DNA of 64,000 nt from a virus. The notes under the pieces are model-generated. The model did no database searches, was not told the DNA's origin, and saw only the letters and a program-made list of their open reading frames with translations. Both the position numbers and the translations under genes were made by a program. Within the stretch, counting starts at the first letter, position 1. Every line of letters begins with the position of its first letter. The DNA is taken from positions 1 through 64,000 of the IMG/VR virus record IMGVR_UViG_3300033489_000005. One strand, 5' to 3'. This document shows positions 1 to 64,000 of this stretch, piece by piece.

Positions 1-240
1 CGGGCTCTCCGTGACGCCCCAGCTCGGCGTGGGGCTATCGGCGGTCCTGAACGGCGTCTCCGGGCTCTCCGTGACGCCCCAGCTCGGCGTGGGGCTATCG
101 GCGGTCCTGAACGGCGTCTCCGGGCTCTCCGTGACGCCCCAGCTCGGCGTGGGGCTATCGGCGGTCCTGAACGGCGTCTCCGGGCTCTCCGTGACGCCCC
201 AGCTCGGCGTGGGGCTATCGGCGGTCCTGAACGGCGTCTC
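1..240. repeat. perfect 60-bp tandem repeat x4 (plus 7-nt partial fifth copy); array may continue upstream of the window
   Basis: Positions 1-60, 61-120, 121-180 and 181-240 are identical. The repeat is in frame and encodes the 20-aa unit LSVTPQLGVGLSAVLNGVSG. Confidence 0.97.
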
Positions 241-1237
241 CGGGCTCGCGGCGTCAACCGCAGTTGGCATGGTTCAGACGGCGACGCTTACGGGCGCGTC
301 AAGCCTCTCGGCGCTTACAACCATGTCGCTCACGACTTTTTACGTCGCAACCACCACACTCACCATTCCGGCAGGCGTAACCACCATTGCGGCAAAGGCT
401 ATTGGCGGCGGCGCGGGCGGGTATGATTCAGTAGTCCCCACTAATTATGGCGGCGGCGGCGGCGGCGGGGCCTATGCCGCCACAACCGCCATTTCGGTTA
501 CGCCAGGAAATACTTCATGGATTACAGTCGGCGCAGGTGGAGCGCGCCTCACTAACGGCAATGATTCTTGGTATAACGTCGTCTCCAACGCCGCCCCCAC
601 GCTGACTTCACAGGGCGCGCGCGCCAAGGCGGGCCTCGCCGCGACCACCGCAGGAACGGTTGGCGGTCTGGGCGGCGCGGCGGCGAGCTGTGTAGGCAAC
701 ACGACTTTCAGCGGCGGCAATGGCGGGAGTTGCGCGACTCCCAGTTCAACCGGCGGCGGTGGCGGCGGCGGCGCTGCGGGCTCCGTTGGCGCTGGTAAAG
801 CGGGGGGCGCGTCTACAGGGACTAACGCGGGCGGCTGTGGCGGCGGCGGCTCGAATGGCGGAACTTCCACGGCGGGCGCCAACGGCGGAGCGGGGGCGTT
901 CGGCGCTGGCGGCGCTGGCACGGGCGGAACGGGCGGCGGCGCGACCTCTGGCGCGGCGGGCACGGTTGGCGGCGGCGGCGCGGGCAGTAATGGCGGCGTA
1001 TCCAACACGGCGGCGGGCGGCGCGGGCGGAAGCGACACGACATTGAACGCCACACACGGGTCTGGCGGCGGCGGCGGCGGGTCTGGCGGCGCGAGCAGCG
1101 GCACTTCAGGAAATGGCGGCGCAGGCGGCGCTTTCGGCGGTGGCGGCGGTGGTTCTGGTTTCCCTGTCTCGGCTGCCGGAAACGGCGGCGCTGGCGGCGC
1201 GGGGTTGGTTGCCTTAACATATACGATAACGAGCTAA
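2..1237 (+). CDS. tail-fibre-like protein, 5-prime partial: tandem 20-aa repeats plus glycine-rich C-terminal domain
   Basis: The frame is open from the window edge (ORF track 11..1237). The C-terminus ...ATHGSGGGGGG...GLVALTYT is paralogous to 14807..15622. It lies in the tail module. Confidence 0.7.
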   Translation, partial: GLSVTPQLGVGLSAVLNGVSGLSVTPQLGVGLSAVLNGVSGLSVTPQLGVGLSAVLNGVSGLSVTPQLGVGLSAVLNGVSGLAASTAVGMVQTATLTGASSLSALTTMSLTTFYVATTTLTIPAGVTTIAAKAIGGGAGGYDSVVPTNYGGGGGGGAYAATTAISVTPGNTSWITVGAGGARLTNGNDSWYNVVSNAAPTLTSQGARAKAGLAATTAGTVGGLGGAAASCVGNTTFSGGNGGSCATPSSTGGGGGGGAAGSVGAGKAGGASTGTNAGGCGGGGSNGGTSTAGANGGAGAFGAGGAGTGGTGGGATSGAAGTVGGGGAGSNGGVSNTAAGGAGGSDTTLNATHGSGGGGGGSGGASSGTSGNGGAGGAFGGGGGGSGFPVSAAGNGGAGGAGLVALTYTITS

Positions 1238-1249
1238 GGATTTGATGAC

Positions 1250-1642
1250 ATGGCGGCTTTTACGGCGACCCCGCGCAACGCGATGATTGACTGGTATACC
1301 GGCAAGACGACGCCTGCGGCCGTCGCAACGCGGTATATCTCGATTTGGAACGGTGACCCTCAGGGCGCCGGAACCGAGGTTATCTCGACTATCACAGGCT
1401 CGGCCAACCGACAACCGATTACCGCGAGCATGGCGGCTGCGGCGGCGGGCTCGGCGGCCTCAACCGCCAACATCGTGTTCACGACAAGCGCGGTTGGCTC
1501 CGCCGTGGTCAACTTCATCGCGATTCACGACGCAATAACAGCCGGAAATATCATTGGCTCTGTTGGTGTTACGTCGAAAACCCCCCAAGTCGGTGATAGT
1601 CTGTCAATTCTGTCAGGCAATCTCGTCGTCAGCATCACATAA
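1250..1642 (+). CDS. hypothetical small tail-module protein
   Basis: 130-aa ORF starting 12 nt after the previous stop, with coding-like composition. Function not recognisable. Confidence 0.7.
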   Translation: MAAFTATPRNAMIDWYTGKTTPAAVATRYISIWNGDPQGAGTEVISTITGSANRQPITASMAAAAAGSAASTANIVFTTSAVGSAVVNFIAIHDAITAGNIIGSVGVTSKTPQVGDSLSILSGNLVVSIT

Positions 1643-1651
1643 GGAGCCGCC

Positions 1652-1957
1652 ATGCCGGAAAACGAACTGACCATTTCGGTTCACCAAGCTTTTGTCACCC
1701 GCCAGGAAATGCTGGCGGGAGTCGCCGTTCATGCGCGCTCGATAGCGCTCTGCCTGGACCAGCATTTGACCACGGACTTAAGCAATCTCAACCTCAAGTG
1801 GCTGTTTGAGGAAGTGAAAAGGATGGAAGAATTGATAATTCAGGCCAATAATGCGACCATGGCTGAAATTCAGCTCAGAAATACAACTGAACTCGCCAAT
1901 GAAGCTAAAATTTCGTGCGAGCTTACCGTCACAAAGCCTGACGGTTCTGTGGAGTAA
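1652..1957 (+). CDS. hypothetical protein
   Basis: 101-aa ORF, lower GC than its neighbours, tightly packed. Confidence 0.6.
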   Translation: MPENELTISVHQAFVTRQEMLAGVAVHARSIALCLDQHLTTDLSNLNLKWLFEEVKRMEELIIQANNATMAEIQLRNTTELANEAKISCELTVTKPDGSVE

Positions 1958-1977
1958 CATAAAGAGCGGAGCAGCGC

Positions 1978-2688
1978 ATGTCTTTTACCTATTCAACGTT
2001 TTTGACCGCGCTTGCTCAAGAAATCGCGATCACTACGACAAATCCTGACTTTCAGGCTATACTTCCGACGTTTATCCAGAACGCGGAGTTGAGGATTTTT
2101 CGTGACCTCGACCTATTGTCGACTGTTTTTCGTGACGCCGCGCTTACCCCGGCGCACAACCAGCGCTCACAGACGCTGCCGCAGACCTACGGGCAGTTTG
2201 TGGTGGTTGAGGGGGTCAACTTCATGAATCAGACAGTGCGTTTAAACGCTCTCACCCCCTGTTCGCGTGAGTTCATTGACGGACTGTTCCCAACCGAGAC
2301 CGCCCCGGCGTCGACCTCATCGCCCCGGTTTTTCGCCCGAGACACGGACCAAACGATTCTGGTGGCCCCCTCATTGGGGAACGGATACGCCACACCCAGT
2401 CTCGAAGTCGTGGGGACCGTGCGCCCCAATCCGCTCAGCGCGACCACGACCACGACGTTCATTTCGCAGAATCTGCCGGACCTGCTGCTCTATGCGGCCA
2501 TGGTTGAGGCGACGGGGTGGATGAAAAACTATGGCGCGCAGGCTGAAGACCCGAAGATGGGGATGAGCTGGGAGTCCCGGTATCAGGGCGCGCTCAGCCC
2601 GGCGCTGTCCGAAGAGACGCGGAAAAAATTCCAATCAGGCTCATGGTCCGCGAAGTCCAGGCCGATGAGCCAGCCGGAAAGGGTGTGA
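1978..2688 (+). CDS. virion structural protein, possibly tail tubular/adaptor protein (T7 gp11-like position)
   Basis: 236-aa ORF immediately upstream of a 686-aa ORF and the internal-virion-protein block. The assignment rests on size and order only. Confidence 0.4.
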   Translation: MSFTYSTFLTALAQEIAITTTNPDFQAILPTFIQNAELRIFRDLDLLSTVFRDAALTPAHNQRSQTLPQTYGQFVVVEGVNFMNQTVRLNALTPCSREFIDGLFPTETAPASTSSPRFFARDTDQTILVAPSLGNGYATPSLEVVGTVRPNPLSATTTTTFISQNLPDLLLYAAMVEATGWMKNYGAQAEDPKMGMSWESRYQGALSPALSEETRKKFQSGSWSAKSRPMSQPERV

Positions 2689-2689
2689 T

Positions 2690-4750
2690 ATGGGCGTCTC
2701 CACCGTCACCCTCAGACCAGGGCTCAATGTCGAGATTACGCCGACCCAGAACCAGGGCGGCTATACCGTAACCCAGCTCGGCCGCTACAAGGCCGGGCTG
2801 TTTCAGAAAATGGGCGGCTGGGCGAAGTTTTTTCCCGTGAAGGTCGACGGGGTTTCTAAGGTCTCTCATACATGGCGCGACCTTGCCGGGAACAATCATT
2901 TATCCATCGGCACGACAGCCGACTTGGATGTAATCACCAATGGCGTTTATCGAGATGTATGTCCGCAAACCCTAACGACGAACCCAGCTGTCAATTTTGC
3001 AACGACGATAAACACAAATATCGTCACTATTACTGACACTGCAGTCAATAATATCACCAATTATGATGCAGTATTCTTGAATACGCCTATATCTGTTGGC
3101 GGTCTGAATCTATCTGGGTTATATCAGGTTGCGGCCAATATCTCGCCTACATCCTACCAGATTTATGCTTCGTCGCTGGCGACCGCGACCGTCGTTGCGC
3201 CCGGCGGCGCTGCGCCAGCGTTCACAACCGTATCCGGCTCGGCGCTGGTCACCGTCACCTTCGCCAACCACGGCCTGCAGGCGGCCTATGATATCGTGTT
3301 CCCCATCGCTACCACCACGGGCGGCGTCACGATTCTTGGCCGGTACGAGGTGGTCAGCATCATAGACGCCAACAACTTTATCATCAGCGCCACGAACGCG
3401 GCGTCATCGGCGGCCGGGCCAACGCCCATGAACGGCGGGCTGGCGCAATTCCTATACTACATCGCCATCGGCCCCCAGGCGCTCGCCGGAGCATACGGAG
3501 CCGGGCCGTATGGCGCCGGGCCATACGGCATCGGGACGCCGATTACTGGCCAGACAGGAACCGATATCCAGGCTGTCGACTGGTCCTTGGACCACTGGGG
3601 CGAGCTGCTGATGAGCTGCCCCAAGAACGGCCCTATCTTCTATTGGGGGCCGTCATCCGGGTTCGTGAACAGCTCTGTGGTTCCGGCCGGGCCGCCGATT
3701 AACACCGGCATGTTCGTGAGCACCAACAATCAGTTCGTCATCGCATACGGCTCGACGTCGTATGCGTCCATCGGCGTGTATCAGGACCCGCTGCTCATCC
3801 GGTGGTGCGACGCCAACAACTTTTTCAACTGGCAGCTGTCAGCGGTCACCCAGGCGGGCAGCTGGCGCCTGTCATCCGGCTCCCAAATCATGGGCGGCGC
3901 GTCGACGCAGCTGCGGAATCTAGTCTGGACCGATAAAGATCTCTGGGTGAGTTCCTACATCGGCTCGACCCTGGTGTTCAATATGGTCAAGACGGCCGAG
4001 GGGGCCGGGATGATTGCCCAACACGCGTGGGGCAAGCTGGGGGACACCGTCTACTGGATGGGGCAGAAAAATATCTGGGCGTACGACAACAGTGGCCCGC
4101 GCATCGTGCCGTGCCCGGTGTGGGACGCCATTTTTCAGGATATGGACCCGAACCACATGGATAAATGCTTTGTTGGCGTCAATAAAGCATTTAGCGAGAT
4201 TATGTTTTTCTGGCCTTCTGAGTCCGGCGCCCTTGGTTATTGTGACAAGATGGCCAAGATGAACATCGAAGAGGGGGCGTGGGACCTCTCTAGCATTCAG
4301 AGAAACACATGGACAGATGTTGATACATTCAACTATCCCATAGCAACTACAAATGATGGGCTAATTTATTCCCATGAATACGGATATGATGCTGATGGGA
4401 ACGTCCTGAACCCCTATTTTGAAACAGGCTATTTCTACATCAGCGACGGAGAAGACAAAGTTTTCGTCGACCGAATCTATCCTGACTTCAAGTGGGGTGA
4501 ATATAACGGCACCCAGAACGCCAATATGCTGATTACAATCAAGGCTATTGACGAAATGGGGCAGATAACGCCAGATGTCTATGGCCCGTTTCTGGTCACC
4601 AACACCTCGCGGTGGATTGAGCCACGGCTGCGCGGGCGGATGATTTCCATCCGCATCGAGAGCCAGGACGCCGGGTCATTCTGGCGGCTCGGCGCGGTGC
4701 GCTTCAGATGGTGCCCGGATGGCCGGGCTGGAGGGTTGAACAATGGTTGA
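2690..4750 (+). CDS. large virion structural protein, possibly tail tubular/nozzle protein (T7 gp12-like position)
   Basis: 686-aa ORF starting 2 nt after the previous stop. The assignment rests on position and size. It contains lower-GC patches (about 2880-3130 and 4150-4560). Confidence 0.4.
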   Translation: MGVSTVTLRPGLNVEITPTQNQGGYTVTQLGRYKAGLFQKMGGWAKFFPVKVDGVSKVSHTWRDLAGNNHLSIGTTADLDVITNGVYRDVCPQTLTTNPAVNFATTINTNIVTITDTAVNNITNYDAVFLNTPISVGGLNLSGLYQVAANISPTSYQIYASSLATATVVAPGGAAPAFTTVSGSALVTVTFANHGLQAAYDIVFPIATTTGGVTILGRYEVVSIIDANNFIISATNAASSAAGPTPMNGGLAQFLYYIAIGPQALAGAYGAGPYGAGPYGIGTPITGQTGTDIQAVDWSLDHWGELLMSCPKNGPIFYWGPSSGFVNSSVVPAGPPINTGMFVSTNNQFVIAYGSTSYASIGVYQDPLLIRWCDANNFFNWQLSAVTQAGSWRLSSGSQIMGGASTQLRNLVWTDKDLWVSSYIGSTLVFNMVKTAEGAGMIAQHAWGKLGDTVYWMGQKNIWAYDNSGPRIVPCPVWDAIFQDMDPNHMDKCFVGVNKAFSEIMFFWPSESGALGYCDKMAKMNIEEGAWDLSSIQRNTWTDVDTFNYPIATTNDGLIYSHEYGYDADGNVLNPYFETGYFYISDGEDKVFVDRIYPDFKWGEYNGTQNANMLITIKAIDEMGQITPDVYGPFLVTNTSRWIEPRLRGRMISIRIESQDAGSFWRLGAVRFRWCPDGRAGGLNNG

Positions 4751-5120
4751 GTTTAGGGCGACCGCCCAACAGTCGCGGGGTGGCGGCGATATCGATATGC
4801 TGGCGCAGGCGAACGGCCTGAACGCCAACATAGGACAGCTCATATCCGTTATGAAGAGCCGGTTCGCCTTGAGCGCCTTCAACGGGTCTTTCACCATGGG
4901 CGCTGTCGTCACCCAGGTTATCCCGGACGTGAACGCCAAGGCGAACTCGATTATCTGGCTGGTCGCCGATAACGCAGCCGCCGCGACCATGCAGGCGACG
5001 ACCAAGAACGCCTACGTCTCGGCGAAGGCGGCCGGGACCAGTTTCACCGTGGCGACGGCGGACGGGACGGCGGCGACCGGCGGCCAGATTTTCAGCTATG
5101 TTATCTTGAACGTGGGGTGA
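4743..5120 (+). CDS. hypothetical virion protein
   Basis: 125-aa ORF with an 8-nt ATGGTTGA overlap onto the upstream stop. An alternative start at 4797 is possible. Confidence 0.6.
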   Translation: MVEFRATAQQSRGGGDIDMLAQANGLNANIGQLISVMKSRFALSAFNGSFTMGAVVTQVIPDVNAKANSIIWLVADNAAAATMQATTKNAYVSAKAAGTSFTVATADGTAATGGQIFSYVILNVG

Positions 5121-5123
5121 GCC

Positions 5124-5870
5124 ATGCCGTTAGCAAAGGGCAAAAGCGCCAAAACCGTGAGTAAAAACATAGTTGAGATGGTCCGCTCGGGGCATCCGAG
5201 GAACCAAAGCATTGCTGCGGCGCTCGACACCGCGCGCCGGTCTAGCAAAGCCATGGGCGGCCCAATCAAGAAAATGCCCGGTATGCCCAACATGCCGGGA
5301 ATAACCAAGCCTGAAGAAGACCAGGGCCAGAACAAGGGGCGCGGCGGCCCGACCGTGAACCCCCCGGCAGTCGCCCATGTCCCGTGGCGAGTGAAACCCA
5401 TGATAGCCGCGCCGACCAAGGTTGTGCCCCCGGTCAAGATCGTGACGGGCGCTCTTACCGGCCCGACGTCGGGCCGGGCCGACAAGTTGCCGATGAGCGT
5501 TCTCAACGGCTCTCATGTGCTCCCGGCCGACACGGTCGCGGCGCTCGGCGACGGGAATTCGATGTCCGGGCACCACGTCTTGAAAAGCATGTTCCCGCGC
5601 TCATCCGCCACGGCGAGCGGGTCTTTGGGCGGAGGCTCGAAGGCGGGGCATCCGTTCGGCCCCAGGGGACGGCGGTTTGCCTCCGGCGGGGCGCCAGAGA
5701 CCGTTCCCGTGAATGTCAGCGATGGCGAGTTCATAATCCATCCAGAAGACGTTCTCAAAATCGGAAAAGGGGACGCCAAGCGCGGCCATGAGATTCTTGA
5801 CAAGTTTATTCTACATGTCAGGAGTCACTATCAAAAGAAACTCAAAAATCTGCCGGGACCAAGTAAATGA
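5124..5870 (+). CDS. hypothetical internal virion protein
   Basis: 248-aa ORF with a basic N-terminus (KGKSAKTVSKNIVEM...QSIAAAL) and a Pro/Gly-rich middle. Confidence 0.6.
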   Translation: MPLAKGKSAKTVSKNIVEMVRSGHPRNQSIAAALDTARRSSKAMGGPIKKMPGMPNMPGITKPEEDQGQNKGRGGPTVNPPAVAHVPWRVKPMIAAPTKVVPPVKIVTGALTGPTSGRADKLPMSVLNGSHVLPADTVAALGDGNSMSGHHVLKSMFPRSSATASGSLGGGSKAGHPFGPRGRRFASGGAPETVPVNVSDGEFIIHPEDVLKIGKGDAKRGHEILDKFILHVRSHYQKKLKNLPGPSK

Positions 5871-6349
5871 ATAAAAGCAATGTCCAGCCATTGCCCCACG
5901 TAAGAGTAGCAGTCGCAGGTGATTTTAATGACCTAATCAGAATGGGACACGAGGTTTTTGCCGAAAACGGGCTTATGACGCTCAATGAAGACATGATTCG
6001 TACGGGGGCTCTGAGAGCTATTGAAGGCGTTGATTCTGTTGTAGGATGTATTGGCCCTGTTGGCGCGCTTGAGGCGGCAATTCACCTGTCTATGCGTCAT
6101 TTCTGGTACACTGAGCAGGCGCATCTTGAGGAGCTATGGGCGTTCGTCCGGCCTGAATTCAGGAAAACGAGGAACGCACAGGCTCTTATTGAGTTTGCTA
6201 AGAATTTAGCGGTGGAGTTAAAGAGACCTCTGTTAATAGGTGTTCTGTCATCGCATAGAACCGAAGCTAAAGTTAAGATGTATCGACGTAAATTGGGGGC
6301 TCCATCGGGGGCGTACTTCCTCTATAATGCTAAAACAGGGGTTGGATGA
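5867..6349 (+). CDS. hypothetical protein, possible GNAT-fold acetyltransferase
   Basis: 160-aa low-GC ORF with an ATGA overlap. VRPEFRKTRNAQALIEFAKNLA resembles GNAT motif A, but the match is weak. Confidence 0.4.
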   Translation: MNKSNVQPLPHVRVAVAGDFNDLIRMGHEVFAENGLMTLNEDMIRTGALRAIEGVDSVVGCIGPVGALEAAIHLSMRHFWYTEQAHLEELWAFVRPEFRKTRNAQALIEFAKNLAVELKRPLLIGVLSSHRTEAKVKMYRRKLGAPSGAYFLYNAKTGVG

Positions 6350-9300
6350 TGGGCGGCGGCTCTCAGAATCAGGACACTAGCCAGACGTACACGCCGAACG
6401 CTGAAGCCATGAGCGCGTTCAGGGGCGTCATGAGCGGCGCGCAGGGCGTCGCCAACCGGAACCAGACCTGGAATCCGGCCATGGCGCAGCGCGTCGCCGG
6501 TCAGAACGCCATGCAAACGCAGGGGTATTCCGGCATTCAGGGCCAGCTGGGGCAGTACTCGCCCCAGGTTAACGAGGCCCTTGGAATGACCAGCGCCGCC
6601 GGTCAGAACATCACCGGCGAGGACATTTCCCGTTATCAGAACCCCTACACCCAACAGGTCATAAACGCCACGATGGCCAACGCCCAGCAGCAGCAGGGCG
6701 CAGGCATGGCGAACGTGGTAGGCAACCAGATTGCTCAGAACGCCCAAGGCGGCGACCGGGCGATGCTGCAGAAGGCGCTCACTCAGGGCCAGTACGCCAT
6801 GGCCAACAACCAGACAATCGCCGGGCTGGAGCAGCAGGGCTACAACACCGCGCTCGCCACCGCGCAGGGGGAGAAAGGGCGCCAGCTGCAGGCGGGCATG
6901 GGCCTCATGAGCGAGGCTGGCGCGGCGCAGAATTACAATCTGCAGGGCCTCGGCGCGATGATAGGCGCGGGCGGAGCACAGCAGGGGCAGCAGCAGAACG
7001 AATACAACGCCGCGACCCAGAACGCGACCAGTCAGACCATGTGGCCGATGCAGCTTCAGCAGTGGCTCGCGGGCATTACCGGCTCGATGGGTTCGCTGAT
7101 GGGCGGCACCACCACCGGCACGTCGCAGACAACTGAGCACCCAGGCTTCTACAACTATCTCGGCGCGGGCATGGGCGGCCTGTCGGCGATGTCCGACGAG
7201 CGCGTAAAAGAGAATAAGCGCGAAGTTGGCGAGCTGTTCGACGGTCAGAAGGTTTATGCGTTCAACTATAAGGGCCACCCCACGACCCAACTCGGGTTGA
7301 TGGCGCAGGAAGTTGAGCGCCGTCATCCGGAGTCCGTTGGCCAGACCGAGGACGGCGTAAAAACCGTTCAATACGACATGGCCACCGACCGCGCGGCCAA
7401 GCGCGGCAACTTCGCCGATGGCGGGGCGCCGGGGTTCGGCGGCTCGAACCCATGGGATACGGCGAGCAGCCCGTGGGGCTCGCTTATCCAGAGCGCGCCG
7501 CAGATTCATTCAGGCGGGTTCAACCCGCCGGTCGCCGCCGGTACGGCCCCCGCGCCCATGTCTTCAAAAGATAAGGAACAGCGCGAGCAGGCCCAACAGG
7601 GCAAGCAGGGCGGCCAGGGCATGAAGGATATCTACAACAAATACCTCAACAAAGAGGGAACGGGAACGCCCGGCAGTACGGGAACGCCTTCCACAGCCAA
7701 CGGATGGGAGGCAAAAACCGTGCCTTCCAGCGAACTTGGCGGCTCGACGGATTTGACGGTGACCACCCCCGTTGAGACGGTGAGCGAAAGCACGTCTGGC
7801 CTTGGGAGCATGGGCGCAAGCGCCCCCGCGAGCGCGGCCCCATCGAGCATGATGGGCGCGGCCCCGGCGGGCGCAGGCGCAGCGGCTCCAATAGGAGAGG
7901 CTGCAACCGGGTTCGGCGGCGCGGCTACTGGGGCTGGAGGCGCGAGTCTCGCCAGCACTGGTTCTCTTGGCGCGGCTCTGTCGGCTGGGATGGGCGGCGC
8001 GGGCGCAGCCGGAGCTGCTGGAGCTGGCGCGGCGGGAGCCGGAGCCGCTGGCGCGGCGGGAGCCGGAGCCGCTGGCGCAGGCGCGGCCGGAGCTGCCGGA
8101 GCGGGCGCGGCCGGAGCTGCAGGGGCAGGCACGGCTGCAGCCGGTTCAGCTGCGGCTGCGGGCGCGGCTGGCGCGGGCGGCGCGGCCGGAGGCGGCCTCG
8201 GGGCGCTGATTGGCGCGCTCTTTTCAGACGAGCGCATGAAAGAGAACAAGCGCGTCGTGGGCCGCACGTTCGACGGTCAGAACATCTATGCCTACAACTA
8301 CAAGGGCCATCCCATGACCCAGCTCGGGTTGATGGCGCAGGAAGTGGAGAAGCGTCACCCCGGCTCCGTGGGCGAGCACGGCGGCATGAAGACGGTTCAA
8401 TATGACCGGGCGATTCAGGCGGCGTCCAGGCGCGGCCACTTCGCCAACGGCGGCGACGCGTCCAGCAACGATGATATGCGCCGCCATGCGGAGCGCATGC
8501 TGCATCTGGCGTCCGGCGGCGCGGCGCAGAACTTCGCCGATGGCGGCGAGCCGTTCATCAATCCTGACGAATTTACCTTTGACGCGCCGGAGCCCTATGA
8601 GCCCACAAAACGTGATTATGGCCATTTCGATCCATATGGCGGCGTCTCCGCTAGCGGGAATATAGAGAATATGATTCCCGGCGGGTTTTCAGCAAAACGG
8701 GCATACCGGAGGGAGCAGGCAGACAACGCCTATAATCTGAAAAACCCGGAAGACAGCCAAAAAGACACGACTGAAACACCGCTGGATACGCCAGATATTC
8801 GTGATGGCATGTGGCGCAGTCCGCACGAACAGCGCACGCATTTTGACCCGTACATGGGCAAATTCCCTGTCATGGAGCCCATCGTTCCGCATGAGCAGGT
8901 GAAAACCATGGTCCGCGCGCCAGAGGTTCCTGAACCAGGGGAGCCAAAAGGCCGGGCGCTTCCTGACTATGCGCCAAAACTCTCGCATGAGATGTTATCG
9001 GACCGGCCGCTGACTTCCGCGCCCGTGGCGACCGCGCTTGCGGAAGCGAAGATGGCGCGCAACCAGGGGCTCGACCAGCCTCCGGAGACCATGGCGCGCG
9101 GCCGGTTACCGGCTGAAGGGGCCGGGCAGCGCCCATCGTTCGAAATTCCCAAGTTCCCGGCTGGCGTCGACGTGGCGGACGTCGGCCGCGCCGCGATAAA
9201 CAAAATCACCGACCCCTATGCGGAGGCCCTGCGCGAAAGAGTATCGGATGCTGGCGGCCTGTATGCGCAGGCCGGGAGAGAGGCTCGCGGTCTTGCGCCT

Positions 9301-12168
9301 AATCTGCGCCTCCCCACGCGCGCCGATGTCACGGAGCTTATGCGCTCGGCGCGCGGCGCTGGCGAGATGGCGGCCGATTATGCTTCGCCAGGCTCCCGGA
9401 TGGAGCGCGCGCAGGCCGCAGACGCCGCAGGCGAGTTCAAATGGAACCCGGCTTCCGGCCGCTCGGAATTTATCTCGGGCGAGCAGCTGGCGCGCGAGCA
9501 GGCGGCGAAAGGAACGCCGCGCCTCGATGCAGAGCGCGGGCAAAGCATCCAGCCGGGAACGCCTTTTGAGGGCGGCCCGCCGCTCCCAGAACGCAGGCCT
9601 GCGACTCCGGCCGCCGCCGAACCCGTTCCGCCCATGCCGGAGCGCAATATTGTCGAGCAGTCCAGGCTTGAGGCGGAGCGCGCCCTTGAGGATGAAAAGC
9701 GCGCCAAGCTTCTGCGCTACTTTGAGGCCGCTCAGGATGCAGTGCGTTTAAACGCTCCCGCTGCTGGCGGCGTGACGCCGGAGGCCGCCGCAGAGCGCGG
9801 ACACGCTGACCGCGCGGCCATCATGGACACGCTGAAGCAGTATTTCCCCCATACGCTCGGCGGCGAACCGATTACGCCCGCCGCGCCAGCTGCAGCGCCC
9901 GCAGAAGCGCCGCGCCAGCATGGGCCGGAGGCGTATCCTAAGGAACTCGGGCTCGGCGACGTCGCGCCAACCAAAGTCCATTCTCAGGAACTCACTGATT
10001 TAGAAAAGGACCTGCAGACAAAAGTCGAGCCTTACTCGGCGGCTGTCGGCGCGCCCAAGGCGCAGACTTTCCAGGAACAGCAGCCGGACCGGTACGCGGC
10101 GGGGGCTCAAACCTCCATGACCAAACGGCTTAAGTTTGAGAACGACTTGGGCGGCGTGACGCGGGACACCGGCGGCAACCCATCCATGGGCAATTACGGC
10201 ATCCTCGCCCGCAAGGGCGGCGCGTCTTCAGGAAGCGACTTTTACGACAACTACGGCGAAAAGCTCGGGTTCACCCATGACCCGCGCCATGACCCGTGGG
10301 GGTTCGCCGCCGATTGGAAGCGCGTCGCCAAGGACAACCCGCAAGGGCTGGAGGCCGCAGAGGACGCGTGGCACAACAAGTTCATCAAAGGCTCCGTGCG
10401 CGCCCACGTTCTGAACGCAAATCTCCCCGGAACGCTCGCCGATGACCCGCGCGTGCAGGAGTACTTTCAGGACCGGTACGTGCAGCACGGCACCGGCATC
10501 AGCAAGGACCCGAACGGCCGCAACGGCGCGGGCCGTCTGAAGCAGGCTTGGGCGAAGGCCGAGGGCGATATCCCGACTTTCTTGAAAGAAATGTCGGCCA
10601 TCGACAAGGCCCATATCCGCCACGACTTTGAGACGTATCTGAGCGAGCATCCCGACCACCAGCCGGGCCTTGAAAAGCGCATCAGCAACCGGCTCGCCGG
10701 GGCGCTTGGCGAAAAGGTTCAGCCGGGCGGAACTTCGGAGCAGGTCACCCAGGCGGCTTCCGATAAGAAGGAGACTGCCGCGAACACGCCGAAGTCGGCG
10801 GCCGAGCTGCTCCCGCACGAGCAGGACCAAGTCGGGTTCATCAAGAAAATCATGGGCGGTTGGAACCCGCTCGAAGGCGTCACCGGCCCTGGAAAAGAGG
10901 GAAAAGACAGTTGGAACCCCCTCGGGCTGACGTCGGACCAGCGCCGCAACCTTATGATGACCGGCCTGCAGATGGCGGGCGGCTCGCCGCTGGGCATGCG
11001 GGCGCTCGCGGGCGGCGCGTCCGGCATGCAGGCCGCGCAGCAGATGCAGATGAACGAGCAGAGCATGGGCATCCAGCGCGCTAAGCTGGCGCTTGACGCC
11101 ATGAACCAGCCGAAGTTCTCGCCGGTTCACTGGACCGACTTCATGGGTATGCAGCACGCGGGCTCGATGGACGTGCACAGTGGCGCGATAACCGAGGCCG
11201 GGCAGACTGCGCCCGTGCCAGCAGGCAGCATTGCGCCGGGGACCGTGCAGGCGGCGCCCGAGGCCGGGGGAGCCGGAGCGCCAGGGGCAGGCGCGGCCGA
11301 CCAGCCAACCGGCAACGCTCAGATAGACCAGATGTTCAAGCAGTATCCGGAGGCTCGCGGCACTGTAGAGGGCCTGCTTGACGGCCGGTTCACGCTTCAG
11401 CAAATCCCGACCCGCCAGCGCGCCGGAATGGAAATGGCGGCGAACGCCGTGGCCAGGACGCGCGGCGAGGTCTACGACCCCGTTAAAATTCAGAAGCAGA
11501 GCGACTTTGAGAAGGACTTTTTAAAGCCCGACTCCAAGACCGCAATCCAGGTCGAGAGCCTGAACCGCGCCAGCGAACATATCGGCACCATGATGGGTCT
11601 GAGCGAGCAGCTTGGCGCAAACACCGGGCTCGGCGACTACCTGTCCGGCAAGGCGGCCGACAACATCACCATGATGCGCGACCCCAAGCGCGAACAGTAC
11701 CGGGTTATGGGTCGCGCCATCGCTTCCGAGCTGGCTAAACTGGAGTCCGGCGGCAAGGGCGCGCAGAAGACAACCGAAGAGTGGGAGTCCATGTTCGACC
11801 CGAGCTTGCCGAAGGCGGTCCGGGACGGCAACATCATGCAGGCCTTCAATATCATGAAGGGCAACATGAAAGGGCTCGACCAGAAGTGGATTAACGGCGC
11901 CCGCAGAGGGAAAAACGGACCGACAATCGACTATATGGCCCCTGAAGTGCGGCAGAACATGCACACCGCGCAGCTCAGATATGAGCAGGCGACCGGCCGC
12001 ACGCCGGAAGGGACTAAGTCAACGGTCGAGAGGCCCCCGGCTCCCATTCCTGAAATCCGGGAACAGCTTGGCCGCGCTCTGAAAAAAGCGGATACGCCGG
12101 AGAAAAAGGCGGCTATCCTTGAGCGCGCTAAGAAGTGGGGCGTTTACGGACTGGAGACTCAGCAGTGA
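6346..12168 (+). CDS. giant (1940 aa) internal-virion/ejection-type polyprotein with two peptidase-S74-like intramolecular chaperone domains
   Basis: Uninterrupted ORF. Two homologous segments, SDERVKENKREVGELFDGQKVYAFNYKGHPTTQLGLMAQEVERRHPESV (7192..7425) and SDERMKENKRVVGRTFDGQNIYAYNYKGHPMTQLGLMAQEVEKRHPGSV (8224..8454), match the S74 pattern SDxRxKxN...GxxAQEVexxxPexV. Confidence 0.7.
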   Translation: MMGGGSQNQDTSQTYTPNAEAMSAFRGVMSGAQGVANRNQTWNPAMAQRVAGQNAMQTQGYSGIQGQLGQYSPQVNEALGMTSAAGQNITGEDISRYQNPYTQQVINATMANAQQQQGAGMANVVGNQIAQNAQGGDRAMLQKALTQGQYAMANNQTIAGLEQQGYNTALATAQGEKGRQLQAGMGLMSEAGAAQNYNLQGLGAMIGAGGAQQGQQQNEYNAATQNATSQTMWPMQLQQWLAGITGSMGSLMGGTTTGTSQTTEHPGFYNYLGAGMGGLSAMSDERVKENKREVGELFDGQKVYAFNYKGHPTTQLGLMAQEVERRHPESVGQTEDGVKTVQYDMATDRAAKRGNFADGGAPGFGGSNPWDTASSPWGSLIQSAPQIHSGGFNPPVAAGTAPAPMSSKDKEQREQAQQGKQGGQGMKDIYNKYLNKEGTGTPGSTGTPSTANGWEAKTVPSSELGGSTDLTVTTPVETVSESTSGLGSMGASAPASAAPSSMMGAAPAGAGAAAPIGEAATGFGGAATGAGGASLASTGSLGAALSAGMGGAGAAGAAGAGAAGAGAAGAAGAGAAGAGAAGAAGAGAAGAAGAGTAAAGSAAAAGAAGAGGAAGGGLGALIGALFSDERMKENKRVVGRTFDGQNIYAYNYKGHPMTQLGLMAQEVEKRHPGSVGEHGGMKTVQYDRAIQAASRRGHFANGGDASSNDDMRRHAERMLHLASGGAAQNFADGGEPFINPDEFTFDAPEPYEPTKRDYGHFDPYGGVSASGNIENMIPGGFSAKRAYRREQADNAYNLKNPEDSQKDTTETPLDTPDIRDGMWRSPHEQRTHFDPYMGKFPVMEPIVPHEQVKTMVRAPEVPEPGEPKGRALPDYAPKLSHEMLSDRPLTSAPVATALAEAKMARNQGLDQPPETMARGRLPAEGAGQRPSFEIPKFPAGVDVADVGRAAINKITDPYAEALRERVSDAGGLYAQAGREARGLAPNLRLPTRADVTELMRSARGAGEMAADYASPGSRMERAQAADAAGEFKWNPASGRSEFISGEQLAREQAAKGTPRLDAERGQSIQPGTPFEGGPPLPERRPATPAAAEPVPPMPERNIVEQSRLEAERALEDEKRAKLLRYFEAAQDAVRLNAPAAGGVTPEAAAERGHADRAAIMDTLKQYFPHTLGGEPITPAAPAAAPAEAPRQHGPEAYPKELGLGDVAPTKVHSQELTDLEKDLQTKVEPYSAAVGAPKAQTFQEQQPDRYAAGAQTSMTKRLKFENDLGGVTRDTGGNPSMGNYGILARKGGASSGSDFYDNYGEKLGFTHDPRHDPWGFAADWKRVAKDNPQGLEAAEDAWHNKFIKGSVRAHVLNANLPGTLADDPRVQEYFQDRYVQHGTGISKDPNGRNGAGRLKQAWAKAEGDIPTFLKEMSAIDKAHIRHDFETYLSEHPDHQPGLEKRISNRLAGALGEKVQPGGTSEQVTQAASDKKETAANTPKSAAELLPHEQDQVGFIKKIMGGWNPLEGVTGPGKEGKDSWNPLGLTSDQRRNLMMTGLQMAGGSPLGMRALAGGASGMQAAQQMQMNEQSMGIQRAKLALDAMNQPKFSPVHWTDFMGMQHAGSMDVHSGAITEAGQTAPVPAGSIAPGTVQAAPEAGGAGAPGAGAADQPTGNAQIDQMFKQYPEARGTVEGLLDGRFTLQQIPTRQRAGMEMAANAVARTRGEVYDPVKIQKQSDFEKDFLKPDSKTAIQVESLNRASEHIGTMMGLSEQLGANTGLGDYLSGKAADNITMMRDPKREQYRVMGRAIASELAKLESGGKGAQKTTEEWESMFDPSLPKAVRDGNIMQAFNIMKGNMKGLDQKWINGARRGKNGPTIDYMAPEVRQNMHTAQLRYEQATGRTPEGTKSTVERPPAPIPEIREQLGRALKKADTPEKKAAILERAKKWGVYGLETQQ
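7987..8190 (+). repeat. Ala/Gly low-complexity coding repeat (GAAGAAGAGAAGAG...)
   Basis: Reiterated gccggagc(c/t)gc(t/c)gg units at the DNA level. They encode about 68 aa of (A/G)n between the two S74-like domains. Confidence 0.85.
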
Positions 12169-13982
12169 GCGGCACCGAGCTATTTGACGATATCCTGAAC
12201 GCTCCCTCGCATGCGCCCGTAAGAACGGCGGATGCGGGGCCGTCCAACACGCCTCTGTTTGACGACGTTCTTCAGAACGCGCCGCGAGGCGAGCAGAACC
12301 CGTCCATCCGGCGGCCGGTAGAGCGTGCATCGGAGACCGCGCCCGAGCCAGGGTTCGGGTCTTCAAAAATCGGCCGGTTCGCCCTCGGCGCAGCTGAGCC
12401 GGTTGTCGGCGCCGCACAGATGGTTTCCCATCTTATGCCGTTCGGCGGCGAGACCATGGATTCAGCCGCGGGGGCGTTTAAACGCTACCAAGAGGACCGC
12501 CGCCGGGCGGCGGGCATCGAGCCGGGCGGCTGGGATGTGCCCGGCCTTATCGGCAACATCGCGGCGACGGCCATGCCGTTGGCGCGCGCCGCCTCGATGG
12601 CGTCCAAGGCCCCATCGTATCTCGGCATGATGGGCCGGGGCGCGGCGGCCGGAGCCGCCGGAGCCGCTGCAGAGCCGATTGCAGACACGTCTGAAGGGTA
12701 TTGGGGCCAGAAGGCCGGGAACGTCGCCCTTGGCGCAGGCCTCGGCGCGGGCGCTGGCGTCCTCGGCGAGACGGCCGCCCGCGTCGCGCTGCCGGTTATC
12801 GATGAAAAGGCGCGCTGGCTCGCCGAGCGAGGCGTGCGCACCACCATCGGCCAGACCATCGGCGGCTGGGCGAAACGAGCTGAAAACGTCGCCGAGTCTC
12901 TTCCATTCGTTGGCGAGAGTATCCGCCAGAAGCGCGAACAGGCGATGCATGACGCATGGCGCGGCATGGGCAAGGAGACAGCCGGGCTCGTCGGCGAGAC
13001 TATTCCCGAAGATATGCCGACCGAAGATATCCTGAAGCACCTTGGCGGCATGGGGGCGGACGCCAACGCGGCGGCCGGGCAAACCCCAGGCGGCATACTT
13101 GGTCAGAAATTCGATGAGGCCTATCAGAACGCCGCCCTGCTGCCGCAAGGGCCGTCTGGCGTTGGGAACCGAACGTTCGCACGGCTGAAGACCAATATGA
13201 AGGCGCAGGCCCGGCGCGCGCTTACCGAGTCTGAATTCGAAGCGTTCGAAAAGAAGATGAATACGCACGTTGACGACGTCATTAAAAAGGCGGCGCACCC
13301 TTCAAGAGGCGGCAGAGGCGCGCCCATCGCCGGTAAAGACCTTCAGCAGATGATTTCTGACCTAAAAGGGTTAGAAACTGAGGCTTATAACGCTGGTTCG
13401 ACAACTGAGCGCAATCTTGCGCCGTGGTATACAAAGTACCGCGAAGCTATCGAGACGGCCGCCGATACGAATACGCCGGGTTTTATACAGAAACTTGAGG
13501 CCGCAAGCGACGCGTGGAGCAATTTCACGCGCATGCAGAAGGCGGCCGGGACCTCGGCGGCTATCGGCCATGATAATATCCCGACCATGACGCAATTCGC
13601 GTCGGCTGTCGCGCACCTGGACCCGTCGACCCGGAACCGGCTGACAAGCACCGGCCGCTCGCCGCTGCAGGAGTGGCCGGAACACGGCAAGGCGGTGTTG
13701 CCCGCCAAAGTCTCCGACTCCGGCACGCCGGAGCGCGGGTTCTGGGGAGGCCTCGGCGCGGCGGTGGCGACCGGCACCCTGCCACATGTCGCCATTCCCG
13801 CTATCGCGGCGACCGGCATAGGGATTCCAACGCTCTACACGAACACGGGTCAGAATCTTGCCCGGCGGTATCTGCTCTCGCGCACCGCGCCACAGCGGGC
13901 CATCGCCGGGACAATCAGAAATGCAACTCCATGGGGGAGCCTCTACGCCGGTCACGAAGTCGCCGACAGAGAACAGCCATAA
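12135..13982 (+). CDS. internal virion protein (hypothetical)
   Basis: 615-aa ORF. The true start may be GTG at 12165, overlapping the upstream TGA as GTGA. It has Ala/Gly-rich hydrophobic stretches. Confidence 0.65.
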   Translation: MGRLRTGDSAVSGTELFDDILNAPSHAPVRTADAGPSNTPLFDDVLQNAPRGEQNPSIRRPVERASETAPEPGFGSSKIGRFALGAAEPVVGAAQMVSHLMPFGGETMDSAAGAFKRYQEDRRRAAGIEPGGWDVPGLIGNIAATAMPLARAASMASKAPSYLGMMGRGAAAGAAGAAAEPIADTSEGYWGQKAGNVALGAGLGAGAGVLGETAARVALPVIDEKARWLAERGVRTTIGQTIGGWAKRAENVAESLPFVGESIRQKREQAMHDAWRGMGKETAGLVGETIPEDMPTEDILKHLGGMGADANAAAGQTPGGILGQKFDEAYQNAALLPQGPSGVGNRTFARLKTNMKAQARRALTESEFEAFEKKMNTHVDDVIKKAAHPSRGGRGAPIAGKDLQQMISDLKGLETEAYNAGSTTERNLAPWYTKYREAIETAADTNTPGFIQKLEAASDAWSNFTRMQKAAGTSAAIGHDNIPTMTQFASAVAHLDPSTRNRLTSTGRSPLQEWPEHGKAVLPAKVSDSGTPERGFWGGLGAAVATGTLPHVAIPAIAATGIGIPTLYTNTGQNLARRYLLSRTAPQRAIAGTIRNATPWGSLYAGHEVADREQP

Positions 13983-13994
13983 GGAACGGGCGTC

Positions 13995-14810
13995 ATGCCA
14001 GCAACAGTTTATAAGGGATACAGCGTCCCGACGCCGGGCACCGAGAGCGGTACATGGGGCGCAGACCTGAACGCCAACACTTTCGCCGTAATTGACTCCA
14101 ATCTCGGCGGCATTGTGACGAAAACTCTCAGCAACGCGCCCGTCACGCTTTCGGCGGCCGAGAGCCAGAACCTTATCTTGAGGCTGACCGGCACGCTAAC
14201 CAGCGCGGTTCAGGTCACCACCGCGTGCCAGGGGTTGACGATTATCGAGAACGCCACGACCGGCGCGTTCAACGTGACGCTGGCGAACGGCTTCGGGACG
14301 CCTGTTTTCTGTAAACAGGGGTATCAGACGCTTGTCGTGTTCGATACGACCAACGGCCCGCGCGTCGTGTCGGACTCGACAATATGGGGTCTGGCGACTG
14401 CTGGGGCGGTTATCCGGAGCGCGGCGGGCGTTATCAGCACCGACTCGTGTGTGGCCTCGGCGCAGTTTCAGCGCGATAACGGCGGCGCGGCGCTGACAAC
14501 CGGCATCCAGGGCGATATCCTGATTCCTTTCGCCGGGACAATCACGGGGGCGACCCTGCTTGCCGACGTCTCCGGCTCCATGATTGTTGACCTATGGAAA
14601 GCGCCGTATGCGTCATTCCCGCCAACCGTCGCCAACACCATAGTTTCACTGACCCCGCCGACTCTCGCGACGGCTAACAAATATCAGGATACGACGTTAA
14701 CCGGCTGGACAACGGCGATTGCTGCAAACGACGTTATTAGGGTTAATATTAACAGTGTAACGACTATAAGCCGCTTCGTTATCGCGCTTTCAATCGCGAG
14801 ATACACATGA
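13995..14810 (+). CDS. tail fibre / receptor-binding-type protein
   Basis: 271-aa ORF. The N-terminus YSVPTPGTESGTWGADLNANTFAVIDSNLG resembles the conserved N-terminal motif of phage tail fibres. It sits next to the Gly-rich fibre paralogue. Confidence 0.5.
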   Translation: MPATVYKGYSVPTPGTESGTWGADLNANTFAVIDSNLGGIVTKTLSNAPVTLSAAESQNLILRLTGTLTSAVQVTTACQGLTIIENATTGAFNVTLANGFGTPVFCKQGYQTLVVFDTTNGPRVVSDSTIWGLATAGAVIRSAAGVISTDSCVASAQFQRDNGGAALTTGIQGDILIPFAGTITGATLLADVSGSMIVDLWKAPYASFPPTVANTIVSLTPPTLATANKYQDTTLTGWTTAIAANDVIRVNINSVTTISRFVIALSIARYT

Positions 14811-15622
14811 CGATTATAAATCTGTTCTACACTTTTGGTTCAGGAACTGTCCCGACCCCTAGCGGTTGGAACCCAACCGATAACTCGTGCAAATGCTGGG
14901 GCGCTGGCGGAGGCGGAGGGGGCGGCGGCTCCGATAACAATAACCATGGCGTGTCCGGAGGCGGAGGCGGAGGGGGCGGCTTCTCTTCGGCCGCCAACGT
15001 CACGCTGCCGTTCGGCGGCTCGACCGCCTATAGCGTCGCCTCCGGAGGAGCGGGAGGCAGCCACTACACGACCGGAACCGCTGGAGGCCAGACTACGTTC
15101 GGGGCTATTCTGCTGGCGAACGGCGGCAACGGCGGCGGGGGCGGCGTTGGCGGTGGAGGCGGGGGCGGCCTTGGGGGGTCAACGACTGGCGCTATCGGGG
15201 ACGTCAAATATGGAGGCGGCCGAGGCGCGTCTGGCGGTCTGTCGCCAAACTCGGGCGGCGGAGGCGGCGGCGCTGGCGGTCCGGCTGGCGTAGGAGGGAC
15301 GGCTACAGCTGGCTCCGCGTCGGCGGGCGCGGCGGGCGGCTTTGGCTCCGGCGGCGCGGGCGGGACCGGCGGCACAGCGGGCACAGGCGGAACCGGGACC
15401 GAAGTTGACGCCACGCACGGGTCAGGCGGAGGCGGCGGCGGACGGTATTATGCGAACTCGGGCGCAGGCGGCACAGGCGGCGCTTATGGCGGCGGCGGCG
15501 GCGGTTCGGGCGGCTATGATAACGGCGGCTACGGCGGGCCGGGCGGCGTGGGCGGCCATGGCCTCCTTGCTCTCACATATACGAGAGTCATCCCAAATAT
15601 TATAACGATGATCATCTGCTAA
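14807..15622 (+). CDS. glycine-rich tail-associated protein (paralogue of 2..1237 C-terminal domain)
   Basis: Shares VDATHGSGGGGGG...GLLALTYT and overall poly-Gly architecture with the first ORF. ATGA overlap with the upstream gene. Confidence 0.7.
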   Translation: MTIINLFYTFGSGTVPTPSGWNPTDNSCKCWGAGGGGGGGGSDNNNHGVSGGGGGGGGFSSAANVTLPFGGSTAYSVASGGAGGSHYTTGTAGGQTTFGAILLANGGNGGGGGVGGGGGGGLGGSTTGAIGDVKYGGGRGASGGLSPNSGGGGGGAGGPAGVGGTATAGSASAGAAGGFGSGGAGGTGGTAGTGGTGTEVDATHGSGGGGGGRYYANSGAGGTGGAYGGGGGGSGGYDNGGYGGPGGVGGHGLLALTYTRVIPNIITMIIC

Positions 15623-15637
15623 CTGAACAGGTCCAGC

Positions 15638-17128
15638 ATGGCGAAAAACCTCAGCTTCTCATTCAACCGGGAAGAATACAACGCCTTGGCCGCATGCGCG
15701 CATCCGTCAAATGCGGAGCAAGCAGCCAAAATCCTCAACCGCGCCCATGTAATCCTTCGCTTTAAACCTCGGTATATGGCGGTTCAGCAAAGAACCGGCA
15801 TTCCGGCGCTTTGGTACATGGTGATTAATGAACGGGAGTCAGGCGGAGACTTCAGAACGTATCTCGGCAACGGGCAGTCCCTGCGCCGGGTCACGACCCT
15901 TGTTCCGGCCGGGCGGGGACCATGGGCAAGCTGGGAGGATGGCGCAATTGACGCGACCACTTATGACCATGTCGGGCGTCCAGGCCCGGATGGCTGGACG
16001 TGGTCCTGGTTCCTTTTCAAATGCGAGGGATGGAACGGGTTTGGCCCCAGGCTGCGCGGCCGTCATACCGGATACCTGTGGGCCGGGACGCAGGCCTATG
16101 ACGGCGGAAAATACGTGGCGGATGGCGTATGGGATGCGACCGCCCACGATACGCAGCCCGGATGCTACCCGCTCGCCCGCGCGCTCGTTCAGCTCGACTC
16201 ATCGCTAAAACTTATCGGCGAACCTCCGTTCTCTACATCTTGGGGCGTGGAGAGCGGCAAGCCACTACCTGTTGTGTCCAAGCCTGAACCGCAACCATTA
16301 AAGCTTACCGGCATCCGCTGGCTGCAGGTTTCGCTGAACAAGATTCAGGGCTCAGGCCTGATTGTAGATGGCTCGTACGGGCGGCATACTCGGGCGGCGG
16401 TCAGACGCTTCCAGGATATTCACGGACTGAACGTTGATGGGCAAGCCGGTGACCTGACGTGTTCAGCTATTGACGCACAACTCATCGTTATGTCAAAATC
16501 TGCAGGCATTCCGACAGAGTTAGCCGCTGCCCCCTCAAACTCTGCCCCCCAAAAAGGACGGTCCATGGACTTCACATCAATCATCAATCTCGCTCGGCTT
16601 GTGGCGCCCAAGTTCGTGCCCGCGCTCGGCGCGGTGAATCCGCTTCTGCCAGTCGCGCTCGAAGCGCTTGGCAAGGCGTTGGGGGCCGATGGCCCTCATA
16701 CGGGCGACACCATCACAGCCGCAGCGAAAGAAAAGCTGCCCGATGAAGTGGCGAACGCCATCAAGTTGGCGGCTGTCGAGTATGCAAAGCACGTCACGGG
16801 GGCTGCAACCTCCATCGGCGTGTCTGTCGGCGACGCAGCTGTTTACCGCCCGGCCTCTCCCGTGACCACGCCAGTAAGCGCGCCTGCCCCGCTGCCGTCG
16901 ACCGGAGGCATTCTCATGAATCCATGGATTCAAAGCGGCCTCCACGTCATCAGCGGCCTCGGCGGCGTTATCGCCGGGTCCGGGCTGCTCGACCCCAACG
17001 GCCCCCTCGCGGGCCTCACCAACGGGCGGCCTGTTCTCGGGCTGTTGTTTGTCATCGCGTCGTCCGTCATCAACCATTACATGATTAAGGCGTCCAATGA
17101 GGCGACTGTTCAGGCTGGCCTGAAATAA
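15638..17128 (+). CDS. peptidoglycan hydrolase (endolysin-like) with PG_binding_1-like domain and hydrophobic C-terminus
   Basis: The N-terminal lysozyme-family-like region contains INERESGG...GRGPWASWEDGAIDA. The central WLQVSLNKI..LIVDGSYGRHTRAAVRRFQDIHGLNVDGQAG resembles a PG-binding repeat. The C-terminal roughly 70 aa are hydrophobic and Gly-rich. Confidence 0.6.
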   Translation: MAKNLSFSFNREEYNALAACAHPSNAEQAAKILNRAHVILRFKPRYMAVQQRTGIPALWYMVINERESGGDFRTYLGNGQSLRRVTTLVPAGRGPWASWEDGAIDATTYDHVGRPGPDGWTWSWFLFKCEGWNGFGPRLRGRHTGYLWAGTQAYDGGKYVADGVWDATAHDTQPGCYPLARALVQLDSSLKLIGEPPFSTSWGVESGKPLPVVSKPEPQPLKLTGIRWLQVSLNKIQGSGLIVDGSYGRHTRAAVRRFQDIHGLNVDGQAGDLTCSAIDAQLIVMSKSAGIPTELAAAPSNSAPQKGRSMDFTSIINLARLVAPKFVPALGAVNPLLPVALEALGKALGADGPHTGDTITAAAKEKLPDEVANAIKLAAVEYAKHVTGAATSIGVSVGDAAVYRPASPVTTPVSAPAPLPSTGGILMNPWIQSGLHVISGLGGVIAGSGLLDPNGPLAGLTNGRPVLGLLFVIASSVINHYMIKASNEATVQAGLK

Positions 17129-17136
17129 GCATGCAT

Positions 17137-17175
17137 CCGCCCGGCGCTATTTTGTAGCGCCGGGCGTTCTTTTGA
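17137..17175 (+). terminator. rho-independent terminator
   Basis: Stem CCGCCCGGCGCT / AGCGCCGGGCG with loop attttgt, followed by ttcttttgag. Confidence 0.75.
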
Positions 17176-17203
17176 GACTTTTTCAGGCGGGTTGGGCGTT
17201 GTT

Positions 17204-17653
17204 ATGGTAAGAAAGACGACCGAAAACGGAACGCCAACATCGGAGCGCCCGGTGCATGAACGTATTTCACGTCTGGAGGGGAACTACGAGACGCTGGCGT
17301 CTCGCATCGGCGGCGTTGAAGTCAAGATGGATAGAATGCTGGACATTCTGTCGCAGCAGAAAGCCAAGCAGCTCCCCCCGATTCAAACAATTCTGACCAC
17401 GGCCGCCATCAGCATGGGACTCATATCGAGCCTGTTAGGGGGTTTTTTTTGGCTGGTGGATGCGAGAGTTGGTTCCGCAGTTGCCGACAGCAACAAATTC
17501 ATGAACCAGATGACCGACAAAGGCGGGATATGGGTGACCCTGTCGAGGATGGAAGACCGTTTAAACGGGCTGGAGAAGGACGTTAACGGCGTTGTGAAAT
17601 GGCGCCCGGTCATCTCCAGCGAAGCGGAGCAACCGGGCGCCCAGAGGCGTTAG
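17204..17653 (+). CDS. membrane protein, holin- or i-spanin-like (lysis module)
   Basis: One TM segment (ILTTAAISMGLISSLLGGFFWLV) followed by a coiled-coil-like tail, immediately after the lysin. The ATG at 17204 is preferred over the track start at 17192. Confidence 0.5.
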   Translation: MVRKTTENGTPTSERPVHERISRLEGNYETLASRIGGVEVKMDRMLDILSQQKAKQLPPIQTILTTAAISMGLISSLLGGFFWLVDARVGSAVADSNKFMNQMTDKGGIWVTLSRMEDRLNGLEKDVNGVVKWRPVISSEAEQPGAQRR

Positions 17654-18336
17654 GCCGGGAAGTTCAGCGCATACCACTTCTCGTAAAGAACAGTGTACAC
17701 GCCGTCAAAACGCTCCCCTTCTTTCAGTATCATGAAGACTGTGCGGGCTCCGCCTCGATGAAGGCCAAGGCGCACCTTGTTCGACCCATCGCTAAACCCA
17801 GACATTGTGGACACATCCCTGAGGTCAATCACCGTGGGTAGACCGCCAACGTCGCGAAACGCCTGCACCGTCCCCGTCATGCGCGGCGGCATCTCCATAA
17901 CCGGCCCAAGCTGGCCCACGACGGACGGAGGGGACGCGGGGAACTGGGGCCGGGTCTGGACTGGGGAGACTATTACCCCACTTTTCAACAGCTCATCAGC
18001 CATCGCCGTAAGCGCCTTGCGTGGCGTTGCAGGCGTGGGCGCAACCGGCTCAACGACCTTTGCCGGACGCCCAACCTTCTTTGGCGGCTCAACTTCATGG
18101 AGTTTCCGCCACGCCGCTGTCATCTCAATAAACTTGTCGGCAGACCTATTCAAAAGTTCAATGCCGGACGCCCGCTCAGACGCCAGGGAGTATTCGTACC
18201 AGCCGCCGGGAACCACGACCCCCACTGTGTTCTGCCCAATTCTGATAATCGCGTTGACTTCTGAAAGGTTAATCAAAGCTTCATGAATAGCTGGCTCTTT
18301 TGAATTCTCTTTATAGTAAAGCTGAATTATATTCAT
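17650..18336 (-). CDS. hypothetical protein
   Basis: 228-aa ORF, last gene of the leftward module, convergent with the lysis genes. Confidence 0.7.
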   Translation of the reverse strand: MNIIQLYYKENSKEPAIHEALINLSEVNAIIRIGQNTVGVVVPGGWYEYSLASERASGIELLNRSADKFIEMTAAWRKLHEVEPPKKVGRPAKVVEPVAPTPATPRKALTAMADELLKSGVIVSPVQTRPQFPASPPSVVGQLGPVMEMPPRMTGTVQAFRDVGGLPTVIDLRDVSTMSGFSDGSNKVRLGLHRGGARTVFMILKEGERFDGVYTVLYEKWYALNFPA

Positions 18337-18340
18337 CTGG

Positions 18341-18715
18341 TTACTCCTCTGTTTTAGCTGGGGCGGACATGAGTCTGGTAACGCCTATTATTCGCCTAAA
18401 CTCATCGTAGAATGGGTTGTGTCTTGGGCGAGTTGCAGGCGCAAAAACGTCTTTTCGTCCGGAAACTTCAGGGTGGTTGAGTACTTCTCTAGAGACTAAA
18501 TATGCTATGCCCTTAACCGGGTCTGGAAGTCCGATAATTTCCCCCCTACATGATGATAAGACAGGGATATCTCCTATTGGTTCATCGTCGCCTTCAAGCA
18601 TAACTACTCTAGCGACTCCATGAGATACGATATCAAACCTTCTATGTTTTGCGTCAACGATAGTAACTTCATGTGGTGTTAAGTTGATGAGGCGTAAATC
18701 CTCACGTTTCATCAA
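18341..18715 (-). CDS. hypothetical protein
   Basis: 124-aa low-GC ORF with coding-like sequence (LINLTPHEVTIV...). Confidence 0.7.
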   Translation of the reverse strand: MMKREDLRLINLTPHEVTIVDAKHRRFDIVSHGVARVVMLEGDDEPIGDIPVLSSCRGEIIGLPDPVKGIAYLVSREVLNHPEVSGRKDVFAPATRPRHNPFYDEFRRIIGVTRLMSAPAKTEE

Positions 18716-18929
18716 TTTTTCTCCTATAAGATTTTGGCGGTCTTACGACAGATTCGAGCTCAACTGGTGGCTTCATACTGAACGGGCCATCATTAAGAGG
18801 TCTATTCATAATTCCTCGCAGAAACCCATCGGGTTGATTGCCGCAAGGGCATTTTTTAAAATCTGTTATCTTTAGGAAGAACAAATTTATCTGTATCTGC
18901 TCTTCTTCAGAAAACTGTTGTTCTTTCAT
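18702..18929 (-). CDS. hypothetical small protein (75 aa)
   Basis: Internal ATG (MKEQQFSEEEQ...) of track ORF 18702..19349. It follows a terminator and is low in GC. The upstream part of the track ORF is Arg-rich shadow sequence. Confidence 0.5.
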   Translation of the reverse strand: MKEQQFSEEEQIQINLFFLKITDFKKCPCGNQPDGFLRGIMNRPLNDGPFSMKPPVELESVVRPPKSYRRKIDET

Positions 18930-18944
18930 GAGTGATTTCTTTCT

Positions 18945-18981
18945 GAAAAAAGGCGACCGGCGGTTCAGCGCCGCCGGTCGC
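18945..18981 (-). terminator. rho-independent terminator (minus strand)
   Basis: Stem GGCGACCGGCGG / GCCGCCGGTCGC with loop ttcagc. The A-run on the + strand gives a U-run on the minus transcript. Confidence 0.7.
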
Positions 18982-18987
18982 TGCGCC

Positions 18988-20475
18988 TCAGTTGTTGGGA
19001 ATGGACATGCCGAGCGCAGAATTAAGCTGGCTCTGCAGAGCGTTGGTCGCAGGAGTTCCCCCAGCCATGCCGTAGCCCGCTGAGAGGTTGGGTTGCGGCT
19101 GCTGGCCGCCAGATGGGCCGTTTGAAGGCAACGCCTGCGCCTGCGCGGCTGCTGCGTTGTCCGCCGCAATCTGCGCCTTCGTCCGGCGAGTGCGCTTGGC
19201 CTTGGCTGCCTCGCCCTCAATCTCGGCGCCGTCGTGCATGCCCGGCTGACCCTGCTGTGTCGGCGGGATGTATTCGACCTCAGCTGACGGGGGCGGCGGA
19301 AGCTGCGCAGGCTGGCCGTAACCGGCCGGGGGCTGCCCGTAACCGCCATTTCCTACTCCAGATGGCTGATTTTGGGCCTGATAAGCCCCAGGACCGCCAG
19401 AATAGCCGCCAACCGGCGGATACGCCGAGGGCTGCGCCGCCGGTCCTGCAGCCGCGCCATAGCCCGCAGGGGTGACAGGAGCGGGAGCCGGGTTATATGA
19501 CGCGGGCGCGTTCTGCTGGTGAGCCGGCGGAGCCTGATAGGCCGCCGGAGGAGGGTTGTATTGGTCAGACGGCCCTGCCTGATGGGACGGAGCCGGGGCC
19601 TGATGCTGCGCGGGTTGAGCATAGTTCTGAATCGGTTGAGTCTGGACATAGCCGACAGCTGGCTGACCGACTGAGGCGGCGAGCTGCGCGGCGCCAGCGG
19701 GAGCCGCCAAGCCAGGGTTCCACTTGGACGGGTCCATCGGCTTGTCATTGCCGCCGAGCAGCACACGGGTTTCATCGCTCAACATATGCCGGTGAACGGC
19801 GGGCATGGCCGTAGGGCCGAAAACCTGCTCATTGTAGCCAAGCGGCGACAGCGTGAACTTTAGGAACCCATCCTCGTTGGCGATGAAATAGGCGCGAATC
19901 ATCACCTGCTCGGGCCGGGTAATCTTGCCGTCCCGGAGCATCTGCGTAAGAGCCGCCCAGTTCTGGAAAGCCGCCGGAGGGATGTCGAACTGAAGCGGGG
20001 TATCCCAGCCGAACGCGGGAACGATGACGGCGAGGCGCTTCTTGGTGGTGCACGCCGGGATACGCTCGCCGCGCTGCGACAGCGCCGATCCCCACTCACG
20101 CGCCCAGCAGTTCGCGCAGAACGCCGCCTGTGGCTGGCGGGCGTCCACTGAGGGGCCAACGCCGTTTTCTGAAGAGCAAACAGGGGGCTGCTTGTTCTTT
20201 GGGTCGTAGGTGCTGACCTGAGCGGGGTTCGGGTTGTTCGGGTCCTTCGCCGCCAGGGGGAAGTGCAGGCGAATCGGGTGTTTGGCCATCCCGACCAGAA
20301 TAAACTCCAGATACATCGTCCGCGCCTGTTCATCGTATAGAGCGATGGGGCGCAGTTCCTTGCCGACGACGGCGGCAAACTCCTTATTATCCGTGCTGAT
20401 GTGCGGCATCCGTCCAACGGATATGCCGACCATCATGTCATCCATAAGATTGGGCAACGCCAATTCAGTCGTCAT
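18988..20475 (-). CDS. hypothetical replication-module protein with Cys cluster and long P/Q/A/G-rich C-terminal low-complexity region
   Basis: 495-aa ORF. The N-terminal roughly 260 aa look globular, with several Cys. The C-terminal roughly 200 aa are PAAYQAPPAHQQ...-type low complexity. A possible ssDNA-binding role is speculation. Confidence 0.6.
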   Translation of the reverse strand: MTTELALPNLMDDMMVGISVGRMPHISTDNKEFAAVVGKELRPIALYDEQARTMYLEFILVGMAKHPIRLHFPLAAKDPNNPNPAQVSTYDPKNKQPPVCSSENGVGPSVDARQPQAAFCANCWAREWGSALSQRGERIPACTTKKRLAVIVPAFGWDTPLQFDIPPAAFQNWAALTQMLRDGKITRPEQVMIRAYFIANEDGFLKFTLSPLGYNEQVFGPTAMPAVHRHMLSDETRVLLGGNDKPMDPSKWNPGLAAPAGAAQLAASVGQPAVGYVQTQPIQNYAQPAQHQAPAPSHQAGPSDQYNPPPAAYQAPPAHQQNAPASYNPAPAPVTPAGYGAAAGPAAQPSAYPPVGGYSGGPGAYQAQNQPSGVGNGGYGQPPAGYGQPAQLPPPPSAEVEYIPPTQQGQPGMHDGAEIEGEAAKAKRTRRTKAQIAADNAAAAQAQALPSNGPSGGQQPQPNLSAGYGMAGGTPATNALQSQLNSALGMSIPNN

Positions 20476-20959
20476 CCGATATGTCTCCCTTTTTGCGGAC
20501 TTTAATAAAAACTGTCGAGTTTCTGTTTAGTCCTGGCGGTAAAAAGTCCTCAAATTTATATATGACTTTGTCACCGCCTGTTTTTACATACTCTCGGTAA
20601 TCTTCGAACCGCCGCCCCGCCCAAGCGTCAATCTCTTTGGCGTCGGGCTGGAGCTTTACAAGCTCCCAAATATTGGGGTCATTCTGAGAAAGTAACCATC
20701 TCAGGAACTCGGTCTTGTCGACTACCTTATACTCTACCTTGCTGGTTGTAAATGCTGTTCCTGACGGCGCAGCTACGCCGTTAAGCTTGCTCTGAGTGAG
20801 GGTGGCGGCGAGATAGTTTCCGAGAAACACCTTGCTTTTCTCATACTCAGCCATTGCGCCTTTGAGCTTTTCTTTTTCGGCATCAATAAAAGCTCTGAGC
20901 TGGATAAATTTTCTTATGATGGGTTCTAGCTCAGTGACTAGCGTATTATTATCAGTCAC
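20465..20959 (-). CDS. hypothetical protein, acidic C-terminus (Gp157-like size and position)
   Basis: 164-aa ORF with a GTG start in an 8-nt GTGACTGA overlap with the helicase stop. It ends in GDISDDD. Confidence 0.6.
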   Translation of the reverse strand: MTDNNTLVTELEPIIRKFIQLRAFIDAEKEKLKGAMAEYEKSKVFLGNYLAATLTQSKLNGVAAPSGTAFTTSKVEYKVVDKTEFLRWLLSQNDPNIWELVKLQPDAKEIDAWAGRRFEDYREYVKTGGDKVIYKFEDFLPPGLNRNSTVFIKVRKKGDISDDD

Positions 20960-22634
20960 GGATATCCCTATCTTCTATCAGTTTTAGAAACACATCTTGC
21001 ATGTCCTCCTGAGATTGGAGTCTATCATAGACTGCATCCTCTAAGTGATGAGACGAAATGCAAATTACAAGGGTCGGTTTCTTCTGGTTTGGGCCGCAAA
21101 CGCGTCGGTTTGCTTGTATCCACGTTTCGGTCTTATCAACCGGGCCAAACCAAACTATGATAGAGGCGGCGGATAGGTCAAGCCCAAATTTTAATATTTC
21201 TGGCTGTGCGACTAAAAACCGTTTCTGGTCACCCATAAGGAAGTCGTTTAAACGGTCTGACCGCTCGTTATATGGGGTTGAGCCGTCGATAAAAACGCTT
21301 TTAGCAGCGCCGAGGTGTTTATGCAGTATGTGCAAAACGGAGGTGAACGGAGCTAAAATAATAAGTTTATCGTCCGTCTCCTCGATAATCTCATCTAATA
21401 CGGCGAGTCTACCGGGGGCGTCGACCTTAAGCGCAACGCCTGCGTCGTCATAAACTGCGCCAGACAGGATTTGCAGGGATTTGGAGCGCATGACGCCAGC
21501 GTTCGCCACGCTGACTTTTGAGACGTCGCCGTTGGCCTGCTGGAGCATGGCCAAGGCGTCACTCTTGAGCCTGCGCAGCAGCGCCCGCTGCGAATCGGAC
21601 ATCTGCGCCCGGCGGCGCACGATGGTCTGAGGCAGCGCATCAAAGCAATCAGCGGCCCGGAACCGGACAGCCGGGCGCAGGAGGCGGGCGGCCATCTCGA
21701 TGGCCGTAACGGACTCGGTGAAGCCGTCCGGGCGCCGGATGATAATCTGTTCCTTCGGTTTCCATCGGTACTGGGTCTTGAGCTCCATCAGGAGCGCCCG
21801 GACATTGTCAAACCGGTCAATATAGTCGGGCTCGCACAGACGGCGCAACCCGTGAATGTCCGTGGGGGCCTGCGCTGTCGGCGAGCCGGTCATCGGCCAG
21901 CGAACCAGCTTGTTCTTGGCGATGATTTCGCGGCCCGCCTTTGAGCGGTCTGTGGTCCCATCCTTGAACGCCGACGCCTCATCAATGATGACAACCCCGA
22001 TGTCGGTGCGCTCGATAAGGCGCTTGGCCATGCCGCCGATTCGCATGAACTTGGCGCCGTTCGACCGGCGTTCCCAGCTCACCCCCATGCGGAGCATGTC
22101 ATGGTTGCCGATGTAGAAATCTACATCGGCCTCCAGTTTCTTCAGGCGGGCCTCGGCCGAGTGGGCGTGCAGGACGACGCAGGTGCGCCGCCCCAGGAAG
22201 TTTCTGATAATTGACTGCCGCCAGACGTCCTTCAGCGTGCTGAGATTGGACAGCACAAGACATTTCAAGCCGGGATGGATGCGCATCAGGAAGTCAGCCG
22301 CCCAAAGGCTCGCCATGGTTTTGCCCGTCCTCATTTCGTTCAGGACGTAGCAGCAGGGGTTCAGGACGAGCATGTTCGCCGTAACGCGCTGGGAGCTGTA
22401 CGGCCTGAACTCGCCGGGCCAGTCATAGCCGAAAAAATCTAGCGGGGGCGGGACGTCGATTTTGTGCTGGTGGAGCGTTTGGAGGTTCCCGAGCGTGGCT
22501 TTGACACAGAGATAATTGGGGAGGTTGACGAGCGGGCCTTGTACGTCCTCTTGACGCGGAACCCAAGAGCCTCTCTCAAGGCGGTCCCGGTCATAGAACA
22601 GATAACCGGAGGCTTGATCCCACATGAAAGGCAT
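20952..22634 (-). CDS. SNF2-family DNA helicase
   Basis: Motif I LNEMRTGKT, motif II VVIIDEASAF, motif III MTGSPTAQ, and a C-terminal helicase lobe (FIDGSTPYNERSDRLNDF...FGLDLSAASIIVWF...QANRRV). The ATG at 22634 is preceded by GGAG. Confidence 0.85.
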   Translation of the reverse strand: MPFMWDQASGYLFYDRDRLERGSWVPRQEDVQGPLVNLPNYLCVKATLGNLQTLHQHKIDVPPPLDFFGYDWPGEFRPYSSQRVTANMLVLNPCCYVLNEMRTGKTMASLWAADFLMRIHPGLKCLVLSNLSTLKDVWRQSIIRNFLGRRTCVVLHAHSAEARLKKLEADVDFYIGNHDMLRMGVSWERRSNGAKFMRIGGMAKRLIERTDIGVVIIDEASAFKDGTTDRSKAGREIIAKNKLVRWPMTGSPTAQAPTDIHGLRRLCEPDYIDRFDNVRALLMELKTQYRWKPKEQIIIRRPDGFTESVTAIEMAARLLRPAVRFRAADCFDALPQTIVRRRAQMSDSQRALLRRLKSDALAMLQQANGDVSKVSVANAGVMRSKSLQILSGAVYDDAGVALKVDAPGRLAVLDEIIEETDDKLIILAPFTSVLHILHKHLGAAKSVFIDGSTPYNERSDRLNDFLMGDQKRFLVAQPEILKFGLDLSAASIIVWFGPVDKTETWIQANRRVCGPNQKKPTLVICISSHHLEDAVYDRLQSQEDMQDVFLKLIEDRDIRD

Positions 22635-22987
22635 TCTTCGCTCCACTGCTGCAACAGGCTCTCGATGCTGTCGGCTTCAAACGCCCAACCGCCGCGCTTG
22701 GCCCACTCGTTCAAAAAATCGCGCTGTTTGTCCGTCGCTTTTTCACCAGGCGCCTTAGCCTCTACAGCGACCGCCGCCGACCTCCAGACGCCAAGGAAGT
22801 CAACGGCGCGGTCGCCGCGCCCGTTCTGAGAGGGCATGAACTTGAAGACGCCGATGGCGTCAAAGAAGGCCTTCATCTCGGCCTTGACGATTCCCTCCGG
22901 CGTCTCGCCGGAGGGGATGCTGCGCTTCTTTTTCGGGATGTCGAGGGTTTCGACCACCACGCCGGGAATAACCTCGATTTCACCCAT
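22439..22987 (-). CDS. VRR-NUC-like (PD-(D/E)xK) nuclease; its 3-prime end overlaps the helicase gene
   Basis: GDRAVDFLGVW...AVAVEAKAPGEKATDKQRDFLNEWAKRGGWAF fits the VRR-NUC pattern (D...ExK...Q). The frame stays open about 200 nt into the helicase gene. Confidence 0.6.
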   Translation of the reverse strand: MGEIEVIPGVVVETLDIPKKKRSIPSGETPEGIVKAEMKAFFDAIGVFKFMPSQNGRGDRAVDFLGVWRSAAVAVEAKAPGEKATDKQRDFLNEWAKRGGWAFEADSIESLLQQWSEECLSCGIKPPVICSMTGTALREALGFRVKRTYKARSSTSPIISVSKPRSGTSKRSTSTKSTSRPR

Positions 22988-23150
22988 TTTTCTCATCCTC
23001 ATCAGCTGGCAGCTTCTCTTCGTGGGAAAAGCTAAGCTTGCCTTGCTTACACATGGGGCATATGTCCGGGGCATCGTCCGGATCGTAGTAGGCCGCTGAC
23101 TCGCCACAGGCGTTGCAGCGGAAAATGAACGTTATAATCTGCTCACTCAT
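22980..23150 (-). CDS. zinc-ribbon miniprotein (56 aa)
   Basis: MSEQIITFIFRCNACGESAAYYDPDDAPDICPMCKQGKL... has CxxC...CPxC. It has 8-nt overlaps with both neighbours (ATGAGTGA, ATGGGTGA). It is below the ORF-track size cut-off. Confidence 0.55.
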   Translation of the reverse strand: MSEQIITFIFRCNACGESAAYYDPDDAPDICPMCKQGKLSFSHEEKLPADEDEKNG

Positions 23151-23406
23151 TGATAAACCTTATGTTTTCTTCCCCATGCAGGAGAATCGAGCCGTTCCTG
23201 TACTCTCCCGAAACGCCGTTATGCGGGGCGGCGCCAAAGCCATCCCGTATGCATTTCCAGCCGCCCGGTTCGCTGATTGGCTTGATTTCGAAAACCAAAT
23301 CAGGGTCCGTGACCCCTTTGTTGGCGTTCTGGGGCCACGTCCAGGCGCGCATGTCATGGAGAACGGTCGCGCCAACTTTGATGCGTCCGCGAAGCCTGCG
23401 CGTCAT
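23143..23406 (-). CDS. hypothetical protein (87 aa)
   Basis: Internal ATG of track ORF 23143..23448, in an ATGA overlap with the upstream stop. Confidence 0.6.
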   Translation of the reverse strand: MTRRLRGRIKVGATVLHDMRAWTWPQNANKGVTDPDLVFEIKPISEPGGWKCIRDGFGAAPHNGVSGEYRNGSILLHGEENIRFINE

Positions 23407-24092
23407 TCGAACCCCGCGAACTCGCATGGCGCGTGGCACCATTTGCACGGGAACGGATCACCGGGAACCGCGGTGAATTTCCCGGCGTCGAGCGGCGACG
23501 TAACCCGCTCGTCGACGCCGTCAGCCATGGCGATAAGGCGCGGCATGGCCTTCTCCCACGCATCGTTGAGGTCATAGTGCGGGCCTGACCGCGCGTCCTG
23601 CGTCCAGTAATAGGCCCCCTTGATTGATTGAATCGAGGGGAAATGCGCCTGCACCACAATAGCCTGCAGGTATAGCTGAAACGGGTCTTCGCGCGGCTTG
23701 CCCGTCTTGATATCCAGCGTGAACGCCATAGAGCGGTCAGCGTTCATCAAGATGATATCTCCCTTGGCCGTCACGGCGCAGCCTTCCTTATACGGCTCGC
23801 GGGCCTCCCCTTCCCAGGACATTCCATAATTGCGCTCGGTAATGACAACCGGGTAAGCCTCAACTATCTGACAAAACGGCTCGAACTGTTGCATGTTCTC
23901 GGGAAGCGGGCGCTTGCCCTGCTTAAGCCGCAGCTCAATAGCCTTGTGAACGGCGTTTCCCCAGTCAAGAGCTTCAGATTTTGCCTGTTTGGGGTAGTCC
24001 TTGGCGATATGCCGGTGGAAGAATTTCTTCGGGCATTGCTCGAACTCATTGAACGACGTATAGGAAATCGAGTGTTTGCTACTCCAGGTCAT
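23403..24092 (-). CDS. Cas4/RecB-like PD-(D/E)xK exonuclease with 4-Cys cluster
   Basis: N-terminal CPKKF, the motif LDIKTGK, QLYLQA (QxxxY), and C-terminal CKWCHAPC. This is the typical Cas4/AddB-type nuclease layout. Confidence 0.75.
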   Translation of the reverse strand: MTWSSKHSISYTSFNEFEQCPKKFFHRHIAKDYPKQAKSEALDWGNAVHKAIELRLKQGKRPLPENMQQFEPFCQIVEAYPVVITERNYGMSWEGEAREPYKEGCAVTAKGDIILMNADRSMAFTLDIKTGKPREDPFQLYLQAIVVQAHFPSIQSIKGAYYWTQDARSGPHYDLNDAWEKAMPRLIAMADGVDERVTSPLDAGKFTAVPGDPFPCKWCHAPCEFAGFE

Positions 24093-24358
24093 TGAACTGT
24101 GTCGCTTTCGTTCTTATTCGCTGAGTTAATCTTGATGACGCTCGAAATAGAATCAATCGCCTTCATTCGTTCGGCTTCGTCTGGGAAATCTTTTTTGAAC
24201 ATCATAGATAATATTGTCAGGATGACGTTTAAAACGCGCTGTCTTGACATATCATCTTTTATGAAAACAGAGATGAGCTTAAGAACATCTTCGTTTGTCT
24301 GGTCAAGTTCAGCATCTGTGGTGAACCTGATTGACATATCTTCTGTTGTTAGCTTCAA
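24089..24358 (-). CDS. hypothetical protein
   Basis: 89-aa low-GC ORF with an ATGA overlap. Confidence 0.65.
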   Translation of the reverse strand: MKLTTEDMSIRFTTDAELDQTNEDVLKLISVFIKDDMSRQRVLNVILTILSMMFKKDFPDEAERMKAIDSISSVIKINSANKNESDTVQ

Positions 24359-24624
24359 TGTGTGACTCCATTGTCCACATCTTCAAACACGATGTTGGCC
24401 AAGATGGCCTCGCTAATCCCCTTTGCAAGCTTTATCTTCTTATCATTGGGGACTTCTTTTGCTGAAAGTGCAGACGCCAAGACCATTACTAGGGTATTGA
24501 TTCCAATCTGAAAGGGGACCGGCCCATTGTTGTCAAGAACCACCGTAATTTTACGGGCTAGTTCTATGACTATCCGCTTATCTTCGTCATTCGGAATGTA
24601 TATTTCTCCAATGGGAACTTTCAT
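24355..24624 (-). CDS. hypothetical protein
   Basis: 89-aa low-GC ORF, the same size as its neighbour (possible paralogue). Confidence 0.65.
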   Translation of the reverse strand: MKVPIGEIYIPNDEDKRIVIELARKITVVLDNNGPVPFQIGINTLVMVLASALSAKEVPNDKKIKLAKGISEAILANIVFEDVDNGVTH

Positions 24625-24682
24625 TGTGCCTGCGCTCCGAGGGGTTTCGCTGCCCTTGGTGTCGCATAAAATTCAGTGAATG

Positions 24683-26596
24683 TCACTTCGAATAGTCCTC
24701 GGCGATGCGGATATCCACCCCAAGAGGGATGTTCGGGAGCCACCAGATTTGGCGGGTAGGCTCCTCGCCGAGAATCTGCTTGGCTTCCTCGGCGCAGGCC
24801 TCCGGGCAGTGGACGGCCATATCGTCGTGGGTGTGCAGGCAGATGCGGCCCCAGCCCTTGATGCGCTCGCGGACGCGCAGCTCGGCCTGTGAGAACGCGA
24901 GCCTGGACAGGGCGGCCACGATGTTCTGTGTCATCTTGCCCCCGTACAGAACCTCAAAGCCGTTCAGGCGCGGCAGCTTCCACCCCTGTTTGACCACGTC
25001 CACGCCATCGATGCTCCGGGTGAATTCGCCCCAGTGAAGGCCGTCATAGTGGAGCATGAGGCCGGTGGGCAGGATGACTTTCTGATTCCTGATGCGCAGG
25101 AGAGGCCTGTCATAGAAGGGCTGTCCCGGCTCGACCGGCGCGAACACATCGAAGTTGTGGCGACCGGCGAGCAGCTTCAACCAGTCCTCGGCGTGCTGCC
25201 ATATGCCGCCTGTCAGCTGTCGGCCGTCACGCCGCCCGGCAATCTGCAGGTTATCGTCGCGGTACGTGCGCACGAACGCCTTGCACTCGTCTTCGGACAA
25301 GTCGACGCCGAACATGCGCTTGGCCGACGTCTGGACCTTGCCCCAGCCCGACTGGAAGCCTAATTGAAGTGTTCCTACTTTGCCTAGCTGGCGCTCGAAT
25401 TCGTCGGCCTTGGTTATCGGGCGCCCATAGAACTTGGACGCCAGCTCGCAATAGAGGTCGCGCTTCTCGCGGAACGCTCTCAGCTTATCGAACTGCCCGG
25501 CGAGGGCGCAGAGCATGCGGCACTGGATTTGCGCCATGTCGGCGACCACCAGCTTGGACCCAGGCTGCGACTTGATCGACTTGCGCAGCTCCTGGCCGTT
25601 GCGGCCGCGAGAGGGAAGATTTTGGAAGTTATCACCCCCAGACCCCGCCCAATGGCTTGTTTTTGTTCCATAATAATTGTATGGAACCCGCATTGCCCCC
25701 CGTTGGGCCTTGGTCAGGAACCGGGCGGCCCGCGTCTCCTGAATAGTCGACTTGACGTCGAGCCGCATCTGCGCCAGATGGGCATGATGTTCGTCCGGCG
25801 AGTCGAGCAGGTCCACCATGAACGGGTCTGATTTGGCGAACGCCCCTTTCCAACCGCGCTTGGTCTTGGCGGGCTTCAGAATGACCTCAATGCCTTCGCG
25901 AAGTAGAAGCGCCTCGAACCGGTCATCGGACGCAAAGTCCTCGCGGGTCAGCTGCAGGCGGTCGAGCAGCTCTTGCTTGCGGAACGCCTCATCATGAACA
26001 AGGGTGTTTAAACGCGCTATGTCGCCGCGCAGGCAGGGCTCGGTGAACATGCGAATCGTCATATCGATAAGCTCAAGTTCCTCAGCGGGCAAAAGCGGAA
26101 CCATGAGCTGTGCGATGGTCCAAGTGCGCTGGCTGTCGCCGAGGCACTGGGAGCCAAGGTTCATCCGCTCCTGAGCCGTCAGCTCGGCCCATCGCTTGCC
26201 CTTGAAGACGTTGTACTCGACCGTTTTCGGAGGCAACCCGTAGCGCTTGCATTGGGCGTCCAGGCTGTGCAGGACGGCGACGCCAGACAGCGCCCGGCTC
26301 ATGGCCAGGGTGTCCACGATGAAGGCGGGGTAAAAATCGAAATGTTCAGCCAGGATACCAGCGTCAAACATGGCGTTCTGTGCAATCAAACCAGTCTTGG
26401 CGGGGTTTTGCCGGGACAGCCACCCGGCGATGGCTTCTTGGGGTAGGATAATCCGTGTATTGGTGTTAAAGACCGATAGACACAGCGGCTCAAAACGTTC
26501 ATCGCTTATGTATTCGTCAGTTGTCATCTTACCGCGATACAGAGTGTACTCATCGCTATAATGAGTCTCAAAATCCATCGCATAAAACGTTATCAT
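24683..26596 (-). CDS. family-A DNA polymerase with 3-5 exonuclease domain
   Basis: Exo I AMDFETH and Exo II NAMFDAGIL. Pol motif A LVVADMAQIQCRML, motif B RQLGKVGTLQLGFQSG, motif C HTHDD. Confidence 0.9.
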   Translation of the reverse strand: MITFYAMDFETHYSDEYTLYRGKMTTDEYISDERFEPLCLSVFNTNTRIILPQEAIAGWLSRQNPAKTGLIAQNAMFDAGILAEHFDFYPAFIVDTLAMSRALSGVAVLHSLDAQCKRYGLPPKTVEYNVFKGKRWAELTAQERMNLGSQCLGDSQRTWTIAQLMVPLLPAEELELIDMTIRMFTEPCLRGDIARLNTLVHDEAFRKQELLDRLQLTREDFASDDRFEALLLREGIEVILKPAKTKRGWKGAFAKSDPFMVDLLDSPDEHHAHLAQMRLDVKSTIQETRAARFLTKAQRGAMRVPYNYYGTKTSHWAGSGGDNFQNLPSRGRNGQELRKSIKSQPGSKLVVADMAQIQCRMLCALAGQFDKLRAFREKRDLYCELASKFYGRPITKADEFERQLGKVGTLQLGFQSGWGKVQTSAKRMFGVDLSEDECKAFVRTYRDDNLQIAGRRDGRQLTGGIWQHAEDWLKLLAGRHNFDVFAPVEPGQPFYDRPLLRIRNQKVILPTGLMLHYDGLHWGEFTRSIDGVDVVKQGWKLPRLNGFEVLYGGKMTQNIVAALSRLAFSQAELRVRERIKGWGRICLHTHDDMAVHCPEACAEEAKQILGEEPTRQIWWLPNIPLGVDIRIAEDYSK

Positions 26597-26599
26597 CGT

Positions 26600-27091
26600 T
26601 CACTCCCTCACAGGCTTAGATGATACGGTAATAGCGTTTTTGGCGTAGTCAAGAGCCTGAACGCTAGAGGATAATCTAGACCACTCAGGGTCTATCGTAG
26701 TGACTGTTAGAAGCCTATTCTCAGTAGTGCTAATCATTCTATTAAGATTAGAGAACTTACGAGAAAACAGAGGGTCATTAGTGGGGGTGGTCAGCAGCTC
26801 TTTAGAGCGCAAGAGCAATTTTTTTGTAATGGCTACAAGAGCGCTCTTAAACTGCATGCACTCTATATAATCAAGTCGAGTGTCTTCTCCACTAATCTCC
26901 CGCCTCTTGACGCTCAGGGACCGGGTTCTGGGCGTGCAGTTCATCTTTACATACATCCACTGCACCCAATAGGGAGACCTGTTAAAGTATTCAGCAATCT
27001 GGGGACGCGTCATGCGTTCGTCGCCGTCAAGCTCCCAGATTCGCGTGAACTCTTCAAAAACAGGGTCCTCTGCAGCTCTCTTAGTACGCAT
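26600..27091 (-). CDS. hypothetical protein
   Basis: 163-aa low-GC ORF. Confidence 0.65.
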   Translation of the reverse strand: MRTKRAAEDPVFEEFTRIWELDGDERMTRPQIAEYFNRSPYWVQWMYVKMNCTPRTRSLSVKRREISGEDTRLDYIECMQFKSALVAITKKLLLRSKELLTTPTNDPLFSRKFSNLNRMISTTENRLLTVTTIDPEWSRLSSSVQALDYAKNAITVSSKPVRE

Positions 27092-27169
27092 ACTGGCTTT
27101 CCATGAATTAAAATCACTCGTCTTTTTTACGGGAAAAGAGACAAATTTGTCAATAAGAACTATCGATTA

Positions 27170-27203
27170 GGCAAAAAAACACCCCCATGCGACAGCATGG
27201 GGG
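27170..27203 (-). terminator. rho-independent terminator (minus strand)
   Basis: Minus-strand stem CCCCCATGC / GCATGGGGG with loop tgtc, followed by TGTTTTTTTG. Confidence 0.75.
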
Positions 27204-27243
27204 CGGGCAGGAAGAAGATTTTCGCTCATCAGATGAGCCATAC

Positions 27244-27504
27244 TTAGGGCGTCCTCTTGTGTTTGGCAAGAGCTGATTCATGACAGCTCGGGCACAGATG
27301 CGCCCATGAGCCGCTGCGCTGCACAGACTTCCACCCAGCCTTACGCGTCTCGGCCAGGGCGGATTCCCATCCATCAGCGTCTGGCATATCCAGGCTTTCT
27401 GAACAGTCATCACAATGACACTCCCAGCCGCCGCCATCACTCTTAGGTTTTCTTTGAAGCACTGTAGCCTCCCAATAGAGGAAATCGAACAGAGTTATTG
27501 TCAT
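27244..27504 (-). CDS. hypothetical Cys-rich protein
   Basis: 86-aa ORF with CHCDDC...CPSC. Confidence 0.65.
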   Translation of the reverse strand: MTITLFDFLYWEATVLQRKPKSDGGGWECHCDDCSESLDMPDADGWESALAETRKAGWKSVQRSGSWAHLCPSCHESALAKHKRTP

Positions 27505-27875
27505 GCCTCTGGTAGAACTCCAGAACCGAGCGCCGAGAAGATAACATTAGCCTCAGATGTTCTTGGCTGCGTCTTAAGAAGCTGGAATAACGGCCGCCAT
27601 GGAGGCGTGTCAAGCTCTGTCATGGCTTTGAATTCAATATTTGTCATGTGGCATACGGCCTGCACCATCTGTGCGGCCACAGTACGATAGATGACACGCG
27701 TTTCTTCATCGCATGATTTCCAGTTCATAAGGAGGAGCTGGTCAACGTTCTCTTTGTTTTTCATCTGATTCGCGATGGCGCAGAGCGCCATGGACTCGTA
27801 GGCTATTTGGCCGACTAGGTCTATACCGGCTCTATCAACGTATAGCGTCCGGTCTTCTACGTTCTCTACTTTCAT
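27501..27875 (-). CDS. hypothetical protein
   Basis: 124-aa ORF with an ATGA overlap onto the downstream gene. Confidence 0.7.
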   Translation of the reverse strand: MKVENVEDRTLYVDRAGIDLVGQIAYESMALCAIANQMKNKENVDQLLLMNWKSCDEETRVIYRTVAAQMVQAVCHMTNIEFKAMTELDTPPWRPLFQLLKTQPRTSEANVIFSALGSGVLPEA

Positions 27876-27906
27876 GCGATTTCCCTCTCATGAGCACAAC
27901 AGAATA

Positions 27907-27938
27907 AGCCGGGGATAGAGTGAGGTCTATCCCCGGCT
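27907..27938 (-). terminator. strong hairpin, probable terminator closing the tRNA/ncRNA unit
   Basis: Stem AGCCGGGGATAGA / TCTATCCCCGGCT (13 bp, loop of 6 nt), followed on the minus strand by TTATTCTGTT. Confidence 0.5.
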
Positions 27939-27945
27939 TTTCCCC

Positions 27946-28415
27946 CATTCACATGGGCCGGAGGCGCGGGCGCACGCATCCGGTTTCTCAGCCGCCGGAG
28001 AGGGAACCCCACGGCTTCGAATCTGTTACCGATGGCGCGCAGGAGTCGAACCTGCACCCGGCGCCGGGCCACCAAGAACGCGAACGCTTCATGAGGGATA
28101 GACCAGCGTTGCAACCCCGGTCAGTCCTTTGTCGCGAACCCCCGCTTGAGCGGGGCATCGGTAATCTGGCGAGAGGAGTTGCGTTTGGGCCTCGCCCGTT
28201 TGAACCACAAGACTAGCGTTAACCGCAACTCCCCTCATAAACTCGGCGGGCGGGGCATCGGATATAGCCCACGCTTTCGGCTTGCTGGCTCTTGTACAGC
28301 TCCCGCCTTCAAATCTTAACGACCGAGGCCCGTTGACGCGTCGGGCCTCGGTCGACAGAGGCGCTTCCCGGAGATGGACGTCACTATACCGGGCCGCGTT
28401 GCTCGTCTCAAAAAC
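27946..28415 (-). ncRNA. about 470-nt highly structured non-coding region co-oriented with the tRNAs, ending in a T-arm-like hairpin plus GCCA; function unknown
   Basis: Several 13-bp perfect or near-perfect stems. The 3-prime part reads GTGCAGG-TTCGACT-CCTGCGC-GCCA. The only ORF here (28089..28445) starts inside a tRNA and looks non-coding. Confidence 0.3.
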
Positions 28416-28490
28416 TGGCTGGGGCAGGTGGATTCGAACCACCATAACGCGAGTGATTAGCTCGCCGCCTTACCTGTCAGCCACACCCCA
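28416..28490 (-). tRNA. tRNA with Gln-like scaffold (U1-A72, G73, 3-bp D stem, encoded CCA) but anticodon loop CUAAUCA (formal anticodon AAU)
   Basis: Hand-folded cloverleaf: TGGGGTG/TGCCCCA acceptor, GGTGG-TTCGAAT-CCACC T arm, GCGAG-CTAATCA-CTCGC anticodon arm. Confidence 0.7.
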
Positions 28491-28717
28491 TAACGCCGCG
28501 ACACGAGGCCGGGCGCCGTCTCTGTGGGTCAACGGACCCTCCGCACTGGGCAGCGGTCAGCCCCGGCTTATCGGCGTCAAGACAGGGGGAGAATGAACAA
28601 AAAACTCCCCTGCAACGTGGCGCTCGCTTCCCCCGGCGGGGAATTGGGACCTGGACGCCGGGCGCCTCTCTTGAGGCTCACACGGACAGGGTTAGACCCG
28701 GCGTCCAGGAGGCTGAG

Positions 28718-28805
28718 TGGGCAGGTCAGGATTCGAACCCAAGAACCGCATCAAGCGGGGGCGGATTTACAGTCCGCTGGCGCTCACCACGCGCCACGCC
28801 TACCC
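28718..28805 (-). tRNA. tRNA-Tyr(GTA), type II with long variable arm, no encoded CCA
   Basis: Hand-folded: GGGTAGG/CCTGCCC acceptor, GCGGA-CTGTAAA-TCCGC anticodon arm, CCGC-TTGAT-GCGG variable arm, TTGGG-TTCGAAT-CCTGA T arm. Confidence 0.8.
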
Positions 28806-28899
28806 GAATTCATGACGGCAGGGGAAATGCAACAAACCCCTGCCGTCTCATGCGTTCGCGCCTCAAATGCCGCTGAGTCGCGCTTCGCATCCCTCATAG

Positions 28900-29217
28900 T
28901 CAATTTCCCTGCGTCGCCCCAATTCGAGCGTTGAACAGCAATTGGCTGGTGTCCCGTCGCTTCTGAAAGACTTCAGCCCTCTTCTTTGCGGACAACTCCC
29001 ATACGCGCGTTCTCGGGTTTTTCCCCAAAAAATGGACGCCAGCACATTTGGCGTGATAGAGGCTGCTGTATGGCTCGATATCAAATCTGGTGTACAGCAT
29101 ATCATGCATCTTAGAGGCGCTGACAGGCCCGTCAGCCAGGGCCTCGCATATGGCGTTCTGTATAGCCAGACTCCGCTTTGCCCGCCTGCCGGTCTTTGCC
29201 TGTCCTGCCAGCGCCAT
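28900..29217 (-). CDS. putative winged-helix/HTH DNA-binding protein
   Basis: Internal ATG (MALAGQAKTGRRAKRSLAIQNAICEALADGPVSASKMHDML...) of track ORF 28900..29262. The size and pattern are those of small transcription regulators. Confidence 0.45.
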   Translation of the reverse strand: MALAGQAKTGRRAKRSLAIQNAICEALADGPVSASKMHDMLYTRFDIEPYSSLYHAKCAGVHFLGKNPRTRVWELSAKKRAEVFQKRRDTSQLLFNARIGATQGN

Positions 29218-29503
29218 CTCACCACCCCATGCGCTTTGGGCGCTTCGTCTTGTTGTAGACATTCATATATTCGTAAGCCCGCATTAAAAGACTCATCAGG
29301 CTTCTTACGGCGACACCACCAGTTTATCCCCCCTTGTGGGCGGCTGGTAGGCGTTTCGTCTTTTTATTGGCGCCGCCCGACAAGGGAAACAGGTTGTCAG
29401 CCAGTTCCAATGTAGACAACCCGCGCATTCGGGCGGCGCTAAAGGTGCTTAGAAGGTAAACGGGCAGGGGGAGCCGGGGGCAACTCCCCCTATGGGACTG
29501 TGT

Positions 29504-29869
29504 TCAGGCTTCGTAGCGAACTAGCGATGGGTCGCTAAACCCGCTGACCAACTGTCTAACCCAGTCCGACACGCGTTGCAACATGTTTTTCGTTCGCTGA
29601 ATCTCTTTTTCTGGGGAGAGCCAACGGGCGAACGCCTTGTGAAAAAGATGCTCCTCAAGGCTGACCGGCGTCCAAACGCCGGTATAGCGGAACTCCAAAG
29701 AACGAGATTTGTCATAACGCTGGAGCTGCATCAACCACGCCCATTCGTTTTCGAACCAGATGGACGCCCCGGCGGGCACTTCGAAAGTGTTGAACCCCAG
29801 GCGGACCGCGTCACGCTCTGACGGCGTCAGGGCCACCCATTCCTCGTTTGTGAGCTGACAGACAATCAT
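29504..29869 (-). CDS. hypothetical protein
   Basis: ORF with its ATG at 29869 in a TGATG overlap with the upstream stop. Confidence 0.65.
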   Translation of the reverse strand: MIVCQLTNEEWVALTPSERDAVRLGFNTFEVPAGASIWFENEWAWLMQLQRYDKSRSLEFRYTGVWTPVSLEEHLFHKAFARWLSPEKEIQRTKNMLQRVSDWVRQLVSGFSDPSLVRYEA

Positions 29870-30111
29870 CACCAAACCGCCTTTGACCGCCGGGCGCGTC
29901 TCCAGGCGTCAATGATGCGCTCCATGGCGTCAGCGCCCGTCTCGGCGTCATGAGCGGGGATGATATTCACCTCGGTAGGGACTTCATCATCAAGAGATTC
30001 GAGCAAATCAAGCTCGAACTCTACATCGTCTGCCAATATTGAAACGACAGCAGACAGGTCGACCCACTGGAAAACACCAGGGCGACCGCGAGCTTTGAAC
30101 TTAAATATCAT
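29869..30111 (-). CDS. hypothetical protein
   Basis: 80-aa acidic ORF, translationally coupled. Confidence 0.65.
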   Translation of the reverse strand: MIFKFKARGRPGVFQWVDLSAVVSILADDVEFELDLLESLDDEVPTEVNIIPAHDAETGADAMERIIDAWRRARRSKAVW

Positions 30112-30428
30112 CGTCTTCCTCTTTGTCTATAAGGCCTGAAACTTGGTCTGCGCGCACACGCATGTAGCATGTGTGCTTTTTGTGAAACTGATGAAACGTG
30201 TATCCGGGGGGCAACCCCTCTGTGTTCGGCTCTGTCTTGCTGCGTTAGAACAAAGCGATATTCTTCATCAGGAAGTATTTCATGGGTAATACGGTCTTTA
30301 TCGTACACCCTAATGCTGTCGTAAACTATCCCGTACTCGGCAGAGCTATCATTCAGATAAACAGATCTGCCATTCTGAAGTTGTTCAAGGCATACCTTGA
30401 ACGAGATGATTTGCTGTTTCTTAAGCAT
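30108..30428 (-). CDS. hypothetical protein
   Basis: 106-aa ORF with a lower-GC 5-prime half. Confidence 0.6.
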   Translation of the reverse strand: MLKKQQIISFKVCLEQLQNGRSVYLNDSSAEYGIVYDSIRVYDKDRITHEILPDEEYRFVLTQQDRAEHRGVAPRIHVSSVSQKAHMLHACARRPSFRPYRQRGRR

Positions 30429-30431
30429 CTA

Positions 30432-31037
30432 TTACCCGCCGACCCCATCACCGCTGCGCGAGCGGTCCTTAATGCGAAGGTTCATCCAGGCCGAGAGCGC
30501 CGTCTTGGCGTTCGCCAGGGGGATGACGTCAAGTACGCCAGCGATAGGTTCGTTGGGCATACACGCATGATTCGTATAATCAATCTGGTCAATGAGGACC
30601 GCCAGGGCGGCGTAAAGCTCCTCGCCTGCGTTCTGCCAATCAAGTACGGGCTCAACCTTCGGGGCAGCGCCCTTGAAAGACTCAAGGAATTGAGCGGCCT
30701 TATCAGGCCCGCTAGAACTGCCACCCATTATCTGTTCTCCCTCTTTCCTGAAAAAGTCCATGAACCCATCCATGCGCCGGGGGCTGTGAGCCCACGACTT
30801 GCGGACGCCATACTCGGTGAAGCCGCCCGACAGCATCTTGCCGTTGCGCTCCTGCAGGGCAGATATCGCCGCGAGCTTGGCGTCTCCCACCGTGTCGAAC
30901 GGGGCGGCGTCCTTCTCCTCGTCGACAAGGAGAACTGCAAAGGCCCCTTGCTGCATGGGGCGCTTGTTGTACGCCACGAACCGCTTGTACGTGCCGCACG
31001 GCGTCGAGAGGATGGCTACAAATTTTCCATAACTCAT
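30432..31037 (-). CDS. hypothetical protein
   Basis: 201-aa ORF. The opposite-strand ORF 30282..31088 looks like a shadow. Confidence 0.65.
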   Translation of the reverse strand: MSYGKFVAILSTPCGTYKRFVAYNKRPMQQGAFAVLLVDEEKDAAPFDTVGDAKLAAISALQERNGKMLSGGFTEYGVRKSWAHSPRRMDGFMDFFRKEGEQIMGGSSSGPDKAAQFLESFKGAAPKVEPVLDWQNAGEELYAALAVLIDQIDYTNHACMPNEPIAGVLDVIPLANAKTALSAWMNLRIKDRSRSGDGVGG

Positions 31038-31105
31038 ATATATACCTCGAGTTCGTTCAGCACCCCGTCACCTCTTTATAGTAGTTGAACTCATGGATGA
31101 AGTCT

Positions 31106-31381
31106 TCAGTCTTTCTCATCGTTAATCCTTATCGTGAAAGAGACGACCAGATACCCAACGCCAAACACGAGCATCATCATAAGTAAGGCGAAGATAATAA
31201 CAAAGAACGAGATGGCCATAATCTTGGCTATCGTCAGGAAGAGGGGTATCTGAAACAAATCTCCTATGAAGCCGAAGATAACACCGATGAATAGAATAGA
31301 CCAGATAGCGACACCGGCAACTATATTGAGCCGGTCTTTTCTGGGAACCGGACGCCCCAGCTTGTCTTTGATGTAAATCAC
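31106..31381 (-). CDS. small integral membrane protein
   Basis: 91 aa with two or three hydrophobic helices (VAIWSILFIGVIFGFIG...FFVIIFALLMMMLVFGVGYLVV). Confidence 0.65.
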   Translation of the reverse strand: MIYIKDKLGRPVPRKDRLNIVAGVAIWSILFIGVIFGFIGDLFQIPLFLTIAKIMAISFFVIIFALLMMMLVFGVGYLVVSFTIRINDEKD

Positions 31382-31425
31382 GTTCCACCCATGGGATAGG
31401 CGACGCCGGAGCGTCGCCGTTGTTA

Positions 31426-32154
31426 TCAGCTCTTGTTGTGCTCTTCTTTCGGCTTCACCTGCTCAGCGGCGCTGATGGCGCGGTCAAGAAAATCACGGAC
31501 ATTGACCAGCTCGACGTCAACGTGCTCCCAGCTGAACGACTTCGCCATCATGACGCTGCGGTCCATCAGCATCCTGATGTCACGCAGACTTTGAATCAGC
31601 CTGCCGCGCATATGCTCCTCAGGGTTCGGCGCGGCGACGAGCGCCAACAGCTCATCAATAATGGGGGAGGGGGAAGAGGCTCGCCCGGCGGATTCCTTGG
31701 GGGTTATCTCCTCGCGAATCGTCGCTAAGAGGCTGCGTATGTCGCCAGGATTGACAGCGTGGAACTTGATTTCTCCGCTATCAAGAGGGATTTCGAAATA
31801 GGAGCCAAGGGCGTTGTCCGAGGCTGGCTTCGGGCTGGAGGCCTCCAGGTCTGCGGCCTCTATGCTCGCGGCTCCCGCTCCCCAGGGACCATCAACCTTG
31901 GCTTTCAACGCGGCGCGCTCGGCGCTGCCCGGCTCTGAAAAGGGGGAACCGGATATTTCCAGGGGGGCGACTTCATCGGCGGCGCCCTCAACCGGCGCAG
32001 GGCCAAACTTGGGCGCTTTCTCCGCCGCGAGCATGTTTTCCACATATTCGCACCCGAATTTCAGCGCGCTCTCGCGGCTCCGATTGGGGATATCGCAAAC
32101 GCCGCAGTCCTGGTCAACTGCCTTGTAAGCGGGGTTGTAGGTTAGTTTACTCAT
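31426..32154 (-). CDS. hypothetical protein (first gene of the leftward operon)
   Basis: The ATG at 32154 is preceded by GAGAGAG. The track start at 32190 is GTG. Confidence 0.65.
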   Translation of the reverse strand: MSKLTYNPAYKAVDQDCGVCDIPNRSRESALKFGCEYVENMLAAEKAPKFGPAPVEGAADEVAPLEISGSPFSEPGSAERAALKAKVDGPWGAGAASIEAADLEASSPKPASDNALGSYFEIPLDSGEIKFHAVNPGDIRSLLATIREEITPKESAGRASSPSPIIDELLALVAAPNPEEHMRGRLIQSLRDIRMLMDRSVMMAKSFSWEHVDVELVNVRDFLDRAISAAEQVKPKEEHNKS

Positions 32155-32247
32155 GTTTTCTCTCTCTGATGACGAATTATCTTCGTTCACCGATTACATA
32201 GTCCGAATAGGTTCGGACCGCAAGGGGGAAATCGGATTCGGTGAATT

Positions 32248-32276
32248 TTTATTGAACTGGAATAAACCCACGTCAA
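32248..32276 (-). promoter_or_regulatory. candidate sigma70-type promoter for the leftward replication operon
   Basis: Minus strand: TTGACG, 17 nt, AATAAA, with an A-rich upstream element. It lies about 60-90 nt upstream of the first minus-strand gene. Confidence 0.4.
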
Positions 32277-32310
32277 GCTTTTTATTTGCATACAGAGACA
32301 AAAGGGAGGG

Positions 32311-32457
32311 TTGACCGCGCGAGCCGGGCGGGCCTAACCTGCTGCCTCGCATCTGGGTTCTCGAACCCTGGCGCATGGATAGGGAGGCCACCCGAATAGC
32401 TGCTGGAAGGCTTCCCGGCGGCTCTCCATGCCTTTCCTAAGAAGCCGGGAGAAGCCC
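32311..32457 (+). promoter_or_regulatory. conserved promoter (TTGACC-N17/18-TAACCT) plus structured leader, family member 1
   Basis: Shares the TTGACC -35, a gccggg-containing spacer, and a leader with stem-ATAGGG-N-CCCGAA-...-stem-TTTCC with the copies at 35906, 36730 and 38657. Confidence 0.5.
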
Positions 32458-32679
32458 ATGGACCACCGCACCCGTACATGCAGAGATTGTAGTTTTTGGG
32501 AACAGAGTAGCCCAAAAAGTCTCTATGGGGTATGCGTAAGAAATTCTCCGCGCCCACAGCAAGCTGTACATGGTGAAGACGTGTGTGAACACAGAACATT
32601 TTGGCCTCTCACTGAACAGCATGAGAGGTGTGGAGATTTTGTGTTTGAGACCATAAGACCCGTCATAACATTTCCATAA
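32458..32679 (+). CDS. small Cys-containing protein (hypothetical)
   Basis: MDHRTRTCRDCSFWEQ...GVCVRNSP...WPLTEQHERCGDFV. RBS GGGAGAAG. It starts at an internal ATG of track ORF 32428. Confidence 0.6.
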   Translation: MDHRTRTCRDCSFWEQSSPKSLYGVCVRNSPRPQQAVHGEDVCEHRTFWPLTEQHERCGDFVFETIRPVITFP

Positions 32680-32681
32680 AG

Positions 32682-32720
32682 AAAAAACCCCCAGACCTGG
32701 AACTCTGGGGGTTACTTTAT
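32682..32720 (+). terminator. terminator/attenuator hairpin
   Basis: Stem AACCCCCAGA / TCTGGGGGTT flanked by an A-run and ACTTTATGCTT, between the small gene and the primase gene. Confidence 0.5.
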
Positions 32721-32743
32721 GCTTGCAACAACAAGGAGTTACT

Positions 32744-35533
32744 ATGAATTCATCTCGGCAGGAGACAAACCTTGCCTGCGCTCTTAGGCTCGCAAAGGCG
32801 GGGTACTCGGTATTTCCGCTGCAATATCCCAGGTTGTCAAGCAGTTTCACGATAGAAGCGCCTCTGCAACCCGGAAAATACACATGTTCATGCCATGCGA
32901 CCCGTTTTGGAGTCCCTTTAAGCGCTGCAGAGCGCAGTAGGGGGCTTACGCATGAGTTCGACCGGGGTTGTTGTGAACAAATCGGAAAACACCCTCTGTG
33001 GATAAGGGGCTTGTTCGAGTCCGGCCACAACGACGCGACCAACGACGTCGCCAAAATCACCAAGGCGTGGACGAAACACCCGGACGCCAACATCGGCATC
33101 GGTGGAATTTTCCATAACCCAGACGGCTCGACCTCGCGAATCATCGCAATCGACGTCGACGGCAACGCCGACCCGGAAAAGGACGGAGAGGCGACTATCG
33201 CCGCTCTTGAACAAAAGTATGGGCCTCTGCCGGTTACGTGTGAAGTCGTGTCGGGGCGCGAAGTCCCCGGCCGCGACATCGGCGGCCGTCACCTCATTTT
33301 CAGGATACCGGACGACTGGGGCGGAGTGTTTAAACGCACTCTCGGACCGGGCGTCGACATCAAATGCGCCGGGCTCGGCTACGTCGCCGCGCCCCCCTCG
33401 CTCCACAAGTCCGGCAAGCGTTACGCCTGGACGGCGACGCCGGACGGGGGGCCGGTCACGGCTCCGGAGTGGCTGCTGACCGAGGCGAGCCGCCCGGCGC
33501 AGGCCTCCGGCAAGAGCGGCCCGTCAACTCCCGTGGGCGACCCCTACGAGCCGGGCTCGATGCTGTCGAACGGCCTGCACGGCATCAGCTGGCAGGAGAC
33601 GGAGACCGGAGACCTGGAGGCTGTCGTGGGGGCTGTCATGGCGCTCGACGGCGACTGTGATTTCCGCCTGCGCGGCCAGCGCAAGTTCATGTCTCCCGAC
33701 GTTTTCAAGGAAATCCACTGGTCTCTGCGCGCCCTGCAGGACTGGTTCGCCCACGACCCCCGCGTCAGCACGCTGGCGTTCGCCCACGCGCATCAGTTCG
33801 CCGGGCACGACGAGCAGCGCTATTTCTCCACCCTGTGGAATTACCGGCGACCCAACGGCCGCGAATTCGGCCGTGGGCATCTTTTCGCCGCTGCTGACCG
33901 CGCGGCGCCGGGCTGGAGGCTGAGGTTGCCGGACGCCGCGCGCCGCGCGGCCCGGCGACTGCATGACGACGGTTCAGCTGTCGACATCCCAGCATGGATT
34001 TCCCCCGGCGCAATGGCCGGCGCCGGGGGCTCGCCTTCCGCGCGGCCAACGGCCGGCATGGACGGCGCGGGAAGCCCGGCGGCTCCGTACCCATCCGCCG
34101 GGGGGCCAGAGGGCGCAGATGGCCCAACACTCTCTCATGGCAACCCGGCGCGCTCGGCGCAGATTTTCCGTGAAACCCAAGCAAAGACGCTGATATGGGC
34201 GAACGGGGACTATCTGAACTGGGAAAACGGAGCCTATGCCGCCGAGGAAGTCGACGGCGTCGCTTCTGACGTCCACAAATTCCTCAAGCGGGCGAAAACA
34301 CGCACCAAATCCGAGACGGGGGAAGAGAAGATCAGCGCGTTCATCCCGCTCAACAAAGATATAACGGAGGTGACAGGGGCGCTGAAGCGGGAATACCACA
34401 AACCTCCGATGGACAAGCCACGGTGGATGAACGGAGTCACCGGCCCTGACCCCCGGAACATCATTTCATTTCCGAATGGGCTTCTCGACATAACGACAGG
34501 CGTTCTGTACGCGCCGAACCCAAATTTTTTCACCTACAACGCTCTTGGGTTCAAATATGACCCGGACGCCCCGGAGCCGGTCAACTTCCTCGCGTTCCTT
34601 GAATCGATTTTCGCCCCTGACCAAGTTAGAGAGGCTATCCCGCTGCTTCAGAAAATGTTCGGGTATCTGGTATCTGGTGATACCAGCATGCAGAAGATTT
34701 TTATGATTATAGGTGAGACCAGGAGCGGTAAAGGTACTCTTTCAGGAGTTATCAAGCATCTACTTGGTGAGCCTAACTATAATTCCTCAACCCTAAGTAG
34801 ACTTGACTCAAAATTTTCTATGGAATCGATGATAGGTAAGAGTATTACTGTCATTCCTGACGCACATGTTGGGAAAAAATCCGATTCTCAAGTAGTTGTT
34901 GAGATACTTAAGTCTATTTCTGGAGAAGACACTCAAAGTGTCGAGCGCAAATGGAAGGCTGATTGGACTGGAGTCTTGGGAACTCGCCTATTAATTCTAG
35001 CTAATAGAGCCCCAAAACTTATGGACACGTCGCAGGCTCTTGCTAATCGGCTCGTCGTATTCACAACGCCAAATTCTTTTGAAGGGCGTGAAGATTATAA
35101 GCTGGCGGAGAAGCTGGCGGCAGAAGCCCCAGGAATCTTGAATTGGGCGCTGCAGGGGCTGAAAGACCTCCGGGCGGATGGGCGCTTCATTCTTCCGAGC
35201 TGGGCTTCCGCCAGCCAGAGAGAAGTCGCCGAACTCGGCTCGACGGTTCAGGCGTTCTTCAACGAGTGCTGCGAATTCAGCCCGGCCGGAAAAGTCGGAA
35301 AGCAAGCGCTGTATGAAAAATATGTGGCGTGGGCGCTAGCGGCGCGCGAGCCCGTGACTCTGTCGAGACGTCAGTTTGCGGCTGACCTGTACAGTATTGG
35401 GCGCGGGAAAATCACAGGTCGTAAGGATGAAGTGAAGTTGCCGGTGACTGATCACACCGGCAAACCAGTGCGCGATAAAGACGGGAAACCGGAGAGAGCT
35501 ACAGCCTATGGTGGTATTTTAATCAGAATTTAG
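32744..35533 (+). CDS. bifunctional primase-polymerase / D5-P4-type helicase (NTPase)
   Basis: The N-terminal prim-pol-like region has AGYSVFPL, IIAIDVDG and GYVAAPPSLHKSGKRYAW. The C-terminal part has the P-loop GETRSGKGT and Walker B VIPDAHV. RBS AAGGAG lies before the ATG at 32744. Confidence 0.85.
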   Translation: MNSSRQETNLACALRLAKAGYSVFPLQYPRLSSSFTIEAPLQPGKYTCSCHATRFGVPLSAAERSRGLTHEFDRGCCEQIGKHPLWIRGLFESGHNDATNDVAKITKAWTKHPDANIGIGGIFHNPDGSTSRIIAIDVDGNADPEKDGEATIAALEQKYGPLPVTCEVVSGREVPGRDIGGRHLIFRIPDDWGGVFKRTLGPGVDIKCAGLGYVAAPPSLHKSGKRYAWTATPDGGPVTAPEWLLTEASRPAQASGKSGPSTPVGDPYEPGSMLSNGLHGISWQETETGDLEAVVGAVMALDGDCDFRLRGQRKFMSPDVFKEIHWSLRALQDWFAHDPRVSTLAFAHAHQFAGHDEQRYFSTLWNYRRPNGREFGRGHLFAAADRAAPGWRLRLPDAARRAARRLHDDGSAVDIPAWISPGAMAGAGGSPSARPTAGMDGAGSPAAPYPSAGGPEGADGPTLSHGNPARSAQIFRETQAKTLIWANGDYLNWENGAYAAEEVDGVASDVHKFLKRAKTRTKSETGEEKISAFIPLNKDITEVTGALKREYHKPPMDKPRWMNGVTGPDPRNIISFPNGLLDITTGVLYAPNPNFFTYNALGFKYDPDAPEPVNFLAFLESIFAPDQVREAIPLLQKMFGYLVSGDTSMQKIFMIIGETRSGKGTLSGVIKHLLGEPNYNSSTLSRLDSKFSMESMIGKSITVIPDAHVGKKSDSQVVVEILKSISGEDTQSVERKWKADWTGVLGTRLLILANRAPKLMDTSQALANRLVVFTTPNSFEGREDYKLAEKLAAEAPGILNWALQGLKDLRADGRFILPSWASASQREVAELGSTVQAFFNECCEFSPAGKVGKQALYEKYVAWALAAREPVTLSRRQFAADLYSIGRGKITGRKDEVKLPVTDHTGKPVRDKDGKPERATAYGGILIRI

Positions 35534-35552
35534 CTATTTTTAGCTAAATCCT

Positions 35553-35890
35553 TGTCCGGTAGGAAACCTGTCAATGTCCGGTATCTTTTTTGGGAAAGAA
35601 ACCGGACATGAGCGCAAGCCCGCTGTTAAAATCGTAAGATTTTTTAGCGGGCTTTTTATTGTCCGGTATCTTGCCCCGTGTCCGGCCGCCGTCCGGCTCC
35701 TAGTCCGGCTCTAAGCTATTGAATTTAAAGAAATGTCCGTCTGTCCGGTATTTTTTTCTTGATACTCAAAAAATATATAAAAAAGGTTTATATGTTAAAA
35801 TTATGTAAAAATATAATAGGGTTTATGTATAAATTATAAGGTGTATATAGGGTGGTATTTAAATAGGGTTTTGAACCGGACACCGGACAC
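35553..35890. repeat. iteron cluster (TGTCCGGTATCTT and shorter GTCCGG units, both orientations) flanking an AT-rich block; origin-like
   Basis: Copies at 35553, 35575, 35601(inv), 35660, 35678, 35691, 35703, 35733(variant), 35742, 35875(inv) and 35883(inv). The AT-rich stretch spans about 35756-35870. Confidence 0.6.
35617..35660 (+). terminator. rho-independent terminator after the primase-helicase gene
   Basis: Stem AGCCCGCT / AGCGGGCT followed by TTTTTATT. The loop is unusually long at 21 nt. Confidence 0.5.
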
Positions 35891-35905
35891 GGAGCCGATT
35901 GTGGG

Positions 35906-36035
35906 TTGACCGGACGCCGGGCGTCAGCCATAAGGGGTGGGCGGCGGATAGGGCGACGGCCTGAAACACCCGCTCTTATGCTTTCTGGCAGGTTTTCCGC
36001 CGCCTCATCTCACAGAAAGCATAGAGGAAAGCAGA
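35906..36035 (+). promoter_or_regulatory. conserved promoter (TTGACC-N17-CATAAG) plus structured leader, family member 2
   Basis: Leader: GGCGGCGG(35940-47)-ATAGGG-...-CCTGAAA-...-CCGCCGCC(35997-36004). Confidence 0.5.
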
Positions 36036-36689
36036 ATGTCTGGTGAAATAGTCCCATTCGGTAAGTATAAAGATCAGCCTGTTGAGGTTCTACTTGCTGA
36101 CCAACAATATGTTGGCTGGCTGATAAATCAGCCATGGCTGAAAGATGTAAAATTTCAGGCGATATATAATACTATCGTCAATTTCACGTCTCCCCCTGAA
36201 GACACCCCCGAACATAACGCCATGCAGGCCCGGTTTCTTGTTCCTATTGTCAGGAGGGCGATTTATGCATTTGTGGCGCTTAGAGAAGTTGGTCCTGACG
36301 AAAAACAGATGGTATTGCGCGATTGTTCCGTTAAGTTTGAGTGTAACGGATGGGATGTGGCCTTAAATCCAGCTGATTGCTTTGATAACTGGGCTACTGG
36401 CGTGGCTATCGAGATAAAACCTTCAGTGGGTGACGATTTTCCAGCGGTCTTGCGCCAGATGAACGCGAGAAAACCTATCCCAAGAACTGATAGGCCATAT
36501 AATATTGGAACATGGAATCCAAAATACAGGGTTTTGTATACAGATAAGTTCACCTGTTCTAACTTGACATTAGAGCAGGTGCGGGAGATGTTTAAACACT
36601 CTGGCGTTACGCTTGTATTATCTAGCGAAATAACAGATTTTGTTGTGGGTAACGAGAGCCGTCTTAGGAGTTTTCTCCTAGATGAATGA
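36036..36689 (+). CDS. hypothetical protein with DUF3820-like N-terminus
   Basis: The N-terminus PFGKYKDQPVEVLLADQQYVGWL matches the PFGKYKG...Y..W motif from memory. 217 aa, lower GC. Confidence 0.55.
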   Translation: MSGEIVPFGKYKDQPVEVLLADQQYVGWLINQPWLKDVKFQAIYNTIVNFTSPPEDTPEHNAMQARFLVPIVRRAIYAFVALREVGPDEKQMVLRDCSVKFECNGWDVALNPADCFDNWATGVAIEIKPSVGDDFPAVLRQMNARKPIPRTDRPYNIGTWNPKYRVLYTDKFTCSNLTLEQVREMFKHSGVTLVLSSEITDFVVGNESRLRSFLLDE

Positions 36690-36729
36690 AAAATGGTTAG
36701 GGTATCGCCGAGGCCCTTAAGAACCGGGA

Positions 36730-36856
36730 TTGACCGGAGGCCGGGAACCGGCTATCCAGGACCAGACGCGGCTAGGGGTTGCTCCCGAAAACCGTGACCT
36801 TGACGGGTCGCCGCGTTTTCCCACACAAGGACAACAGCCGAAAGGAGGCTGTTCAG
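36730..36856 (+). promoter_or_regulatory. conserved promoter (TTGACC-N17-TATCCA) plus structured leader, family member 3
   Basis: Leader: ACGCGGC(36766-72)-TAGGGG-...-CCCGAAAA-...-GCCGCGT(36810-16)-TTTCCC. Confidence 0.5.
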
Positions 36857-37594
36857 ATGACAGCCATCATTCCATTCCATTTTGAATCGTCCGAAGTCCG
36901 CGTTCTCGACCAGGACGGCGAGCCATGGTTCGTGCTTGCCGACGTGTGTTCGGTTCTGGAGATCGGACATACCGCCACAGCGGCGCTGCGCCTTGAGGAC
37001 GACGAGAAAGCTGGTGTGGTTTTGACCGACACCAGCTCTAACGGCGTATCACAGAAGCGGGAATTTACCATCATCAACGAGTCCGGCCTTTGGAATCTCG
37101 TTATCCGCTCTGATAAGCCCCAGGCGAAAACCTTTCGCAAGTGGCTCACATCCGAGGTTATCCCTCAAATCAGGAAAACCGGAGCCTATGCCCGGCCCCT
37201 GACCCCCGGCGAACAGCTCCTCGCCAGCGTGCAGCTTTCCGTCGAGCTGGAGCGCCGGACCGCCGCCATCGAGGCCAAACAGGTTCAGACGGCCGGTATT
37301 GCCCATCAGGCGCTTGCTGTCGCTCAACAGGTCCAGGTACAGTTAGGTGTTCATGAGACAAGCGAAGAGCTTATGTACACCGTTTCTCACTACTGCGAGC
37401 TTATGGGAGTGCGGTGGCCTGTAGATACTCTGTCTATGCTTGGTAAAAGGGCCGTGGCCCTTTGTGAGTACCGTGGCGTTCTCTATGAGCGCATCAGCAA
37501 TAAGCCATACGGAAAAGTCAATCTCCATCGCGTAAGTATTCTTCGTGATGTATTTGACCGTTATGTGGCTGAACTCGAAGATTACGCGAGCTAA
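36857..37594 (+). CDS. Bro-N domain protein (antirepressor-like)
   Basis: IIPFHFESSEVRVLDQDGEPWFVLADVCSVLEI...GLWNLVIRSDKPQAKTFRKWLTSEVIPQIRKTGAY is a classical Bro-N pattern. RBS AAGGAGG. Confidence 0.75.
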   Translation: MTAIIPFHFESSEVRVLDQDGEPWFVLADVCSVLEIGHTATAALRLEDDEKAGVVLTDTSSNGVSQKREFTIINESGLWNLVIRSDKPQAKTFRKWLTSEVIPQIRKTGAYARPLTPGEQLLASVQLSVELERRTAAIEAKQVQTAGIAHQALAVAQQVQVQLGVHETSEELMYTVSHYCELMGVRWPVDTLSMLGKRAVALCEYRGVLYERISNKPYGKVNLHRVSILRDVFDRYVAELEDYAS

Positions 37595-37596
37595 CC

Positions 37597-37773
37597 ATGA
37601 CCAAAAAATACAAACCTTGCCCATCCTGCAAGCAGAAGGGTCCTGAACCTTGCTCTGCTTGTTCAGGAACCAAAAAAGACGCCAAGGGGGGTAAATGCCC
37701 CAAGTGTGGCGGCTGGGGCTACCAGGACTGCGCCACCTGCAACGGCAATGGCCAGATTGTGGTGAGCGGCTGA
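37597..37773 (+). CDS. DnaJ-type zinc-finger miniprotein (58 aa)
   Basis: MTKKYKPCPSCKQKG..CSACSGTKK...CPKCGGWG..CATCNGNG: four CxxC(xGxG) units. It is below the track cut-off. Confidence 0.55.
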   Translation: MTKKYKPCPSCKQKGPEPCSACSGTKKDAKGGKCPKCGGWGYQDCATCNGNGQIVVSG

Positions 37774-37967
37774 TGGGCGACATCCACGGAGGCCGGAAAA
37801 TCTGCCCCAGCTGCGCGGGCGGGAAGCTCGTGAAATGCCCGGCGTGCGATGGCTGGGGCCATCCGGAGAACGACGGGTACAGGGTCTGCCCGACCTGTTC
37901 GGGCGGCGGTTCTGTGAGCTGCCCGACCTGCGGCGGCGCGGGGACTGTGACCGGAGGGAAATCTTAA
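37773..37967 (+). CDS. DnaJ-type zinc-finger miniprotein (64 aa), paralogue of 37597..37773
   Basis: MGDIHGGRKICPSCAGGK..CPACDGWG...CPTCSGGG..CPTCGGAG. TGATG overlap with the upstream stop. Confidence 0.55.
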   Translation: MGDIHGGRKICPSCAGGKLVKCPACDGWGHPENDGYRVCPTCSGGGSVSCPTCGGAGTVTGGKS

Positions 37968-38047
37968 TGGGAAACCGTGTCGTTTATATTTGGCTAGCTG
38001 TGTTGTTGATGTTCGTGGTCCTGGCGCTTATGGGCTACAACCCGTAA
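37967..38047 (+). CDS. 26-aa hydrophobic peptide
   Basis: MGNRVVYIWLAVLLMFVVLALMGYNP with a TAATG overlap. Confidence 0.35.
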   Translation: MGNRVVYIWLAVLLMFVVLALMGYNP

Positions 38048-38080
38048 ACGCTTCGAAGAACTGTTAATGGAGATTTTAAA

Positions 38081-38212
38081 ATGGGAAATCCGATGCAGAA
38101 TGCAGCCGGTGACGATATTGTGGAATCGTTTCCTGGCGGTAAACCCCGTCCGGCTCCGGCTCCGGCTCCGGCTCCGCAGCCTGCCCCGCAGCCAAAACCC
38201 CAGGGGAAGTGA
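38081..38212 (+). CDS. 43-aa Pro/Ala-rich mini-ORF containing a (CCGGCT)4 microsatellite
   Basis: MGNPMQNAAGDDIVESFPGGKPRPAPAPAPAPQPAPQPKPQGK. The alternative reading is the 111-aa track ORF 38067..38402. Confidence 0.3.
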   Translation: MGNPMQNAAGDDIVESFPGGKPRPAPAPAPAPQPAPQPKPQGK

Positions 38213-38325
38213 TGGCGAAGAAACCCAGAACGCCGGGAAAGCCGGGAACCGGCGGCGGTCCCGGCGGCCCGAAAAACCCGACAGACTACCCCCGGCCGAC
38301 GCCGCCGCGAAAACCGGGGGCGTGA
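38212..38325 (+). CDS. 37-aa basic Pro/Gly-rich mini-ORF
   Basis: MAKKPRTPGKPGTGGGPGGPKNPTDYPRPTPPRKPGA, coupled by TGATG at both ends. Confidence 0.3.
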   Translation: MAKKPRTPGKPGTGGGPGGPKNPTDYPRPTPPRKPGA

Positions 38326-38402
38326 TGAGCAATCCAACGTTTTTGCTGTGGGTGTTCGTGGGGTTCGTGATTGTGTTTGTGGCCGCGTCGCTCTGCTTGT
38401 GA
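38325..38402 (+). CDS. 25-aa hydrophobic peptide
   Basis: MSNPTFLLWVFVGFVIVFVAASLCL. Confidence 0.35.
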   Translation: MSNPTFLLWVFVGFVIVFVAASLCL

Positions 38403-38415
38403 AAGGAAAATCTGA

Positions 38416-38493
38416 ATGAAAATCCAGCTTTTATGGGTTCTCGTCGCCCTGCTGTCGATTGCCGCTTTTGCGATGGTGGTAGCGGGCTCCTGA
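38416..38493 (+). CDS. 25-aa hydrophobic peptide
   Basis: MKIQLLWVLVALLSIAAFAMVVAGS, preceded by GAAAGGAAAA. Confidence 0.35.
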   Translation: MKIQLLWVLVALLSIAAFAMVVAGS

Positions 38494-38656
38494 ACGGCGC
38501 CGGACAAGCTAAGTAGTTATCCGGAAAGGGGTAAAATGCCGGTTCTCGCTTCCGAATCGAAAAAATTCGAGGCCTCGAAATTGGGAGTATTTCAACCGGA
38601 GATATCCATCCCCAAAATTGGGGATGGGTACTAAAAGTTGTAATAGGCCATAGGTC

Positions 38657-38785
38657 TTGACTCGGGCGCCGGGAACCGGTTAACAACAGGCGGCGCGGAT
38701 AGGCTGATCCCCGAAAGACAGATACTCTGGCTGTTTGCCGCGCCGCCTTCCCTCCCAGAGCCAACAGCAACAAGAGGCTGTTCGC
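38657..38785 (+). promoter_or_regulatory. conserved promoter (TTGACT-N17/18-TAACAA) plus structured leader, family member 4
   Basis: Leader: GGCGGCGCGG(38689-98)-ATAGG-...-CCCCGAAA-...-CCGCGCCGCC(38738-47)-TTCCC, a perfect 10-bp closing stem. Confidence 0.5.
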
Positions 38786-39979
38786 ATGACCAGCAAAAAA
38801 TTTCCCCCGATTCCCCCGTACTATCCCGCTCCGTCCGAGGGATGGACTGTTCCGCAGCCGGGCGCCGGGTATCCTCCGCTTCCAGGCAACCCGATTCCGC
38901 GCCGCACGCCGCCGCCCCTTCCGCCCGCTTTTGAGCAGCAGGCGGGCGGGTATGCGGCTCCATCTTCCCCAATGGAAGGGGCAAGAACAGGTCTTGACCC
39001 CTGGCGGTCGTCAAACGTCGCCCAAAAGGACGGTATGAACCCAATCCAGAAATTTACGCATGCGCTGTCCACCGGCTACATGATGGAGCTTTCCGCCATT
39101 ATCGGCGCGGATGGCTCGCATTGGTTTCTCGCCTCGGAAACGGCGCGGGCGCTGGGATACCTTAATCCGCGAAAGGCGATTATTGACCACTGCAAGCATG
39201 CACAACTTGTAGGGGGCGTAACGAATCGTGACCCCATACCAGGGGTTGCATCGCTAGATCCCCAGACTAAAATTATCCCGGAGGGGGATGTAAACCGCCT
39301 GATTGCCCGGAGCCGGTTACCGGCTGCCGTCGAGATACAGGATTGGTGGTTTGATGAGGTTATCCCGACAATTCGCAGGACAGGGGGATATGGGGTTCAG
39401 AAGCCTCTGACGCCGCGCCAACTCGCTCAGATGGTGATCGACGCCGAGAACCGCGCCGACGCTGAGAACGCCGCCCGGCTCGCCGCCGAGGCCCGGCATC
39501 TGGTCGCCGAGCGGGATAATCACCGTCTGGAGCAAATTTCAAGCTATCAGAATGTGATTATCAAGCAACAGATGGAGGATTTGACCGGACTCCATATGGT
39601 TACAAACACTTCCGATTCTTTTGCTATTCGTACCGTAGTAAAGCTCCTCGGGCAGAAAGAGAAACTATTCAATAAGTGGCTTCGTGAAAAGAAGTTTACG
39701 TTCCCTTTCTACACAGAATCTGGGGAATTACGAGGCTATCAACCATACGCCGACAAGATTTCTGCCGGGTATATGGTTCTCCGCTGGCATAATGACGATT
39801 TTGTCGGGTATGACACTCGTGATCGGGGATGTAACCGCCCCGCATCCAGGTTTTTGAAGGCTGGGATTATTCACGTTGCCGGGCGGGCAGACCTTCCCTA
39901 CCCACGAACGCATGAGCTGTATGCTGTCAGGGACCGGATACTGAAAACCGGGAATCCATTTGAGATAGACGAGCCGTAA
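38786..39979 (+). CDS. Bro-N plus KilA-C/ANT-type antirepressor-like protein with Pro-rich N-terminus
   Basis: The Bro-N-like core has HWFLASETARALGY...DVNRLIARSRLPAAVEIQDWWFDEVIPTIRRTGGY. The C-terminal part (IRTVVKLLGQKEKLFNKWLREKKF...) is ANT/KilAC-like. Confidence 0.7.
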   Translation: MTSKKFPPIPPYYPAPSEGWTVPQPGAGYPPLPGNPIPRRTPPPLPPAFEQQAGGYAAPSSPMEGARTGLDPWRSSNVAQKDGMNPIQKFTHALSTGYMMELSAIIGADGSHWFLASETARALGYLNPRKAIIDHCKHAQLVGGVTNRDPIPGVASLDPQTKIIPEGDVNRLIARSRLPAAVEIQDWWFDEVIPTIRRTGGYGVQKPLTPRQLAQMVIDAENRADAENAARLAAEARHLVAERDNHRLEQISSYQNVIIKQQMEDLTGLHMVTNTSDSFAIRTVVKLLGQKEKLFNKWLREKKFTFPFYTESGELRGYQPYADKISAGYMVLRWHNDDFVGYDTRDRGCNRPASRFLKAGIIHVAGRADLPYPRTHELYAVRDRILKTGNPFEIDEP

Positions 39980-39983
39980 GACG

Positions 39984-40019
39984 AAAAAAGCCCCCGACCT
40001 CCCGGTCGGGGGCTTTTTT
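39984..40019. terminator. bidirectional rho-independent terminator at the convergence point
   Basis: AAAAAA-GCCCCCGACC-tccc-GGTCGGGGGC-TTTTTT. Confidence 0.85.
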
Positions 40020-40152
40020 CCTTTACCAAAGGCCGCGCTCCTCTTGTTTTCCTTCAAGAAATTTCCGTTCCCGGTTCGCCGCTTTCGCCAACATTCAAGC
40101 TTTGAACAGCCGGTCTCGCCGGTTCCCACACCAGCGCCGGAATGCCCGAATT

Positions 40153-40413
40153 TTATTCACAAAGGGCCTCCGCTTCCGCCAATTCGGATTTCCAGTTCAG
40201 GGGCAACGGTTCGCCCGCCAGGGCTTTTTTCTGCCATTTCCGCAGGATAGCCGCCCGCTGGCGGAGCATCCGAACCCGCTCGCCGTCAAATCTCCGTTTT
40301 TTGTCCGTGAACGATGCTCGGAATTTGAGGCATATCTCGTTTGCCCGGACTTCCAACTTTTCCGCGCTGCGCCCAAGTTCGACGTGGTCGAGCCAGTCAA
40401 GAAGCTTCTCCAT
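40153..40413 (-). CDS. hypothetical protein
   Basis: 86-aa ORF, last gene of the leftward early cluster. Confidence 0.6.
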   Translation of the reverse strand: MEKLLDWLDHVELGRSAEKLEVRANEICLKFRASFTDKKRRFDGERVRMLRQRAAILRKWQKKALAGEPLPLNWKSELAEAEALCE

Positions 40414-40891
40414 CCGCCTCCCCCTTCCGCGCTTTCCAGTCGAGCTGGGTGAGTTCCGCCGCAGTGCGCCATACGGAGGCCGTTGGGTCTGTCACCTCGC
40501 TAAGGTCGCCGTTGGCGAGCTGGAGGGCTTCCCAGAACTCCCGTTGCATCCAGGCCGCCCGGTCGTAGTAGTCCGAAACCGAGTGAATCGAGACGTCGAA
40601 TCCGAATTGAGCCGGGGATTTGCAGATTTCAATCAAAATCGCCCGGCCGTACAGCTCACAGATCCGGAATAGCTCCGCTTCAGAGAGCCGGAGAGGCTTC
40701 TCGGCCGGTTCACAGGCCCGGATGGTCCTGAGACGCGTCTCAGACGCCTGTAGCGGGCTCTCTGGCCCTCCTAGGGCCAAATTAGCCGCTATCGTCGCCT
40801 CCATGAGGCCCGTGGGGCTCAGAACGGCGTCTGGGGGCGTTTTCGCCCCCTTCCCAACGCCCGAAGTTTTCCATAATCCGAAAAGGCTCAT
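40397..40891 (-). CDS. hypothetical protein
   Basis: ATG at 40891 (MSLFGLWK...) abutting the upstream stop. Confidence 0.6.
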   Translation of the reverse strand: MSLFGLWKTSGVGKGAKTPPDAVLSPTGLMEATIAANLALGGPESPLQASETRLRTIRACEPAEKPLRLSEAELFRICELYGRAILIEICKSPAQFGFDVSIHSVSDYYDRAAWMQREFWEALQLANGDLSEVTDPTASVWRTAAELTQLDWKARKGEADGEAS

Positions 40892-41148
40892 CACGCGGCC
40901 CTCCAATCCGGTTTTGGCTCAAGGCGGACTTCTCCCCACGCGCCACGAAATTCGTTATCCTGGTTCCGGTACAGTCCGGCCCTGGTCAGCTGGGCAAACA
41001 GATTGCTGAGTTGCCGCCCGTCCGGTCGAGGCATCAATTCGGCCGTGGCGTTATCTAGGTAAACCATCCTCCAAATTGTTCCGTCTTTGTCCTCCTCGGC
41101 CTCTTGCTCCTTTTGGGAGGCGAGCGCTGAATACAGCGCCCGTCCCAT
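40891..41148 (-). CDS. hypothetical protein
   Basis: Internal ATG (MGRALYSALAS...) of track ORF 40891..41385. The upstream part of that ORF overlaps the better ORF 41165..41407. Confidence 0.5.
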   Translation of the reverse strand: MGRALYSALASQKEQEAEEDKDGTIWRMVYLDNATAELMPRPDGRQLSNLFAQLTRAGLYRNQDNEFRGAWGEVRLEPKPDWRAA

Positions 41149-41164
41149 TGCCGACACGTTGATT

Positions 41165-41407
41165 TTAGCCAACGGCTTTCCCCTTCTGACTGTTAGATAG
41201 TGGCAGGATATACTTATCAAACGCAGATTTAGGCGGCATAGGAACTTCGTAAAGCGGCTCACCTTCCCGTGTGCACGGGTAGAAGCCGAACTTTTCCGCC
41301 TCAAATCTTCCGTCATTCTGAATGCAGTAAAGTTTACGACTCTCCGGAGTAATATAGAATACTCGGAAAAAGCCGTTATCTTCACTGTGAAATTTATATT
41401 TAATCAT
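41165..41407 (-). CDS. hypothetical protein
   Basis: 80-aa ORF, MIKYKFHSEDNGFFRVFYITPE... Confidence 0.6.
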   Translation of the reverse strand: MIKYKFHSEDNGFFRVFYITPESRKLYCIQNDGRFEAEKFGFYPCTREGEPLYEVPMPPKSAFDKYILPLSNSQKGKAVG

Positions 41408-41618
41408 CTTCTCCTTCCACCGTGAGAGTTCCGCAAGATTTTCCGTTAGAATCCCGGAGTTTCAACTCGACTTTTTTCTGCTTTCCGCGTCCGCACAGCT
41501 CATGGGCCGCCCACGGGAAAGCCCGTTCAAAAAACGTGTACAGCTCCGCCGCTCTGCCTTCTCCCATGAAGGCGTCAGTTCCGCAGTCGATTTTGAGCGT
41601 AATTGTCTTAACTTTCAA
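41400..41618 (-). CDS. hypothetical protein
   Basis: 72-aa ORF with an 8-nt overlap. Confidence 0.6.
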   Translation of the reverse strand: MKVKTITLKIDCGTDAFMGEGRAAELYTFFERAFPWAAHELCGRGKQKKVELKLRDSNGKSCGTLTVEGEDD

Positions 41619-41800
41619 CGTCCTACCTCCAAAATTTGAGATGCAAGCCTGTCGCGGTCAGAACCGCGCACAACTCCGCCCTTTTTCCCTTCCGCGTCCG
41701 TGTACAGATAGACGTACTGGCCACGGATCTTATCGCCCGTTTTGCGCAAATAGAGGCGTTCATCCTTCTCTTGAGCTGAACGCAAGTCTTTCTTTTTCAT
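41615..41800 (-). CDS. hypothetical protein
   Basis: 61-aa basic ORF with an ATGA overlap. Confidence 0.55.
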   Translation of the reverse strand: MKKKDLRSAQEKDERLYLRKTGDKIRGQYVYLYTDAEGKKGGVVRGSDRDRLASQILEVGR

Positions 41801-41853
41801 GCTGTTTCTCCCTAAAATTTAGAGCGACGAGTTGCCCCGCCGCTCCGCCCCCT

Positions 41854-42111
41854 CTACGCCTTCACGAGTCCAAATTTTCCCATCCATTCAATGAGTTCGT
41901 GTTCCGACGTGAAGCATTTCGTTCCGTCGTGGCACTCCTCATTGTATGCTGGGCGTTCGTTCGGTTGTCCCCAGCCAATAGTGCTCACATTCCACAAGTC
42001 CTCGAGTTCAATCTCCGGAGTAGTTTTCACTATGGTTGCTCCAAAGTACACCGAAACGACTTTATCGTCGTCCCCATCATCTTCAGAGGGTATGAAGTGG
42101 ATTGTAATCAT
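41854..42111 (-). CDS. hypothetical protein
   Basis: 85-aa acidic ORF. Confidence 0.6.
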   Translation of the reverse strand: MITIHFIPSEDDGDDDKVVSVYFGATIVKTTPEIELEDLWNVSTIGWGQPNERPAYNEECHDGTKCFTSEHELIEWMGKFGLVKA

Positions 42112-42148
42112 CTTATTTCTCCGCTAGTCCGTTCGGATTGAACGTCGT

Positions 42149-42172
42149 GGGAGAGCGTTTAAACGCTCTCCC
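42149..42172. repeat. 24-bp perfect palindrome GGGAGAGCGTTTAAACGCTCTCCC
   Basis: Intergenic, centred on GTTTAAAC. Confidence 0.95.
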
Positions 42173-42179
42173 CAAAGCT

Positions 42180-42611
42180 TCAATCTTTAGTAGGGCTCAC
42201 GCGCAGCGATTCAGCCCGAATATCCCGAATAAGTTGAACATATCCGTCAATCTCGTCTTTAGATTGTGCCCCGTATGGGCAGTACATCTCAAGATAGTGC
42301 TCCAATGCGTTGCACAACTTCATGAGACGCGAGCCGTTGATTTCGATAGTCACGAGGTCGGGCCCAGCATGGCCTTTAGGCGTAGACGCCATGAACTTTT
42401 TGCGAACTTCCAACGTCTTATCCCCCACAATAAATGTGCTCGATAGTTCTCTATACGGCAGGCTGCCCGTTTTCATCGCTTCGCGAGCAAGACGATATGC
42501 ATCAAACGCGTTTTCCGGAGTTGGGTCAGCGTCGAAGCGCTTTTCGGCCGCCAGGGCGGCTTGATGCGCTTGCGTGGACTTTTCAAAATATGGGTTGTGA
42601 TTGTCCGTCAT
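42180..42611 (-). CDS. hypothetical protein
   Basis: 143-aa ORF. Confidence 0.65.
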   Translation of the reverse strand: MTDNHNPYFEKSTQAHQAALAAEKRFDADPTPENAFDAYRLAREAMKTGSLPYRELSSTFIVGDKTLEVRKKFMASTPKGHAGPDLVTIEINGSRLMKLCNALEHYLEMYCPYGAQSKDEIDGYVQLIRDIRAESLRVSPTKD

Positions 42612-42629
42612 GTTTGGTCCTTTCTCAGG

Positions 42630-43004
42630 TTATATTTTCGCTAGTTTTTCTAGCCCTTTGGCAGATACCCAGCGCCCGTGTGGGCTTATTCTTGCGAGAA
42701 CTGTTATCTTCTCCCAATATTCAGGTTTTGGTATTCTGCCTATCCCGCAAATAAATATGTAATCAAAGTTATTATACGACTCTTTTATACATATTTCACA
42801 TGGATTATTTATATAATCCATTATGTAATTTACTGCTTTTTCTGCGGTATCCCGTAAAGACACATCGATTCTAACATCATTATATACTGGACCAACTTGA
42901 AAACTATTTTCTTCGGTTTCGTCCACCTTGCTTATACTAACACTATATGCGCCCACACATTTTGAAGATTTACTTATTTTGTACTTCATTTGAATTCTAA
43001 ACAT
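42630..43004 (-). CDS. hypothetical protein
   Basis: AT-rich ORF. The ATG at 43004 is preceded by AAAGGA. The track start at 43028 is GTG. Confidence 0.6.
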   Translation of the reverse strand: MFRIQMKYKISKSSKCVGAYSVSISKVDETEENSFQVGPVYNDVRIDVSLRDTAEKAVNYIMDYINNPCEICIKESYNNFDYIFICGIGRIPKPEYWEKITVLARISPHGRWVSAKGLEKLAKI

Positions 43005-43061
43005 GCTTGGTCCTTTCAAGTTAACCACACAGTAGGGCGAATAAATCGCCCTACTATATTG

Positions 43062-43901
43062 TTAGCTAGTCGCACCATAGAAAGCATCGTGCCAGCGCTT
43101 CGAACCGGCTTTATCAGTCCCGAATGCATTGCGCGCTATTATTTCACTCCAGCGTTCAAGAGTTGAATTATACGGGTCGCGCCTACAACGATAACTCGCT
43201 GTAAATGGGACTGTGACGTCTTTCCCACCATGAAATCGCGCCATACGCCACACATAGTAAGCTCTGTTGAATGTAACCCTATCGTGTGTCGTTCCTTTCG
43301 GCTCACCTTTCCAGGCCCACGATGATTTGAGCCTGCCTTTGCTTTTGCCTTGCTGGGAGACGATAAGTAGCAAGATTCTGTCAAGTTCCGTTTTGCCAGC
43401 GTGGCGGAACTCCCCTAAACCCCAGCAAACGCCGCAGGTGTCCCATTCTTTTATGTTTTGGAATTCACTATCGACCTTCCCCGTTCCCCTGCACTTAATG
43501 CACGTGCAAATCGCGTCGTCCCCCTCCCCCTCTTGAACTACCGCCTTTTTCGGTTCTGGCGCGATTGACGCTGGGAAATGTTCTTCCGGAACACCTGGAT
43601 TGATGCATGGCGCTGAACGAAGCGTGTCAGTCAGTTTTTTGACGCCAATGCGGTTCGCAATGCGTCGCAGCGCCCGCCCCACTTTTTGAGCTTCTATGCC
43701 TGTCCATTCACTCAAGTCACGAACGGCGATATGACCGGAGTTGAATTCAGAGAGACGCAGGGCGCCATACTGTGACTTATGCGCCACAAAATAGAATTTA
43801 TCTTTTCCTATAAATACCTCGTATGCGGTTCCTTCGGCCGTTGTATAGGTTATTTCGTCGCTGTCTTTAGATTTTACAGGTATATTGAAGGCTATAGTCA
43901 T
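43062..43901 (-). CDS. hypothetical protein with CxxCxGxG-type zinc finger
   Basis: 279-aa ORF with CIKCRGTGKV...CGVCWGLG. Confidence 0.65.
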   Translation of the reverse strand: MTIAFNIPVKSKDSDEITYTTAEGTAYEVFIGKDKFYFVAHKSQYGALRLSEFNSGHIAVRDLSEWTGIEAQKVGRALRRIANRIGVKKLTDTLRSAPCINPGVPEEHFPASIAPEPKKAVVQEGEGDDAICTCIKCRGTGKVDSEFQNIKEWDTCGVCWGLGEFRHAGKTELDRILLLIVSQQGKSKGRLKSSWAWKGEPKGTTHDRVTFNRAYYVWRMARFHGGKDVTVPFTASYRCRRDPYNSTLERWSEIIARNAFGTDKAGSKRWHDAFYGATS

Positions 43902-43933
43902 CTTTACTTTCCTTTCTTCATAGTAAACAACCG

Positions 43934-43957
43934 CAGAGAGCGTTTAAACGCTCTCTG
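43934..43957. repeat. 24-bp perfect palindrome CAGAGAGCGTTTAAACGCTCTCTG
   Basis: Intergenic, centred on GTTTAAAC. Confidence 0.95.
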
Positions 43958-43967
43958 AAATTGTTCT

Positions 43968-44627
43968 CTATTTAGATTTAGGCTCTAAAAGGTGGGCTTC
44001 GTCATCATGAACCCAGACTGACCAAGTAACAGAGAATTGCTCTGTATCATCTATCTGGAAAATGAAGTCCTTAACGCCATGCTCGCGTAATTTCTTGGCA
44101 GCATCGCGAGGGTTATCATTCTGCCATTCATGCCAACCTGTAACATATGAGGAAGTTTGCTTGACATAACTATATTCTGTTAAGTCTATATCAAGCGTCA
44201 TTGCGGCGTTATCATTGCCTGTCAAAAACTCTATATACTCGGATGGTTCTTCCTTTACGCAATCACCGCAGATTATTTCACTAGCGCTTTCATTCAACCA
44301 GAAGTAGCGTTTCCACCCGTGACTATCGGGGGAAGTGCGTACGCACTTCCCACATTCACAAACTGCCCATTCATCACTCCATTCGAGTTCAGCGCCGAAG
44401 TGCTCAAGGATGTTGACCAAGCGAGACATGGTTCGCTCCGCTTTGGCCTCCCCCCTTGCGTGTTCGTTCCAGTTCGCTAGGACGACAACGCCGTTTTCGA
44501 GCGTCTCATATCCCGGTTCGGCATAACCGTTGTGAGCGACGCTCATATCCGGGCATACGTGAGGCATGGTCTGAGCAATCTCTAGAACTTTTCTAATCCA
44601 CCCAGTTCTTGCTTTCAAATCAGTCAT
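43968..44627 (-). CDS. hypothetical protein
   Basis: 219-aa ORF with several Cys pairs. Confidence 0.65.
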   Translation of the reverse strand: MTDLKARTGWIRKVLEIAQTMPHVCPDMSVAHNGYAEPGYETLENGVVVLANWNEHARGEAKAERTMSRLVNILEHFGAELEWSDEWAVCECGKCVRTSPDSHGWKRYFWLNESASEIICGDCVKEEPSEYIEFLTGNDNAAMTLDIDLTEYSYVKQTSSYVTGWHEWQNDNPRDAAKKLREHGVKDFIFQIDDTEQFSVTWSVWVHDDEAHLLEPKSK

Positions 44628-44698
44628 ATTCGCGCCTTCTCAAGTTAAACGCATTGCACTCATAATAAGCCACAGCATTGTGTGGCTTATCGCTGAAT

Positions 44699-45007
44699 TC
44701 AATCGCGTTTGTATGAAGAGTTAAATTCGCTATTCAGCTGTAAAGCTATATGTTCTTTGGCCTCGTCTAGCGACTCAGCCCTAAAAAATCGCTTCATTCT
44801 ATCCCACTGCACTATAATGTAGTAATTGGGATAACAAACTGTTTTATATTTGCCAGTAAATTTCCCCCCTCGTCTCACAGGTTCTTTTTCAAACTTCATA
44901 TCAAATACACATTCAATAGGGTCATACCCATTTACCTCAAGAGTGAACCCCTTGGGCGTGTCTTTACCTAACTTTACATCATTCGGCATAAGAAATGGCG
45001 CGCCCAT
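44699..45007 (-). CDS. hypothetical protein
   Basis: 102-aa AT-rich ORF with a TAATG overlap. Confidence 0.6.
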   Translation of the reverse strand: MGAPFLMPNDVKLGKDTPKGFTLEVNGYDPIECVFDMKFEKEPVRRGGKFTGKYKTVCYPNYYIIVQWDRMKRFFRAESLDEAKEHIALQLNSEFNSSYKRD

Positions 45008-45264
45008 TAGTATTCACTCCACATAAGGTTACCTTCTCTGCCCATTCCAATCCCGTAAGCATCAAGCGTGGCTTGCGCCAGTTCTTTCCGGAGCTTGATG
45101 ACCCTTTCGGTCAGCATGGCAAACGACAGCTTGGCGCGCTTGCACACATCGCTGTCAGGGCTAAACCGCCCGGCAATGCGTTCAGCGCTTTCGCGCCTGG
45201 ACATAGCCTCTCGATATTCGGCTTCAATCCGTTCGATTGAAGCCAATGCATCTACAAGTTGCAT
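45007..45264 (-). CDS. hypothetical protein
   Basis: The ATG at 45264 is preceded by AAAGGTGAG. Confidence 0.6.
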   Translation of the reverse strand: MQLVDALASIERIEAEYREAMSRRESAERIAGRFSPDSDVCKRAKLSFAMLTERVIKLRKELAQATLDAYGIGMGREGNLMWSEY

Positions 45265-45292
45265 CCTTCTCACCTTTCGCTTGCGTTAATCG

Positions 45293-45322
45293 CTACAGAG
45301 AGCGTTTAAACGCTCTCTGTAG
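45293..45322. repeat. 30-bp perfect palindrome CTACAGAGAGCGTTTAAACGCTCTCTGTAG
   Basis: Intergenic. Its flanks are conserved with the copies at 45680 and 46006. Confidence 0.95.
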
Positions 45323-45334
45323 ATTTAACACACT

Positions 45335-45649
45335 CTAAAGACCATTAAACGCGTCAAGCATGTCTTGATAACGAATATCGTCATAGTATGCTGTTATCTC
45401 ACGTCTCCACTGCTTACGCTTTGTGGCGTCTTTTGGAACGTATTTTAGAGGACAACTCCATGCTTCACGTTGCATACGTTTCTTTTCTAAGCGCATTGTG
45501 CGCTTTCTAAGCTCCGTTTTTGCTTTGATTTTGGTATATCTTAATCCTGGGATACTTCCTTCCGCATTAAATCTAACAGCATAGTGTTTCTTTCCTTTGA
45601 ATATGAAATGAATATTCATCACCATGCCACAGCAGATATAATCAGACAT
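45335..45649 (-). CDS. hypothetical protein
   Basis: The ATG at 45649 is preceded by AAAGGTG. Confidence 0.6.
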   Translation of the reverse strand: MSDYICCGMVMNIHFIFKGKKHYAVRFNAEGSIPGLRYTKIKAKTELRKRTMRLEKKRMQREAWSCPLKYVPKDATKRKQWRREITAYYDDIRYQDMLDAFNGL

Positions 45650-45679
45650 AAGTTTCACCTTTCGTTATGTGTTGATGGA

Positions 45680-45707
45680 TACAGAGAGCGTTTAAACGCT
45701 CTCTGTA
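45680..45707. repeat. 28-bp perfect palindrome TACAGAGAGCGTTTAAACGCTCTCTGTA
   Basis: Intergenic. Confidence 0.95.
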
Positions 45708-45721
45708 GATTTAACACAAGT

Positions 45722-45979
45722 TTAACTATCTGCTTTCCAAACAATCGTTTTATCTGTGAAAACAATATCTGCGTGAGTGTTGAGCATCATTTGAGCAACG
45801 GCTTTCGCGGCTTGCGTCATGCTATCGTATCTCTGCTCTTTCTGCTTATTAAACCACTCCTTATCATGAGTATCATAGTGGTCTGGATATGGGCTTAACC
45901 ATACCTGATAATCATGTGAGCACTGATACAGATAAGCCAGCGCCTTATCTAATGTAAGTTCTGTGTTTTCTTCCATCAT
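45722..45979 (-). CDS. hypothetical protein
   Basis: 85-aa ORF with RBS GGAGAAAGG. Confidence 0.6.
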   Translation of the reverse strand: MMEENTELTLDKALAYLYQCSHDYQVWLSPYPDHYDTHDKEWFNKQKEQRYDSMTQAAKAVAQMMLNTHADIVFTDKTIVWKADS

Positions 45980-46005
45980 ACTCGCCTTTCTCCATGTGTT
46001 GATGA

Positions 46006-46035
46006 TTACAGAGAGTGTTTAAACACTCTCTGTAA
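46006..46035. repeat. 30-bp perfect palindrome TTACAGAGAGTGTTTAAACACTCTCTGTAA (outer arms TGTGTTGA/TCAACACA extend it to about 50 bp)
   Basis: Intergenic. It carries compensated symmetric changes (CG to TG and CG to CA) relative to the other copies. Confidence 0.95.
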
Positions 46036-46047
46036 GTTCAACACACA

Positions 46048-46239
46048 TCAATAATAACGTATTTTCTTAGGAAAACGCTTTCCTGACAGCTTTCGTAGCA
46101 GTTTTAGCGCTCGCGTCTTCAGTGTGTCGTGCGTTAATGCACCGAGGCGTATACCGCTCAACTCTTCCTCAACAACGTAATTCCTACGCCCAATTCTGTT
46201 ATCTTCGATTGTCATGATAAATTTGCGTTTTCGCATCAC
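46048..46239 (-). CDS. hypothetical protein
   Basis: 63-aa basic ORF. Confidence 0.55.
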   Translation of the reverse strand: MMRKRKFIMTIEDNRIGRRNYVVEEELSGIRLGALTHDTLKTRALKLLRKLSGKRFPKKIRYY

Positions 46240-46469
46240 ACAACTCCTTGCTCTCGCATACGGAGTGCGCGCGCTTGCGCCACATGAAAGCGCGCAAGCC
46301 CATACTCCCCATAAAATCTATGGACTCTGGCTGACTCCAACAGTTCACTGTGTGAACCGTACGGAACCCATTTTTTAGAACGTGCTAATATATCAGCCAT
46401 AAGTTTAAGTTCTGAGAACATACATAACTCCCCCATAGGAAATGTTCTCACAATGAGAACACTCGCCAT
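46236..46469 (-). CDS. hypothetical protein (first gene of the leftward early cluster)
   Basis: 77-aa ORF with an ATGA overlap. Confidence 0.55.
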   Translation of the reverse strand: MASVLIVRTFPMGELCMFSELKLMADILARSKKWVPYGSHSELLESARVHRFYGEYGLARFHVAQARALRMREQGVV

Positions 46470-46761
46470 GAGGCGCTTGTACGCTTCAACCCATGGTGGA
46501 AGTCTTTAAACCCATAATCGCACTACGGGCATAAAGATCATTTACAATTTCAAAGAGCACTGCTTAGCAGACACACTTATGGCTTGCGGCCAAAAGCGCC
46601 TATGAAGGGTCAAAACCGGGGTAAACCCAGGGAAACCATCACCAAAACCTCACTAACTCAATTCATGCATTCACCATCAACATAAAAACACAACATATCA
46701 TTTCGTGCAAGCCTATTTCATCGGTTGTGGTAAAAAAATCTTTTCAACCTAAAATACCCCT

Positions 46762-46814
46762 CACAGAGGGCGTTTAAACGCACACTAATATGTTGCGTTT
46801 AAACGCCCTCTGTG
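46762..46814. promoter_or_regulatory. twin-operator-like inverted repeat in the divergent control region
   Basis: CACAGAGGGCGTTTAAACGC (46762-81), a 13-nt spacer, then GCGTTTAAACGCCCTCTGTG (46795-814). It lies between the divergent gene blocks (46469 leftward, 46878 rightward). Candidate -35/-10 elements overlap each arm. Confidence 0.55.
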
Positions 46815-46877
46815 CCAAATATGGGTTGGGTTGGTTATACCGAATAACTAACACGGTGATAAAGAAGGAAAAACAAT

Positions 46878-47453
46878 ATGTTAGCTAAATTGACGCGTGA
46901 AGGTTGGCTCGAACTGGCAATATCAAGACTGAAGCCACGTTTTGTTGAACATGGCGTGCAACTGCCTGACAATATCAGAGTAACAGTAGGGTTTACCTCA
47001 CGGGGCGGCAAAAAGGCGATAGGTCAAGTGTGGTCAGATACAGCATCTGAGGGCGGATACTATGAGATATTCATCCACCCCAGTCTTGAGCAAGCAAAAG
47101 CGCTGGGCGTGCTAGTTCATGAGTTGGTGCATATCGGAGTTGGGTTGAAAGCAGGCCATGGCCAACAGTTTAAGAAGATAGCTATCAAAGTTGGGTTGAC
47201 TGGCAAAATGCGAGCCACGGAAGAAACTGAAGAACTATTGGAGCATTTCAAGGATCTAGACTTGCCTGATTACCCCCATTACGTACTGAATTCTGACGCA
47301 ATATCCTCAGGACCAAAGAAACAAAGCACAAGACTAATAAAAGCAGAGTGCATTATTTGCGGATACAACTTCAGAATAACTCAGAAATGGATAGACGAGG
47401 CAGGATTACCTGATTGCCCTTGCTGTCGCGAGCCGATGACTGTGGCAGCGTAG
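46878..47453 (+). CDS. SprT-like zinc metalloprotease-domain protein with C-terminal zinc ribbon
   Basis: HELVH motif (LVHELVHIGVG) and C-terminal CIICG...CPCC. Confidence 0.55.
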   Translation: MLAKLTREGWLELAISRLKPRFVEHGVQLPDNIRVTVGFTSRGGKKAIGQVWSDTASEGGYYEIFIHPSLEQAKALGVLVHELVHIGVGLKAGHGQQFKKIAIKVGLTGKMRATEETEELLEHFKDLDLPDYPHYVLNSDAISSGPKKQSTRLIKAECIICGYNFRITQKWIDEAGLPDCPCCREPMTVAA

Positions 47454-47460
47454 GGTAATA

Positions 47461-47486
47461 CAGCGAGGCGTTTAAACGCCTCGCTG
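47461..47486. repeat. 26-bp perfect palindrome CAGCGAGGCGTTTAAACGCCTCGCTG
   Basis: Lies 8 nt downstream of the stop of 46878..47453. Confidence 0.95.
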
Positions 47487-47550
47487 ACTATTCGAAATAT
47501 GCACGAATATTGATATTCCAGAATACATGTTATGCGAATGGAGAGACGAC

Positions 47551-47868
47551 ATGCTGACAACCATCACACGTATATTCGGAATGACCATGAGACGCCCACA
47601 GAAGCCCACAGAAGCCCCCAAGCCCAGAGAGGCTACGCCCATAGCAGTGTATGCCAGAAGGGCGCTAGAAGAGCTGGAATGGCTGTCTGAGCAGGTTTAT
47701 TGGGAGGGGTTAAGGGAAGAGCGTCAAGCGGCAGTTGAGCTAGCGGCGTTTGAGCGGGAGCAAGCGGCAATCGGCGCCCGACAACTGGCAGCCAAGCGCA
47801 GGGAATGGAGCAAGCGGATGCATGCGGCCAAGGCAGCCAAGAAGGCAGCAATGAAGAAAGCTAAATGA
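47551..47868 (+). CDS. hypothetical basic coiled-coil protein
   Basis: The ATG at 47551 is preceded by GGAGAG. The track start is 47527. Confidence 0.55.
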   Translation: MLTTITRIFGMTMRRPQKPTEAPKPREATPIAVYARRALEELEWLSEQVYWEGLREERQAAVELAAFEREQAAIGARQLAAKRREWSKRMHAAKAAKKAAMKKAK

Positions 47869-47886
47869 TATCAATGAGTTATCAAT

Positions 47887-47910
47887 GCGAGAGCGTTTAA
47901 ACGCTCTCGC
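47887..47910. repeat. 24-bp perfect palindrome GCGAGAGCGTTTAAACGCTCTCGC
   Basis: Lies 19 nt downstream of the stop of 47551..47868. Confidence 0.95.
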
Positions 47911-47984
47911 CATACGCCAACGATATCAATGGGTTAGTATACATTTACACATTTGAGTATTCCATAACACAGGGGCTAGCTCCC

Positions 47985-48006
47985 GTGAAACATTTAAATG
48001 TTTCAC
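47985..48006. repeat. 22-bp perfect palindrome GTGAAACATTTAAATGTTTCAC
   Basis: Intergenic, centred on ATTTAAAT, upstream of the tRNA and the late genes. Confidence 0.95.
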
Positions 48007-48178
48007 AGCCGGAGGGGGGAGGGGCCCCTGGCCAAGGCCCGAGCTTTGGCTAAGCGTCGTCCAAAAATTTTTTTGAAATTTTCTGGTAGGGCCAAAACCC
48101 CCTTGCCGCTGCCCGGTCCCTGACTTATGTTCCCCAAGCTCATTGCGTTTCTTTCTGAGTCCCGGCGGCCGGTCTTAA

Positions 48179-48255
48179 TGCGGGATAGAGAAGTGGCCCA
48201 TCTCGTCGGTCTCATAAACCGGAAACCGGCAGTTCGAATCTGCCTCCCGCTCCCA
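48179..48255 (+). tRNA. tRNA(CAT), Met/initiator-like, with encoded CCA
   Basis: Hand-folded: GAGA/TCTC D stem, TCGGT-CTCATAA-ACCGG anticodon arm, GGCAG-TTCGAAT-CTGCC T arm, acceptor TGCGGGA/TCCCGCT with a 1:72 U-U mismatch, then C-CCA. Confidence 0.75.
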
Positions 48256-48275
48256 ACTATCAGGACCACCAACCC

Positions 48276-48482
48276 ATGAAGCCCAACGCCGCCATTGCCT
48301 TCTTTGTTTTTGTCGTCTTCCTTATCATCAGCTCAGCAATCTATCACGCCCACGCCGCCGGTAGCTGCACGTACGAAACGCGCATCCGCCACGCCGAGGG
48401 CGGCGGGACGGTCGCCGTCACCGTCCGTATCTGTTGCGACGCCAGAGGCCGGTGCACGGAAACCGTCATCCCGAATCGCTAA
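48276..48482 (+). CDS. small secreted/membrane Cys-rich protein
   Basis: Signal-peptide or TM-like N-terminus (AIAFFVFVVFLIISSAIYHAHA) followed by 5 Cys. Confidence 0.55.
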   Translation: MKPNAAIAFFVFVVFLIISSAIYHAHAAGSCTYETRIRHAEGGGTVAVTVRICCDARGRCTETVIPNR

Positions 48483-48552
48483 AAATCTACCCATGACCCC
48501 GATGTCATGGGTAAATTATCTCGTTTTTTACCCATGACTCAGGAATCCAGCC

Positions 48553-48822
48553 ATGCCCCAGAAAATCACTGTCCACACGTCGGGGTTCATTATCATCGAG
48601 AACTCGGACGCCGAGCCCTGCAGGCTTCCCGGCGCCTTCTCTCTGGCCATCGATAAAATCTATTGCGTCTCCCCATTCCAGTACGAGGGCGGCGGCGAAG
48701 GCGTCGTTGTCTACGTTGACGGCTCAGACGAGGTATACAACGTTGAGCTGCCGCTCATAACGGTCCTGAACGCCATCGCCGACGCGGCCCGCATGCGCGC
48801 AATCGATCTGAAGCACATCTGA
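48553..48822 (+). CDS. hypothetical protein
   Basis: 89-aa ORF. Confidence 0.6.
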   Translation: MPQKITVHTSGFIIIENSDAEPCRLPGAFSLAIDKIYCVSPFQYEGGGEGVVVYVDGSDEVYNVELPLITVLNAIADAARMRAIDLKHI

Positions 48823-49034
48823 TGCCGTCGCGCGCTAATCCTCCGGCCCGGCCGACCCGATGGTCAGACACACAGCAGCGCAAGGATTTTGACCGTATCC
48901 GGCAACTGTGGTCCGAGTGGAAGAACAAGCACACCGGCGACTTTCTTGAGATAGAGGAAGCCGCCGATGGCATAGACGCGGCGCTTGAAGTTCTGGACGA
49001 ATTGATGAAAGGTCGTATCATATACGACGAGTAA
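48822..49034 (+). CDS. hypothetical protein
   Basis: 70-aa ORF with a TGATG overlap. Confidence 0.6.
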   Translation: MPSRANPPARPTRWSDTQQRKDFDRIRQLWSEWKNKHTGDFLEIEEAADGIDAALEVLDELMKGRIIYDE

Positions 49035-49054
49035 TCATTCGGGAGTCCAGCCCC

Positions 49055-49579
49055 ATGGCGTCTATCAGTTTTATCAAACCGGCTCTGCCGGTAATCGACC
49101 CAACAAAGCAGCGCGCCCCCGCGCCGGAAGCCCAAGAGCTGCAATGCTCGACCACCATCCAGATGCAGGGCGCGCTGACCGTCGCTATAGAAGCTCCGGC
49201 CGATGACCAGCTTTTATTTAAGCTTGTCCCCCCAGCCGACCGGCAGCAGGGAATGCTCAAGCTCGTTTGGGTTCAGTCGTCCATTCGCGCGCTTATGCCG
49301 ACCGTCAACCAGATGGTTGAGCAGGCGCTTGTTCAGACACAGCTTTTCCCCATCGCCCGTGTCGTGAATCCGGCGTTCGCCACCGACGCCCAAGGCGGCC
49401 TGCTTTATCTTTTTCAAGTGCCCGTCAGCACGTTCCCGCCCCAGCAAGCGCCATCCCCCACGCCCCAACAGCGCCCGGCTGCGCCCGGCCCCATCGAGCC
49501 GCTTCCTTACACGACAAACCCGGCGATGACCCAGGCGGACATTGACGCTTTAATTGGGGTGTCCAATGGCGGCGCGTAA
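49055..49579 (+). CDS. hypothetical protein
   Basis: 174-aa ORF. Confidence 0.6.
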   Translation: MASISFIKPALPVIDPTKQRAPAPEAQELQCSTTIQMQGALTVAIEAPADDQLLFKLVPPADRQQGMLKLVWVQSSIRALMPTVNQMVEQALVQTQLFPIARVVNPAFATDAQGGLLYLFQVPVSTFPPQQAPSPTPQQRPAAPGPIEPLPYTTNPAMTQADIDALIGVSNGGA

Positions 49580-50228
49580 GGGCGAGCCACACGGGCAGGT
49601 CAACCCGAAGACGGGGCTTGTCCCCCGTCAGGAGTTGTTTTGTCAGTATATCGTCGCTGGGATGACCCTGGCCGAGGCCACCAAGCTTGCCGGTTACCAG
49701 ATAACGTCCGCCGCGACCACCAAGCGCGACATAGACCAGTATTGGTCAGAACGAGGCGCTAAAATACGGAAAGCTCCGCTCGTTCAGGCGCGCATCGGCG
49801 TGTTGATGGCTGAACAAGCGGAAGTGCTGGCCAAGCAGCGCAATCAGCTGTCTGATAAATTTCAGATGAACATCGAGCGCTTGACGGAGATGCTTCTTCA
49901 GGACAGGCATTTCGCCCGAACTGGCCGTCTGTCCATGGAGGAGAACGCCGAGGTTCAGCCGGACCATCGGCCGGACGCCCGCGCCGCCGTGCAGGCCTCC
50001 ATGGGGCTCGCCAAGCTGCACGGCCTCTTAATCGACAAGTCGGAAATCACCGTCCAGGGTTCGATTACCCGGATGTCGAATGAGGAGCTTTTGCGGTTCA
50101 TCGACACTGTGCATAAGGAAATCGGCCCCATGATTGAGGTAGAGGCCCTGGAGATTCCGGACTCCCCCCGACAGCGGCGTCTACCGGCTAAGAAGGGGCA
50201 TGTGGTTCTGGATTTAGACAATGACTGA
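49566..50228 (+). CDS. terS: terminase small subunit
   Basis: LVPRQELFCQYIVAGMTLAEATKLAGYQ... fits the HTH N-terminus typical of TerS, and the gene is immediately upstream of TerL. Confidence 0.7.
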   Translation: MAARKGEPHGQVNPKTGLVPRQELFCQYIVAGMTLAEATKLAGYQITSAATTKRDIDQYWSERGAKIRKAPLVQARIGVLMAEQAEVLAKQRNQLSDKFQMNIERLTEMLLQDRHFARTGRLSMEENAEVQPDHRPDARAAVQASMGLAKLHGLLIDKSEITVQGSITRMSNEELLRFIDTVHKEIGPMIEVEALEIPDSPRQRRLPAKKGHVVLDLDND

Positions 50229-53016
50229 CGACTACCACTTCCGCCGCCTGCTGGAGAAGACGGCCGACCCGAGGCAGGCCCATGAGCTGCTGGCCTCGGC
50301 GATGCACGAGTTCAAGATGCGCATCGAGCGCCAGAAGCAGAGCCGCCCTGGCGGTCTGCTGGAGTTCGTAGAGTATTTTTGGGAGTGCATCGAGCCGGGG
50401 CGCGAGTTCGTCAAGGGCTGGCCGCTTGAGGCGATGGCCATGCACTTGGAAGGAGTGACATATGGAGCTATTACCAGATTATTAATTAATGTGCCGCCTG
50501 GAAGCATGAAAAGTTTACTCTTAAATTGTTTTTGGCCTGCATGGGAGTGGTCAGCATGCGATAGACCAGGAACTCGGTACATATCGTTCAGTTATTCTTC
50601 ATTACTTACTGAGCGCGATAACCAGCGTATGCTTGACCTTATTGAGAGTCAGAAATTCCAAGACTTGTGGGGGCACAAGTTTTCTATGCGTCAGAAGGGC
50701 GTTACTAAGATTTCCAACACTAAGTTCGGTTGGAAGTTCGCATCCTCTGTGCGCGGCACTGGCACCGGCGAGCGCGCCGACCGGGTTCTATGCTTCCCCC
50801 ATGAAACGCTGGTCGCCACTGAGCACGGGCCGATGGCCATCGGCGATATCGTCAAGAAGCGTTTAAACGTTCGCGTCTGGAGCCGGAATTTGGTGACCGG
50901 CCGCAACGAGCTGCGGCCGGTCACCGGCTGGCGGCATAACCCAGGCTCAGACCTTGTCAGGATCAGCTATACTGGGGGCTCCATCAGATGTACGCTTGAC
51001 CACAGGTTCTGGGTTGAGGGGCGCGGATGGGTTGAGGCCCGGCTTTTGGAGGCCGGTGACGTGGTTCCATGTGCGGCCGGTTTTAATGTGCGTGACATTT
51101 TGCCCGCTCATTCCATATCTGAGTCCTATTTCAGTGGGCGTCCCGGCAGCATTGAAAATCTCAAGCGCAGTTTCCGCCGTTATTTTGGCAGTCGGCCTTG
51201 GGTGAGCCACGCCTTTTTTAACCCTTTCTCCATGATTTCCCGCAATAAGATTAAGGTGCGCCCACGTTCTACCGTTAAATATACTCTCGATAGTGCTAGG
51301 ATGGACGCCGAACTCAAGAGCTACGCTTTTAGCGGTATGCGTATCTCTTCTGGAGAATATTTTGCGGACGAGTTCATCGGTAAGATGTGCCGCGCCGTTA
51401 CGGAATCCTCCGTTTTTCTTGCAGTCCGCAATATTTTGCGCCCGCGTTCCATATTCGAGGTTGGAAAGACGACAGTTCGCGCGTTTGTCGTTGCGGTGTC
51501 TGACTTCTTGGCCTTCAGGAACCGGCCCTATGAACGTCAGCATCATGAGCTGATGGACGAACACATAATGGGTTTGTCCATCCCGGCGCAGGGTGACGCG
51601 GGGGTAGCCCTTACTCAAAGTCGGGGTCATAAAACGGCCGTCGCGGCTGATTGTGTGGGCGGTGGTAGAGTTCCGATCCCGGTCAGTGTAGACAGGGGCG
51701 CTTCCCTTGCGCGCTGTGGTTCGAGGCTTGCTATAGACGCGGCCGTAGTTGGAAATAAGGTAGTTGGGGAAGCCAGCGGCTTCACGCCAGACTTCGGGAC
51801 CGTTCTCGGCGTCGAGGATGATGGACATGTTATGGAAACCTTCTGTTTGACCGTAGAAGGCAACCATAACATGTTCGTTTCTGACAAGCAAGACACTGTG
51901 TTCAGTCTTGCCAGCAATTGTGATGATCCACACAACATCAAAGAGGGCGAGTCGCAGACCATCCGCGAAGAGACGGTGCGCTGGTTCCGCGAGGCCATGT
52001 CTAACCGCCTCAACCACATGACCAAGTCGGCGATTATCGTCATCATGCAGCGCGTCCATCAAGAGGACGTGTCGGGCGTCATCCTTCATGAGGACCTCGG
52101 CTACGACCACCTCATGATTCCGATGCTCTATGAGGAGGGCGCCCGCTGCCACACCTCCCTCGGCTGGACCGACCCGCGCAGCGTCGACGGCGAGTGCTTC
52201 TGGCCAGACCGGTTCCCGCCCGCCGCCGTCGAGGAGTGCTTGAAGCTCGGCGAGTTTGCTTTTGCCAGTCAATACCAACAGAGGCCCGCGCCGCGCGGCG
52301 GCGGCATCTTCAAGAACGAATATTGGAACATCTGGGAACCGGATGACGGCCGCTACCCCCGGTTTGACTTCATCCTGGCCTCGGTGGACCCGGCGTACAC
52401 GCACCATGATGAGAACGACCCGTCAGCCATGACGGTCTGGGGGCTCAATTACGCCGATGACGGGACGCCGCGCGTGTTCCTTATCGCCGCGTGGCGCAAG
52501 TGGCTGCAGATTCACGGGCCGGACGTTGACCGGGAGTATGGGGAGCCACTCCAGGCCTATGAGGAGCGACGGAAAAAGAGCTGGGGGCTGGTTGAGTGGA
52601 TTTCGCACACCTGCAAGCGGTTCCAGGTCGACCGCCTTCTTGTCGAGGCCAAGGCCTCCGGCATCTCTGTGGTTCAGGAACTGCAGCGCCTCTTGTTTCA
52701 GCAACAGTTCGGCATCGAGTTTGTCAATCCTGGCCGGGCTGACAAAGAAGTCAGGGCGAACCGAGTGCAGCATATCTGGTCCGCAGGCATGATTTACCGA
52801 CCAGATCGCCCTTGGGCGGAGATGGTTGAGGAAGAAATGGCCGCTTTTCCAAAAGCGCGCTATGATGACCTGTGCGACTCCGCCACCCAGGCTTTGTGGT
52901 GGTTCAGGCAGAACAATATGCTGATGCGCCGGGAAGAAATACGGGCCGCGAATGACCCGGAGACGAACGCTAGCAGCAACCCGATGGCGGATTCAGCGCC
53001 TCTTTATCCGATGTGA
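50221..53016 (+). CDS. terL: terminase large subunit interrupted by a 376-aa intein (spliced product about 555 aa)
   Basis: Walker A VPPGSMKS. The Walker-B-like ADRVL|CDDPHN is restored across the insert. A C-terminal nuclease-type region is present. The ORF is 931 aa. Confidence 0.85.
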   Translation: MTDDYHFRRLLEKTADPRQAHELLASAMHEFKMRIERQKQSRPGGLLEFVEYFWECIEPGREFVKGWPLEAMAMHLEGVTYGAITRLLINVPPGSMKSLLLNCFWPAWEWSACDRPGTRYISFSYSSLLTERDNQRMLDLIESQKFQDLWGHKFSMRQKGVTKISNTKFGWKFASSVRGTGTGERADRVLCFPHETLVATEHGPMAIGDIVKKRLNVRVWSRNLVTGRNELRPVTGWRHNPGSDLVRISYTGGSIRCTLDHRFWVEGRGWVEARLLEAGDVVPCAAGFNVRDILPAHSISESYFSGRPGSIENLKRSFRRYFGSRPWVSHAFFNPFSMISRNKIKVRPRSTVKYTLDSARMDAELKSYAFSGMRISSGEYFADEFIGKMCRAVTESSVFLAVRNILRPRSIFEVGKTTVRAFVVAVSDFLAFRNRPYERQHHELMDEHIMGLSIPAQGDAGVALTQSRGHKTAVAADCVGGGRVPIPVSVDRGASLARCGSRLAIDAAVVGNKVVGEASGFTPDFGTVLGVEDDGHVMETFCLTVEGNHNMFVSDKQDTVFSLASNCDDPHNIKEGESQTIREETVRWFREAMSNRLNHMTKSAIIVIMQRVHQEDVSGVILHEDLGYDHLMIPMLYEEGARCHTSLGWTDPRSVDGECFWPDRFPPAAVEECLKLGEFAFASQYQQRPAPRGGGIFKNEYWNIWEPDDGRYPRFDFILASVDPAYTHHDENDPSAMTVWGLNYADDGTPRVFLIAAWRKWLQIHGPDVDREYGEPLQAYEERRKKSWGLVEWISHTCKRFQVDRLLVEAKASGISVVQELQRLLFQQQFGIEFVNPGRADKEVRANRVQHIWSAGMIYRPDRPWAEMVEEEMAAFPKARYDDLCDSATQALWWFRQNNMLMRREEIRAANDPETNASSNPMADSAPLYPM
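50791..51918 (+). mobile_element. intein (Hint domain split by a 0.9-kb insert)
   Basis: It starts CFPHETLVATEHGPMAIGDIV, has TLDH (block B-like), then FCLTVEGNHNMFV...SLASN followed by the +1 Cys. Confidence 0.8.
50947..51828 (-). CDS. HNH homing endonuclease (NUMOD4-like + HNH_3-like + two NUMOD1/IENR1-like HTH repeats), antisense inside the intein
   Basis: MSIILDAENGPEVWREAAGFPNYLISNYGRVYS...GYPRVTLRRDGQTHYVFVHQLMMLTFIGPVPEGQEVRHRNDKRANCRLSNLEYGTRAQN...STIESIFNGRTWAHL...NVTHIKTGRTWNHV. The internal ATG at 51828 of track ORF 50947..52407 is preceded by GAAGG. Confidence 0.75.
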   Translation of the reverse strand: MSIILDAENGPEVWREAAGFPNYLISNYGRVYSKPRTTARKGSAPVYTDRDRNSTTAHTISRDGRFMTPTLSKGYPRVTLRRDGQTHYVFVHQLMMLTFIGPVPEGQEVRHRNDKRANCRLSNLEYGTRAQNIADCKKNGGFRNGAAHLTDELVRKIFSRRDTHTAKSVALEFGVHPSTIESIFNGRTWAHLNLIAGNHGERVKKGVAHPRPTAKITAETALEIFNAAGTPTEIGLRYGMSGQNVTHIKTGRTWNHVTGLQKPGLNPSAPLNPEPVVKRTSDGAPSIADPDKV

Positions 53017-55175
53017 CGGAGCAAATTATGCTAAATACGGCTCAAGTCTTTGACTTTCAGAAATATATTGACGAACAGCCGTCATTTGAGCCGCAGGGCG
53101 TTCGGTTTTCAGAAAGTAATGACGCTCTGGTTATTGATGAGCCGGACGGCGGCGTCACTATCGAGTTCAACCCGCGAAATCATAACGTCAAGGCTGGGCG
53201 CGCGGACCACAACGCGAATCTGGCGGAGTTCATTGATGAGGGCGACCTCAACGCCCTGGCTGTTGACCTGATTGAGGGCATCGAGGAAGACCGCCGGAGC
53301 TTTTCGGAGTGGCTGCAGACGCGGGCGAACGGGGTCAAGCTGCTTGGGTTCAAGGTCGAGGAGCCGCGCAGTGACTTGGCGTCCACGTCCGCCCCCCTTG
53401 AGGGCATGTCGACAGTTCGGCATCCGCTGCTCGGCGAGGCGTGCCTGCACTTTCAGGGAAACGCCCGTCGTGAGATGATTCCGAGCAATGGACCGGCGAA
53501 AATCGCCGTTTATGGCGGCCAGACCGCCGTGAAAGACTGGCTGGCGGAGAAATTAGAGTCAGAAATCAACTGGTATCTGACCAAAAAGGCCACTGAATTC
53601 ACCCCTGGCACCGACCGTCTCCTGTTCATGGTGGGGTTCTCGGGCATGGCGTTCAAAAAGGTGTATTTTTGCCCGATGCGGCGCCGCCCGGTCTCCGAGA
53701 TGGTGGACGCCGAGCACTTCGTGGTGGCCAACACCACCACAGACATTCAGACCACGCCGCGCGTGACCCACATCATCCCCATGCAGCAGACGACGTTTAA
53801 ACGCATGCAGTTGCTGGGGGTCTACCGGGACATTCCCATCCAGCGGCCGGACGCCAACATCAACGCCTTTGACGCCGCCGTGGCGCGCTCCCAGGGCATC
53901 AGCCTCAATGTGACCCGTCCAGAAGACCAAGTGCACACGATCTACGAATGTTATGCCGATGTCGACCTCCCCGAGTTTGAGCACCATCTTGATGGAGAGC
54001 CCACAGGCCTTCCGCTCCCTTATCGAATCACCATTGACCTCACGTCACGAGCAATTCTGGAAATCAGAAGGGATTGGGACGAAGGCGACGAGGATTTCAT
54101 CCGGAGACGCACTTTCGTTCCCTTTGGCTTCGCCCCAACCTTCGGGTTCTACTGCACTGGTCTCCTTCAGATACTCGGTAACGCGACGTCTGCCCTGACC
54201 GGCGCATGGCGCCTGCTGCTCGACGCCGGGATGTTCAGCAACTTCCCCGGCTTCCTCTACGCCAAGAACGGCGCGAAGCAGAGCAACAACACGTTTCGCG
54301 TCCCGCCCGGCGGCGGCGCGCCCGTCGACGTGCCCGGCGGCGTCAAGCTGGCCGACGCCATCATGCCGTTGCCGTATAAGGAGCCGTCGCAGACCCTTAT
54401 CGCCTTGACCCAGACCATCGGCGCGGCCGGGCAGAAACTTGGCGGGACAGCCGAGCTGCCGACCGCCGAGGGCAAGGCTGACGTGCCCGTTGGCACGATG
54501 CTCGCCGCCATTGAGCAGGCCGGGAAAATCCTGAACGCGGTGCATACGCGGCTTCATGACGCGCAGACAGTTGAGCTGGAATTGATTCTGGAGCACCTGC
54601 GCCAGCATCCCGAGGCCCTGTACCGGCCCGACCCGGACCAGCCGCTCTGGACCCTGGACATGGTCAGGCAGGCCCTGGCCAACTACAATCTCGTGCCCCG
54701 GTCCGACCCGAACACCCCGAGCCATGCGCACCGGCTGATGAAGGCCATCGCCCTTGGGACAGTGGCGCAGCAGACGCCGCCCGGCGTGTTCGACCCGAAG
54801 AAGATTGCGACGCGCGTGCTGCACATGATGCAGATTGATGACGTTGACGACCTGTTTATGCCGCCGCCGCCCCCTGGCGCCGCGCCGCCGCCCAACCCGG
54901 AGCAGATTAAGGCGCAGTCGGCCATGCAGACGAACCAGGCTAAGCTGGCGACCGCCGCGCAGACCAGCCAGACCAAGATGGCGGATATCCAGGCCCGCGT
55001 GCAGGTCGAGATGGCCAAGATGGACCATGAGAAACAGCTTGAATATATGCGCCTGATGCAGCATTTGGTAACGCATCCCCTTGCCGCGCACATCTTTGGT
55101 TTGGGGGGAGAAACAGGGGGTCAGGGGCAGGTTCCAGCCATGCCCGGAGGTTATGACCCGTTAGCCCAACAGTGA
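53013..55175 (+). CDS. portal protein
   Basis: 720-aa ORF directly after TerL (GTG at 53013 overlapping the TerL stop; alternative ATG at 53028). The assignment rests on size and position. Confidence 0.65.
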   Translation: MTEQIMLNTAQVFDFQKYIDEQPSFEPQGVRFSESNDALVIDEPDGGVTIEFNPRNHNVKAGRADHNANLAEFIDEGDLNALAVDLIEGIEEDRRSFSEWLQTRANGVKLLGFKVEEPRSDLASTSAPLEGMSTVRHPLLGEACLHFQGNARREMIPSNGPAKIAVYGGQTAVKDWLAEKLESEINWYLTKKATEFTPGTDRLLFMVGFSGMAFKKVYFCPMRRRPVSEMVDAEHFVVANTTTDIQTTPRVTHIIPMQQTTFKRMQLLGVYRDIPIQRPDANINAFDAAVARSQGISLNVTRPEDQVHTIYECYADVDLPEFEHHLDGEPTGLPLPYRITIDLTSRAILEIRRDWDEGDEDFIRRRTFVPFGFAPTFGFYCTGLLQILGNATSALTGAWRLLLDAGMFSNFPGFLYAKNGAKQSNNTFRVPPGGGAPVDVPGGVKLADAIMPLPYKEPSQTLIALTQTIGAAGQKLGGTAELPTAEGKADVPVGTMLAAIEQAGKILNAVHTRLHDAQTVELELILEHLRQHPEALYRPDPDQPLWTLDMVRQALANYNLVPRSDPNTPSHAHRLMKAIALGTVAQQTPPGVFDPKKIATRVLHMMQIDDVDDLFMPPPPPGAAPPPNPEQIKAQSAMQTNQAKLATAAQTSQTKMADIQARVQVEMAKMDHEKQLEYMRLMQHLVTHPLAAHIFGLGGETGGQGQVPAMPGGYDPLAQQ

Positions 55176-55182
55176 GAAAAAC

Positions 55183-56037
55183 ATGAATGACGTCGTCCAG
55201 AACGGCTTTCGGATTCACATCGAAACCAAGCAACTCGCCGAGGGCCTGCTTGCGTCCGAGGCCTATTTTCAATTCCCAGGCACGACGGTTGTCGTCTGCC
55301 TGTTGACCACGCACCACGGCCATCATGCGGTTGGTTCGAGCTATTTTCCCGACCCGATGGAGTTTGAAGACGCCCTCGCCCGTCAGGGTTCGCGTGAAGA
55401 CGCGATGGAGAAGCTTTTCCCTGTCGCGGACTATCTTTATCGGGAGAGACGGTACAACGACGGCGCGACGCTTGAGCCGGCTGTTCCCGCGCCTGTTGTT
55501 CAAGAGGTGGGGATGGGCTATTCAATCACGCGGGTTCCCATTGTGGAGGCCATGACGCGCCCGCCCATCGTTGAGCCGGGCGGCATTAAGTTCATTGAGC
55601 GGGACGCGCCCCCGTTCGTGTACAGCGACGTCGGTCCGGAGGAGTTGAGCGCGGCGATGGTCGAGGTAGTCGAGGATGATATCGCCGAGGTCATCACCCG
55701 TATGTATGCGGCCATGAAGGCCAAAAAGGAAACCCGGAAGGAAGTCTATCAGCGCGAGCTTGAGCGCCTTGGTCAGGAAATGGATCAGCAGCTTGCCGCC
55801 GAGATTGAGGCGACCAAGCAGTACACGGCGGGCGCGGGCGAAGAGCTTATTGCCGAGATTGCCGCCACTCTTCACAAGGGCGACCTGATTACCGCCGACG
55901 AGGCGGCCCGCGTCTCAGGGGGAGCGGCGATGGCGTCGTTTAAACGCTCTGACCTCGTGCGCGACTCCATGGTGAGCGGCGACGGCGTCGCGCTGATATC
56001 TATCACGCATCCCGGTTCAGTGGAGGATATGGAATGA
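55183..56037 (+). CDS. hypothetical head-module protein (N-terminus reminiscent of the N4 gp49 / Sf6 gp66 family)
   Basis: TTVVVCLLTTHHGHHAVGSSYFPDPMEFEDALARQGSREDAMEKLFPVADYLYRE. The match is from memory only. Confidence 0.4.
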   Translation: MNDVVQNGFRIHIETKQLAEGLLASEAYFQFPGTTVVVCLLTTHHGHHAVGSSYFPDPMEFEDALARQGSREDAMEKLFPVADYLYRERRYNDGATLEPAVPAPVVQEVGMGYSITRVPIVEAMTRPPIVEPGGIKFIERDAPPFVYSDVGPEELSAAMVEVVEDDIAEVITRMYAAMKAKKETRKEVYQRELERLGQEMDQQLAAEIEATKQYTAGAGEELIAEIAATLHKGDLITADEAARVSGGAAMASFKRSDLVRDSMVSGDGVALISITHPGSVEDME

Positions 56038-56342
56038 GCGCGCGTCATCCAGAGCGAGAATCCCGCGAACCCGCCGCCCGCCGCCGGAAGGGCTCAAGTC
56101 AGGACCGCCTGAACGCCGAGATTGCGCTCGCCGAGGGCGGCAGACGCCTGATTCGCGAGCGTGGCCGGAAAAAGCTGTTCGCCCAGCCGCGCAACCTGAT
56201 TGCCCATTGGGCGACATTCGACGGCAAGTGGAATGGCGTTGAAATCCGTCATAACCGCCTTATCAAGGGCGTTGGACGGCCCCCGAAAGCACGTTTCATC
56301 CCGGACCCGGTTATCGGCGTCCTGGAAAAGTGGGGGTTCTGA
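56034..56342 (+). CDS. hypothetical basic protein
   Basis: 102-aa ORF with an ATGA overlap. Confidence 0.6.
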   Translation: MSARHPERESREPAARRRKGSSQDRLNAEIALAEGGRRLIRERGRKKLFAQPRNLIAHWATFDGKWNGVEIRHNRLIKGVGRPPKARFIPDPVIGVLEKWGF

Positions 56343-56698
56343 TGGTCGAGCTGTTCACATGGGAGCATGTCCCGGAGCTGGTTAAGCTGGCTGTCGAGAA
56401 GGGGCGCGTCGTCAAAAACGCGTTTCCGTCCGTCCGATGCGCTACGGGCGAAAACTATACAGAGTTCCAAATCGGCGCAGATGGCCCGGACATTAATTTC
56501 CGGGAGGCGGCGGCGTATATCGCCGTGAATATAATCTCCCATTTCGAACCGGCCTCAAAGTATCTATACTGGAGAATCAGGCCGGAGTTTGAGCCAGTTG
56601 AGGTTGACTGGCTTGAAGGGACCACATGTAAAAAGAAGACGATTTATAAGTTCTATGCCCGTCTTCTCATTACAGACGCAGAAGAAATCTATGTGTGA
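56342..56698 (+). CDS. hypothetical protein
   Basis: ATG at 56342 in a TGATG overlap (track start 56330). Confidence 0.6.
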   Translation: MVELFTWEHVPELVKLAVEKGRVVKNAFPSVRCATGENYTEFQIGADGPDINFREAAAYIAVNIISHFEPASKYLYWRIRPEFEPVEVDWLEGTTCKKKTIYKFYARLLITDAEEIYV

Positions 56699-56734
56699 AA
56701 AGACCAAGAGTTAGTCTCACGGGAATAGGAAACC

Positions 56735-57310
56735 ATGAAAGAAATCAAGGCGCGGGCGAAAGCCCTGCACGGGGCGCGGTTCGCCAGCTACGGCGCAAGC
56801 TCGACGTCCAAGCATCCTGGCAAGGCTAATGGCGGGCATGCCGACGCCGCTGAAGACCGCGCCATGATTAAAGGCATGGTCAAACCTTCGGCGATGAACC
56901 GGGCGAGCGGCGGTCAAATCGCCCGGTTGGGCGATTTGGTCAAGAGCACTGCCGACCCGAACTTGGCCAAAGACCCAAAGACAAACCCCGGCGCGCAGAA
57001 AGCGGGCTATAAGCGCGGCGGCCGGACGACGAAAAAGGGAAAGACCCACGTCAATATCATCGTGGGGCAACCGGGCGGCCAAGCCAAGCAGCCCGTGCCC
57101 ATCCCCGTGCCTATGCCCGCTCCGGGCGGGGGAGCTGGCGGCATGCCTCCAGCCGGACCGATGGGCGGCATGCCCCCGGCTGGACCGCCGCCATCTATCG
57201 GCGCGCTCGGCGGCACGGCTGGCCTGCCCCGCAAGAAGGGCGGCATGGTCCACCTGACCGGCGGCGCTGGCGGCGGGCGTGGCCGTCTTCAGAAGAACCA
57301 CATGCGCTAA
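56735..57310 (+). CDS. hypothetical basic Gly/Pro-rich protein (possible internal head protein)
   Basis: 191-aa ORF, basic, with PAGPMGGMPPAGPPP repeats. Confidence 0.55.
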   Translation: MKEIKARAKALHGARFASYGASSTSKHPGKANGGHADAAEDRAMIKGMVKPSAMNRASGGQIARLGDLVKSTADPNLAKDPKTNPGAQKAGYKRGGRTTKKGKTHVNIIVGQPGGQAKQPVPIPVPMPAPGGGAGGMPPAGPMGGMPPAGPPPSIGALGGTAGLPRKKGGMVHLTGGAGGGRGRLQKNHMR

Positions 57311-57336
57311 TCGCGCCAACATAAGGAAGGCCGCAG

Positions 57337-57444
57337 ATGGAGTCCGAAAAGCATCCGGAGCTTATTAAGTTCATCAAAACATACGTGTTTTGGATGACGT
57401 TTGTCGGGGTGCTGGTCACTGCGGCCTACTTCCTCTTAACCTGA
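57337..57444 (+). CDS. 35-aa membrane mini-protein
   Basis: MESEKHPELIKFIKTYVFWMTFVGVLVTAAYFLLT with RBS AAGGAAGG. It is below the track cut-off. Confidence 0.4.
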   Translation: MESEKHPELIKFIKTYVFWMTFVGVLVTAAYFLLT

Positions 57445-57456
57445 AGACTTTAAACC

Positions 57457-57660
57457 ATGGTTCAAGTAAGCTATTGGGATGAGGTCTTTTATGAGAAGTT
57501 CGTAGCCGCGCTGGAATTGAAGCGGCTTGAACTTCTGGAAGGTCTTGCTCGGGGCGTCGAGTATGACGAGTATTTACGGCAGGTAGGGCAAATCAACGGC
57601 TTAAGGATTGCGGGGGATATCGCGAAAGAACTTCAGGATAAATACAGGTCCAGCACATGA
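57457..57660 (+). CDS. hypothetical protein
   Basis: 67-aa ORF. Confidence 0.6.
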   Translation: MVQVSYWDEVFYEKFVAALELKRLELLEGLARGVEYDEYLRQVGQINGLRIAGDIAKELQDKYRSST

Positions 57661-58139
57661 GCAGTTTTTTCAAGTCTGATTTAATCAGACTTCTGGCTAA
57701 AGCCGAAGACCAGAAAGCAGCAATCGTCGAAGCCCTAGGCGATTCTATTGAACATCTTTCTCTTACTGGCAATGATGTTATTATTGCTGTTTATATAGAG
57801 AAAGAGATAAGCAAAGGCGGGCTCATTATGCCGGATGAGCGCCTTAAGGAGAGCCTCTACCAGTCCAAAGTTGGGCTTGTGGCCAGGGCAGGTCCTGACG
57901 CCTTCCGGTTCCGTGGCGCGTTCCCGTGGGTCAGCCCGCGCCCCGAAGAAATCGGCGAAGACGGCAAGCTCAAGAAGGGCTACGGCATGCGCTCAAAAAA
58001 GCACACGCCAAAAGTGGGCGATTGGGTTGTCCACTTCCCAACCGACTCGAAGCTGTTTGGCCTGCGTGGCGTGCCATGCCGGTACTCGCTCGACAGCACG
58101 GTGAAGATGATCACCACAGCGCCAGACGAGATTTTGTAA
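57657..58139 (+). CDS. GroES/Cpn10-like co-chaperonin candidate
   Basis: GNDVIIAVYIEKEISKGGLIMPD...SKVGLVARAG...PKVGDWVVHFP...STVKMITTAPDEIL parallels GroES (DRVIVKR..AGGIVL...GEVLAVG...VKVGDIVIF...SDILAIV). Confidence 0.45.
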   Translation: MSSFFKSDLIRLLAKAEDQKAAIVEALGDSIEHLSLTGNDVIIAVYIEKEISKGGLIMPDERLKESLYQSKVGLVARAGPDAFRFRGAFPWVSPRPEEIGEDGKLKKGYGMRSKKHTPKVGDWVVHFPTDSKLFGLRGVPCRYSLDSTVKMITTAPDEIL

Positions 58140-58148
58140 GGAGCCCCC

Positions 58149-59198
58149 ATGTCCAGGCGGAAAAGAGCGGCTGCAGCGCAGCTTGAACAGATGGCCAGCG
58201 CGCGCGAGGCGGCGCCCGAGATTGAGTTCGAGGTCGTTGACGAGTCAGGCGTGGTTATCGCCGAGTCGTTGAGCGACGAGATTATCATCGAGCATGCGGA
58301 GGAACACGCCCCGGCGTATGAGCAGCGCGCCGAGGAAGAGCCGGACGCGCTGACCAAGCTCAAGGCGCAGTACGCTGAGCGCGAGACGGAGATTCAGCGG
58401 CTCAAGCGCGAGCGGGCGGAGGCCGAGCACCGGGCGAACGAGAACGCCAACCACGCCGTTCAGGGAGAGCGGAATTACCGTGAGGCGACAGTGGCGGCGG
58501 TGGAGAACGCCATCGCCCTGGCCAAGTCCAACATCAATCAGGCCCAACAGGCGGCGTCCCTGGCGGCGCAGCGCGGCGACTGGGATACGCACGCCAAGGC
58601 CCTGGCGGCGTTGACCGAGAACACCGCGCAGATTCAAAGTCTGGAGCGGGCGAAGTCAGATGTCGAGCGGGCCCCCGAACCAACGGCGCAGCACTATCAG
58701 CGCCCGCCCGATAACGACTTTGAAATGCAGATTAAGGCGTTCCCGCACAGGACCCAGGCGTGGCTCCGGGAGCATAAGGACGATATCTACCTGAACCAGG
58801 AACGCGCCATGCTGGCGGAGTCAGCGGCCAATCTGGCGCAGCGGAAGGGGATTGAAGTCGAGAGCCAGGACTACTTTGATTTCATTGACGAGCAGATGGG
58901 GTATAAAACCGTGACCAGCGATTCCAGGTCGAATGGCGGCTCCGGCGTCCCGCCAGTTCAGAGGAAGGCCCAGACGCCCGCCGCCCCTCCGGCCCGGACG
59001 TCATTTGGCGCGCCTCAGGGGAAGGGAAGGCGCGTGCAGCTCTCTCAAGAGCAGAGGAAGGCCGCCGTCCAGCTTTACGCTGACCTCCCCGAGCATGAGG
59101 CCCTGGCGCAGTACGCTAAGGGCGTCGCTGAAATCGACTCGGGCAAGTCCAACTTGCTCTGGTCAAGAGACAAGTATAAGGGAGGCGTCGGTGTCTAA
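58149..59198 (+). CDS. scaffolding-like protein
   Basis: 349-aa, Ala/Glu/Gln-rich coiled-coil-type sequence lying between portal and capsid. Confidence 0.5.
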   Translation: MSRRKRAAAAQLEQMASAREAAPEIEFEVVDESGVVIAESLSDEIIIEHAEEHAPAYEQRAEEEPDALTKLKAQYAERETEIQRLKRERAEAEHRANENANHAVQGERNYREATVAAVENAIALAKSNINQAQQAASLAAQRGDWDTHAKALAALTENTAQIQSLERAKSDVERAPEPTAQHYQRPPDNDFEMQIKAFPHRTQAWLREHKDDIYLNQERAMLAESAANLAQRKGIEVESQDYFDFIDEQMGYKTVTSDSRSNGGSGVPPVQRKAQTPAAPPARTSFGAPQGKGRRVQLSQEQRKAAVQLYADLPEHEALAQYAKGVAEIDSGKSNLLWSRDKYKGGVGV

Positions 59199-59997
59199 AC
59201 CCCCATACAATTGGCGCAAGACCGAGAAAACACCGGTCGCCAAGCCCGTAATCAAGAAACCACCCGAGGTTGAGGAACCCATGACAAAAGCGCCTCAAGC
59301 GTCTGATCCCGTCGCCATTGAGGCGCTTACGATTCAGATGGCGCAGCTCGCATCTATGATGGCCGAGTCCCAAAAGCAAATGGCGGAGCAGATTACCGCG
59401 CTCGGGAGACAGGTCGCCGAGGACCGCAAAGAGGTGCGCGTCGAAGCTGCGCGGCCCAAGCGCCCCCAGGCTCGGGAAACCGGGATTACTACGGCGATTG
59501 GCCGCGACGGTGAAGTTGTCACGCGCCGGGCGCAGTTTGCGTCCAGTGACCCTTTCGAGCTGCCGCCCGAATTCGTGGAGGCTACTTTAGCCGAGGGATA
59601 TACTCTTGAATGGAAAACCCGGTTCGTCTACAATGAGGAGCGCGGAGTTTATATTTCTCGACTCCAAAGAGATGGCGGATGGCGACCTGTTAAGAATAGC
59701 AGGCTACTCGGCGTCTTCTCTGGTGAAGAAGAGGAGGCTGTTCAACACGATGGTATGATTTTGATGGAGCGTCGCGTAGAGTTAACCAACGCAGCGCGAC
59801 GTGAGGAACAGATTAGCGCCCGTGAACAGCTTTTGATGCGTCAACGGAATTGGGGTGTCGATTCGAAACGGGAAGACTATTTCGACCCGAACACCCAGGA
59901 AGCACAGAAGCATACGCTTTTGAGAGCGCAGCGTGAGCGGGCGGACCCATCATGGGCTCCATCGCACACTATCGCTGGAGGCGACGAGTTTTCGTAA
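59191..59997 (+). CDS. hypothetical head-morphogenesis protein
   Basis: GTG at 59191, 5 nt after GGAGG, overlapping the scaffold stop. An alternative ATG lies at 59281. It is the in-frame portion of track ORF 58933..59997. Confidence 0.55.
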   Translation: MSKPPYNWRKTEKTPVAKPVIKKPPEVEEPMTKAPQASDPVAIEALTIQMAQLASMMAESQKQMAEQITALGRQVAEDRKEVRVEAARPKRPQARETGITTAIGRDGEVVTRRAQFASSDPFELPPEFVEATLAEGYTLEWKTRFVYNEERGVYISRLQRDGGWRPVKNSRLLGVFSGEEEEAVQHDGMILMERRVELTNAARREEQISAREQLLMRQRNWGVDSKREDYFDPNTQEAQKHTLLRAQRERADPSWAPSHTIAGGDEFS

Positions 59998-60006
59998 CGC
60001 GTGAAG

Positions 60007-60032
60007 GTCCAGACCGTTTAAACGGTCTGGAC
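60007..60032. repeat. 26-bp perfect palindrome GTCCAGACCGTTTAAACGGTCTGGAC
   Basis: Lies 10 nt downstream of the stop at 59997. Confidence 0.95.
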
Positions 60033-60051
60033 GCCAGACTTTCAGACCACC

Positions 60052-60172
60052 GTTCCGCCTCGGCGTTGAAGGTGGCAGTACAGCAGAACCGCACAGTTCC
60101 GCCTCGGCGTTGAAAGTGCAAAAGACCCAGGCATGCGCCATTCCGCCCCCGCGCCGGGGAGCGTTGAAAGCA
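60052..60172 (+). repeat. three direct repeats (G/A)TTCCGCC..GGCGTTGAA(G/A)G upstream of the capsid-region genes
   Basis: 60052-60074 and 60096-60118 are 22/23 identical. The third copy, 60140-60172, is expanded. Confidence 0.8.
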
Positions 60173-60202
60173 AAGCCGGTTAACCCAATCAGGATTTAAG
60201 AA

Positions 60203-60808
60203 ATGGCCAATACGAACAGCCCGTTCGGATTGCGCCCGCTAGGGATTTACGGCGCGGCGCAGCCAACGTTTCAGCAGCAGGCTTGGAAAGTTGCCAGCGG
60301 CAACACGCACCAGTTCTTTAGGGGCGACCCGATTATCCGCCTGAACACCGGTTACGTTGACTATTGGGTCAACGGTCAGCCCGCGAGCTATCTCGTTGGC
60401 GTGTTCTGGGGCGCGAAATACCTGTCGACAGCGCTCGGCCGCACGACTCAGAACACATTCTGGCCGGGTAACGACGCCACCACCGACGGCACCGTTTACG
60501 TTATCCCCTGCGATAACTTCCCGACCCCCCTGTTCGCCATCCAGGCCAGCAGCGCTTCCACCCCGATTGCTTTGTCTGACGTCGGCAAGAACGCCGATAT
60601 CGTCATGGGCACCGGCCATATCCTCGGCGGCTCTCTCGGCCTGTCCGGCGCCACGCTCGGCGTTCCGACCACCACCGCCACGTTGCCGTTCCGCGTTGTG
60701 GGCCTCTTGTCGGACTATTTCCCGGCCGGAACCCCAGGCGCCGACAACACCACCCCATACAATATCGCAGTGGTGACGCCTAACACCGCTCAGATGACCG
60801 GCATTTAA
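60203..60808 (+). CDS. capsid-associated protein (decoration/cement or second capsid protein candidate)
   Basis: 201-aa ORF immediately upstream of the major capsid gene. The assignment rests on position only. Confidence 0.4.
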   Translation: MANTNSPFGLRPLGIYGAAQPTFQQQAWKVASGNTHQFFRGDPIIRLNTGYVDYWVNGQPASYLVGVFWGAKYLSTALGRTTQNTFWPGNDATTDGTVYVIPCDNFPTPLFAIQASSASTPIALSDVGKNADIVMGTGHILGGSLGLSGATLGVPTTTATLPFRVVGLLSDYFPAGTPGADNTTPYNIAVVTPNTAQMTGI

Positions 60809-60822
60809 GGAGGGCGTAAACA

Positions 60823-61752
60823 ATGGCTATTAATCTAGCGGCAGAACGCGACCTCCTACTTCCAGGTCTCGCGGCCATCACCGGCCAGTATCGGAATATC
60901 GAGCCTCAGTGGAAGCGCGTGTTCCGTTCTATCCAGTCAAAAATGCAGATTGAGCGCACCGTTCAGGCGCGATATTTGCAACTCGCGGCTCTTAAGGAAG
61001 AAGGCGCTCAGACGTTGTTTGATAACAACGCTGGCCAGCGCTGGATTTACAATATGGAGCCTATCGAAGCTGGTCTGGGGTACGCAATTACCCGTAAGGC
61101 TATCGACGATAACTTGTACAAGTCCGATTTCAACCCAATGAATCTTGGGTTGGCTAAGTCGTTCGCGGACTACTGGGAGATTCAAGCAGCGAACATCTTC
61201 AATACCGCTGGCACGTACAATGCGTCCATCGGCGGCGACGGCGTTTCCCTGCTCAACAGCGCGCATCCGCTTACAGAAACTTCGCCGTTCGTCGGGGGCT
61301 CTTGGGGCAACCGGCCAAGCGTCGATGTAGACCTCAACGAGGCAACCCTCATCGCAGGTCTAAAGCAGATTCGCGCTGGGTTCGTGAACGAGGCGGGCCT
61401 GAAAATCCGGGCTCGCGGCCGTCTTCTCTGCGCCCCAATCGCCCTTGAGGATGTGTGCATCCGCCTTATCAAGGCCGAGCTGCGGCCGGGCACCACCGAC
61501 AATGACCCGAACGCCATTCACACGCTGTCCGGCGGTCTGCATGACTTCGAGATTTTTGATTACTTCACGTCGAACTTCTCCTGGTTCATCAAGACCGACG
61601 TCGAGGGACTGGTTCATATCGACCGGATACCGTTTGAACTAGACATGCACGTGGACTTTATGACGGATAATCTCCTTGTGAAAGGATATCAACGTGCAGG
61701 GTTCTTTTTTAATGATCCGCGCTGCCTGTATGGGAGCCTTCCCACGTCTTGA
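60823..61752 (+). CDS. major capsid protein (HK97-fold type)
   Basis: 309-aa ORF whose size, position after the scaffold and overall pattern are typical of podovirus major capsid proteins. It needs HMM confirmation. Confidence 0.6.
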   Translation: MAINLAAERDLLLPGLAAITGQYRNIEPQWKRVFRSIQSKMQIERTVQARYLQLAALKEEGAQTLFDNNAGQRWIYNMEPIEAGLGYAITRKAIDDNLYKSDFNPMNLGLAKSFADYWEIQAANIFNTAGTYNASIGGDGVSLLNSAHPLTETSPFVGGSWGNRPSVDVDLNEATLIAGLKQIRAGFVNEAGLKIRARGRLLCAPIALEDVCIRLIKAELRPGTTDNDPNAIHTLSGGLHDFEIFDYFTSNFSWFIKTDVEGLVHIDRIPFELDMHVDFMTDNLLVKGYQRAGFFFNDPRCLYGSLPTS

Positions 61753-61754
61753 TA

Positions 61755-61783
61755 TTGACTAGGTGGGTAGTTTTTGCTAGAAT
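61755..61783 (+). promoter_or_regulatory. near-consensus sigma70 promoter TTGACT-N17-TAGAAT
   Basis: Lies directly upstream of the HNH-AP2 gene. It is followed by the inverted repeat GCTAGAATCCT...AGGATTCTAGC, which ends at the start codon. Confidence 0.6.
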
Positions 61784-61815
61784 CCTTTGGTTGCAACCAT
61801 AAATAGGATTCTAGC

Positions 61816-62370
61816 ATGGCTACACCTACAGATAGAGAGCACGCGCTCACGGTTCGGGAATTAAGATCGCGTCTTGATTACGACCCGCACACAGGTATCT
61901 TTAAGTACAAGATACCACCTAAGTACAGTAAAGTTCGGGCCGGTGACATAGCGGGGTATGTCAGAGATGGAAACTATCTACTGATTAAAATAGATAGTAT
62001 TGCGTATTACGCGCATCGTCTTGCATGGCTCTATGTCTACGGAGCATGGCCTAAAGAATACTTAGATCATGCTAATTTGAATAAGCTGGATAATCGTATC
62101 GCAAATTTACGACCAGCTAGTATGGCAGAAAATAGGACAAATACCCCCCTAAGTAAGGGAAATTCGTCCGGGTTTAAAGGTGTGACAAAATATAGGTGCA
62201 AGCATGTTCAAAAAGGAATTGAATGTACTTGCCCAACACGCTGGAAAGCACAAGCGACGATAGACCAAAAGGTAATATACCTTGGGCTATTCGACACGAA
62301 GGAACTGGCTCATGAAGCCTACGTTAAAGCAGTTACTGCGGCGCGGCCAGATTTTGTTCGTGTCGGATAA
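61816..62370 (+). CDS. free-standing HNH-AP2 homing endonuclease
   Basis: YYAHRLAWLYVYGAWPKEYLDHANLNKLDNRIANLRPASMAENRTN is HNH_3-like. SGFKGVT...WKAQATIDQKVIYLGLFDTKELAHEAY is AP2-like. It forms a low-GC island between structural genes. Confidence 0.8.
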   Translation: MATPTDREHALTVRELRSRLDYDPHTGIFKYKIPPKYSKVRAGDIAGYVRDGNYLLIKIDSIAYYAHRLAWLYVYGAWPKEYLDHANLNKLDNRIANLRPASMAENRTNTPLSKGNSSGFKGVTKYRCKHVQKGIECTCPTRWKAQATIDQKVIYLGLFDTKELAHEAYVKAVTAARPDFVRVG

Positions 62371-62384
62371 GGGAGAGCCCCGTA

Positions 62385-63329
62385 ATGGCTAAGTCAACTA
62401 TCAGCGGCCCTTTCATCGTCTACGGGAACGAGGCGACCCCTCCGGGGATGGCCGCCCGGTCCGCGAACCAGAACCCGGACGCGGGGCCGAGCGTCTTCTA
62501 TGGCGGCGTGGCGTCTCTTGACCCGCGCCCCATTTTCACGTTCTTCCCCGGTCAGACGCCCGGCTCGCCGCCGGTTCTCGCCTGGATGAGTTCGGATATC
62601 ATGGCCGTTGACTTCGCCCCCCTGGCTGCGGCCACGGCGAACCTCGCGGCCCTGCAGGGCAACACGATAAACGTTCCTCTCACGCTGGTCACCGTCAGCG
62701 GGGGAGACGTCACCGTTGGCGACACGTTCAAGAACGCGTCGACTGGCGCCACGGTCACCGGCGCCCGGCGCATCGGTCCAAAACCCGCCGTGCTCCCAGT
62801 CGGCTCGTCCGGGCTGGTGAACTTCTGGGACCCCGCAACCGTCAGCAGCCGGGCGGTGTCCATCACCTCCGGCACGACCACGCTTGCGGGCATCACCTAC
62901 ACCGTTGTCGGCTATGACGTGTTCGGCCAGCCCCAGACCGAGGCCATCACCGGCCCTGGCGCGGGCCTGACTGTCAGCGGCAAGAAGACCTGGAAGTGGA
63001 TTGCCAGCGTGACCCCCTCGGCGACCAACGCCGCGACGGTCAGCATCGGGACTCCGGATATTTTCGGCTTCCCAATCAAAGTCGCTTCCTATCCGTACGT
63101 CCAGGTGTATTGGAATAACGTCCAGCAGCTGACGGCCACGGTCACGGCTGCCGACGCCACATCTCCAGCCACCACGACAACTGGCGATGTGAGGGGAACT
63201 TTCACGCCGGGTTCGGCTGCAAACGGAACCATTCGCATGGTGGCGTTCGTCAATATCCCAGTGGCGGGCATTGCGGTGACTTCAACAGCAGCCCTGACCA
63301 CGGCCATGTTTGGCGTAACGCCAGTATAA
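62385..63329 (+). CDS. virion structural protein (hypothetical)
   Basis: 314-aa Thr/Ala/Gly/Val-rich ORF in the structural module. Confidence 0.6.
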   Translation: MAKSTISGPFIVYGNEATPPGMAARSANQNPDAGPSVFYGGVASLDPRPIFTFFPGQTPGSPPVLAWMSSDIMAVDFAPLAAATANLAALQGNTINVPLTLVTVSGGDVTVGDTFKNASTGATVTGARRIGPKPAVLPVGSSGLVNFWDPATVSSRAVSITSGTTTLAGITYTVVGYDVFGQPQTEAITGPGAGLTVSGKKTWKWIASVTPSATNAATVSIGTPDIFGFPIKVASYPYVQVYWNNVQQLTATVTAADATSPATTTTGDVRGTFTPGSAANGTIRMVAFVNIPVAGIAVTSTAALTTAMFGVTPV

Positions 63330-63341
63330 GGACAAGTCGAT

Positions 63342-63551
63342 ATGGCTAAGACTAAAGGCGGCCTCAGCTCCAAGACCCCGGCTTTCGCCGGGGGCAACAA
63401 GGACGTGATTAAAGAGGCCAAAGCCGGTAAGAACATTGGTAAGGTGGGCGGCGTCTCGCGCAAGCGCGGCGGGGCCTGCAAGGCCTCCGGCGGCGGCGCG
63501 GATACGTCCCCCTACAGCTCTGCGGGCCGGAGCCTGCGCAACAAGAGCTAA
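63342..63551 (+). CDS. small basic protein
   Basis: 69-aa Lys/Gly-rich ORF. Confidence 0.55.
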   Translation: MAKTKGGLSSKTPAFAGGNKDVIKEAKAGKNIGKVGGVSRKRGGACKASGGGADTSPYSSAGRSLRNKS

Positions 63552-63578
63552 CATCGAGAGCGTTTAAACGAGGCGACC

Positions 63579-64000
63579 ATGAGCAGAATCATTCAGGCGA
63601 CGGTTGGTCCATTAGCTGCGGCGGCTGCGAACAATGTTGGGCTGTCCCAGACGCCACTTGCGGCGGGCGACCTGACCCTGAATGGCGTGCTTGTCGTGGG
63701 CGGCGTGGCTACGCTGGATCAGCCACGCCGCATCATCATCACGTCGGCCGGGAACGACAGCGCCGTGACGTTCACCGCCTATGGGACTGACTGGAGCGGG
63801 CAGGCGCTGCAGGCCAGCGTGGCTGGCGCCAACGTGGGCGCGGCGGACTTCGGCGTGAGCTTCAAGACGGTAACCCGCATCGCCGTCTCGGCCGCCACGG
63901 CGGCGGCTGTGACCGTCGGGACCAACGGCGTAGCGGACTCGCGGCCCATTTTTCTCGACGCGTTCGGGTTTGCCCCGACGTCGCTGCAGGTGACCGTGAC
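63579..64000 (+). CDS. virion structural protein, 3-prime partial
   Basis: ATG at 63579, open to the window end (MSRIIQATVGPLAAAAANNVGLSQTPLAAGDLTLNG...). Its composition resembles 62385..63329. Confidence 0.55.
   Translation, partial: MSRIIQATVGPLAAAAANNVGLSQTPLAAGDLTLNGVLVVGGVATLDQPRRIIITSAGNDSAVTFTAYGTDWSGQALQASVAGANVGAADFGVSFKTVTRIAVSAATAAAVTVGTNGVADSRPIFLDAFGFAPTSLQVTV

What the first reader, a model, noticed from the sequence alone, without database searches (positions are those of the whole stretch)
50791..51918. The TerL intein's central 0.9 kb encodes an HNH homing endonuclease on the opposite strand, codon-for-codon antisense
The TerL ORF is 931 aa. The junction ...GERADRVL | C......SLASN | CDDPHN... 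restores a Walker-B-like hhhhDDP motif when 376 aa are removed.

The insert has the intein/Hint blocks:
- It begins CFPHETLVATEHGPMAIGDIV.
- It contains TLDH (block B-like).
- It ends FCLTVEGNHNMFV...SLASN, followed by Cys.

Between the two Hint halves, the plus frame translates to R/S/F-rich sequence with no domain I can recognise. The minus strand (50947..51828) gives a clean homing endonuclease:
- A NUMOD4-like start (EVWREAAGFPNYLISNYGRVYS).
- An HNH_3-like core (GYPRVTLRRDGQTHYVFVHQLMMLTFIGPVPEGQEVRHRNDKRANCRLSNLEYGT..QN).
- Two NUMOD1/IENR1-like HTH repeats.

The two reading frames are in exact triplet register (both phases are 1 mod 3). Plus-strand stops would correspond to TTA, CTA or TCA codons in the HNH gene. 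None occurs over 293 codons, so both strands stay open across the whole element.

Canonical inteins carry their endonuclease in frame. A free-standing HEG nested antisense within an intein that still has to be translated through is an unusual composite mobile element.
Basis: partly seen in the sequence, partly recalled or inferred. Interest (0 to 1): 0.85.

Follow-up and report, generated by a model that had tools for sequence, protein, structure and literature searches.

The report
Terminase intein with antisense HNH endonuclease
A phage DNA-packaging gene carries a self-splicing protein insert whose middle encodes, on the opposite DNA strand, a working-looking HNH homing endonuclease; the layout recurs in at least 13 related phage sequences, and it is a new endonuclease type for an arrangement already known from other inteins.

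Summary
TerL (50221..53016, 931 aa) carries a 376-aa intein (50791..51918) inside the Walker B strand. Intein-less relatives, up to 95% identical, read DRVL-L-DDPHN.

- **Intein structure.** Residues 1-100 and 334-376 fold as a confident Hint domain. Residues 103-333 are predicted disordered and match no protein family.
- **Opposite strand.** In exact codon register (51828..50947), it encodes a 293-aa NUMOD4 + HNH_3 + two-HTH protein. Its only significant fold match is I-HmuI.
- **Selection.** It flips strand. In the middle 234 codons dN/dS is about 0.1 for the HNH frame and about 1.5 for the TerL frame. The reverse holds in the exteins and in the Hint ends the HNH ORF does not overlap.
- **Recurrence.** The same composite, always in the same register and with both frames open, occurs in 12 further loci (HNH identity 30-81%). 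None of the 12 nested HNH genes checked contains TTA, CTA or TCA (joint chance about 1e-18). All four free-standing relatives do, and these sit beside intein-less TerL genes.

However, inteins with antisense endonucleases (LAGLIDADG, VSR-like) are already published, so this is a new variant (an antisense I-HmuI-like HNH), not a new kind. Splicing, HNH expression and homing are inferred, not shown.

The parts
50221..53016 (+). Terminase large subunit (TerL) precursor ORF, 931 aa including the intein
   Evidence: ORF; phrog_38 terminase large subunit, E = 8e-72. Terminase_6C.
50221..50790 (+). N-extein (TerL aa 1-190), ending ...GTGERADRVL
   Evidence: dN/dS in the plus frame is 0.06 against L016 and 0.13 for L016 against L017; dS against L017 is saturated.
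50791..51918 (+). Intein, 376 aa: Cys1 ... T68-L-D-H71 ... S375-N376. Class-1-like, with penultimate Ser rather than His.
   Evidence: coordinates. C1, T68, H71, N376 and the +1 Cys are invariant or near-invariant in 5 and 26 sequences. Hint fold.
50791..51090 (+). N-terminal Hint half (intein aa 1-100; blocks A and B)
   Evidence: AlphaFold pLDDT is about 95. Foldseek matches mini-inteins at E down to 7.7e-6. dN/dS in the plus frame is 0.10-0.24.
51097..51789 (+). Plus-frame 'passenger' linker (intein aa 103-333). It is translated through but has no fold and no amino-acid-level constraint.
   Evidence: pLDDT <50 and no secondary structure. No Pfam hit. Over the middle 234 codons, dN/dS in the plus frame is 1.4-1.5 and substitutions pile up at plus codon position 1.
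51790..51918 (+). C-terminal Hint half (intein aa 334-376; blocks F and G: ...GHVMETFCLTVEGNHNMFV...SLASN)
   Evidence: pLDDT is 74 in the first 10-residue block and 88-97 after it..
51919..51921 (+). +1 Cys codon (C-extein nucleophile). Intein-less alleles have Leu or Ile here.
51919..53016 (+). C-extein (CDDPHNIKE... to the stop). The first ~30 nt are nearly identical at synonymous sites among occupied alleles.
50947..51828 (-). HNH homing-endonuclease gene (293 aa plus stop), in exact antisense codon register with TerL
   Evidence: dN/dS in the minus frame is 0.09-0.12. AlphaFold pLDDT is 78 and the only significant PDB fold hit is I-HmuI, 1u3e, E = 7.8e-7.
51586..51795 (-). NUMOD4 N-terminal DNA-binding module (HNH aa 12-81)
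   Evidence: PF07463, 40.9 bits against a cut-off of 23.4.
51433..51561 (-). HNH_3 catalytic core (HNH aa 90-132; EVRH111...SN123LEYGTRAQN132)
   Evidence: PF13392, 46 bits against a cut-off of 24.8. H111 and N123 are >=90% conserved and N132 is invariant in 23 homologues; alignment to I-HmuI.
51055..51378 (-). Two helical HTH-like DNA-binding repeats (HNH aa 151-184 and 218-258)
   Evidence: helices; weak HTH hits only. L019 lacks one repeat.
50947..51054 (-). Low-confidence C-terminal tail of the HNH ORF. From about 51090 downwards the ORF runs antisense through the N-Hint codons, and this tail is probably read-on to the first available stop.
   Evidence: pLDDT is 48-59 for HNH aa 260-293. 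For the overlap codons (TerL aa 243-290), dN/dS in the minus frame is 0.35-0.7 against 0.15-0.24 in the plus frame.
51826..51843 (-). HNH translation-initiation region: the SD-like GAAGG (51843..51839), a 10-nt spacer, and ATG (51828..51826). It is the antisense of block F codons E-T-F...G-H.
   Evidence: CA-GAARGTTTC-N6-ATG is conserved in 11 loci (GTG in L031). In L022 and L030 an in-frame stop lies just upstream and pins the start. The function of the SD-like motif is inferred.
50892..50925 (.). GC-rich 14-bp hairpin, 21 nt 3' of the HNH stop, inside the N-Hint codons VTGRNELRPVTG
   Evidence: -41 to -44 kcal/mol, z -4.6 to -5.4, 0 of 200 shuffles. It is kept in L016, L019 and L017 through three compensatory pair changes. 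Its role is unknown.

Best explanation
This is a composite selfish element sitting in the Walker B-coding codons of the phage terminase large-subunit gene. It has two partners encoded on opposite strands of the same 1.1 kb.

**Plus strand: a contiguous intein.** Its two Hint halves (100 aa and 43 aa) are joined by about 230 aa of unstructured read-through sequence. After translation the Hint domain is inferred to splice itself out by the class-1 route (Cys1, T-x-x-H, terminal Asn, +1 Cys). This would yield a ~555-aa TerL reading ...DRVL-C-DDPHN...

**Minus strand: an I-HmuI-like HNH homing endonuclease.**
- Its domains are NUMOD4, HNH_3 and two HTH modules. Its codons are the exact reverse-complement partners of the linker codons.
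- Plus-strand stops would be TTA, CTA or TCA codons in the HNH gene, so those three codons are purged from it. That single constraint lets the HNH evolve as a normal protein while the TerL frame stays open.
- The exact register is the only antisense frame in which this can work.

**Inferred mechanism.**
- The HNH is made from its own antisense transcript. Its start codon and an SD-like GAAGG lie opposite the conserved block F codons.
- It nicks or cuts intein-less TerL alleles of co-infecting relatives near the Walker B codons.
- Recombinational repair then copies the intein, the HNH gene and a short stretch of flanking extein into the empty allele (homing).

**Inferred origin.** A free-standing HNH gene of the kind that sits next to intein-less TerL genes inserted, in reverse orientation, into the loop of a mini-intein already occupying its target site.

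**Shown:** the anatomy, the folds, the strand-specific selection, maintenance of both frames in 13 lineages, and the patchy distribution.

**Inferred:** splicing, HNH expression and its timing, the cleavage target, homing, and the origin.
For: **Anatomy**
- ORFs, coordinates and shared register.
- Intein-less homologues rejoin as GER(A/G)DR(V/I)(I/L)(L/I)DDPH.
- A 95%-identical TerL (P0027, locus L119) reads DRVLLDDPHN.

**Folds**
- Intein aa 1-100 and 334-376 mostly have pLDDT around 90 or above. They give 34 PDB hits at E <= 1e-3, all of them inteins or bacterial intein-like (BIL) domains. Intein aa 103-333 have pLDDT <50.
- The HNH model has pLDDT 78 and its only significant hit is I-HmuI (E = 7.8e-7).
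- Pfam and PHROG hits support the HNH assignment.

**Selection**
- In the exteins, dN/dS in the plus frame is 0.06-0.16; in the Hint ends not overlapped by the HNH ORF it is mostly 0.06-0.18.
- In the middle 234 codons, dN/dS is 0.09-0.12 in the minus frame and 1.4-1.5 in the plus frame. Minus-frame dS is 0.9-1.8.

**Family**
- The same architecture and register, with both frames open, occur in L016, L017/L028, L019, L020, L022, L029, L030, L031, L032, L033-36, L038 and L118.
- At least 25 further TerL proteins carry an intein at this site with C1, T68, H71, N376 and the +1 Cys conserved.

**Codon purge**
- None of the 12 nested HNH genes has TTA, CTA or TCA. The four free-standing relatives have 2-6 each.
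- The joint chance over nine lineages is about 1e-18.
- The other two antisense frames hold 5-25 stops.

**Mobility**
- Empty alleles exist at 91-95% extein identity.
- Between the window/L016 lineage and L017, the intein is less diverged than the exteins (Hint dS about 1.0 against 1.8 to saturated).
- The first ~30 nt of C-extein are almost identical among occupied alleles but differ at five synonymous sites from the empty allele.

**Origin**
- Free-standing homologues (P0011, P0012, P0015, P0016) lie next to large packaging-module genes. For P0012, P0015 and P0016 the neighbour carries a terminase hit and no intein; the P0011 neighbour is an unidentified 849-aa gene.

**Start site**
- CA-GAARGTTTC-N6-ATG is conserved in 11 loci. 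Upstream in-frame stops in L022 and L030 pin the start codon.
Against: - No expression or activity data exist for any member.
- No promoter for the HNH was found. The sigma-70 scan gave one weak hit about 200 nt upstream, which is no more than chance. No conserved -35 is visible.
- The SD-like GAAGG and the -10-like TATGRT are the reverse complements of conserved block F codons (E-T-F, N-H). Their conservation may therefore owe nothing to HNH expression.
- GAAGG lies 10 nt from the ATG, which is rather far.
- The penultimate intein residue is Ser, not the usual His. The window's Pfam Intein_splicing score (21.1 bits) is below the gathering cut-off of 35.8.
- The intein being less diverged than the exteins could partly reflect different constraints rather than transfer.
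- The identical C-extein flank could be constrained by something other than co-conversion.
- An HNH gene transcribed against a late, highly expressed gene faces transcriptional interference. How that is resolved is unknown.
Confidence: 0.8

Rival explanations
1. The HNH gene is a decaying relic or a domesticated passenger. It once invaded the intein but no longer mediates homing. The intein is now inherited vertically, and the HNH ORF stays open only because it has not yet had time to decay, or because the protein does another job for the phage.
For: - No activity data exist.
- The preprint on actinophage non-canonical inteins reports some antisense-endonuclease inteins with vertical-looking inheritance.
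- No promoter was found.
- L019 has lost one HTH repeat, which could be the start of decay.
Against: - dN/dS in the minus frame is about 0.1 while dS is 0.9-1.8, so the protein has been under purifying selection through saturating synonymous change.
- Catalytic His and Asn residues are conserved in 23 homologues.
- The ORF is intact in all 12 complete loci, down to 30% identity.
- Empty alleles at 95% extein identity and homogenised flanks point to recent gain or loss.
- A host-beneficial role is unlikely, because near-identical phages lack the gene altogether.
Confidence: 0.12
2. TerL is in effect a fractured gene. Translation does not run through the centre, or the long precursor is unproductive. 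The two TerL halves are made separately and joined by trans-splicing of a split intein, as in the 'fractured genes' of Dassa et al. 2009. On this view the open plus frame is incidental.
For: - Split inteins flanking a free-standing endonuclease gene are known, including one in a terminase (PMC2677866).
- The plus-frame centre has no fold.
- Two terminator-like hairpins lie on the plus strand inside the intein, at 51200 and 51400. That number is no more than chance.
Against: - The plus frame is open in all 12 complete loci.
- The three codons that would break it are absent from every nested HNH gene but present in all four free-standing relatives. The joint chance is about 1e-18.
- That is the signature of selection for read-through translation.
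- No broken-frame member was found among the loci retrieved, although the retrieval patterns did not require an open frame.
Confidence: 0.04
3. The minus-strand ORF is an annotation or assembly artefact: either a chance antisense ORF in a GC-rich gene, or an inverted segment produced by misassembly. On this view the real endonuclease domain would be in frame.
For: - Long antisense ORFs in exact register are common in this window. The minus ORF itself stays open up to 52407, well into the C-extein.
- 6% of 293-codon windows in the window's genes lack TTA, CTA and TCA.
Against: - Pfam hits lie above the gathering thresholds, the PHROG hit is E = 2.8e-49, and the fold match is to I-HmuI.
- The dN/dS flip occurs exactly at the borders of the HNH body.
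- The plus frame has no family match and no predicted structure.
- The arrangement recurs in independent assemblies from JGI, ENA, Logan, NCBI and IMG/VR samples.
Confidence: 0.01
4. The HNH is a packaging accessory of the HK97 gp74 type, working with terminase at cos sites, rather than a homing enzyme. On this view it merely happens to be stored inside the terminase gene.
For: - Many phages encode an HNH protein next to their terminase genes that assists cos cleavage (abstract of PMC3592412).
- The free-standing relatives of this HNH also sit beside large packaging-module genes; three of the four neighbours are identified as intein-less TerL.
Against: - The domain set (NUMOD4 + HNH_3 + HTH repeats, I-HmuI fold) is that of homing or nicking endonucleases, not of the small terminase-associated HNH proteins (the family distinction rests on my own knowledge).
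- Phages with 91-95% identical TerL lack the gene, and the 5-kb L119 contig shows no substitute.
Confidence: 0.03

Closest known systems
Inteins with an antisense-encoded LAGLIDADG endonuclease (Synechocystis DnaX intein, Chloroflexus SpoVR-like intein, actinophage minor-capsid inteins). Sources: Gorbalenya 1998 and Gogarten 2002, as cited in bioRxiv 10.1101/2025.01.02.630785. A 2026 preprint (10.64898/2026.09.14.751524) instead describes the dnaX endonuclease as out of frame (+2 ORF).
   Same: - A contiguous intein whose centre has no in-frame endonuclease.
- The endonuclease is read from another frame or strand of the same DNA.
- The in-frame centre lacks recognisable structure.
- dN/dS is low in the endonuclease frame and high in the extein frame.
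- Secondary invasion of a mini-intein by a free-standing endonuclease gene is the proposed origin.
   Different: - The endonuclease family is LAGLIDADG, not HNH.
- The host genes differ (dnaX, a SpoVR-like protein, minor capsid).
- Those papers do not report a family-wide fixed register, a purge of three specific codons, or a start codon embedded in block F.
Actinophage TerL inteins with antisense VSR-like endonucleases or frame-3 EndoVII-like endonucleases (Gosselin, Arsenault and Gogarten, bioRxiv 10.1101/2025.01.02.630785). An example seen here is Gordonia phage Clown TerL (MT771343).
   Same: - The host gene is TerL.
- Clown's intein also sits at the Walker B strand (...QPMD|C...VLVHN|CGIIDDP), and its N-Hint half is 37.5% identical to the window's.
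- The endonuclease is encoded outside the extein frame.
- The authors argue that the intein must still splice because TerL is essential.
   Different: - In Clown the extra ORF (locus L120 2400..3527) is on the same strand, out of frame, and has a classic HNH/EndoVII-like HH...N...H motif.
- The antisense cases in that survey are VSR-like or LAGLIDADG. The only HNH endonucleases it lists are in frame.
- The present family comes from uncultured, non-actinophage-like phages and has no full-length match among 50,697 GenBank phage records.
I-HmuI (PDB 1U3E), the HNH nicking homing endonuclease of the Bacillus phage SPO1 DNA-polymerase group I intron
   Same: - It is the only significant structural match (Foldseek E = 7.8e-7, 191 columns) and the only sequence match in the PDB (E = 0.006).
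- The module order is the same: an N-terminal beta DNA-binding region, then the HNH core, then C-terminal helical DNA-binding modules.
   Different: - I-HmuI is encoded inside a group I intron, on the sense strand.
- Sequence identity is 18%.
- The window protein has two HTH repeats and a tail that reads on through the Hint codons.
Fractured genes: split inteins flanking a free-standing endonuclease gene (Dassa et al. 2009, PMC2677866)
   Same: - An endonuclease gene with its own start and stop sits between the N- and C-terminal intein halves, at the position where canonical inteins carry their endonuclease domain.
- A terminase example exists.
- The evolutionary model is the same: a free-standing endonuclease gene invades an intein.
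   Different: - There the host gene is broken into two ORFs and trans-splicing is required.
- The endonucleases there are GIY-YIG or VSR-like.
- Here the host frame is continuous in every member.
Canonical in-frame HNH inteins (Dalgaard et al. 1997, as cited) and hidden out-of-frame HNH insertions such as the ShiLan element (PMC11855218)
   Same: - An HNH-family endonuclease is associated with an in-frame insertion in a phage gene.
- The host frame is kept free of stops across the insertion.
   Different: - In-frame HNH inteins translate the endonuclease as part of the intein.
- ShiLan has no Hint domain at all, and its HNH is on the same strand.

Membership tests
Intein (Hint-fold protein-splicing element, class 1) | Hint (HINT/Hedgehog-intein) fold formed by the N- and C-terminal segments | tested here: met
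   In the AlphaFold model, aa 1-100 and 334-376 mostly have pLDDT around 90 or above. Foldseek gives 34 PDB hits at E <= 1e-3, all inteins or bacterial intein-like (BIL) domains; the best is 7cfv at 7.7e-6.
Intein (Hint-fold protein-splicing element, class 1) | N-terminal Cys/Ser nucleophile, block B T-x-x-H, C-terminal Asn, and a +1 Cys/Ser/Thr | tested here: met
   C1, T68, H71 and N376 are invariant in 26 sequences, and the +1 Cys is >=90% conserved.
Intein (Hint-fold protein-splicing element, class 1) | Penultimate His in block G | tested here: not met
   The penultimate residue is Ser (..LASN|C), and it is Ser, Ala or similar in relatives. This residue is common but not obligatory in active inteins (my own knowledge).
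Intein (Hint-fold protein-splicing element, class 1) | In-frame insertion at a conserved site of a host protein, with homologues that lack it and are colinear across the site | tested here: met
   The insertion lies in the Walker B strand. Intein-less TerLs read DRV(I/L)(L/I)DDPH. P0027, at 95% identity, reads DRVLLDDPHN.
Intein (Hint-fold protein-splicing element, class 1) | Pfam Intein_splicing (PF14890) at or above the gathering score | tested here: inconclusive
   The window protein scores 21.1 bits against a cut-off of 35.8, with E = 3e-4. Many homologues with the same intein carry a precomputed PF14890 hit.
Intein (Hint-fold protein-splicing element, class 1) | Protein splicing actually occurs | not testable with these tools
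   Splicing is inferred from purifying selection on the exteins and Hint halves and from TerL being essential.
HNH homing endonuclease of the I-HmuI type (NUMOD4 + HNH_3) | HNH_3 and NUMOD4 profile matches above the curated cut-offs | tested here: met
   HNH_3 scores 46 bits against 24.8 and NUMOD4 scores 40.9 bits against 23.4. PHROG 59 gives E = 2.8e-49.
HNH homing endonuclease of the I-HmuI type (NUMOD4 + HNH_3) | Catalytic His and metal-ligand Asn residues of the beta-beta-alpha-metal motif conserved | tested here: met
   H111 and N123 are >=90% conserved and N132 is invariant in 23 homologues. They align to the I-HmuI D-H...N...N motif.
HNH homing endonuclease of the I-HmuI type (NUMOD4 + HNH_3) | Overall fold like I-HmuI | tested here: met
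   Foldseek against 1u3e gives E = 7.8e-7 and probability 1.00, and it is the only hit at E <= 1e-3.
HNH homing endonuclease of the I-HmuI type (NUMOD4 + HNH_3) | C-terminal NUMOD1/IENR1-type HTH DNA-binding modules | tested here: inconclusive
   The model shows two helical modules and the sequence shows an internal repeat. Only weak generic HTH Pfam hits appear, and there is no NUMOD1 hit.
HNH homing endonuclease of the I-HmuI type (NUMOD4 + HNH_3) | Site-specific cleavage or nicking of the empty allele, and homing | not testable with these tools
   There is indirect support only: a patchy distribution among near-identical TerLs and homogenised flanks.
Non-canonical inteins with an antisense-encoded homing endonuclease (Gorbalenya 1998; Gosselin et al. 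2025) | A contiguous intein ORF without an in-frame endonuclease domain, and an endonuclease ORF on the opposite strand between the splicing blocks | tested here: met
Non-canonical inteins with an antisense-encoded homing endonuclease (Gorbalenya 1998; Gosselin et al. 2025) | The endonuclease belongs to one of the reported antisense types (LAGLIDADG or VSR-like) | tested here: not met
   It is HNH_3/NUMOD4. The survey lists HNH only as an in-frame endonuclease. Hence this is a new variant.
Fractured gene with a split intein (Dassa et al. 2009) | The host gene is broken into two separate ORFs, each fused to one intein half | tested here: not met
   A single open TerL frame spans the element in the window and in all complete relatives.

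The most novel reading that the evidence does not exclude
The antisense layout may be an evolved interlock rather than a frozen accident.

- The HNH start codon and ribosome-binding region, and possibly its -10 element, are written on the reverse strand of the intein's most immutable block F codons (G-H, E-T-F, N-H).
- Neither partner can therefore be deleted or silenced without damaging the other.
- Convergent transcription of TerL (late) and the HNH (earlier) would give built-in temporal or antisense-RNA control of the endonuclease.
- The conserved GC-rich hairpin just 3' of the HNH stop, maintained by compensatory and even non-synonymous changes in the Hint codons, would act as the terminator or 3' stabiliser of the antisense transcript.

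If so, this would be a bidirectionally coded mobile element whose two genes regulate and protect each other.
Probability: 0.25. Interest if true: 0.7.

Novelty: new variant of a known kind. Interest (0 to 1): 0.55.

Why it matters
- **A third antisense endonuclease family.** It adds an I-HmuI-like HNH to the short list of inteins whose homing endonuclease is encoded on the opposite strand. It shows that the layout is a long-lived family in uncultured phages, not a one-off: at least 13 diverged loci, plus at least 25 more TerL proteins with an intein at the same site.
- **A clean natural case of two-strand coding.** One strand is selected for a protein. The other is selected only for the absence of stops, and this is achieved by purging exactly three codons. 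This gives a simple, testable rule for how an antisense gene can live inside a translated gene.
- **Support for 'splicing domain first'.** It supports the view that inteins acquire endonucleases by invasion of free-standing genes, because free-standing sister genes sit beside intein-less TerL genes.
- **Annotation consequences.** Gene callers split or mis-strand these loci. In L022 the antisense ORFs were called in place of the 1585-aa TerL. TerL-based phage phylogenies and intein surveys that look only in frame will miss them.
- **A possible tool.** The Hint domain tolerates a ~230-aa unstructured insert and may be useful as a splicing scaffold.

Tried and rejected
1. **DNA search of TerL against GenBank phages.** It returned one 129-nt hit, so no close cultured relative exists.
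2. **tblastn of the intein against the same collection.** It found only N-Hint similarity to Gordonia phage Clown, so the composite is absent from deposited phage genomes.
3. **Sigma-70 promoter and terminator scan of 50600..52600.** It gave one weak minus-strand promoter-like site at 52062..52033 and two plus-strand terminator-like sites, none above the shuffle expectation. Inspecting 132 nt upstream of the HNH start in 11 loci showed no conserved -35. The HNH promoter remains unidentified.
4. **Third homologue search, with the intein alone.** It returned a single hit although many intein-bearing TerLs are in the database. This probably reflects the word-based candidate step and is uninformative.
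5. **Search for HNH or Hint paralogues elsewhere in the window.** None were found.
6. **Genome-collection scan.** It returned mostly unrelated cellular inteins matching only the N-Hint half. Only L038, a 2.6-kb contig binned to an Acidobacteria MAG, carries the composite, so the host could not be assigned.
7. **Explanations considered and rejected.** These were a chance antisense ORF, an assembly inversion, a split intein or fractured gene, and a packaging-type HNH. Details are under the rival explanations.
8. **The SD-like GAAGG and -10-like TATGRT as expression signals.** I could not separate these from conservation of the block F amino acids, so they are reported as inference only.

Full report
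**1. What is in the sequence**

The window is part of a tailed-phage genome. It encodes a small terminase, portal, ejection protein, primase, DNA polymerase and helicase.

The ORF at 50221..53016 (+) encodes 931 aa. It matches terminase large-subunit families: phrog_38 at E = 8e-72, and Pfam Terminase_6C. TerL residues 191-566 (nt 50791..51918, 376 aa) begin CFPHETL and end SLASN, followed by Cys.

On the minus strand an ORF runs from the ATG at 51828 to the stop at 50949..50947 (293 aa). Its codon boundaries coincide with those of TerL. It scores above the curated cut-offs for HNH_3 (46 bits against 24.8) and NUMOD4 (40.9 against 23.4), and hits PHROG 59 'HNH endonuclease' at E = 2.8e-49.

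The plus-frame centre hits nothing. Across the whole TerL, at E <= 1, only Terminase_6C, a sub-threshold Intein_splicing match spanning aa 205-553, and PT-HINT appear.

**2. The insert is an intein at the Walker B strand**

Related TerL genes without the insert read GTGERGDRVILDDPHN (L001, L002, L004)...ADRIIIDDPHN (L007) and similar. A TerL 95% identical in its exteins (P0027, locus L119) reads GERADRVL-L-DDPHN where the window reads GERADRVL-[376 aa]-C-DDPHN.

I ran an AlphaFold model of the 376 aa with 25 homologues as the alignment.
- It gives pLDDT of about 95 for aa 1-100 and mostly about 90 for aa 334-376.
- It gives pLDDT below 50, with no secondary structure, for aa 103-333.
- The confident part matches 34 PDB chains at E <= 1e-3. 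All are inteins or bacterial intein-like (BIL) domains; the best are the DnaX mini-intein 7cfv and the NrdJ-1 intein 8ubs.

Cys1, Thr68 and His71 (block B) and Asn376 are invariant in 26 sequences, and the +1 Cys is at least 90% conserved. The penultimate residue is Ser rather than His.

**3. The minus-strand ORF is a real, constrained gene and the plus-frame centre is a passenger**

The AlphaFold model of the HNH protein has mean pLDDT 78, with the core above 90. Its only significant PDB match is the nicking homing endonuclease I-HmuI (1u3e; Foldseek E = 7.8e-7; phmmer E = 0.006). The catalytic His111 and Asn123 are at least 90% conserved, and Asn132 is invariant, in 23 homologues.

I built codon alignments of the window with three related viral contigs (L016, L017, L019) and computed Nei-Gojobori dN/dS for both strands, segment by segment.
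- In the exteins, substitutions fall on plus codon position 3 and plus-frame dN/dS is 0.06-0.16. The Hint ends not overlapped by the HNH ORF behave the same way, with plus-frame dN/dS mostly 0.06-0.18.
- In the middle 234 codons, substitutions fall on plus position 1, which is minus position 3. For window against L016 the counts at plus positions 1, 2 and 3 are 114, 21 and 34.
- There, minus-frame dN/dS is 0.09-0.12 with dS of 0.9-1.8, while plus-frame dN/dS is 1.4-1.5.
- Where the HNH tail overlaps the N-Hint half, the Hint frame dominates (0.15-0.24 against 0.35-0.7). The tail is also low-confidence in the model. It is probably read-on to the first available stop.

**4. It is a family, and both frames are kept open by selection**

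Searches with the HNH protein, TerL and an intein alignment recovered the same composite in these loci:
- L016
- L017/L028
- L018 (identical to L019)
- L020
- L022
- L029, L030, L031, L032
- L033-36
- L038
- L118, plus a truncated copy in L037

HNH identity to the window ranges from 81% down to about 30%, and extein identity down to about 27%. In every complete case three things hold:
- The TerL frame is open across the intein.
- The HNH ORF is intact.
- The two share the same codon register.

At least 25 further TerL proteins in the protein database carry an intein at this site with the same invariant residues.

Plus-strand stops correspond to TTA, CTA or TCA in the HNH gene.
- All 12 nested HNH genes examined have none of these codons. 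The four free-standing relatives have 2-6 each in 147-218 codons.
- Using each locus's own extein codon usage, the chance of an open frame is 0.0003-0.14 per lineage. It is about 1e-18 for nine lineages treated as independent.
- For the window alone the figure is 0.5-6%, depending on the null.
- The other two antisense frames of the nested genes contain 5-25 stops. This explains why only the exact register is seen.

**5. Signs of mobility and of origin**

- **Empty alleles.** They occur at 91-95% extein identity.
- **Intein against exteins.** Between the window/L016 lineage and L017, the intein is less diverged than the exteins. Hint dN is 0.11-0.18 and dS about 1.0. Extein dN is 0.27-0.37 and dS runs from 1.8 to saturated.
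- **Flanking sequence.** The first ~30 nt of C-extein (TGTGATGATCCaCACAACATCAAAGAGGG) are almost identical in the window, L016, L017 and L019. They differ at five synonymous positions from the empty allele L119. This looks like a co-conversion tract, a target-immunising change, or both.
- **Possible excision footprint.** One TerL (P0048) reads VLCDDPH with no intein at this site.
- **Free-standing relatives.** P0011, P0012, P0015 and P0016 each lie next to a large packaging-module gene, on either strand. For P0012, P0015 and P0016 that neighbour carries a terminase hit and no intein. This fits an origin in which a TerL-targeting free-standing endonuclease gene inserted, reversed, into a mini-intein.

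**6. Expression signals (inference)**

In 11 loci the 15 nt before the HNH start read GAARGTTTC-N6, followed by ATG (GTG in L031). In L022 and L030 an in-frame stop just upstream fixes this as the start.
- The ATG is the reverse complement of the His codon in the conserved ...G-H-V-x-E-T-F-C... of block F.
- The SD-like GAAGG is the reverse complement of the T-F codons.

These signals cannot be separated from amino-acid conservation of block F, and no promoter could be identified.

A GC-rich 14-16 bp hairpin lies 21 nt beyond the HNH stop (window 50892..50925), inside the Hint codons VTGRNELRPVTG.
- It is significantly stable: z from -4.2 to -5.6, with 0 of 200 shuffles folding as well.
- It is preserved in L016/L019 and L017 through three compensatory pair changes, some of them non-synonymous in the Hint frame.
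- It has no U-tract, and its role is unknown.

**7. Comparison with what is known**

Full-text searches and reading of the relevant papers show the following.
- Antisense LAGLIDADG endonucleases in inteins have been reported since 1998.
- Antisense VSR-like and frame-3 EndoVII-like endonucleases in actinophage inteins, many of them in TerL, were described in a 2025 preprint.
- A dN/dS flip like the one found here was reported in 2026 for the cyanobacterial dnaX intein.
- The 2025 survey lists HNH endonucleases in inteins only as in-frame domains. I found no report of an antisense HNH.
- Gordonia phage Clown's TerL intein, also at Walker B and 37.5% identical in the N-Hint half, carries a same-strand out-of-frame HNH-like ORF instead.
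- The split-intein 'fractured gene' arrangement does not apply, because the host frame is continuous.

**8. Verdict**

The element is best described as a contiguous TerL intein whose homing endonuclease, an I-HmuI-like HNH, is a separate gene on the opposite strand. Both frames are kept open by purging three codons.

It is a new variant of a recently recognised kind, not a new category. The main additions here are:
- the endonuclease type;
- the size and age of the family;
- the quantitative evidence for dual-strand maintenance;
- the embedding of the HNH start in block F;
- the conserved hairpin.

Splicing, HNH expression, cleavage specificity and homing all remain to be shown experimentally.

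Noticed in passing
L022 1760..6517 (-) (ENA ERZ19034169 scaffold_2636): This TerL ORF of 1585 aa carries three inteins. One is a canonical in-frame LAGLIDADG intein at Walker A (PPGFAK|ALDSDTP...). One is the Walker B intein with the antisense HNH. The third lies near the C-terminus (GAHDDLC|LVGDTNIV...VLVHN|CDSAT) and contains a same-strand, out-of-frame HNH_3 ORF (2046..2648, 200 aa). The gene caller of the source had called antisense ORFs instead of the TerL. The locus contains a masked run of N.
   Followed up: partly
L003, L005, L006, P0030, P0048 (TerL relatives): A second, unrelated intein with an in-frame LAGLIDADG domain occupies the Walker A/P-loop site (INVPPGFSK|...) of the same TerL family. 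TerL is therefore invaded at both ATPase motifs.
   Followed up: partly
P0048 (911-aa TerL homologue): It reads GERGDRVLCDDPHS, with the +1-type Cys but no intein at Walker B. This could be a footprint of precise intein loss, or an allele pre-adapted or immune to invasion.
   Followed up: no
L029, L031, L034 (junctions): The insertion point within the Walker B strand is not identical across the family. The window type is DRVL|C-DDPH. L029 and L031 are DRV|C-(L/V)DDPH, one residue upstream. L034 is ...GG|C-IIIDDPH, three residues upstream. This suggests site sliding or separate invasions.
   Followed up: partly
window 50892..50925 (also L016 and L017, just 3' of the HNH stop): This perfect 14-bp GC-rich inverted repeat lies inside the N-Hint codons, 21 nt after the HNH stop. 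It is kept by three compensatory changes in relatives and has no T-tract. Possible roles are a 3' end or stabiliser of the antisense transcript, an element on the sense mRNA, or a DNA-level signal.
   Followed up: partly
L019 / L018 versus L016: The exteins are almost identical (dS 0.02-0.17), but the HNH C-terminal region is replaced or shortened to one HTH repeat (245 aa). The end of the N-Hint half also differs (…GRGWIPADILGPTSG…). This is a recent in-frame deletion or recombination that kept both frames open.
   Followed up: partly
L016 5048..5650 (-) and L019 6033..6635 (-): A 200-aa ORF with Cys-rich and HNH/AP2-like motifs (…CVCTCGVEKKV…RIDPFGDYAPGNVRWATQSEQ…) sits upstream of the terminase small-subunit region in these relatives. 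The window has no counterpart. It may be another free-standing endonuclease.
   Followed up: no
L024-L026 (around 5042..6811): Next to the free-standing HNH P0015, TerL appears as three overlapping ORF fragments (5042..5869, 5805..6335, 6257..6811). Either it is frameshifted or a pseudogene, or the assembly has indels.
   Followed up: no
window 28416..28490 (-), 28717..28805 (-), 48179..48255 (+): The phage window carries three tRNA genes: Ile-AAT, Tyr-GTA and Met-CAT. The Met tRNA lies about 0.8 kb upstream of the ORF that precedes the small terminase gene.
   Followed up: no
window 50947..52407 (-): The antisense frame in exact register stays open for a further 193 codons upstream of the HNH start, through the C-extein. 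Long antisense ORFs of this kind are common in this genome and are not evidence of coding by themselves (6% of 293-codon windows are free of TTA, CTA and TCA).
   Followed up: yes
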